IMG/VR virus record: IMGVR_UViG_3300020044_001984
Span: 1-29,404 of that record
Source of the DNA: a virus
Lineage: Duplodnaviria; Caudoviricetes
Length of the DNA: 29,404 nt
Strand: one strand, 5' to 3'
Position numbers and translations under genes: made by a program. Below are positions 1-29,404 of the stretch, piece by piece; position 1 is the stretch's first letter; the number at the start of each line of letters is the position of its first letter. The notes beneath the pieces are model-generated. The model did not search any database. It saw only the letters and a list, made by a program, of their open reading frames with translations, and was not told the DNA's origin.

Positions 1-541
1 TGCTGCGCTTCCATTGGGTTAGTCCGTCCATGATGGTAGCTGGTAGTGTCTTGGCGATAGCTTTACTCCATGCCTTCACTGCCAAGCCTCTTCCTACCTT
101 CCTTGGATATTCATTCCAAAACAAATCAAAACCATCGACAGATGGTGGTATTCTTTTCTTCTCTTTCTTTGTCTCTCTCTCTGTCTCTGGGATAGCAACC
201 TGATAGCTAACCTCTATCATCTTGCTAGCATCTTGATAGCATCCAGATAGCAGTGAGATAAAACCTTTATCTATCAATGGCTTGAGTGCTTCACTAAAAA
301 CATCAGCATCAAAACCAGTGCGCCAAGCGATAGCGTCAACCGTATCTGTGATGATACCCTTGTCATGCTCACTTGCTACCAGCCAGAGCATTGGTGCTAG
401 AGCCTTGCTAGCAATCGGCAAGCGTTGCCAATGGTAATCATTGAGCAATGACCTATGCAGTTTTACCCAGATAGGATTGCGATCTTTGTAATGCTGGAGA
501 CTAGCCCAGTCTTTAATTTCTATTGTGATTTTTTCTGTCAT
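1..541 (-). CDS. Phage replication initiator / replisome organizer (runs off the left edge; not in the ORF track)
   Basis: Manual translation from ATG 541: MTEKITIEIKDWASLQHYKDRNPIWVKLHRSLLND...FDLFWNEYPRKVGRGLAVKAWSK, open to the window edge. QHYKDRNPxWxKLH N-terminus and FxxFWxxYPRKVG..A.KAW C-terminal motif are typical of phage initiators. AGAGG RBS upstream; internal iterons. Confidence 0.8.
   Translation of the reverse strand, partial: MTEKITIEIKDWASLQHYKDRNPIWVKLHRSLLNDYHWQRLPIASKALAPMLWLVASEHDKGIITDTVDAIAWRTGFDADVFSEALKPLIDKGFISLLSGCYQDASKMIEVSYQVAIPETERETKKEKKRIPPSVDGFDLFWNEYPRKVGRGLAVKAWSKAIAKTLPATIMDGLTQWKRS
151..267. repeat. Putative replication origin: 11-bp-period iterons plus adjacent polypyrimidine/polypurine tract
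   Basis: Units start at 191, 202, 213, 224, 235, 246, 257 (gatagcaacct, gatagctaacc, tctatcatctt, gctagcatctt, gatagcatcca, gatagcagtga, gataaaacctt). 151-188 is almost purely C/T on the plus strand. Lies in the initiator's linker-coding region, as lambda ori lies in O. Confidence 0.7.
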
Positions 542-556
542 ACTCTTAGTCCTCTA

Positions 557-585
557 TTGATGCGAGGACATAAGCAGGATATAAC
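557..585 (+). promoter_or_regulatory. Putative sigma70-type promoter, antisense to the leftward operon
   Basis: TTGATG (557-562), 17-bp spacer, TATAAC (580-585). Confidence 0.45.
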
Positions 586-591
586 AATCCC

Positions 592-665
592 GTTACGCCC
601 AACGCCGAATCCGTTGTGGCATTAGAGGCCATCCCGGAGTGCGTCCTGGGGTGGCCTCGTCCTTA
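592..665 (+). ncRNA. Candidate antisense small RNA (OOP-like position)
   Basis: Downstream of the 557-585 promoter. Two hairpins: 597-620 (gcccaacg/cgttgtggc) and GC-rich 625-658 (gaggccatcccgga/tcctggggtggcctc). U-tail is weak. Confidence 0.35.
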
Positions 666-1169
666 TGCATACCTCTTTTCTACTCCGCGATCAAGTTTAT
701 CTTGATATCTCCTGCACCCGTGCAAGATGGTGGTATGATCCTTGCCGCCCATATAGCTAGCAATGCGAGGGTATGACCAGCCGAGATCGTGACGCAGATG
801 CCAGTAGATTTCATGGCGGCAGTCAGGCAGATTGCCATACCTAAACTCAGCCCGAACATCCTTGGGTGAATAGCCCCACTTCTCACAGCCTCGCAGGACA
901 ATCGTTCGTGCCTGTTCCATTACGTTCACTGGCGGTGCATCGCTGGTCAGATACCAGATGTCTCGGTCGTATGTCCGCAGTGGTGGGTTGGTGGCTAGCA
1001 TGCGGCGCAACCGTTCACGCTTGTCGCCATGCTTTGTGATCTCGATAGGTTTCTTGCTGATCGAATCAACGACCTCTATACCCGCCTTGGTCTTGTGCAT
1101 AACCTGTGGAACAGGCCGAAACTTATTTCGTATGTCCTTGTATCTATTGATAAAATCTAGGTCATTCAT
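663..1169 (-). CDS. Protein with DnaA C-terminal-type helix-turn-helix domain
   Basis: CRHEIYWHLRHDLGWSYPRIASYMGGKDHTTILHGCRR matches the DnaA domain IV signature (S...IG..FG.RDHTTV.HA). No AAA+ domain. Confidence 0.8.
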   Translation of the reverse strand: MNDLDFINRYKDIRNKFRPVPQVMHKTKAGIEVVDSISKKPIEITKHGDKRERLRRMLATNPPLRTYDRDIWYLTSDAPPVNVMEQARTIVLRGCEKWGYSPKDVRAEFRYGNLPDCRHEIYWHLRHDLGWSYPRIASYMGGKDHTTILHGCRRYQDKLDRGVEKRYA

Positions 1170-1512
1170 TATTCACTCCCGTTATTTCTATGGTGATGTT
1201 CTGACCGACACCATCCCACTCTGCAATGATCTTATCGCATAGGCTGTCATCATCGACTAGCCCGGCGGCGACGATCAGATCATGTAAGGGCTTCAATAAA
1301 TTGTCAAGATCCCTTCGCCTCTTATCTTTGCGCTGGATCTTAAAGTGGATCTGATAATGGCCCTCGACCCTATCGCCTGTCTGAAGATGTAGCTTCAGGG
1401 TCTGGTCGATCAGCCATGTCCGATACAGTGCAGACTTAATCACGCCTCGACCAGGCACTGCCCTCCAGATTGCATTGGCTGATGGTGGATAGTTATCCAG
1501 TATGATGATCAT
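1162..1512 (-). CDS. rusA: RusA family Holliday junction resolvase
   Basis: PPSANAIWR N-terminus; RRRDLDNLLKPLHD...DDDS catalytic Asp pattern. Confidence 0.9.
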   Translation of the reverse strand: MIIILDNYPPSANAIWRAVPGRGVIKSALYRTWLIDQTLKLHLQTGDRVEGHYQIHFKIQRKDKRRRDLDNLLKPLHDLIVAAGLVDDDSLCDKIIAEWDGVGQNITIEITGVNNE

Positions 1513-1523
1513 AAAGTCCTCAT

Positions 1524-1554
1524 AAAAAAAGAGGCCAGCAATTAAGCCAGCCTC
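1524..1554 (-). terminator. Intrinsic terminator after the Cro-like gene
   Basis: Minus strand GAGGCTGGC-TTAATT-GCTGGCCTC-TTTTTTT: 9-bp stem with two G-U pairs, then U7. Confidence 0.8.
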
Positions 1555-1584
1555 AGTTAGGGAGGAACGCGTGAGCGAACCCTA

Positions 1585-1803
1585 CTATTTTACCCACTTG
1601 TATGAATTATACAAGATCATAAGATCATGAGCCGTGATCTCGATGCCCTTGCTCTGACAAAGATTGATCAACTCAGGCCAGTATTTGATTGGCACTTTGT
1701 TCTGAAAGCACATCATATTGACTGAGTGCAACTTGCAACCCAATGATTCTGCTACGAATTTCCGAGTGCCGACTTTGTTAAAGAGTGTTTCGATATGTGA
1801 CAT
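1585..1803 (-). CDS. Cro-like HTH transcriptional regulator
   Basis: 72 aa with G...VA..LG....SV......N.VP.KYWP.L pattern; AGGAG RBS; first gene from the divergent control region. Confidence 0.7.
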   Translation of the reverse strand: MSHIETLFNKVGTRKFVAESLGCKLHSVNMMCFQNKVPIKYWPELINLCQSKGIEITAHDLMILYNSYKWVK

Positions 1804-1846
1804 GGGGTCTCCTTTTCTTTTTTTTATTTAACACTTCAATTTCTAG

Positions 1847-1875
1847 TTGACAACCCTTAAACTAATTTTTATCGT
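1847..1875 (+). promoter_or_regulatory. Sigma70-type rightward early promoter in divergent AT-rich control region
   Basis: TTGACA (1847-1852), 17 bp, TATCGT (1870-1875); GGAGG at 1891-1895 before ATG 1901. The -35 lies in the near-palindrome GTTGACAAC. Confidence 0.7.
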
Positions 1876-1900
1876 AAGCATACAAACAAAGGAGGACGTT

Positions 1901-2089
1901 ATGTTTGAAACGAATTTAATCAGTGTCGCAATGGCGGCAGAGCACGTGAAGAGCAAGGCCGAACTGGTCTATTGGAATGTTCCGAGTTCTGAATACCACC
2001 GCAAGAATATGCACGAGGACTTCGACAAGCTGGCAAAACTGATGGGTTATATCATCATCGCAAAGGAGCAAGACGATGACAATGCTTGA
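1901..2089 (+). CDS. Hypothetical early protein (62 aa)
   Basis: Start moved to ATG 1901 because of the strong GGAGG RBS. Confidence 0.75.
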   Translation: MFETNLISVAMAAEHVKSKAELVYWNVPSSEYHRKNMHEDFDKLAKLMGYIIIAKEQDDDNA

Positions 2090-2258
2090 GATGGAAGGAC
2101 TGTTGCACGACATGATCGAGTCGGTCTTTTGTTACGCATACAATAAGTCACCAGAAAATTTCGACGATATGCTGATGACCGCCAGACACTGCTCGCAGGA
2201 ATTTGCTTTTCATATCAATCAGATGGACGAAATGGAGGACGAAAATGCAAGCCGCTAA
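2076..2258 (+). CDS. Hypothetical acidic protein
   Basis: Overlaps both neighbours in operon fashion; AGGAG upstream. Confidence 0.65.
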   Translation: MTMLEMEGLLHDMIESVFCYAYNKSPENFDDMLMTARHCSQEFAFHINQMDEMEDENASR

Positions 2259-2823
2259 TATCCACCAGCGCATTGCCAAGGTAATGCAGACCATCACCTA
2301 CATTCAGAAAGAGAAGAAGGCAGGGATGCGCTACACCATTGTGTCGCATGATGCGGTCACTGCTAAGGTCAGAGGCCCACTGCTCGATGCTGGTATCCAC
2401 TACTACCCTAAGACTGTCAGCCATGTTCAGAATGGCAACCGCACACAGTGCGAGATGGTCGTGCGATTCGTTAACATCGATGATCCATCCGACTACATCG
2501 ACGTTGAGACATTCGGATTCGGTATCGACGATCAGGACAAGGGGCCGGGCAAGGCGATGTCCTACGCGGTCAAGTATGCCCTGCTGAAATGCCTCGGCCT
2601 TGAGACTGGAGACGATCCAGATCTAGAGCAGGATGTTCAACACAAGCAGGACATTCGCCCTTGGTCACAGATCGAGACCATGCTTGCCAATGCTACTGAT
2701 CCTGATCTGCTGAAGTCAGTCAAGATCATGCTGCGTGATGAAGCTGGGTATTGGCCAGCAGACTATCGCGCTAAGTTCAATGCTGCCTATGCAGTCCGTT
2801 CGCAGGAGTTATCCAATGTCTAA
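2245..2823 (+). CDS. erf: ERF family single-strand annealing protein (recombinase)
   Basis: DQDKGPGKAMSYAVKYALLKCLGLETGDDPD is the ERF GxAxSYAxKY...DxD motif. GGAGG RBS before ATG 2245. Confidence 0.88.
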   Translation: MQAANIHQRIAKVMQTITYIQKEKKAGMRYTIVSHDAVTAKVRGPLLDAGIHYYPKTVSHVQNGNRTQCEMVVRFVNIDDPSDYIDVETFGFGIDDQDKGPGKAMSYAVKYALLKCLGLETGDDPDLEQDVQHKQDIRPWSQIETMLANATDPDLLKSVKIMLRDEAGYWPADYRAKFNAAYAVRSQELSNV

Positions 2824-3307
2824 TTTCCATGTCGCCATGCTCGAAACCAAGATCCGTTCTCTGCTGGAAGAATACCCAGAACTGAACGACGATGAAGAGT
2901 TCAAGATGAATGTGCTGGAGGGAGAGACAGACTTCCACCGTATTCTCACAAGCCTCGTCCGCAAGGCGCAGTTCGCTGGCTCGATAGCCACTGGTATATC
3001 CGAGGAAACAAGGCGGCTTGGCGACCGTAAGAGACGGTATGAGAGGCAGGAAGATTTCAACCGTGCCTTGATCAAGGAAGTGATGGAGATTGCCGAGATC
3101 CGTAAAGCTGAACTGCCACTGGCTACCCTTGTTATTAGCAATAAGTCAGCATCTGTTATCATCACTGACGAGACCCTGCTGCCTGATAACCTGGTGAGGA
3201 TTAAGCGAGAGCCTAACAAGACCGAGATCAAGAAGGCATTGGAAGCTGGTCCTGTCGCTGGTGCAGAACTGTCGAACGGCGGAACAACCTTGGTGATTCG
3301 ATCATGA
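2816..3307 (+). CDS. Siphovirus Gp157 / Mu Gam-like family protein
   Basis: Coiled-coil N-half and IITDETLLPD...KREPNKTEIKKALEAGPVAGAEL C-terminus; next to ERF; AGGAG RBS. Confidence 0.85.
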   Translation: MSNFHVAMLETKIRSLLEEYPELNDDEEFKMNVLEGETDFHRILTSLVRKAQFAGSIATGISEETRRLGDRKRRYERQEDFNRALIKEVMEIAEIRKAELPLATLVISNKSASVIITDETLLPDNLVRIKREPNKTEIKKALEAGPVAGAELSNGGTTLVIRS

Positions 3308-3639
3308 CCGGGTTCCAGAGCAAGCGGATGGCGACAGACCCTTGGATTAACCATGACATTCATAGGTCTGTGCAAGCACCACCTACCCCGCCACTGCAAT
3401 TCAAGTCTGAGGTATTCAAAGAGGTGAAGCCAGTGAAGCCATACCCTACCCGCGAGAGGCTGCTTGAACTGTTTACCTTGGAGGATGGGATGCTGAAACG
3501 CATCAAGCCTCACCATCGTGAACGTGCTGACGGTGTTGTCGGTTGGATCAACCCAATGCGGGGCGACCGATACGTCAGGATTGACGGCAAGAACTGCAAG
3601 ATCGACAGGCTTGTCAGCATATTTAAGGGTGAAGAGTGA
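3304..3639 (+). CDS. Hypothetical protein whose C-half resembles an HNH homing-endonuclease N-terminal domain lacking the HNH core
   Basis: PTRERLLELF...DGML...G.VG.....RYVRIDGKN..IDRL, then stop before any DH.N...N motif. ATGA coupling to the previous gene. Confidence 0.6.
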   Translation: MTGFQSKRMATDPWINHDIHRSVQAPPTPPLQFKSEVFKEVKPVKPYPTRERLLELFTLEDGMLKRIKPHHRERADGVVGWINPMRGDRYVRIDGKNCKIDRLVSIFKGEE

Positions 3640-4391
3640 TGGGCGTTATTGCCGTGTGGTTTTCTTGTGGTGCTGCCAGCGCGGTTGCCGCTAAAAAAAC
3701 CATTGAGAAGTATGGGTCAGTTCATACTGTTCGTGTTCTGAATAACCCTGTTATTGAGGAGGACGAGGACAATCGGAGGTTCCTAAAAGATATAGAAAAA
3801 TGGATTGGCATTGAGATCGAAAGCGTTGTGTCTGCTCGATACCCAGACCAGTCGGCTGTATCTGTATGGAACAAACGCAAGTTTATGAGTGGCCCAATGG
3901 GTGCGCCGTGTACGCTAGAGTTGAAGAAGTTCGCTAGACAAGATTGGGAAAAGAATAACTCTTGCGATTGGCATGTCCTTGGATTTACCCTTGATGAAAA
4001 GAAACGACATGACAGGTTCGTATTAACAGAACGATCCAATGTTATTCCTGTCTTGATTGACGAGCGCATTACCAAAGCAAGGTGCTTCTCCATCTTGGAA
4101 TCTGCTGGCATTAAACTGCCTCGCATTTATTCAATGGGATATCCTAATGCTAACTGTATTGGCTGCGTCAAGGCTACGTCTGCGACCTATTGGTCTCATG
4201 TCAAACAAATGCACCCAGATGTTTTTGCTGCAAGGGCAGAACAATCTCGCAGGATAGGCGCGAGGTTAGTACGCCACCAAGGGAAGCGGTTGTTCTTGGA
4301 TGAACTGCCAGATGGTGCGAAGGGAAGGTCTATGAAAACTATGGACTTTGAGTGCGGTATATTCTGTGAGGAGAAACAAAATGTGGCATAA
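3636..4391 (+). CDS. PP-loop (adenine nucleotide alpha-hydrolase / PAPS reductase-like) protein with Cys motifs
   Basis: VWFSCGAASAVA variant PP-loop; APCT..LKK; NANCIGCVK; C-terminal ECGIFC. Confidence 0.75.
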   Translation: MMGVIAVWFSCGAASAVAAKKTIEKYGSVHTVRVLNNPVIEEDEDNRRFLKDIEKWIGIEIESVVSARYPDQSAVSVWNKRKFMSGPMGAPCTLELKKFARQDWEKNNSCDWHVLGFTLDEKKRHDRFVLTERSNVIPVLIDERITKARCFSILESAGIKLPRIYSMGYPNANCIGCVKATSATYWSHVKQMHPDVFAARAEQSRRIGARLVRHQGKRLFLDELPDGAKGRSMKTMDFECGIFCEEKQNVA

Positions 4392-4797
4392 AAGATTCTT
4401 TGATATGGCTGACCTAGTAGGATCATGGTCTAAAGATCCATCGACTAAAGTCGGCGCAGTCATTGTCAGACCTGATCGAACCATTGCATCAGTTGGATAT
4501 AACGGATTCCCTCGTGGAGTAGAGGACGTGTACACGACCCGCGATGCCAAGCTATTGCGTACTGTCCATGCCGAGGCCAATGCAATCCTTGCTGCTCAGG
4601 AACCGCTGCGTGGATATACCTTGTACGTTACGCCACTGCATCCATGTGCAAACTGTGCTGCCTTCATCATTCAATCTGGAATAATGCAAGTGCATTACCG
4701 CATAGGAATGAGTGCCTCGGCGTGGCTGGAACACTATGACGCGATGAAAGAAATGTTTGAACAGGCAAAGGTAAAGCACCAATGGCACAAAATCTAG
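4381..4797 (+). CDS. dCMP deaminase
   Basis: SKDPSTKVGAVIV, GYNG, HAEANA and PCANC zinc motifs; GAGGAG RBS before ATG 4381. Confidence 0.92.
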   Translation: MWHKRFFDMADLVGSWSKDPSTKVGAVIVRPDRTIASVGYNGFPRGVEDVYTTRDAKLLRTVHAEANAILAAQEPLRGYTLYVTPLHPCANCAAFIIQSGIMQVHYRIGMSASAWLEHYDAMKEMFEQAKVKHQWHKI

Positions 4798-5096
4798 CCG
4801 AGCAATATAGACTAGCAGCCAAGGAATGGGTTGATGTCGATAGTGCTGCCTCTCTATCAGAGGAACTAAAGACACCAATCCTTAACCAGAGGATGCTAGC
4901 ACTTGATGAATCCCTCGCAATGAACAAGCGGGAGATGATCGTCAAAGCATCAGACGAGTGGCAGAAATATATATCAGAGATGGTCGAGGCCAGGACTAAG
5001 GCCAATCTACTCAAGGTCAAACTGGAATGGATCAAGATGCGATTCGCCCAACAGCAATCGGAAGAAGCAACACGCAGGTCGGAGATGAGACTATGA
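4782..5096 (+). CDS. Helical hypothetical protein (possibly UvsY-like recombination mediator)
   Basis: All-helical, charged 104-aa ORF, coupled to neighbours. Function inferred only from size, composition and context. Confidence 0.55.
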   Translation: MAQNLAEQYRLAAKEWVDVDSAASLSEELKTPILNQRMLALDESLAMNKREMIVKASDEWQKYISEMVEARTKANLLKVKLEWIKMRFAQQQSEEATRRSEMRL

Positions 5097-5365
5097 TTAA
5101 GTTGGAACAGATGGGTGACAAGGACCGCGAACTGGCGATGGCATTTGATCAGGATGTTACGCAAGCTATGTATGATGCGGTCGATACTAGTAATACCCTA
5201 GAGATTAACCTCCAAAAATTTGAGGGAATTATCCTGACAGTTCTAGTGATCAATGCAGTCAGTTGGTATCAGACAATTGGCGGCGTGGATAAGGAAGAGT
5301 TCATGTCGGCTATCTCTCATATCTTTGATGGGTTTGACAGTGACCAGACGATCATTAAGCACTAA
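5093..5365 (+). CDS. Hypothetical protein
   Basis: ATGA overlap at 5093-5096; 90 aa. Confidence 0.65.
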   Translation: MIKLEQMGDKDRELAMAFDQDVTQAMYDAVDTSNTLEINLQKFEGIILTVLVINAVSWYQTIGGVDKEEFMSAISHIFDGFDSDQTIIKH

Positions 5366-5681
5366 GAAAAGATTGGAACTGTTCAATGATCATAGAGGGA
5401 TCTGCCATATATGCTCTGGGAAAATCCAAGTTGGCGAGGCTTGGGAAGTTGAGCATGTCATACCATTTGCAATGGGAGGTGAGGATGGCGGGGATAACCT
5501 CGCCCCTGCTCATATCAAATGTCATTCGGTCAAAACAAAAGAGGATGTTCGGAATGTTGCCAAAGCAAAACGACGAGAAGCCAAGCACCTTGGAATCAAA
5601 GCAGACAGAGGGCCAGCAATCCCCGGCAGTAAGCGGTCAGGCTGGAAGCGCAAACTCGATGGAACCATTGTCAGACGCTGA
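5340..5681 (+). CDS. HNH endonuclease
   Basis: CHIC...WEVEHVIPFAMGG.D..DNLAPAHIKCH..KT; GTG start at 5340 assumed. Confidence 0.88.
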   Translation: MTRRSLSTKKRLELFNDHRGICHICSGKIQVGEAWEVEHVIPFAMGGEDGGDNLAPAHIKCHSVKTKEDVRNVAKAKRREAKHLGIKADRGPAIPGSKRSGWKRKLDGTIVRR

Positions 5682-5742
5682 GTCCAGAGAGATCGAGGCA
5701 TTGACGCGATGGATCTATTCTAGCGGAAACAATGGAGACTAA

Positions 5743-5967
5743 GTGATGGACGATAAGATTAAACGGCTCGCCGAACAGGCTGGGTGGGATATGGGGGATG
5801 AGGTTTGCGGGTTCACCACGAGGCTTGAGCGATTTGCAGAATTGCTTGTCCAAGAAAAGAATGACGAGATTGAACGGTTGCGGAAATATGTAAAAATATT
5901 AGGTGAAGAAGTTTACCTTCTCAACAGAGATCAACCTAGTGGAGATAAGACAGATGAAAATTCTTGA
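5743..5967 (+). CDS. Hypothetical protein
   Basis: GGAG RBS; IKRLAEQAG...LERFAELLV pattern of small phage early proteins. Confidence 0.65.
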   Translation: MMDDKIKRLAEQAGWDMGDEVCGFTTRLERFAELLVQEKNDEIERLRKYVKILGEEVYLLNRDQPSGDKTDENS

Positions 5968-6268
5968 TGATGCTAAGGAGATTATATCTGAACGGGGATC
6001 AGACTATGGTGGATTCGTCGAATCATTTAATAGAGCATCAGCTATAGCAAGCACACTTTCTGGCAAGGACATAACACCATACGATGTGGCTGTTGTAATG
6101 ATGGCTGTCAAACAGGCAAGGATCAACAACGATCCTATGAAGTATGATAGCTGGGTAGACCTGATAGCCTACTGTGGGTTCGCTAGTTATTTTGCCTCGC
6201 CAAGCCAGAGGAAAAGCAAGGTCACTGATGAGGAAGTGGATTTTATTATGGGGAAGCTGCGTGAATAA
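5954..6268 (+). CDS. DUF6378-like helical protein
   Basis: ILDDAKEIISERGSDYG...F..A.......DVAVVM.AVK.AR.......DSWVDLIAY; GGAG RBS before ATG 5954. Confidence 0.75.
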   Translation: MKILDDAKEIISERGSDYGGFVESFNRASAIASTLSGKDITPYDVAVVMMAVKQARINNDPMKYDSWVDLIAYCGFASYFASPSQRKSKVTDEEVDFIMGKLRE

Positions 6269-6353
6269 AGATGATATAAAGTGCTGCATCCAGATCATGG
6301 TGTTCTATTTGCTAGCATTACCCATGTTTGTTTACTGGATCTTAACAGAATGA
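6261..6353 (+). CDS. Single-TM microprotein (30 aa)
   Basis: MNKDDIKCCIQIMVFYLLALPMFVYWILTE; GTG start overlaps the upstream stop by 8 nt. Confidence 0.5.
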   Translation: MNKDDIKCCIQIMVFYLLALPMFVYWILTE

Positions 6354-6436
6354 TTACATATGTAGAGGGATATATCGCTGGCCTTGTCACGGCTTTAGTT
6401 ATATTCCTGATTTACATAGGAGTCATTCATGGATGA
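6350..6436 (+). CDS. Single-TM microprotein (28 aa)
   Basis: MITYVEGYIAGLVTALVIFLIYIGVIHG; ATGA coupling at 6350-6353. Confidence 0.55.
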   Translation: MITYVEGYIAGLVTALVIFLIYIGVIHG

Positions 6437-6863
6437 ACTATCACAGATGTATATAGGTGGCCTCTTAACTGGGGCCATTCTATATTTCGCAGCACAGATG
6501 GTAATGCTGACGATCAAGTTAGATATTGACCACGGAAAACAGGCCGTCCTCGAACCATCTCACAAAACTCAGGCGGTAGAAGATGGCCCTCTTCATCAAA
6601 AGTTAGAAGAACAAATCCTTCGACTGCACGAGATGGTGCACCTTCAGTATATTCGAACGCAGGAGATTGCGGATCACCTAACATCCCAGTCTCAATCCCC
6701 CAGTGAGATCCATTTCGATTCCGAACTGCGTAGACTTGTAGCTGATGCGTGTGGTTCGTCACAATCGTCAGACCAGCATGAAGAGCATTGTTCCAAGTCG
6801 CATGAATCCCACCCCGAAAGCGATGCCGCACCTCAACGTCATTCAGCATCACCGAATAGCTGA
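6429..6863 (+). CDS. N-terminal TM protein, extending antisense over the phosphoesterase 3' end
   Basis: AGGAG RBS; MDELSQMYIGGLLTGAILYFAAQMVML hydrophobic start; 350-nt convergent overlap. Confidence 0.4.
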   Translation: MDELSQMYIGGLLTGAILYFAAQMVMLTIKLDIDHGKQAVLEPSHKTQAVEDGPLHQKLEEQILRLHEMVHLQYIRTQEIADHLTSQSQSPSEIHFDSELRRLVADACGSSQSSDQHEEHCSKSHESHPESDAAPQRHSASPNS

Positions 6864-7434
6864 ACTTCCAGTTAGGGAATCTATCGCGCAATCGCCCGGC
6901 ATAGTCCTCTAGTTCTGGCGCATTGTTGGCAAGATAGTTATCGACGCGCATGTCATGGTTGCCGATTGTCCAGTGAGTATGCTTTGCCAGAGGAAGCATC
7001 TTCAGCCAAGCATGGCAAGCGTCGATCTCGGCAGATACCTTTGGTGCTTTCGATCCTAGCACACCAGCATGGCGGCTAACCCTAGCACCGTCGAGCATAT
7101 CTCCGTTCAGAACTATGCACTCAGGGCGCACCTTCTTGGCTACAGCACAGAAGGCTTTCCACATGGTCGATACAGGACCGGGCCATATGTGGGCATCGCC
7201 ACCAATAAGAGCAGTCTTGCCAGCCATATCGACTTGGATGATCTTAGGGTAAGTCCATTCAATCTTGGGTTGAAACTCATCAACCGAGAACTTGGTCTTT
7301 GCTCTCTGAAGGCGCGACCGAAATGTTTCTTTCGGAATACCGTTGAGCCTAGCGGCAAGTGCAAAGTTCTGACCGCAGTCCACATACTGCTGCATGGTTT
7401 CCCGCAACAGGGAATCAGGCATTTGGTTTCCCAT
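6514..7434 (-). CDS. Calcineurin-like metallophosphoesterase with N-terminal HTH-like segment
   Basis: GDAH, NGDMLD, GNHD, H and NHTH motifs in canonical order; AARLNGIPKETFRSRL HTH-like N-terminus. Confidence 0.88.
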   Translation of the reverse strand: MGNQMPDSLLRETMQQYVDCGQNFALAARLNGIPKETFRSRLQRAKTKFSVDEFQPKIEWTYPKIIQVDMAGKTALIGGDAHIWPGPVSTMWKAFCAVAKKVRPECIVLNGDMLDGARVSRHAGVLGSKAPKVSAEIDACHAWLKMLPLAKHTHWTIGNHDMRVDNYLANNAPELEDYAGRLRDRFPNWKFSYSVMLNDVEVRHRFRGGIHATWNNALHAGLTIVTNHTHQLQVYAVRNRNGSHWGIETGMLGDPQSPAFEYTEGAPSRAVEGFVLLTFDEEGHLLPPEFCEMVRGRPVFRGQYLT

Positions 7435-8039
7435 TAGAGTTTGAACCTCTGATATGCTGTTTCCAGTTTGGTATCATAATGGTTGGTTGCATAACCTGGT
7501 CCATTATATCCCTTAGCAAACGTAGCCCAGTCCTTGGCGCGAAGAGCATCGAGCAGATTGGCTGACTTGATGAAGTTTACCATGTGCATCAGTTGATTCG
7601 CTTCCGAGTGCATGGCTTCCTCAACCATGTCATCGACAGACTTGCAGCCAACCATTGAGTAGTTGCTACCCATCACCTGACCGAGACCCCATGAGGTGGA
7701 CAATAGAGCCTCTTCAGGGGCCATCTCGTAAGCAGCCTCAATCTCTGCGTAGACTGCATCCGACCCCTTTGGATAAGGCTTAGTTCCCCATTTAGGATAT
7801 GCCAGTCCAGCCTCGGCAGCGACAGCCAGCACATCTAGCTTCTTGCGCTTGGTCAGCCACTTGTAGAAGTGATGCCGTTCGAACAATGCCTTGGGTCTAC
7901 CAGATGCATCGTATCCATTCCCGGCAGACTCGACAGCCATGACAGCACGAAGCACTGCGCCTTCGAGATCATACTTATGCGCGATAACAGGGATCTCTTC
8001 AGGTGGAAGTGAGAGTGCCTCGCCGTGAAAGCCGTTCAT
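7434..8039 (-). CDS. Endolysin, N-acetylmuramidase (DUF3380 family)
   Basis: AVMAVESAG, LFERH.F, STSWGLGQVMG.N, FAKGYNGPGY..N.YD.KL. Confidence 0.92.
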   Translation of the reverse strand: MNGFHGEALSLPPEEIPVIAHKYDLEGAVLRAVMAVESAGNGYDASGRPKALFERHHFYKWLTKRKKLDVLAVAAEAGLAYPKWGTKPYPKGSDAVYAEIEAAYEMAPEEALLSTSWGLGQVMGSNYSMVGCKSVDDMVEEAMHSEANQLMHMVNFIKSANLLDALRAKDWATFAKGYNGPGYATNHYDTKLETAYQRFKL

Positions 8040-8560
8040 TTGTTAAGATCCTTTACAGTAAGCGCATCTGTCTTTTGCTTCGAACCAGCGGATGAACCAA
8101 AATAGAATTGCATTACACCAGTCCATGCAGTGCCTAATGCACCCAGCATGTAAATCAGAGTTTCACTTCCAGATGGCGGTGCGCCGCGAACAAGAAGCCA
8201 GAACAAGATGCCAAAGAATCCAATGGTCACAATGATGGTCAAGATCTTTGGGAGCCAGTCCTTGGTTTCCATCTGCATCTTACGAGCAGAGTCTCGATCA
8301 AGAGCAGAGATCTTCTCAAGATCAATATCAAGTTCCTTCATTTTGAGTTTGAAGGATGCGTCTGTTTCTTTCAGCTTCTGCAATTGCTCTGGCGTTGCGC
8401 TCATTAGAGCGGCTTGGACTTCTGATTCGCTTGCATCTTGGTGACCAAACATCGCTTCTGATAGGGTCTTCACTGCCAATCCAGCGAGAGGGCCACCAAG
8501 AGCAGTCGCTACCGTAGGAGCCAATTGAGCCAAAAGGCCACCGATCTTTGAGAGATCCAT
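8036..8560 (-). CDS. Holin-like membrane protein (3TM/GTA-holin-like)
   Basis: APTVATALGGPLAG N-terminus, DRDSARKM, two C-terminal TM segments, FYFGSS.GS; directly upstream of the endolysin. Confidence 0.7.
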   Translation of the reverse strand: MDLSKIGGLLAQLAPTVATALGGPLAGLAVKTLSEAMFGHQDASESEVQAALMSATPEQLQKLKETDASFKLKMKELDIDLEKISALDRDSARKMQMETKDWLPKILTIIVTIGFFGILFWLLVRGAPPSGSETLIYMLGALGTAWTGVMQFYFGSSAGSKQKTDALTVKDLNK

Positions 8561-8570
8561 TCATCAATCC

Positions 8571-9029
8571 TCACACAAGGTTATAGTGAATAGCAAACCA
8601 TAACGCCCAACATACCATCGCAAGCAAGATCAACGCGAGAGCAATAGTAAATCCTACTTCGATCATATACTCTATTCGTTCTGCGCGTTCAATTGCAGCG
8701 ATCTTCATCTCTTTTCTGATACGCACGACATCACGCTGGATCTGTTCCCAAGCGCGTACACCATAGACTTGAACTATTTGTGACTTAACTTCACGCTCAA
8801 TCTGCTCTGCTTCCATCTTGGCAGCGAAGGCTTGCATAGCCTGGGCCTCAGCAGATCCACCTTTACGCCAACCTTTAGGCTGCGCTGCTATCTGGGTGAG
8901 GTGAGCCACCCCATTCATGATGTCGGAAAGTTCTTTGGCTACCGAGACAAGTTCCTTGCCTACGCCAATCGCAGTCTTAACAGTGGCAGCAGTTGCCTTG
9001 ATTGTAGCTAAGACTGTTAACGGGTCCAT
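8571..9029 (-). CDS. Hypothetical protein with C-terminal TM (lysis region)
   Basis: MDPLT N-terminus, coiled coil, C-terminal hydrophobic helix. Confidence 0.7.
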   Translation of the reverse strand: MDPLTVLATIKATAATVKTAIGVGKELVSVAKELSDIMNGVAHLTQIAAQPKGWRKGGSAEAQAMQAFAAKMEAEQIEREVKSQIVQVYGVRAWEQIQRDVVRIRKEMKIAAIERAERIEYMIEVGFTIALALILLAMVCWALWFAIHYNLV

Positions 9030-9032
9030 TCA

Positions 9033-9209
9033 TTACTCGCCTCTAGCTTCCTTGATGGCAAGATAGATACGGATAATCAAAAGCACGAGGCCACCAGCAT
9101 AGGTCGCCAGTTGCAGATACTCATGCATATGGATGACCCACAAGGGCATAGTAATAGCACCTGAGGCTACCGCTGAGTCTATGATCACTCGTGTATCATC
9201 ATGTGTCAT
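9033..9209 (-). CDS. Small membrane protein, possible holin/antiholin (58 aa; not in the track)
   Basis: MTHDDTRVIIDSAVASGAITMPLWVIHMHEYLQLATYAGGLVLLIIRIYLAIKEARGE; exactly fills the gap between flanking genes. Confidence 0.65.
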   Translation of the reverse strand: MTHDDTRVIIDSAVASGAITMPLWVIHMHEYLQLATYAGGLVLLIIRIYLAIKEARGE

Positions 9210-9212
9210 GGC

Positions 9213-9887
9213 TTACTCATATTGAATGTTAATTGTACCAGCATCGAAGGTGTCGCCAGCAACTGTAGTAATCCGCAAACGATCCAATGCGCCACCAAGA
9301 GCGACAGACCCGCCACCAACAGCCACATAAGTAGCCCCAGCAGAATAACCTATAGCACTACTGCTAACCCATGTATTACCAGTTACAAGGTTAATTTGCA
9401 TAGAGCCATTACGAACTGAAGTTGCAGTCAAATTTGAATTAGTTGATTCTAAAGGAAAACCAGTTGTATTATTGATGGCCTGCAATCCAGCAGATGATGT
9501 AACCATAGCACCAGCGGCGTAACCAGTTGTTGTAAACGTGATTGATCCAATTTGTACTTGGATATTGCTTACACCATTTGTAGAAACTCCAGAAAAATTG
9601 ATGGTAATGCGCTTTACCCAAGACGGGATTCCCGTGAAATCAATGCTAGTTCCACTGGTTGATGCTTGTGCAGTTCCTTGAACAACAGGATACAACGCAC
9701 CAGTTGCGCCTGTTACAAGACCAGAAGCGGTGACTGTTCCAGCAGTGATGTTTCCCAATGAGCCTGTAAACGTGCTAGTTCCAGTCACAGTCAGATTGTT
9801 ACCGACCGTTGCATTGCCGCTGGTATCAAGCGTCAGATTGACTGTCGCCGATGATGGATTCTGAATAGTGTCAACCTTGAGGCCCAT
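9213..9887 (-). CDS. Tail fibre / receptor-binding cassette protein, paralog 3
   Basis: G/S/T-rich; STSGTSIDFTGIPSWVKRI...LDRLRITT...DTFDAGTINIQYE shared with the other two paralogs. Confidence 0.7.
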   Translation of the reverse strand: MGLKVDTIQNPSSATVNLTLDTSGNATVGNNLTVTGTSTFTGSLGNITAGTVTASGLVTGATGALYPVVQGTAQASTSGTSIDFTGIPSWVKRITINFSGVSTNGVSNIQVQIGSITFTTTGYAAGAMVTSSAGLQAINNTTGFPLESTNSNLTATSVRNGSMQINLVTGNTWVSSSAIGYSAGATYVAVGGGSVALGGALDRLRITTVAGDTFDAGTINIQYE

Positions 9888-9898
9888 GATAGAATCCC

Positions 9899-10546
9899 TT
9901 ATTCGTACATAATGTTGATTGAACCAGCGTCAAATGTGTCTGTACCGTTGACAGTGGTAATCCGAACACGGTCGAGAACTGCACCAAGCGTCACACCACC
10001 AGTAGACGGCGTTACCGATAGGGAGGAAGTCATCTGTAATATGCCTTGACTAACCCACACATTACTACCCAAAGTGGCTATTGTAATAAGACCATACCGA
10101 GTATTGGTGGCTGCAACGGCCTGATCAACAACAAGACCAGTTGTCGATGTTGCACCAGTTCCTGAATTATATGAAAAAGAAGCCGACGAATAGCCAGTTG
10201 TTGTAGGCCCAGATGAAGTTCCAAGTTGGATTTGGACAACAGATGTTCCGTTAGTTGAAACACCGCTAAACATCACAATAATTCGCTTTGCCCAAGATGG
10301 AATTCCAGTAAAATCAATGCTGGTACCACTGGTAGATGCAACAGCAGTGCCAGATACAATAGGATACAATGCGCCAGTTGTTCCAGTGACAAGACCAGAA
10401 CTGGTGATTGCGCCGCTGTTAATAGTTCCAGCCGTGATGTTTCCAATCGACCCAGTAAGCGTGGATGTTCCAGTAACACTAAGGTTACCAGTGTCCGTTA
10501 CGCCGGGGGCTGTGATGCCAGTAGTTCCGTCTAGCGTGATTGGCAT
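9899..10546 (-). CDS. Tail fibre / receptor-binding cassette protein, paralog 2
   Basis: Same C-terminal domain (GIPSWAKRI...DTFDAGSINIMYE). Confidence 0.7.
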   Translation of the reverse strand: MPITLDGTTGITAPGVTDTGNLSVTGTSTLTGSIGNITAGTINSGAITSSGLVTGTTGALYPIVSGTAVASTSGTSIDFTGIPSWAKRIIVMFSGVSTNGTSVVQIQLGTSSGPTTTGYSSASFSYNSGTGATSTTGLVVDQAVAATNTRYGLITIATLGSNVWVSQGILQMTSSLSVTPSTGGVTLGAVLDRVRITTVNGTDTFDAGSINIMYE

Positions 10547-10692
10547 TATGCACCTATCTCAGTTTGAGTATCAGCCGTCTGTTGTTCAGCAAGCCATGCA
10601 GCATATTGTGCTTCAGCCGCAGCAACTTCTTCAGCAGTCAACTGAATGATCTGGACTTCACCTGTTTGGCAATTAACTTCAATGCGTTCCAT
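10546..10692 (-). CDS. Small acidic protein, possible fibre assembly partner (48 aa; not in the track)
   Basis: MERIEVNCQTGEVQIIQLTAEEVAAAEAQYAAWLAEQQTADTQTEIGA; AGGTG RBS; TAATG coupling to the next gene. Confidence 0.7.
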   Translation of the reverse strand: MERIEVNCQTGEVQIIQLTAEEVAAAEAQYAAWLAEQQTADTQTEIGA

Positions 10693-10700
10693 GCGTCACC

Positions 10701-11381
10701 TTATTCGTACATGATGTTGATGGAGCCAGCGTCAAAGGTGTCTGTGCCGTTAACTGTAGTTAAAACGACACGGTCCAATGCACCACTAAGAGTAGGAGAA
10801 GAACCACCTCCTCCGTTAAAAGTTGTAGTCCCTTGTGTTCCAGACCAACTAAAAACCCAAATATTTGACCCCAATAAAGTTATTGTTACGATACCGCTAT
10901 AAGCACTTGAAAGTGACGATGAACCAGATAGCGTCATACCAGAAGTTGCAGCAGCTACAGAAGAAGCCGCACCATTGCTTGCATATCCTGCGCTGCACGA
11001 ATAACCGCTAGTAGATACAGAACCTGCACCAATTTGAATTTGTGGAATAGATGATCCGTTTGTGGATACCCCATTTAACATTACAGTAATACGTTTTACC
11101 CAAGAAGGGATAGACGAAAACGTAATGCTTGTCCCGCTGGTAGATGCAACAGCAGTTACAGACGTAAGAACGCTGCTTGCCATTGTAGAAACCACTGCGC
11201 CAGATATAGTCGGGCTAGTCACAGTTGGGCTAGTCAGCGTCTTATTGGTAAGCGTCTGAGAAGATACCAGATCAACCAGTGTGGAGTTGCCAGATGGGAG
11301 CGTGAGCGTATTGCTTGATGCAACAGCAGCAGCATCAATCTGCGTATAACCTGAAGTGGATCCGTTGAGTTTGATCGGCAT
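10701..11381 (-). CDS. Tail fibre / receptor-binding cassette protein, paralog 1
   Basis: IKLNGSTSGY...TLTLP...QTLTNKTLTSPT N-terminus plus the shared C-terminal domain. Confidence 0.7.
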   Translation of the reverse strand: MPIKLNGSTSGYTQIDAAAVASSNTLTLPSGNSTLVDLVSSQTLTNKTLTSPTVTSPTISGAVVSTMASSVLTSVTAVASTSGTSITFSSIPSWVKRITVMLNGVSTNGSSIPQIQIGAGSVSTSGYSCSAGYASNGAASSVAAATSGMTLSGSSSLSSAYSGIVTITLLGSNIWVFSWSGTQGTTTFNGGGGSSPTLSGALDRVVLTTVNGTDTFDAGSINIMYE

Positions 11382-11390
11382 GTCTTATCC

Positions 11391-12740
11391 TTACACAATG
11401 GACCAAGTTGAACCAGATGGAACGGTAACAGTTGCGCCGCCATTAACGGAAACTGGTCCAAATGTTCCAGCGTTCTGACCAGATGGGATGCTGTAGTTTG
11501 CCGTCACTGTCTGGCTATTCAAATAGAAAACCTGATCAGTGCTGCCACCAGTTGCACCGCCACCAACAGAAGCCCAAGCTGTTCCATTGTAGCCTTCAAA
11601 TGCAACTGTCGTAGTGTTGAACCGCAAGTGACCAGTTACAGGAGATGGGCGATTAGCAGTTGTGCTTGCTGGCAACAATGCAGCACCAGTTGCAGATGTC
11701 TGGCTGACAAATCCAGATGAAGATACATAAGCAGCAACCCATGCCGAGCCTGTGTAGATCTTCATGATTCCGTTTGTCGTATCAAAATAAAGAGAGCCGC
11801 CGACAAGGGCATTGCCATCATTGTCAACAGACGGATCACTTGTTTTCGCACCGAGGTAGCGATCATCAAAGCTGTCATAAGCAGCCAGCGTTGCATCTCT
11901 TGCAGACTCAGCAGCGGACTGTGCAGAAGCGGCAGAACTAGCTGATCCAGAAGCCGCCGAAGCAGACGATGACGCACTAGATGCAGAAGAAGAGGCCGAC
12001 GAGGCACTAGATGCAGCAGCAGAGGCACTAGCAGCGGCAGCGGTTGCACTTGTCCCGGCAGCGGCAGCATCAACAATCAGATCCCATTTAGCACTGTCAG
12101 TGTTTGAACTGATTGGCTGAGATCCAGACGATGTGTGCTGGGTCTTACAGCGGTAGATGTTGCTGTTGCTCGTATCCTTAACAAGATCACGAACTGCGTA
12201 TAATGTTCCAGATGCCCAGTTGCCACGATAGTCACCGATTTCCTCGGTAGCCACTGGGTTACCATTGCTATCGAAGGCCAGCACATTGCCAGCGCGTTGA
12301 ACAGATGTAGGCAGGACCATGTTAAGAGTGCCGCCATCTTCCAGTGCTTCCAGATCATATACTGGAGCCTTGAGAGTGCGCTTGTTCTCTTCAGCAATCT
12401 GCTGGATCATAATGATCTGACCATCAAGCTGCTCGTTTAGAGATGCAGCGGCAAGATCACCAGCGGTAACAAAGTCTGTTGTGCGCTGAATGGTGCGAGA
12501 TCCGACAATGGTAATCTGGTCAGAGCCAGTCGCAGCTACTACCAGAGTAACGCTACCAGTGCCATTTGTGCTGTTAATTGATACAGTGTAATTAGTTGTA
12601 AGGGTCAGCTTGGTGTTGTTTTTATAGACAGCAATGTCTGTCTGACTGATGACTGGGAACGTAAATGCGTATGGCCCGACTCCAGCGGAACCAGAGTAGA
12701 CTTTGCGCCGTGTTACCGCTGTGATGTTATAGTCAGACAT
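11391..12740 (-). CDS. Tail fibre protein with T7 gp17-like N-terminal anchor
   Basis: PYAFTFPV...DIAVYKN...YTVS...LNEQLD..IMIQQ anchor; Ala/Ser stalk; FDDRYLGAK and RFNTTT..FEGY motifs. Confidence 0.85.
   Translation of the reverse strand: MSDYNITAVTRRKVYSGSAGVGPYAFTFPVISQTDIAVYKNNTKLTLTTNYTVSINSTNGTGSVTLVVAATGSDQITIVGSRTIQRTTDFVTAGDLAAASLNEQLDGQIIMIQQIAEENKRTLKAPVYDLEALEDGGTLNMVLPTSVQRAGNVLAFDSNGNPVATEEIGDYRGNWASGTLYAVRDLVKDTSNSNIYRCKTQHTSSGSQPISSNTDSAKWDLIVDAAAAGTSATAAAASASAAASSASSASSSASSASSSASAASGSASSAASAQSAAESARDATLAAYDSFDDRYLGAKTSDPSVDNDGNALVGGSLYFDTTNGIMKIYTGSAWVAAYVSSSGFVSQTSATGAALLPASTTANRPSPVTGHLRFNTTTVAFEGYNGTAWASVGGGATGGSTDQVFYLNSQTVTANYSIPSGQNAGTFGPVSVNGGATVTVPSGSTWSIV
11885..12070 (-). 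repeat. Ala/Ser low-complexity coding repeat (fibre stalk)
   Basis: AAAAGTSATAAAASASAAASSASSASSSASSASSSASAASGSASSAASAQSAAESA; roughly 7-residue periodicity. Confidence 0.75.
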
Positions 12741-12758
12741 TGAAGCACCTCATACCTT

Positions 12759-12787
12759 CTTATACAGCAAAGTGTTGTTTCGTTCAA
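12759..12787 (-). promoter_or_regulatory. Putative internal promoter for fibre/lysis genes
   Basis: Minus strand TTGAAC, 17 bp, TATAAG in the 52-bp gap; GAGGTG RBS follows. Confidence 0.55.
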
Positions 12788-12792
12788 ACTTG

Positions 12793-15342
12793 CTATCTTA
12801 CATACTGGCTTGGCGGAAAGAGAAACGATTTGCCCTGCTCTCGCTTTGCTATCTCTTCCATTCTAGATAGGTAACCAGGATTCATTGACTCTTGCAGACG
12901 ATAGGTAATCATATAGTCCAGTGCCATTCGAGTGTAGAACAGGTTGGCAAATGGCGTATTATTGATTATGACTTTATATGTGCTAGCAGCAAGTTTTTCA
13001 TCTTTTCCAGTTATAGCTTGAGACTTTGCCTTACCAAAAAGATCAAGAACGCTTTCTACTGTACCCGCTGTGGGGCCGAGCATTGAACTTAATGGAGTAT
13101 TGCCATAGCGATTCTTCATTTCTCCAAACATAAAGTCGCCGAGGATACCAGCACCACCGCCTTGCAGCATTGAGGCTTGCAACATCTTGGCATAATCAGC
13201 GGCAGATTCAGGCTTCTCAGTGTACCGACCACGCAGAAGATCTTTAGCATTGTAAGCAATATAACCAAACAATGTAGACCAAATAAACGATTGGGCTAGA
13301 CCCATCATCTCACCATTTCCGCTTTTAAGCGCGTCAATAAGCCCAGCAGATGGGTCAGCACCCCTGCCATATACTTCGCGGCCTAATACTTTTTGAACGT
13401 AGGCAACTGAGAATGATTTAAATTGAGTAACAAATCGCAACAACTCTCCTACTGGAGTGCCAGGTTGAGTGCCCTGATTTAAAATAGAACGTGTTCTTGC
13501 ATCTGGCTGAAGCACTGCAAAATCTGCACGGTCATGAAAGTATGCGCCAAACTGCGTTTTAATCTCATCTTTCAATTCATTGATGGCACGAGGCGAAACT
13601 TTGCCGCCAGCGTCTGTAATGTATTTTGCGAACATCTCGTCGGGAAGATCTTTAATAGCAGATGGCAAAAGATACTCTCGACCATCTACTGCTTTAGTCG
13701 CAGTTGACCTGATGATTTCCCAGCGACCAGCATCAATTCCATAAAGACTATAAACACGCTGCATATCAGAAGATAACTTTTCAAATGGAAGATCTTTTGA
13801 TAGAGCAGAAATGTGCGACATCATGCGGATAGTGGATGACCGCAGCGTATCAGTCCACCAAGTTAGCCCATTCAGTTTAAAAAAAACTTGTTGAAGTCTT
13901 GACATTGCCCCGGGAAGATTATCATCCCCAGCATATCGAGCACCTGACATTGCACCGCGCTGTGCATCTGTCCATACCCCAAGACCAGCGTCAACTATTG
14001 CAAAATCTTTGCCGCGTTGCCCAGATCCAAGACTAACAATTGATTCTGCGAGAGCGGCTGTTGGGCTATGACCTTGATATGCCATTTCAGACATAACGCT
14101 TGAAAGGTCAGTTATTGACGCAAAAACAGCAGCACCAAGTTTAGATGTTGTTTGTATAAATCTAGCTCCTGATCCAACATTAGCTAAAATGCCGTCAACA
14201 GGAATCCGCGATGTGCCATCAACCTCAGCAAAAACATTGTTAAGATAACCATTTCGCTTGGTAGCCTCTCGCAAAGAACGAAGTTTTTCGGGCTGGTCCT
14301 TTAGCGACATAGTAAGATATTCAACAATACGGTTAAAATTGTCGCTTGGGTTAGGGCCAAGTTTGCTCATCAAGCCAATATTCTGAGCAGCCGTGTTCAT
14401 TGAGTGCGTAACTGCATCAGCAATAGTTCCAACACCATACTCTCGGTGATAATCAAACCAGTTATCTGCGTCTTTAAAATGCAAAACGCGCTCTTGGCTA
14501 GCTTTCTTGGCAAGGTTTGCAGTGCCGCCTTTAAAGCCAGTGACTTCCTCTTTGTATTTGAGGTGAACGCCACTGACAAAGTTATCATAGATTTTGCCAA
14601 GGACTTCTTTTGGATCTGCCCCGTCCTCAAACGTACGAGCCATGTCCAGCTTTTCGATAATGCCACTGACCCAAGTGTCTTTGCCAGCCCGACGAATTTT
14701 GTCTGAACTATGTGACTGACGCACGATATAGCCGACTTGCTTGTCAACTGCGCCGCCATGATCATTGTATTTCATGCGGATTGTTTCCTGCCACTTGTTA
14801 ATGACTTCCGCAGTTTTCATGACTTCAGGCAATCCCTTGAATGGGGCAGCCGCTGGGTTATCAATTGTTTCTAGTGCACGGGAAATGTCACGATCAAACT
14901 CACCAGATGTGAGGATATGCAACGTTCCGGCATTGTCGAGATCTGCAATAAATCCACGGCCCCATTCTGTTAAAAGAGTATGCTGCCTTGCCGCAACACT
15001 ATCACGAGAGCCAAGTTTAACCGTATTGACACCAGTTAGAATAGACTCCAACCCCTTCTCTGGTGCATTAGCAAAATTTGTTTTGATGTATTCCAATGCT
15101 TCCGTGCGCTTGATAAACGAGATTGCAGCATTGCGCTTTTCGATCTTGGCAGCACGAATCATTTGCTTGGCAAGTTCGCTAGCCGCATCACGAATGGCGA
15201 CATCAACTGTATCAAGAGTGTTCTTGGCACGAGCAATCTTCTCGCGCTTCTGCACTTCCTCAAAGATCATCTCAGCTTCGTCATTGCTGAGTTTGCGTCC
15301 TACTGCTGTTTCAACTTCAAGCAGACAATCTGCAATAGCCAT
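12793..15342 (-). CDS. Large internal virion (DNA ejection) protein
   Basis: 849 aa, helical; FVTQFKSF and MLQGGGAGILGD...LGPT motifs; last gene before the fibre, as in BPP-1/epsilon15-type podoviruses. Confidence 0.75.
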   Translation of the reverse strand: MAIADCLLEVETAVGRKLSNDEAEMIFEEVQKREKIARAKNTLDTVDVAIRDAASELAKQMIRAAKIEKRNAAISFIKRTEALEYIKTNFANAPEKGLESILTGVNTVKLGSRDSVAARQHTLLTEWGRGFIADLDNAGTLHILTSGEFDRDISRALETIDNPAAAPFKGLPEVMKTAEVINKWQETIRMKYNDHGGAVDKQVGYIVRQSHSSDKIRRAGKDTWVSGIIEKLDMARTFEDGADPKEVLGKIYDNFVSGVHLKYKEEVTGFKGGTANLAKKASQERVLHFKDADNWFDYHREYGVGTIADAVTHSMNTAAQNIGLMSKLGPNPSDNFNRIVEYLTMSLKDQPEKLRSLREATKRNGYLNNVFAEVDGTSRIPVDGILANVGSGARFIQTTSKLGAAVFASITDLSSVMSEMAYQGHSPTAALAESIVSLGSGQRGKDFAIVDAGLGVWTDAQRGAMSGARYAGDDNLPGAMSRLQQVFFKLNGLTWWTDTLRSSTIRMMSHISALSKDLPFEKLSSDMQRVYSLYGIDAGRWEIIRSTATKAVDGREYLLPSAIKDLPDEMFAKYITDAGGKVSPRAINELKDEIKTQFGAYFHDRADFAVLQPDARTRSILNQGTQPGTPVGELLRFVTQFKSFSVAYVQKVLGREVYGRGADPSAGLIDALKSGNGEMMGLAQSFIWSTLFGYIAYNAKDLLRGRYTEKPESAADYAKMLQASMLQGGGAGILGDFMFGEMKNRYGNTPLSSMLGPTAGTVESVLDLFGKAKSQAITGKDEKLAASTYKVIINNTPFANLFYTRMALDYMITYRLQESMNPGYLSRMEEIAKREQGKSFLFPPSQYVR

Positions 15343-15344
15343 TG

Positions 15345-17063
15345 TTAGCCCCTTCTAATCGAACAAGTAGCGGCAGCTTCAATGCCTCTAGATATATCTT
15401 CAGCGTCTTTGACCAGCAGATTATAGCCTTCAAGATCTTTAGCCAGTTCCTTTTCGATACCAAGATTAGCAGCAAGACTATCTGCTTTTTGTATATGATA
15501 CTCGATGTCTGCATCAACAGCGGCTATATCGTCTACTTTAACAGACTTTTCTTCAAGGTATTTAGTTGCAGCAATAGATGATTCCTGATCAGACAAGCGG
15601 TATCGACCAGGCTTATAAGACTGCCTGATAGCTTCCTGCAACCGATTGACATTCTCTGGAGCAATCTCACGCAACATGCTTGTGTCACTGAACCGATTGA
15701 TGTGCGATACGTCAAACGATACATGCTCAGGAGAGTGCTTGGCAGCAGAGACAAACTCAGGTGAAGCATTATCAACCAATGCCCACTTCATCTCATCATT
15801 GACCATGATAGGCACAGCAGAGTAATTGCCCTCCTGCAATGCCAAGATGGAATCTGTTGCCTTCATAGCAGCGCGTTCATTGTCAAACAGGAATACGTTG
15901 CCGCTAGTATCTCTGGCTGGCTGTTCTGGAAACTCCCGGCGTAGAATGAACTGCCCATCAGACTGCTTGGCAATCTCCATGCGCTCATCACTGCGCCGCT
16001 CAATAGTCTTTTGAATCCGTTCTGCTTCTTCAAACGTAGCAAAGACAGTTGGCGCACCATCGTTCTTCAGCGCAATAGCAGTTGTGCGGTTGCCATTGGT
16101 TACATTAGCAGATGGTCCAAATGCGCCGAGTTGCAAGAACGGAGCAGGGTCTGTCGGGTTGATTGGCAGCTTGACCTCAGTGAACGGAGTCATTGATGTG
16201 CTAGTCAACAAACGATCTTTTAACGGAGCAAACTTAGGATCTAGATGCAGGATAGCTTCAACATCAATCTCTTTGCCGCTCATGGCTTGAGAGATGGCGG
16301 TCTTTAACGCTTGCTGCCTAGTAGTAGGATCAAGCATATTGAGCGTTTCGCTCATCTTGCCAGTAGGTTTAGTTACATGTAATGACTCGCCACGGGACAA
16401 AGCATCCCCAATGGCCCCTGCACCCATATGCAACCCGCCGCCAAAGAGACCACCAAAGGCTATGTTCTCTAGAGAATTGGTCATCTTATAGTCGGCTTGC
16501 TCGTAGATAGCAGCACCAGCAATAATTGGCTCGATGACAGCCGCGCCGACCACACCTTCCATTGCACCGACACGACCGCGAACAGCAGCACGACCCAATG
16601 CTCCTGTCGCATTTTCAATCATTGTTGTGTATCTTGTCGCGCCAACAACCGGGATAAACGCAGACGCAATATTTAACGGGTCAATTAAAGACGCGCCTAA
16701 AGCAGTTGCTAATTTTGCCGTAGTTGGAAAGAACCCATCAGGACTACGCGACAACGTATCTTGTATTTGCAGTTCTTTTTTCTTGCGGTCAATCAAGATA
16801 TTTAAGGCTGACTCACGAATCCCTTCCTCTGGAACCGAAAGATCAAACCCATATTGTTTAATAGTTTCCTTGGCATCTGTAGCAGCAATAAGCGGAGAGT
16901 CTTCATTACGATAGGCAGCAAACAATTCTGCTGCACGATAGATTGATGGCACAGGGCTGCGAAGAAATGTTTCTTCTGCCGTTGCTCCAAGTGCAGTTGA
17001 TAGCGCAACTGGTTGCTCTTCAAGGTAGGCTCGTCTATCTGGCAATGAACCTATGTACGGCAT
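15345..17063 (-). CDS. Internal virion protein
   Basis: Start 17063 via TAATG overlap; DPLNIASAFIPVVG and Gly/Ala hydrophobic segments typical of ejected membrane-spanning proteins. Confidence 0.7.
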   Translation of the reverse strand: MPYIGSLPDRRAYLEEQPVALSTALGATAEETFLRSPVPSIYRAAELFAAYRNEDSPLIAATDAKETIKQYGFDLSVPEEGIRESALNILIDRKKKELQIQDTLSRSPDGFFPTTAKLATALGASLIDPLNIASAFIPVVGATRYTTMIENATGALGRAAVRGRVGAMEGVVGAAVIEPIIAGAAIYEQADYKMTNSLENIAFGGLFGGGLHMGAGAIGDALSRGESLHVTKPTGKMSETLNMLDPTTRQQALKTAISQAMSGKEIDVEAILHLDPKFAPLKDRLLTSTSMTPFTEVKLPINPTDPAPFLQLGAFGPSANVTNGNRTTAIALKNDGAPTVFATFEEAERIQKTIERRSDERMEIAKQSDGQFILRREFPEQPARDTSGNVFLFDNERAAMKATDSILALQEGNYSAVPIMVNDEMKWALVDNASPEFVSAAKHSPEHVSFDVSHINRFSDTSMLREIAPENVNRLQEAIRQSYKPGRYRLSDQESSIAATKYLEEKSVKVDDIAAVDADIEYHIQKADSLAANLGIEKELAKDLEGYNLLVKDAEDISRGIEAAATCSIRRG

Positions 17064-19441
17064 TATTTTACCTTTTGCCACTGCGGCAATGGGAGTTTAG
17101 GCGTAGCAGTATATGACTGTTGGCCTGTGTACATTGGCCTTGGTTTCTGGATTGGCTCGGCAAGGTCATTCCATCCCATTTGAAATCTTTTCCCACCGTT
17201 TACTGTAACAATTGAGTTTGACCCATCAAGGAGGATGATGCCTCCCTTTTGGTCAGGATCATTTATCCATCTTCCAGTCTCCTTAATAGAAGCAATATAG
17301 TCAGAACGCTGTTTTTCAACTGGCTGCTGGGTTTTGATTGACATAGCAGATGGAGGCAAATCAATTTCGTATTTGTCCAAATAAAACAACAGTGTATTTG
17401 CAGATTGAGCAATTACGTCTGGTGTTTTTTCTGAACGAGGGATTCTAAACGTGCCATGAAATGTGTATTGAGATCCGACAACTTCATCATAGGCTTTCTT
17501 TACAGCATCCTTTTCGCTTAAGCCGCGCTGTGTATATACAATGCTAAGAGTCCGAACAGCAGATTTATACTGCTCGCTGATTGCCAAGCCATCTTTGTCA
17601 TTCAAAGAATTAGACTCAAACCACGGCTTCATAGTTACGTTAAGACTCTCATTAATGTTTCTGGCAAGCACATGGTCATCCGCCAATAACTTTTTCTGCG
17701 CGTCTTGGCCCTCTTTTGTAGATGCCTTTGCAAGAATTGCGGCAGGGCCAGACTGTCCAAAGCCTTGCATATTGGAAATAACTTCAGCGGTTGGAGGCAG
17801 TTCTTTGCGAAGCTGGTTCATAACATCAGGCCAAGCTGCGCCCCATAGTGCTGCTTTCTCTTGCAGCCATTGTGCCGCATAAGTTCCACCTACACTTTTA
17901 TCTTCCCAGTCTGCAACAAGACTATCTACTTCTGCCTTAGGCAAAATCTTAACAGCAGAACCTGGAAGCCCAAGATAGACTTGTGCATTTTTCATAACCT
18001 CTGCAAAGTTTTCTTTTGCAGCTACACCTTCTTCAAAGGTCATGCCTTCTTTGCGCGTTCTAGCTTCCGCTTCTTTAACTTCTGGCAGCTGCATTGCAAA
18101 TGGTGCTGGATCTTTTTCAAGGATTTGATTCCTCAAACCTATAGCTTTGTCATAAATATCTAGTTTTCTCTTACGGTCAGCAGACTGATCTAATGGCGAA
18201 TCTGCCCATTCTTGAGCAAGTTGTTTGCGCTTTGCAGTTATTTCTTCAAAAGACTTATATTTATTTTCAGTCCATGCTTGATGTGTTTCTACAGCCGTAG
18301 TAATTTGAGACCATATTACTTCTCCACGCGCTGGGTCATTTGCAAATGCTTTATCGTGTTGCTCTTTAGTTGGCAAAATAGTTGGATCTAATATTTTTCC
18401 ACTATCAATAGATGCCATAATATTTGATGACAATGCGCTATATTTTGCACGTTCTCCAGCGAGCGCACGGGTATCTTGTGTTTCAAACTGATGGATGTTG
18501 CTCTTTAAAACATTGGCAATTGACAGCCGTTCATCAGGGTTTGCTGTAAAGAACGCATCAAACTTTTTGCTTTTCAACCCATCGAGGATAGGCTTTAGAT
18601 CATCTTCTGATTTAGCAGTCAGAATCTTTTCGCTGACATAGCTTTTAAACTCAGCTTGCGCCCATACAGGCAGATTCTTCATCGCCTCTTTACGAGCAGC
18701 CTTTGGCAAACTTTTAAATTGATTTTCAGCTTTGGCATAAGCATCATCAATCTGTTGCTGCGTTGTATATACAGATGCATTCCCATCAATATTTGGACCC
18801 TGCAACAACTGGTCACCATTTGCGATGATGAACTTCACATTGTTGCGGTAGGTTTCTTCACCAGCCTCAAGAGCCTTTGCGCCCTGAGCGGCAATAGCAT
18901 CAGCAGTGGCCTTCTTGGATGCAGCAAGAAACATCTTGTTGCCGTGCAATGCAAGATCAGCTTCGACGCTACGGGCCATCACTGGATCAAACTCTTTCAG
19001 TGCGCCAGAGTAGCCCTTAGCCAGAGCATTAACACGAGGAATCACATCATTGGCTGACACTCTACCAGCGGCAATGTCATTCTGGATGCGGCCCATTTCC
19101 AGTTCAGCATCGACTGCTACGTTCTTAGCAGCAATGCGGCTTGCAGCTTGACTAGCAGCCTTACCAAAGTAGGTGCGGGAATCGCCGATAGGTGCAACTG
19201 GTTGGTTAAGTTTACGCGCCTCGGCAATCTGCTCTGGAGATGGAGCGTTCTCAGCACCGTACTTCTCACCTTCAGCAGTTGCTGCAACAGCAGCTTCTTT
19301 AAAAAAGGTTTCAGACATCTTATCAAGAACATGACTGATTGCGTCAATGCCACGAGTTGCTTCCCCGCGACTAGGAAAATCTAGCCCACGAATCCCGCCA
19401 GCAACTTCAACACCAACATTTTGATACCGGGGTAAAGCCAT
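17063..19441 (-). CDS. Internal virion protein
   Basis: 792 aa, helical; MALPRYQ N-terminus; follows the gp14-like gene. Confidence 0.7.
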   Translation of the reverse strand: MALPRYQNVGVEVAGGIRGLDFPSRGEATRGIDAISHVLDKMSETFFKEAAVAATAEGEKYGAENAPSPEQIAEARKLNQPVAPIGDSRTYFGKAASQAASRIAAKNVAVDAELEMGRIQNDIAAGRVSANDVIPRVNALAKGYSGALKEFDPVMARSVEADLALHGNKMFLAASKKATADAIAAQGAKALEAGEETYRNNVKFIIANGDQLLQGPNIDGNASVYTTQQQIDDAYAKAENQFKSLPKAARKEAMKNLPVWAQAEFKSYVSEKILTAKSEDDLKPILDGLKSKKFDAFFTANPDERLSIANVLKSNIHQFETQDTRALAGERAKYSALSSNIMASIDSGKILDPTILPTKEQHDKAFANDPARGEVIWSQITTAVETHQAWTENKYKSFEEITAKRKQLAQEWADSPLDQSADRKRKLDIYDKAIGLRNQILEKDPAPFAMQLPEVKEAEARTRKEGMTFEEGVAAKENFAEVMKNAQVYLGLPGSAVKILPKAEVDSLVADWEDKSVGGTYAAQWLQEKAALWGAAWPDVMNQLRKELPPTAEVISNMQGFGQSGPAAILAKASTKEGQDAQKKLLADDHVLARNINESLNVTMKPWFESNSLNDKDGLAISEQYKSAVRTLSIVYTQRGLSEKDAVKKAYDEVVGSQYTFHGTFRIPRSEKTPDVIAQSANTLLFYLDKYEIDLPPSAMSIKTQQPVEKQRSDYIASIKETGRWINDPDQKGGIILLDGSNSIVTVNGGKRFQMGWNDLAEPIQKPRPMYTGQQSYTATPKLPLPQWQKVK

Positions 19442-19450
19442 TTTGATACC

Positions 19451-20056
19451 TTAAAGAATTGGGTTGTAATAAGAAGACCCACCAACAGATGGGGTCCAAT
19501 TGTTGCTCACGTTTGTACCAGCCAAACTAGTTTCCCCAAACGGCGCACCACCAATAGTTGATGCTGACATCAGGCCAGAGAAGATGCTACCAACTCCTTT
19601 AGCGATACCAGCAGTGTAGGCTTGTTTGCCCATCATGCGATAGATGCCAGCCTGTGCTACACCCTGCTCATGCGCCAATGCTGCATTGGACTGGGTAAGA
19701 TTGAACTCGCCAAAACCCTGACCAAACGCATAGGAAGTAAGGTCGCTTGCCGAGCCAGAGAATGGGTCGACCGAACCAGCACCAGCACGAGCAGCGATTG
19801 CAGCCGCGGTCATGTTCGTTTTTTGCAAAACAGCTACACCCTGCTGTTTGTATTTTAACTCTTCAGCCTGTGCGCGAAGCTGTGCCTGTTTAGCCTGAGC
19901 ATCATACATGGCTTGCTGCTGACCGCCACTAGCAAATGCTCCAACAGCGGAGGCCACTGAGGCGATAGACCCTAGTGCGCTCATAACGCCTGATGTGGCT
20001 GCTACTGCGCTTCCTGAGACCCCTACTGCGGTTAAAAGTGGTGCTGCTAAAAACAT
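19451..20056 (-). CDS. Internal virion protein (T7 gp14-like)
   Basis: Hydrophobic A/G/S N-terminus, Q-rich helix, AGAGSVDPFSGS motif; after tail tube B. Confidence 0.7.
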   Translation of the reverse strand: MFLAAPLLTAVGVSGSAVAATSGVMSALGSIASVASAVGAFASGGQQQAMYDAQAKQAQLRAQAEELKYKQQGVAVLQKTNMTAAAIAARAGAGSVDPFSGSASDLTSYAFGQGFGEFNLTQSNAALAHEQGVAQAGIYRMMGKQAYTAGIAKGVGSIFSGLMSASTIGGAPFGETSLAGTNVSNNWTPSVGGSSYYNPIL

Positions 20057-20057
20057 A

Positions 20058-22037
20058 CTATTGCCCCACGCTAACTTTGTAGTCCAAGAAGAGGAGCGTC
20101 ATCTTCAATGGAATAGGTTGAGTGATAGTGATTACGCCTTCATAGTCAAAGCCAAGCAATGGCCCAACAGTCTTAATCCCGGTGTATTCAGCAACAGGTG
20201 TATCAAAGACCGCGCTATCAAACTTTCTGAACTGAACTTCTTGCCCGGCAATAGAAGCAGATTGGGTCTTATAGAACTCAGCGTTCACCTCAATGATGCG
20301 CTTTTTGAATCCACGAAGGTTCCCGCTCTGGAGCCGCGGCTCGACTGGCATGGTCTGGATCTCGACATCATAGTTCAGTCCAACCTGATAACTGGTCACG
20401 GAAGAACGACTAAATGTCACGACACCAGAACTATTGGCAACCGAATCAGCCAGCACAACACCGTCAGCAATGACCTTACATGTCTTGGCGGAAAGATTGG
20501 CAGCCGTAACAGATGCCGCCGCGCCACCAGAGACTGCATTGTCCAAGGTCAGAGTGTTGTCAAATCGCTCTACAAAGTACTTAGTTGCGCCATTGATAGT
20601 GCGCTGCACGATGGTATAGATGGTATCAACATCCACACCGACAGACTTAAACGAGCCATCAGTGATGAACTCACTCGGGGCAATGACTTGCTGTGACCGC
20701 AACATCGAGAAGCAGACCATCGTACCGTCATCACTATTGATGATCAGCAATTGATCAGACTCATCCGTTGAAGTGGCTCGGCGAATAGCAATGTCCGTAG
20801 GATTCTTCAGCAGATGCGATGACAACAGTGAGATCTTATTAGAGACATAAGCCGCTTGAGTGTCGGTATAGACGAACTCATTGACTGCCTTGCCCTGACG
20901 CTGGATAAAGAGCGTACCAGACTCAAGACCCTGCGGCCTGATTTCCTTCTTACAGCCATTGAGTGTAGCAACCTTGACAAAGAAGTTGCTTGGCGTGATA
21001 GGGTCCATCAGGTTCTGAGGCACATAGAACTCAGCACCAGTGGTAAAGAACTGCAAATCACGACCAGAGTAGGTATGCACGATAGAGTTCAACTGAGCCG
21101 TATCGACCGTTGCCTCAACCGCATCATCGTCTAGGACAGTACCTGGATCAAAATTAAAGTAGTCCCCAACACGGCTACCCCATACAGTAGCAGGGCGAGA
21201 CTTAGAACCGCCAAAGAATAGGCGACCTTGGTGGAACGTAACAGAACGAGGATAGCCTCGTGTAGCGGACCAAACATGCTCATATCCACCCTCGACTTCC
21301 CATTCTCCAGATGCATACGCAGTGGTTTTGCTGAATGGAATAATGGTTTGTGCTGTGACTTTAGTCGTAGAAATATATCCGACAATACGCGCACGACCGT
21401 AACCATAACCATCTTTAATCTGTACATACTGCTCAACATCAGCCGCAGAGAATGTTCCCCCAGATGAGGTCAACTCAATCGTGCCGTCTTTTGCACTGGC
21501 AGTAATAGTCGCTGATGGAGAAGTTAGCGTAATTGTGAACGCATGATTGGGATAATGGTCGATCGTCAGCGCACCAAACGTCCAAGATGCATCAGTTGCA
21601 CCACGAACCAGTTTCTGTGGAGGCAGATCCTCATGCACCAAGATCAGCGTGTCAGCCGACTGCGCCCAGTTAAGGGTAGACAACATAGCTGATGTGATCG
21701 TCGATGCAGCAATGTAGTTGTTTCCAGTGCCATTGATGTTTGTAACCAATGAGCCATTCTTGAACACATAGATACGCTGGTGAGTCAGGGCGAACATGTA
21801 ACTGTCCGACACACTGAACTCGAATGGAATCAAAATAGCACCATCAGATGCATTAGCCGGCAACTCTGAAACATAACGCAGACCAGGACGGCGGCGCACT
21901 CCACCCTGCGGGATCACCGTAACATTGGTGGCCTTCTTCAAAGCAGAGTAATACTGGGCAAGATCAATACGACCGCGAATGAGCGGGTCAACTTCACCGA
22001 CCGAGAAATTAGTCTGGATCTGAATAAGGCGGGACAT
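20058..22037 (-). CDS. Tail tubular protein B / nozzle (T7 gp12-like)
   Basis: QTNFSVGEVDP..GR.D, PQGGVRRRPG, AQSADTL, GYPRSVTFHQGRLFFGG, VWGS.VGDYFNF. Confidence 0.9.
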   Translation of the reverse strand: MSRLIQIQTNFSVGEVDPLIRGRIDLAQYYSALKKATNVTVIPQGGVRRRPGLRYVSELPANASDGAILIPFEFSVSDSYMFALTHQRIYVFKNGSLVTNINGTGNNYIAASTITSAMLSTLNWAQSADTLILVHEDLPPQKLVRGATDASWTFGALTIDHYPNHAFTITLTSPSATITASAKDGTIELTSSGGTFSAADVEQYVQIKDGYGYGRARIVGYISTTKVTAQTIIPFSKTTAYASGEWEVEGGYEHVWSATRGYPRSVTFHQGRLFFGGSKSRPATVWGSRVGDYFNFDPGTVLDDDAVEATVDTAQLNSIVHTYSGRDLQFFTTGAEFYVPQNLMDPITPSNFFVKVATLNGCKKEIRPQGLESGTLFIQRQGKAVNEFVYTDTQAAYVSNKISLLSSHLLKNPTDIAIRRATSTDESDQLLIINSDDGTMVCFSMLRSQQVIAPSEFITDGSFKSVGVDVDTIYTIVQRTINGATKYFVERFDNTLTLDNAVSGGAAASVTAANLSAKTCKVIADGVVLADSVANSSGVVTFSRSSVTSYQVGLNYDVEIQTMPVEPRLQSGNLRGFKKRIIEVNAEFYKTQSASIAGQEVQFRKFDSAVFDTPVAEYTGIKTVGPLLGFDYEGVITITQPIPLKMTLLFLDYKVSVGQ

Positions 22038-22651
22038 TAGAACCTCACGCCAGTTAGACTAAAGTCCTCTATCATCTGGTTAGGTTGGTTAGCACCATCA
22101 ATGTTCATGGCTTGGCGAAGGTAGCCACCACGACCGTTCTCTTGAGGTGTGCCAACAGCAATGGCTTGCCAATACTGACCCTTGGTGAACTGGTCAGTCA
22201 CTGGTTCTGCAAAGTGCCAAGCAAGATAGTACTTCAGAATCTGAACAAAATACGAAGGAAGTCTATCTTCTGGCGTATCGAACTGATAGTCGGCATAACA
22301 TGCGTCATAGTTTGTCAGCACCTTATCCTCAAACACTTCCCATTGAGTGACAGGACGCGCACCGTAAGACGATGAGTTGAACAAAGCGCGAGGGCCGATG
22401 ATCATGTCGCCGGGCAACTGATACTCATACCGCCATTCAGAGACGGGAGTATTCAGAGTGCGAGCGAGTTGAACCTTTTTGAAACTGAACGACCAAGGAT
22501 ACAGGGTCAGGACAAGAATCTTGATGTCGTTGTATAGGCGATCTGCAATCTGTGCAGAGTCAGAGCCGTCACTAAACGACGAAACTGGGGCAGCCCCCAG
22601 CATAAGTAAAGCATCGTTACAGATTGTCAGCTTGGAATCGCCCGATGCCAT
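22037..22651 (-). CDS. Tail tubular protein A / adaptor (T7 gp11-like)
   Basis: ICNDALLMLGA..VSSF, YPWSF, WRYEYQLPGD. Confidence 0.9.
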   Translation of the reverse strand: MASGDSKLTICNDALLMLGAAPVSSFSDGSDSAQIADRLYNDIKILVLTLYPWSFSFKKVQLARTLNTPVSEWRYEYQLPGDMIIGPRALFNSSSYGARPVTQWEVFEDKVLTNYDACYADYQFDTPEDRLPSYFVQILKYYLAWHFAEPVTDQFTKGQYWQAIAVGTPQENGRGGYLRQAMNIDGANQPNQMIEDFSLTGVRF

Positions 22652-22663
22652 TGGTCACCTCAT

Positions 22664-22698
22664 AAGGGGAAAGAGTAGGGAGACTTCTCCCCCTACTC
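22664..22698 (-). terminator. Probable terminator/attenuator after capsid genes
   Basis: Minus strand GAGTAGGG(GG)AGA-AG-TCTCCCTACTC followed by TTTCCCCTT; position analogous to T7 T-phi. Confidence 0.6.
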
Positions 22699-22708
22699 CT
22701 ATAGCATA

Positions 22709-22981
22709 TTAGTCGGTGTCGGTAGCAGAGACAGTCGTGCCGTCTGCAATATCAACAACACCGCTCGAATTGCTGTTCACATAAGTGATAACCAGCGAAG
22801 GAGTTGTGCTGTCGTATACGAAGATAACATCGCCGACTGCCAGCAGGGTCGAAAGGCTGTTGAAGTAACCAGAGGTGTTAATCGTAGCCTGAGTATCCGC
22901 TGACTTGTAGCTGTACAAGGAGGGCGCATTGCCAGCCTTGTTAGCTGCGATGGTATTCCAACCAGTCGATGAAAACGCCAT
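22709..22981 (-). CDS. Small virion protein, probable capsid decoration/cement
   Basis: AGGAG RBS; YKSADT.ATINTSGYFN...L.VGDVI motif; immediately after the MCP. Confidence 0.7.
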   Translation of the reverse strand: MAFSSTGWNTIAANKAGNAPSLYSYKSADTQATINTSGYFNSLSTLLAVGDVIFVYDSTTPSLVITYVNSNSSGVVDIADGTTVSATDTD

Positions 22982-22996
22982 TGTCAATATCTCCTA

Positions 22997-23839
22997 TCAA
23001 GATTCGCGGCAGGTGATTTTGACGATACCTTCATCGTCAATGGCGACCGCACCAGCCGAGAACATGCTGTTCACAAGGAACGAAGTCTTTTCTGGAACGT
23101 AGTTGATCTCAGTCTTCTGAGCCATACCAATACCCATGCCGACTGCATCTTTATGGAAAGCGTAGCAAGTACGATCCAGAGAGCCGTCAATTGGCAGGCC
23201 GCCTTCAGCACGATCACCGAGGGTGATGAACTTGAAGCCGAGGAAGGTATCAATCGAACCCGACACCAGAGCCTGAACCGAGTTGTAGTCGGTCGAGGTG
23301 GTCTGGGTTTCGCCGAGCAGACCTTCGAGACCAGCCGCCGAGATGACCATCACACGGCCTTCAGCAGGCACATTGTACTGGTCGAGCAGCTTCTTAGCGC
23401 GGCGCAGTTTAGCCACGTTAAGGTTCGAGTCCGTTGCACCGATGTCATTCGAGACAGTCAGCGAGGTCGAGGAAGCGGCGAGAGCATCGAGGACCAACTG
23501 ATCCATACGGCGACCGATTGCGTTAGACACAACCTGTACCAGTTCACGGCGTTCATCGAAGTTCACTTTAGCCTGATGGAAGATGTCGCTATATTCAGCG
23601 GCATTGTAGTCAGACAAAGTAGCGGTAACCTGAGAATAGGTCACGTTCAGTGGGGTAACGTCAGACTGGGGGATACGGATCGTAGCCGAACCTTTACCAA
23701 TCTTTGGGAACTTAACGGTAGAACCTTCAACACCGTTGCGCTCGCGGACCAGACCAGCCAAGGCGCGTTGTGCCTGGAAAGCCTGTTTTACTTCCGCGTC
23801 GAACAGCGTAACAAAGGCGTTTGAGATGCCCTGAGCCAT
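22997..23839 (-). CDS. Major capsid protein
   Basis: FVTLFDAEVKQAFQ, GSTVKFPKIG, AIGRRMDQLVLDAL, G.IDTFLGFKF, EINYVPEK; strong AAGGAG RBS; after scaffold. Confidence 0.92.
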   Translation of the reverse strand: MAQGISNAFVTLFDAEVKQAFQAQRALAGLVRERNGVEGSTVKFPKIGKGSATIRIPQSDVTPLNVTYSQVTATLSDYNAAEYSDIFHQAKVNFDERRELVQVVSNAIGRRMDQLVLDALAASSTSLTVSNDIGATDSNLNVAKLRRAKKLLDQYNVPAEGRVMVISAAGLEGLLGETQTTSTDYNSVQALVSGSIDTFLGFKFITLGDRAEGGLPIDGSLDRTCYAFHKDAVGMGIGMAQKTEINYVPEKTSFLVNSMFSAGAVAIDDEGIVKITCRES

Positions 23840-23878
23840 CTGTATCTCCTTGAGTTGTTAATCGCTTTACGGTTAAAC

Positions 23879-23905
23879 GCCGAGGTTGTCCTAGTGGGCC
23901 GCGAC
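23879..23905 (-). promoter_or_regulatory. Capsid-leader RNA hairpin with C/ACAA internal loop (motif copy 3)
   Basis: mRNA GUCG-C-GG[C]CC(ACUA)GG[ACAA]CC-U-CGGC. Confidence 0.65.
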
Positions 23906-23932
23906 TTGAGTGTAAGGTCTCCACCTTTTATA

Positions 23933-23958
23933 CCCGGCTATCTAGGATAGTTATCAGG
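23933..23958 (-). promoter_or_regulatory. Capsid-leader RNA hairpin with AUAA/C internal loop (motif copy 2, flipped)
   Basis: mRNA CCUG[AUAA]CUAUC(CUA)GAUAG[C]CGGG. Confidence 0.6.
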
Positions 23959-23965
23959 CAGACAG

Positions 23966-23995
23966 AATATAATCCCATCTGCCTAATTTTGTCAA
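23966..23995 (-). promoter_or_regulatory. Putative sigma70-type capsid promoter overlapped by an inverted repeat
   Basis: TTGACA (23995-23990), 18 bp, TATATT (23971-23966). Inverted repeat AGGCAGAT...GTCTGCCT spans 23956-23984. Confidence 0.6.
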
Positions 23996-23996
23996 A

Positions 23997-24797
23997 TCAA
24001 CCGAATGCTTTCTGGAAAAGCGTCTCGACTTGGCGTGTATAGTTCTTGTCTTTACCGTACCGTTCGTCGCCGACCATTGCGTAGAGATCATCTTTGGACG
24101 GCATACCTTCAGACGCGGACACACCAGATGTTGGGATAGCCATTTCGCCAGATGCCTGACGGATCTTGTTCATAGCAGATACAAAATCAGCACTGGTCGA
24201 TGCACGGGCAATGGCATTGGTCTCTGCTTCACTCAACACAGAGCGAGACAGTTTGCCAAGCCACTGGTTATTGGCTTGAATAATGTCATTCGCGCGTGGA
24301 CCAAGTTTCTTAACCTCGGCCTCGCGGTTTACTTTAACATTGTCAAACGCTGCACCAGCTTCTTCCAGATAGATCTTGGCAAGTTCCTCAAATGATTCTT
24401 GAGAGATTCCAAGTTCTTTAGATTTGCTGACATACTTCTGAAGAAGGTCATCACCCTCTTCAACACCGATAGACTTAAAGACTTCCAGATCGTACTTACC
24501 ATCTGCTGGAGCCTTATGCTTGCCCTGCGACATCTTAGTCCGCAGTTCCTTATAAGCAGTTGCCAGCTTCTCAACATCTGGACCTTCCTTTTCGTCCCAA
24601 AACTGTTCTGGGAAAAAGTCTGGGCGCACCCATTCCTCTTCTTCAGTATCCGTAGTGTCCTCTGCGGTAGGCGCGTTAGGATCTACTTCTTTGTGGGAAA
24701 CAGTTACCTCATCAGGCTTTGCTTCCTCGGTAGTTGCCGTTAACAGGCTCTGGTTGTCGCTGTCATCAGCGGCCTGAGTTGTCTGTTCTTCTGTCAT
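23997..24797 (-). CDS. Capsid scaffolding protein
   Basis: Acidic N-terminus, RPDFFPEQFWD, LATAYKELRTKM, helical body; lies between portal and MCP. Confidence 0.85.
   Translation of the reverse strand: MTEEQTTQAADDSDNQSLLTATTEEAKPDEVTVSHKEVDPNAPTAEDTTDTEEEEWVRPDFFPEQFWDEKEGPDVEKLATAYKELRTKMSQGKHKAPADGKYDLEVFKSIGVEEGDDLLQKYVSKSKELGISQESFEELAKIYLEEAGAAFDNVKVNREAEVKKLGPRANDIIQANNQWLGKLSRSVLSEAETNAIARASTSADFVSAMNKIRQASGEMAIPTSGVSASEGMPSKDDLYAMVGDERYGKDKNYTRQVETLFQKAFG
24748..24778 (-). promoter_or_regulatory. RNA hairpin with C/ACAA internal loop in scaffold codons 7-17 (motif copy 1)
   Basis: mRNA CUC-A-GG[C]CGCUG(AUGA)CAGCG[ACAA]CC-A-GAG, beginning at nt +20 of the ORF. Confidence 0.65.
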
Positions 24798-25054
24798 TTA
24801 GTCCTCGCTCGTTTAATACGCTCTTCAATATTGCGGACAATCGAGTTCTGGCCTTCACGAGCAAACCCATGCGATGCTTCCTCGCCGGGATACCATGATG
24901 GCTGCTCAATTGTACGCGCTCGAAGGTCGGCAAGAACCCTGCGACCCTCATCAGATCCAAAGACGTGAGCGTACAATGCGTCCAGATCCGATTGCTTGTT
25001 GACCCCGCCGTCGATTGGCTGGGCAAAGTCGTTGATAACATCCCAATTGTTCAT
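24794..25054 (-). CDS. Bbp19-like protein
   Basis: Y..VF.SDEGRRVL.DL...F.REGQNSIV..I pattern; between portal and scaffold as in BPP-1. Confidence 0.8.
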   Translation of the reverse strand: MNNWDVINDFAQPIDGGVNKQSDLDALYAHVFGSDEGRRVLADLRARTIEQPSWYPGEEASHGFAREGQNSIVRNIEERIKRARTK

Positions 25055-25055
25055 G

Positions 25056-26624
25056 TTACATTGCTCCTTGTGGCGGCATCCCTTGTTCTGGAGCCTGACC
25101 TTGTTGCATTGCCTGTGCTTGCTGTGCGAGTTGCTGCATCTGCTGCATCATCATTTGTCGTTCTTCTGGTGAGGTGAGAAGAGAAGTAGGGACACCCAGA
25201 CGATTAGCAATAAAGTCAATAACCGCATCCTTTTTAAGAGCCAATTGAGCTTCTGGCCCCATCTGCCCAACGACTTGCATGAATTGCAGGACATCGTTTA
25301 CTTCATCCATGTTCTGCGCCTGAGCAAGTGGAGAGATTGGCACAACTTTTACTTCCTGACCGTTAACTTTCAACGGCATGTCAATCAAGCCTTGGTCATC
25401 CATGATAAACAGGACACGGTTGATGATTGGAATCATGGCTTCCGTAATCAAGCGACCAAATGCCGAGCCAAGGTTCTGACTCAACTCCTTCATGCGCTGC
25501 ACGATCTCGGTAGCCGACCGAGCAGACATGTTATCTGGCGGCAGACTGTCATCAAGCAGCGTCTTTTTGATGTTCATCCTCAGATCGGGGATGATGATGT
25601 TGCTGACATTGAAGTCTGCTGCACGAGGAAGAGGCTGGAGGCTAGGACCAGTTGGGCCACCGTTACGGGCCACAGGAATGATAGCACCAGGCTGGATACG
25701 GATGGTCTGAGGGTTAAGAACACCATCATCTGCCGCTGTATATACGCCAGCAATAGCCAGAGATGCGTTCTTCAGCACCAGTTCCAGCACCTTATTAAGC
25801 GTCTTGATGTCAGGCATGGCAGAAAGCAGAGGCCCACGACCGTAAACTTCACCAGAGACCTTCATGAATCGCGCAACGATCCAAGGACTGATCTTCATCG
25901 TGCGATAGACCAGTTCCTCTTTGCTCTTTTCGTGGATCACATGGTAGCAATACACGCCAAGATCCTTGTTATAGACCGTGGCCTCCAGCAGATTGATCTC
26001 GTCGGTAGGTTTACGCTGAATCTGATCCTTCAGCATCGCTGGAATCTTGGCATCAGTCCACTGGCGGTCGATAACCTCGCCTTTAATCCGTAGTTTACGG
26101 TAAACATTGTCTACCGAACCATGTGGACCTTCTTCCAGAGCCACAAGATACTGCGGCACTGGGGTAAAGCGGATAGGTGCGGTCTCATCGCCGGGCTGAA
26201 TCAGCATAACAGCAGTGCCGACAGCCAGATCCAGCAGGAACTCGGACATTGCCAGATCAAAATTGGTCTGCCGCATGATGTTGAACATGCGTTCAGTGTA
26301 GTTGTCTAATATAATCTGGACTTCTGAGGTGCGTTCAGTAGGGATAGCGGTCCCTGCTTGCAGTCTGCACCACACACGATATGGAGGGAACAGCCCTGAT
26401 TGAATCCTGTTCGCAAATCTCTGCGTAGAATCAATAGCAGTCGAGTCATAGACCTTCTGCATTTTATTCTGACCAGGCGTACCACCTTCATAATTGCCAT
26501 CATACAGGTTCCGCTGTGGGAGAGCATACTCATAGCACTCCTGATAGATTGCTCGCCATTCATCCTTGCGAGCATTAGCCAGCGTGGACCGCTTAATGAC
26601 TTCTTCAACCTTCATTCGTGCCAT
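25056..26624 (-). CDS. Portal (head-to-tail connector, T7 gp8-like)
   Basis: YDSTA, DLAVGTA, GEVYGRGP, PDIKTLN, SATEI..R, SPLAQAQ motifs; Q-rich tail. Confidence 0.95.
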   Translation of the reverse strand: MARMKVEEVIKRSTLANARKDEWRAIYQECYEYALPQRNLYDGNYEGGTPGQNKMQKVYDSTAIDSTQRFANRIQSGLFPPYRVWCRLQAGTAIPTERTSEVQIILDNYTERMFNIMRQTNFDLAMSEFLLDLAVGTAVMLIQPGDETAPIRFTPVPQYLVALEEGPHGSVDNVYRKLRIKGEVIDRQWTDAKIPAMLKDQIQRKPTDEINLLEATVYNKDLGVYCYHVIHEKSKEELVYRTMKISPWIVARFMKVSGEVYGRGPLLSAMPDIKTLNKVLELVLKNASLAIAGVYTAADDGVLNPQTIRIQPGAIIPVARNGGPTGPSLQPLPRAADFNVSNIIIPDLRMNIKKTLLDDSLPPDNMSARSATEIVQRMKELSQNLGSAFGRLITEAMIPIINRVLFIMDDQGLIDMPLKVNGQEVKVVPISPLAQAQNMDEVNDVLQFMQVVGQMGPEAQLALKKDAVIDFIANRLGVPTSLLTSPEERQMMMQQMQQLAQQAQAMQQGQAPEQGMPPQGAM

Positions 26625-26635
26625 GAATATATTCC

Positions 26636-26776
26636 TTATTTGGCTTTCTGCTTCTGGGCCTTACCAGCGGCAGACAGAGCCATAGCAATTGCTTGTTTCT
26701 GTGGGTGACCTTTTTTCATTTCAGACTTGATGTTTGCTGAAATGGTCTTTTGAGAAGAACCTTTTTTCATAGGCAT
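26636..26776 (-). CDS. Small basic protein (46 aa; not in the track)
   Basis: [46 protein letters not shown]; TAATG coupling. Confidence 0.75.
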
Positions 26777-26916
26777 TACATCATTCCTTTCTTTTTCACT
26801 GGCATACCCATAGCTTCAGGAGCCATTGGGTTCTCTTCCATAGGCATAGAGTCTTTCTTCTTTGCCTTCATCTTCTTCTTCACCATTGCGTTGAACGCTT
26901 TAGCTTGCTTCGCCAT
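26776..26916 (-). CDS. Small Lys/Met-rich protein (46 aa; not in the track)
   Basis: [46 protein letters not shown]; GGAG RBS. Confidence 0.65.
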
Positions 26917-27376
26917 CTTCAGTCTCCATTTCCACTTTCAGAATCAGTTCGACAAAATCTTCGCGGTCATCATCAATAGGGCCACCGACAAGCCAAGCAT
27001 CGCATGTCCGTCCAGCAGCACACTTGAAGTCCAGCAGTTCGCAGTAGCCAAGATCCGCACTAGCAATAACCACCTCGTCATAGCCAGCCTCGTCAATCGG
27101 CTTGCGTTCAAGGCCAGCCTTGATGCAATCAATCATCTGGGTAGTCTTGATAAAGGCCGAGCAGTTGCCGCAACGCATTGTCATGGCTTCAGTTGCCGTG
27201 ACTTTGTACATCATAGCCTTCTTAATCCAGAAAACCTCATTGGGTTCATGCGGATTAGGTGGGCCATAACCGTATTGGGCAAACGCGATGTTGCGATTCT
27301 GGAGGTTATGCTTCAGATCGTAGGTAGCACGAGGGCATGTATAGCCTTCTTCCTCGGTATCTGTCGGGTCAAGCAT
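26900..27376 (-). CDS. Cys-rich hypothetical protein (HiPIP-like Cys spacing)
   Basis: RCGNCSAF...GYCELLDFKCAAGRTCDAW; AAGGA RBS. Confidence 0.7.
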   Translation of the reverse strand: MLDPTDTEEEGYTCPRATYDLKHNLQNRNIAFAQYGYGPPNPHEPNEVFWIKKAMMYKVTATEAMTMRCGNCSAFIKTTQMIDCIKAGLERKPIDEAGYDEVVIASADLGYCELLDFKCAAGRTCDAWLVGGPIDDDREDFVELILKVEMETEDGEAS

Positions 27377-27378
27377 GT

Positions 27379-27684
27379 TCAGTCCTTCATATTCTTCAGC
27401 CGTTCCGACAGACGCTTTGCTTTTGCCTTAGCATCTGCGGTGGATGATGCACCCCATGCCCTGAGCGACAAAAGTTTGCGTGTCGGATTGCCCTTCTCGT
27501 CGTAGTCTGGGCCATCATTGCCAGCCATACGAGCCAAGAAACTAGCCTTCCTACCAAGATCAGCCCTGCTCTGCGGCGCACCTTTGACGGGAGCCTTCAG
27601 ATTAGAGCCTTCAGTGCGCTTGAAGTAGGCGCGACCAGCGGCATTAAGGCCACCTTTAGGATCTTGATACTTCTTCGCAACCAT
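27379..27684 (-). CDS. Basic DUF6321-like protein
   Basis: QDPKGGLNAAGRAYF...GSNLKAPV...RKASFLARM.G...PTRKLLSLRAWG. Confidence 0.75.
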   Translation of the reverse strand: MVAKKYQDPKGGLNAAGRAYFKRTEGSNLKAPVKGAPQSRADLGRKASFLARMAGNDGPDYDEKGNPTRKLLSLRAWGASSTADAKAKAKRLSERLKNMKD

Positions 27685-27902
27685 TACTGAGGACCGAGTG
27701 TAGTCCCCAGACCCTGTTCTGCATTGGTGCGCTCAGGGCTAAGGAGTGCTTGCATACCGCCACGGCTCTGTGCAACACGACGAGCCTGCAACTGCTTCTG
27801 CTGATCAGCCTCTTTCTTGTCGAGAGAAGCCTGTTGTTCAGCCATCAATGCTTCCTGCTTGGAAGTGTCAGGCATTTTCGGTTTGGAGAAAAGACCGCCC
27901 AT
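27684..27902 (-). CDS. Small virion/tail assembly protein (T7 gp7.3-like position)
   Basis: MGGLFSKPKMP...RR...GG...LL...TTLG; TAATG coupling at both ends. Confidence 0.65.
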   Translation of the reverse strand: MGGLFSKPKMPDTSKQEALMAEQQASLDKKEADQQKQLQARRVAQSRGGMQALLSPERTNAEQGLGTTLGPQ

Positions 27903-28393
27903 TACTTGATCCTCGAATAAAAGATGCAATCGCACCCATCTGGAGTGTATTTGCGAACCAATCCTTCAAATTCGAAGCCAATAGTCCGCGCCCATTTAAC
28001 AGCCGAAACATTATCACAGCGCACAACTATCTGCAATCTGTGCCAAAGAAGGCTATTTTCTAAACTATTAATAGACTTTCTAGATAATTTAGTTAACTTT
28101 ATGGGGTTTTTCTTGAAGGTTGGTATATCGCCCATCATCCACAACTCATGGACACCAGGCCAGATCTGCATTTCACCGAAAGAAAGGACTGGCTTGCCGA
28201 GAAGAAGGATGGTTGCGGAGTATCCATTATCGGCATAGTGCTGCACTGTCTGGGCAAAGTTGGGTGTGTGTTTGATTGTCTTTTGCTGACCAGCATCTAG
28301 ATCCATCAAATGCAAGTGACCCCAGTGAAACGGCACTGCTCTACATTCTTCTGGTAGAATTTGGTTAAGATGTTCGATAAAGTTAAAAGACAT
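27902..28393 (-). CDS. GNAT-fold protein (T7 gp13-like / acetyltransferase-like)
   Basis: IWPGVHELW, HRLQIVVRCDNVSAVKWARTIGFEFEGLVRKY; start reassigned to ATG 28393. Confidence 0.75.
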   Translation of the reverse strand: MSFNFIEHLNQILPEECRAVPFHWGHLHLMDLDAGQQKTIKHTPNFAQTVQHYADNGYSATILLLGKPVLSFGEMQIWPGVHELWMMGDIPTFKKNPIKLTKLSRKSINSLENSLLWHRLQIVVRCDNVSAVKWARTIGFEFEGLVRKYTPDGCDCIFYSRIK

Positions 28394-29404
28394 TGAAATC
28401 CAACGGTGCAATGATCTGGTGTTTAGGATGATGAGCAGTATGACCACGGGTAAGGTGGCGAAATTCCCCTCCACCAAGCATAAGATAACCGTAAGCATCA
28501 CCTACGTGCGAGTGCTCATTTTTATTAGGGGCGTCTCGAAAACGATCTGTGCCGCCTCCAACCCCTACGCGCTTAAAATGATACCCGCCCCCAAGGGCTT
28601 TTCTAACCCGAACACACGCTGAGTCCACCTGTAAGCCGGGCTTTCCGTCGATCAGACGTTGCATTGGAGCAGCACCAGCCTCGCGTCGAACCATGAAGTC
28701 GTTGCTCTGGGTTGGCTGGGCGTTGAGGCCGAGGCTTTTCAAGTGCTGGAACGCAGTCACTTCGAAGATCCCGTCACGTGCAATACCCGCAGGATCACCC
28801 CAGATGAAGATCTGAGCCTTTGGATAGCGGCTGTTTACGTCACCGATAAGGATCTGGGCGAATCGTTCCAAGCCCATGTCGAAAGATACGATTTCGTGCA
28901 GGATATTCCACCTACCAGTTGGCAACCGCTGCCCAAAAACAGCAGCAGGAGTAAGACCAAAGTCGAGACCAATATGTAGTGGTAGGTCTGGTCTATAATC
29001 AATCTTATCTTGGACCATTTGAGAGTCCAGATATTCCTGCCAGACAGCCTTTCCTTCTTGAACGTAAACAAATTGACCTCCTACATAGCACCTGATCCAG
29101 TCAAGATTCTTGCCGCCAAGCTGCTGTTCATAGTAGCCATTGACTAGATTGTTGATATTCTCGGCAGCAGGATTGATCAGCCAGTGTTTGCCAGCAGCAG
29201 GAATGGCCTCTGGAGCATCGTGCATTACCTCGATCATGCCTGGAGGCTGCTTGAAGAACGTCCATTTATATTTCCCTTGAACAGTTTCCTTCTCGCTCAG
29301 TCGATACCACCAGTGGTCTGAATCCATTGGATTAGTATCAGCCCAGATCCCACGCCAAGGAGCACCACCATTAGCTCTAGTGGGATAGCGACCAACACGG
29401 TGAG
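28383..29404 (-). CDS. terL: Terminase large subunit (5' part outside the window)
   Basis: Frame stays open to the window edge: HRVGRYP...WRGIWADTNPMDSDHWWY; nuclease motifs GLDFGLTPAAVFGQ, WGDPAG, KNEHSHVGDA. Confidence 0.93.
   Translation of the reverse strand, partial: HRVGRYPTRANGGAPWRGIWADTNPMDSDHWWYRLSEKETVQGKYKWTFFKQPPGMIEVMHDAPEAIPAAGKHWLINPAAENINNLVNGYYEQQLGGKNLDWIRCYVGGQFVYVQEGKAVWQEYLDSQMVQDKIDYRPDLPLHIGLDFGLTPAAVFGQRLPTGRWNILHEIVSFDMGLERFAQILIGDVNSRYPKAQIFIWGDPAGIARDGIFEVTAFQHLKSLGLNAQPTQSNDFMVRREAGAAPMQRLIDGKPGLQVDSACVRVRKALGGGYHFKRVGVGGGTDRFRDAPNKNEHSHVGDAYGYLMLGGGEFRHLTRGHTAHHPKHQIIAPLDFNVF

Follow-up and report, generated by a model that had tools for sequence, protein, structure and literature searches.

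The closest described counterpart of the element considered here is the control of scaffolding protein synthesis in phage P22. According to the available text of PMC5529062, the P22 scaffold is autogenously down-regulated when coat protein is absent, and a passage of PMC2115188 cites Wyckoff and Casjens 1985 for post-transcriptional autoregulation of the scaffold, the product of gene 8. An earlier note on the DNA discussed below, made from its letters, had invoked this precedent, which that text of PMC5529062 confirms.

Other phage RNAs are also relevant to the comparison. Coat operators of the MS2 type extend across the start codon and rely on a terminal loop, while HK022 put has a fixed geometry. 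GP20 is a scaffold. The Rfam motifs GP20-a and GP20-b, together with six GP20 csRNAs, lie directly upstream of a head-assembly gene, and the paper on them (Fremin 2023, PMC10690425) lists the anonymous RNAs DNAVirus_231 and DNAVirus_5613 upstream of podovirus capsid genes.

The head-gene locus and its four internal loops

The window, by which we mean the whole 29,404-nt stretch that was analysed, is a podophage fragment whose head genes (portal, a Bbp19-like protein, a scaffold of the T7 gp9 family and the major capsid protein, MCP) are on the minus strand (Table 1). The names that the earlier note gave to the scaffold, Bbp19-like and MCP genes are borne out by PF05396, PF25181 and PF19821, respectively. 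In the sequence TAAATG, the stop codon of the Bbp19 gene overlaps the ATG of the scaffold gene. A terminator-like hairpin at 22679-22693 (minus strand), past the small gene 3' of the MCP gene, would bound the capsid transcript. Farther away, three tandem paralogous tail-fibre-like ORFs of 224, 215 and 226 aa (9213-11381, minus strand) have in common a C-terminal DFTGIPSW...TFDAG.INI.YE domain.

Table 1. Head genes, expression signals and RNA features of the locus (window coordinates)
Feature	Coordinates	Strand	Basis or detail
Portal	25056-26624	-	
Bbp19-like small protein	24794..25054	-	PF25181
Scaffold Shine-Dalgarno-like GAGGA, within Bbp19 3' end	24802..24806	-	sequence
Scaffolding protein, T7 gp9 family	23997..24797	-	PF05396, E 1.8e-21
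Scaffold-start double-loop hairpin, scaffold nt +11 to +56	24742..24787	-	MFE -12.7 kcal/mol, z -2.87
Outer loop (copy 4), GACAAC / GCC	24783-24778 / 24748-24746	-	refined loop and folding scan
Inner loop (copy 1), GCC / GACAAC	24773-24771 / 24758-24753	-	refined loop and folding scan
Predicted internal sigma-70 promoter, TTGACA-18-TATATT	23966..23995	-	11/12 consensus matches
16-pair hairpin over the -10 box	23953..23987	-	z -2.76
MCP leader hairpin A (copy 2)	23932..23959	-	fold alone, refined scan, covariation
Hairpin A loop, GAUAAC / GCC	23955-23950 / 23938-23936	-	
MCP leader hairpin B (copy 3), the most widespread copy	23879..23905	-	fold, scan, covariation
Hairpin B loop, GCC / GACAAC	23899-23897 / 23890-23885	-	
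MCP Shine-Dalgarno AAGGAG, AU-rich stretch before it	23846..23851	-	sequence
Major capsid protein (MCP)	22997..23839	-	PF19821, E 1.5e-77; phrog_3437

The earlier note had described three hairpins with one and the same asymmetric internal loop. All three are present on the minus (mRNA) strand at the positions it gave, and their drawn structures are reproduced exactly when each is folded alone. The count, however, is four, since the outer loop of the scaffold hairpin had been overlooked. This copy 4 is nested around copy 1 in the opposite polarity, so that the two make up a head-to-head double loop. The loop had been written as AYAA. It is indeed common to all copies but is broader, the core being 5'-G[AYAM]Y-3' opposite 5'-R[C]C-3', in which the Y-R pair covaries and alternates between C-G and U-A. 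Nor are all copies at translation starts as had been stated: this is true of the scaffold hairpin, whereas copies 2 and 3 are about 116 and about 60 nt 5' of the MCP ATG.

Taken singly, the three reported hairpins are unremarkable (z -2.27, -1.09 and +0.39). A lenient string pattern yields 15 matches as against 9.0 +/- 3.2 in 200 shuffles, which is not significant within the window. With the refined loop definition and a folding criterion, both set after relatives had been seen, the whole window contains exactly four matches, all of them mRNA-sense and all at the scaffold start and in the MCP leader, while 60 shuffled windows average 0.2, with 2 as the highest count. The comparison with shuffled sequence that the earlier note had proposed therefore favours the refined loop but not the lenient pattern. 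The thermodynamic fold of the full leader omits hairpins A and B, so that the support for copies 2 and 3 is comparative.

A further hairpin is seen between A and B (23906-23931, minus strand) and also in the leaders of L019, L102-L105 and L010. It has a conserved CAAG end, its 5' side is often YGG, it is often GNRA-capped, and it is possibly a second conserved module.

Conservation, covariation and a change of loop class

Collection by MCP similarity gave 80 viral loci, of which 53 are non-redundant. In these 53 relatives the 200 nt before the MCP ATG contain 76 matches and the bin at the scaffold start 25, while each of the remaining 200-nt bins holds 0-4, as does the antisense strand; the positional conservation for which the earlier note had wished to scan relatives is thus evident. 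Likewise, of 109 loci selected by their proteins, 82 have the leader motif, as opposed to 17 of 489 coding windows. Blind scans of IMG/VR, made with tetraloop-capped forms, lead to the same place. With the B form, the matches in 49 of 66 non-redundant long loci lie ahead of an MCP gene (60 of the 66 had a downstream ORF and were scanned, six had none, and 27 short loci were omitted). With the A form, 56 of 66 loci are in MCP leaders, among the first 80 of 120 loci and with the MCPs judged by a profile built in this analysis.

The stems covary, a point that the earlier note had proposed to test. In sequence-only alignments of 52 leaders, 90% of the cells of hairpin B are paired and there are 64 double changes versus 18.7 when shuffled; for hairpin A the values are 79% and 57 versus 20.6, these shuffle controls ignoring relatedness. 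The four core pairs of hairpin B are intact in 52/52 leaders. A covariance model built from the 52 hairpin-B regions recovers the leaders of MEP301 (E 4e-4) and CKB-S2 (E 2e-4), on which it was not trained. In the 16 sources searched, it recovers neither scaffold copies nor autographivirus leaders, probably because the flanks dominate the model. By pattern, hairpin B occurs in 8 of the 11 autographiviruses examined (HTVC134P, P-PSG-11-1, CRP-361, P-SCSP1, HTVC019P, SS120-1, DSL-LC07 and P-SSP7), with 12 such matches in 110 kb in all; it was not found in the remaining three, T7, gh-1 and 10RS305A. Two of these eight hairpins pass a stricter folding test, and the other six, with 3-4 inner pairs and short outer stems, are identified by pattern. 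The RNA element is thus widespread on head-gene messages, and on capsid messages it is carried by many aquatic phages related to T7, marine autographiviruses among them.

Several observations in more distant phages deserve mention. In prophage-like relatives from Alphaproteobacteria (Dongia and others; L115-L136, L140, L150 and L161), hairpin A of the MCP leader is followed by a longer, different and conserved multi-hairpin leader that ends in GGGCAACC. Loop variants include GAAAAC in L085 (Hodr), GAUUAC/GUC in L083 (Vibrio 1.254.O) and GAGAAU in L091. One pattern match (L183:1895-3067) precedes an MCP of the SU10 type (phrog_1328, PF17236), outside the T7-like MCP families.

The scaffold copy has a more restricted distribution. 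It is present in 46 of 68 close relatives, where the first loop starts at nt +7 to +28, while 21 of the 68 have a leader loop without it; in distant loci there are 8 lenient scaffold matches out of 39, few of them convincing. This indicates that autoregulation is not the universal purpose of the element and, because the scaffold copy is limited to certain clades, that its near-universal site is the MCP leader. Where the scaffold copy does occur, it sits in the poorly conserved acidic N-terminus and in various reading frames and nesting orders: A is outside B in this phage and in L023, L037 and L055, B is outside A in L012, L015 and L016, and B stands alone in a large clade. A consensus fold of 11 close relatives retains both loops and has three compensatory pairs, although the invariance of its 5' strand is partly built in because that strand was selected by pattern. 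In the clade that has one scaffold loop, this loop directly encloses a conserved 3x3 internal loop, GAA/GAC, at scaffold nt +25 to +55 (L010, L025, L063 and relatives).

The scaffold copy also fixes synonymous codons. Of 57 scaffolds, 25 were chosen solely for having the peptide DNQ. In these 25, GCC encodes the upstream Ala in 22 (background 20%) and AAC encodes the Asn in 22 (background 44%), and ACC is the pairing partner in the three that have AAT.

The loops fall into an A class and a C class, the latter with CAUA, CUUA, CACA and CUCA in leaders and CCUA and CUUA in scaffold genes (11 loci including MEP301). When leader and scaffold loops are compared across the 68 loci, 35 are A/A, 11 are C/C and none is discordant. 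The C-class loci form one clade with a support of 0.999 (nine are in the tree; two were dropped because of a truncated MCP), and loop class follows the phage tree. L074, with CUAA and no scaffold copy, is a separate case. The loops at three sites on two messages have therefore changed class together in a single event, which suggests that these sites have a trans-acting partner in common.

From these results it appears almost certain that the element is a real, selected RNA structure. The weak z-scores of the single hairpins and the frequency of the lenient pattern are what might be expected of chance, of conservation at the peptide level or of a DNA operator, yet such an origin is barely credible given the sense-only enrichment, the G-U and compensatory pairs, the synonymous constraint and the placement of scaffold copies in several reading frames. 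The earlier note's argument for an RNA rather than a DNA site is supported by the sense-strand enrichment, compensatory stems and synonymous-codon constraint, and also by the occurrence of both polarities and the concerted loop switch.

A structured RNA need not be read by a protein. The leader hairpins are often GNRA-capped and flank the conserved middle hairpin, and the unpaired A and C could engage in non-canonical pairing. Hence the element might be a self-folding tertiary module which, by helix docking or a twist like that of the C-loop, compacts the leader and slows its decay. We consider this distinctly improbable. The spacing between A and B varies from 32 to 78 nt, some leaders carry one copy only, and the nesting order flips between clades. 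Moreover, a concerted class change on two separate messages needs a shared partner.

Transcript context and the candidate reader

The predicted internal promoter is the sole sigma-70 site of its kind between 22500 and 27000 and, from its spacing, would start a transcript near 23959. It is close to consensus, and its position would put hairpin A at the 5' end of the predicted transcript. Among 54 relatives, 37 have their best -10 box 9-11 nt 5' of the loop G of hairpin A. The 16-pair hairpin over the -10 box is possible only in read-through RNA, where it would sequester the 5' arm of hairpin A; its geometry is kept in close relatives with different sequences. Promoter-embedding hairpins are also seen upstream of hairpin A in L014, L025, L055 and L063, and by a crude test a U-tailed terminator-like hairpin covers the -35 box in 17 of 54 relatives. 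Contigs from RNA runs end inside the leader in three of four runs (at 23908, 23916 and 23950, the last in adapter), and because these ends differ between runs, they indicate neither start nor strand.

The predicted 5'-terminal position of hairpin A would suit a host factor, such as a ribosomal protein, the 30S subunit, RNA polymerase (as with HK022 put) or a nuclease adaptor, that boosts or protects the capsid message. The absence of the motif from T7, gh-1 and 10RS305A is also compatible with this explanation, which we nevertheless regard as quite unlikely. The same A-class loop is found in phages of Vibrio, Pelagibacter, Ralstonia, Roseobacter-group and cyanobacterial hosts, while loop class tracks the phage tree. 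The copy within the scaffold coding region is also hard to explain as an enhancer. The presence of A-class loops in phages of such different hosts suggests that the partner is phage-encoded.

Tentatively, and at somewhat less than even chances, we take the loops to be the binding site by which unassembled scaffold of the T7 gp9 family would reduce its own translation to the benefit of capsid output and so balance the two. One reader would bind all four copies, probably as a dimer because the loops come in pairs of opposite polarity. The scaffold would do so through the helix around Y82 and E84 and the adjacent basic patch. When bound at its own message, at +11 to +56, it would stabilise the hairpin at the edge of the initiating ribosome and thereby reduce scaffold synthesis, as for P22. 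When bound in the MCP leader, outside the ribosome site, it would protect the message or be tethered near the nascent coat, and assembly would start there. As coat titrates the scaffold into procapsids, the RNA would be released.

The two sites differ in ways that bear on this scheme. The footprint of an initiating ribosome extends roughly from -20 to +15, and the scaffold hairpin begins at its edge. In 56 relatives, 33-59 nt separate the end of the leader loops from the MCP ATG. If the loops are enforced, the predicted accessibility of the MCP ribosome site goes from 0.45 to 0.49 (n 56; up in 29, down in 9) and that of the scaffold ribosome site from 0.635 to 0.630 (n 46). Direct occlusion of the MCP start is thus unlikely, since the loops are distant from it and accessibility barely shifts, which makes protection of the 5' end or tethering more plausible. 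The earlier note's proposal that a phage protein couples scaffold and capsid output remains the best reading, although such coupling would be limited to those clades with the scaffold copy (46/68).

Among the three readers which that note had named, scaffold, Bbp19-like protein and coat, the scaffold is the best candidate. A gp9-family scaffold accompanies 46 of 49 pattern-found MCP loci. The protein is strongly acidic overall, and its helix LATAYKEL (residues 78-85) adjoins the only basic patch. Two of the three scaffold columns diagnostic of the C clade, Y82W and E84D, are in this conserved helix. Y82-x-E84 is found in 47 of 67 A-class loci and W-x-D in 13 of 15 C-class loci, as compared with Y-x-E in 1 of 27 motif-less loci. 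Y-x-E and both loops are found together in the Vibrio phage CKB-S2, while in its relatives 1.254.O and 1.138.O the residues are H-x-E and a canonical loop is absent; T7, gh-1 and 10RS305A have neither the loop nor Y-x-E. However, 20 of the 67 A-class scaffolds are without Y-x-E, and L074 combines CUAA loops with Y-x-E. Because the C class is essentially one clade, the link between residues and loop class amounts to a single event; it is confounded by descent and should be taken as a lead only. PDB sequence searches with Bbp19 and scaffold gave nothing significant, and an atlas search returned Bbp19 clusters only.

A bolder form of the scaffold model, which we judge unlikely, would make the scaffold a sequence-specific RNA-binding protein across a large part of the T7 supergroup. 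A scaffold dimer would dock on the paired loops of the coat message and nucleate the procapsid co-translationally, while the same loop would shut off its own synthesis. Helix and loop would then have co-evolved (YxE with AYAM, WxD with CNYA) into natural orthogonal pairs.

An unlikely competitor is free coat protein, which would exert feedback through an operator in its leader and, in certain clades, would read the scaffold message as well. This fits the MCP leader being the near-universal site, and MCP is present in every case. It also has six columns diagnostic of the C clade, as compared with five in Bbp19 and three in the scaffold. In HMO-2011, whose coat is annotated as P22-like and whose gene in the scaffold position is not matched by the gp9 profile, the leaders contain the strings GCCUAC and GCUAC with GCC/CCC. 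The strings in both leaders resemble the C class by eye, but the loop is not among the MFE folds. A coat protein bound to leader loops so far from the ATG would leave the ribosome site uncovered, and repression of scaffold by coat would be expected to worsen a coat excess. In the P22 precedent, furthermore, the regulator is the scaffold (PMC5529062).

The Bbp19-like protein, whose gene is translationally coupled to that of the scaffold and which has an arginine-rich terminal helix, is a very doubtful reader. Its highly conserved core has invariant H, R, Q, N and R residues; a W and a G change in the C-class clade, and the EGQNS motif changes in L074. The W and G residues are not retained in distant A-class phages, however. 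Searches for a homologue were negative for two complete genomes, those of HTVC134P and P-PSG-11-1, and for two fragments (0/4, with CKB-S2 positive as a control), as they were around the head genes of six other autographiviruses that carry the motif. The earlier note's inclusion of Bbp19 is disfavoured by this lack of detection. As an observation in its own right, the protein has a strongly conserved QP.WYPG....HG..REGQNS core and no solved relative, and it is not named in any paper of the literature searched.

Comparison with known systems

The element appears to be uncatalogued. A comparison with Rfam, which the earlier note had proposed, gave no match over the element at E <= 5; one chance snoRNA match (E 0.61) lies elsewhere in the window. 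No description of the element was found in the literature searched, and a term search of the main text of Weinberg 2017, as available in PMC5737381, was empty. Part of the leader could be among the anonymous RNAs of Fremin 2023 or among those of Weinberg 2017.

The interest of the element lies in the matching of scaffold to coat and in the site at which a procapsid starts, for which there is one old example, P22, with no defined RNA site in the literature searched. Here there is a covarying target of six plus three bases in the cultured phages MEP301, CKB-S2, Greip and Baldr and, by pattern, also in P-SSP7, HTVC019P and CRP-361, and the natural switch in specificity allows a clean swap experiment. 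Control of this kind would bring a post-transcriptional layer to the building of heads in very abundant aquatic viruses, and small orthogonal switches of RNA and protein could be derived from it.

As regards the loop itself, the C-loop (RNA 3D Motif Atlas IL_73276.5) is also an asymmetric internal loop in a hairpin stem, and the last three bases of the present loop, Y-A-M, resemble C-A-A or C-A-C on the assumption that the first A forms a pair with the C across from it. In the C-loop, the long strand has three unpaired bases, of which the first is usually C, and two crossing non-Watson-Crick pairs make up triads; the near-identical string GACAAU*AC is among those that JAR3D and RMDetect both fail to accept (available portions of PMC4551918 and PMC9516175). 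Identity with the C-loop by sequence is rejected, because the present loop has four unpaired bases and, at the equivalent position, 55 of 89 A-class loops have U and 34 have C; in three dimensions it may nevertheless take a form like that of the C-loop.

Other comparisons concern location and geometry. The GP20 RNAs belong to other phage groups and hosts, unlike the present element, which occupies MCP leaders and part of the scaffold gene itself. The T7 gene 10 leader is likewise structured and opens a capsid transcript, but it is without the present loop, and the promoter here is sigma-70-like rather than one for a phage polymerase. As in the coat operators of RNA phages such as MS2, small loops are proposed to be read by a protein; in contrast to MS2 these are internal loops, and the leader copies are away from the start codon. 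The variable A-B spacing sets the element apart from HK022 put.

The resemblance to P22 is functional. A structured site is found near the scaffold start, a place suited to such control, and scaffold synthesis, which in P22 is tied to the state of assembly, is proposed to be so here. The scaffold, however, is not like P22 gp8 but of the T7 gp9 family, PF05396 being its only Pfam match, and unlike P22 there is a defined, covarying internal loop which is present twice in the coat leader, its more widespread site. The element is thus akin to the known operators of phage structural genes, in a new form, and its candidate reader is directly testable.
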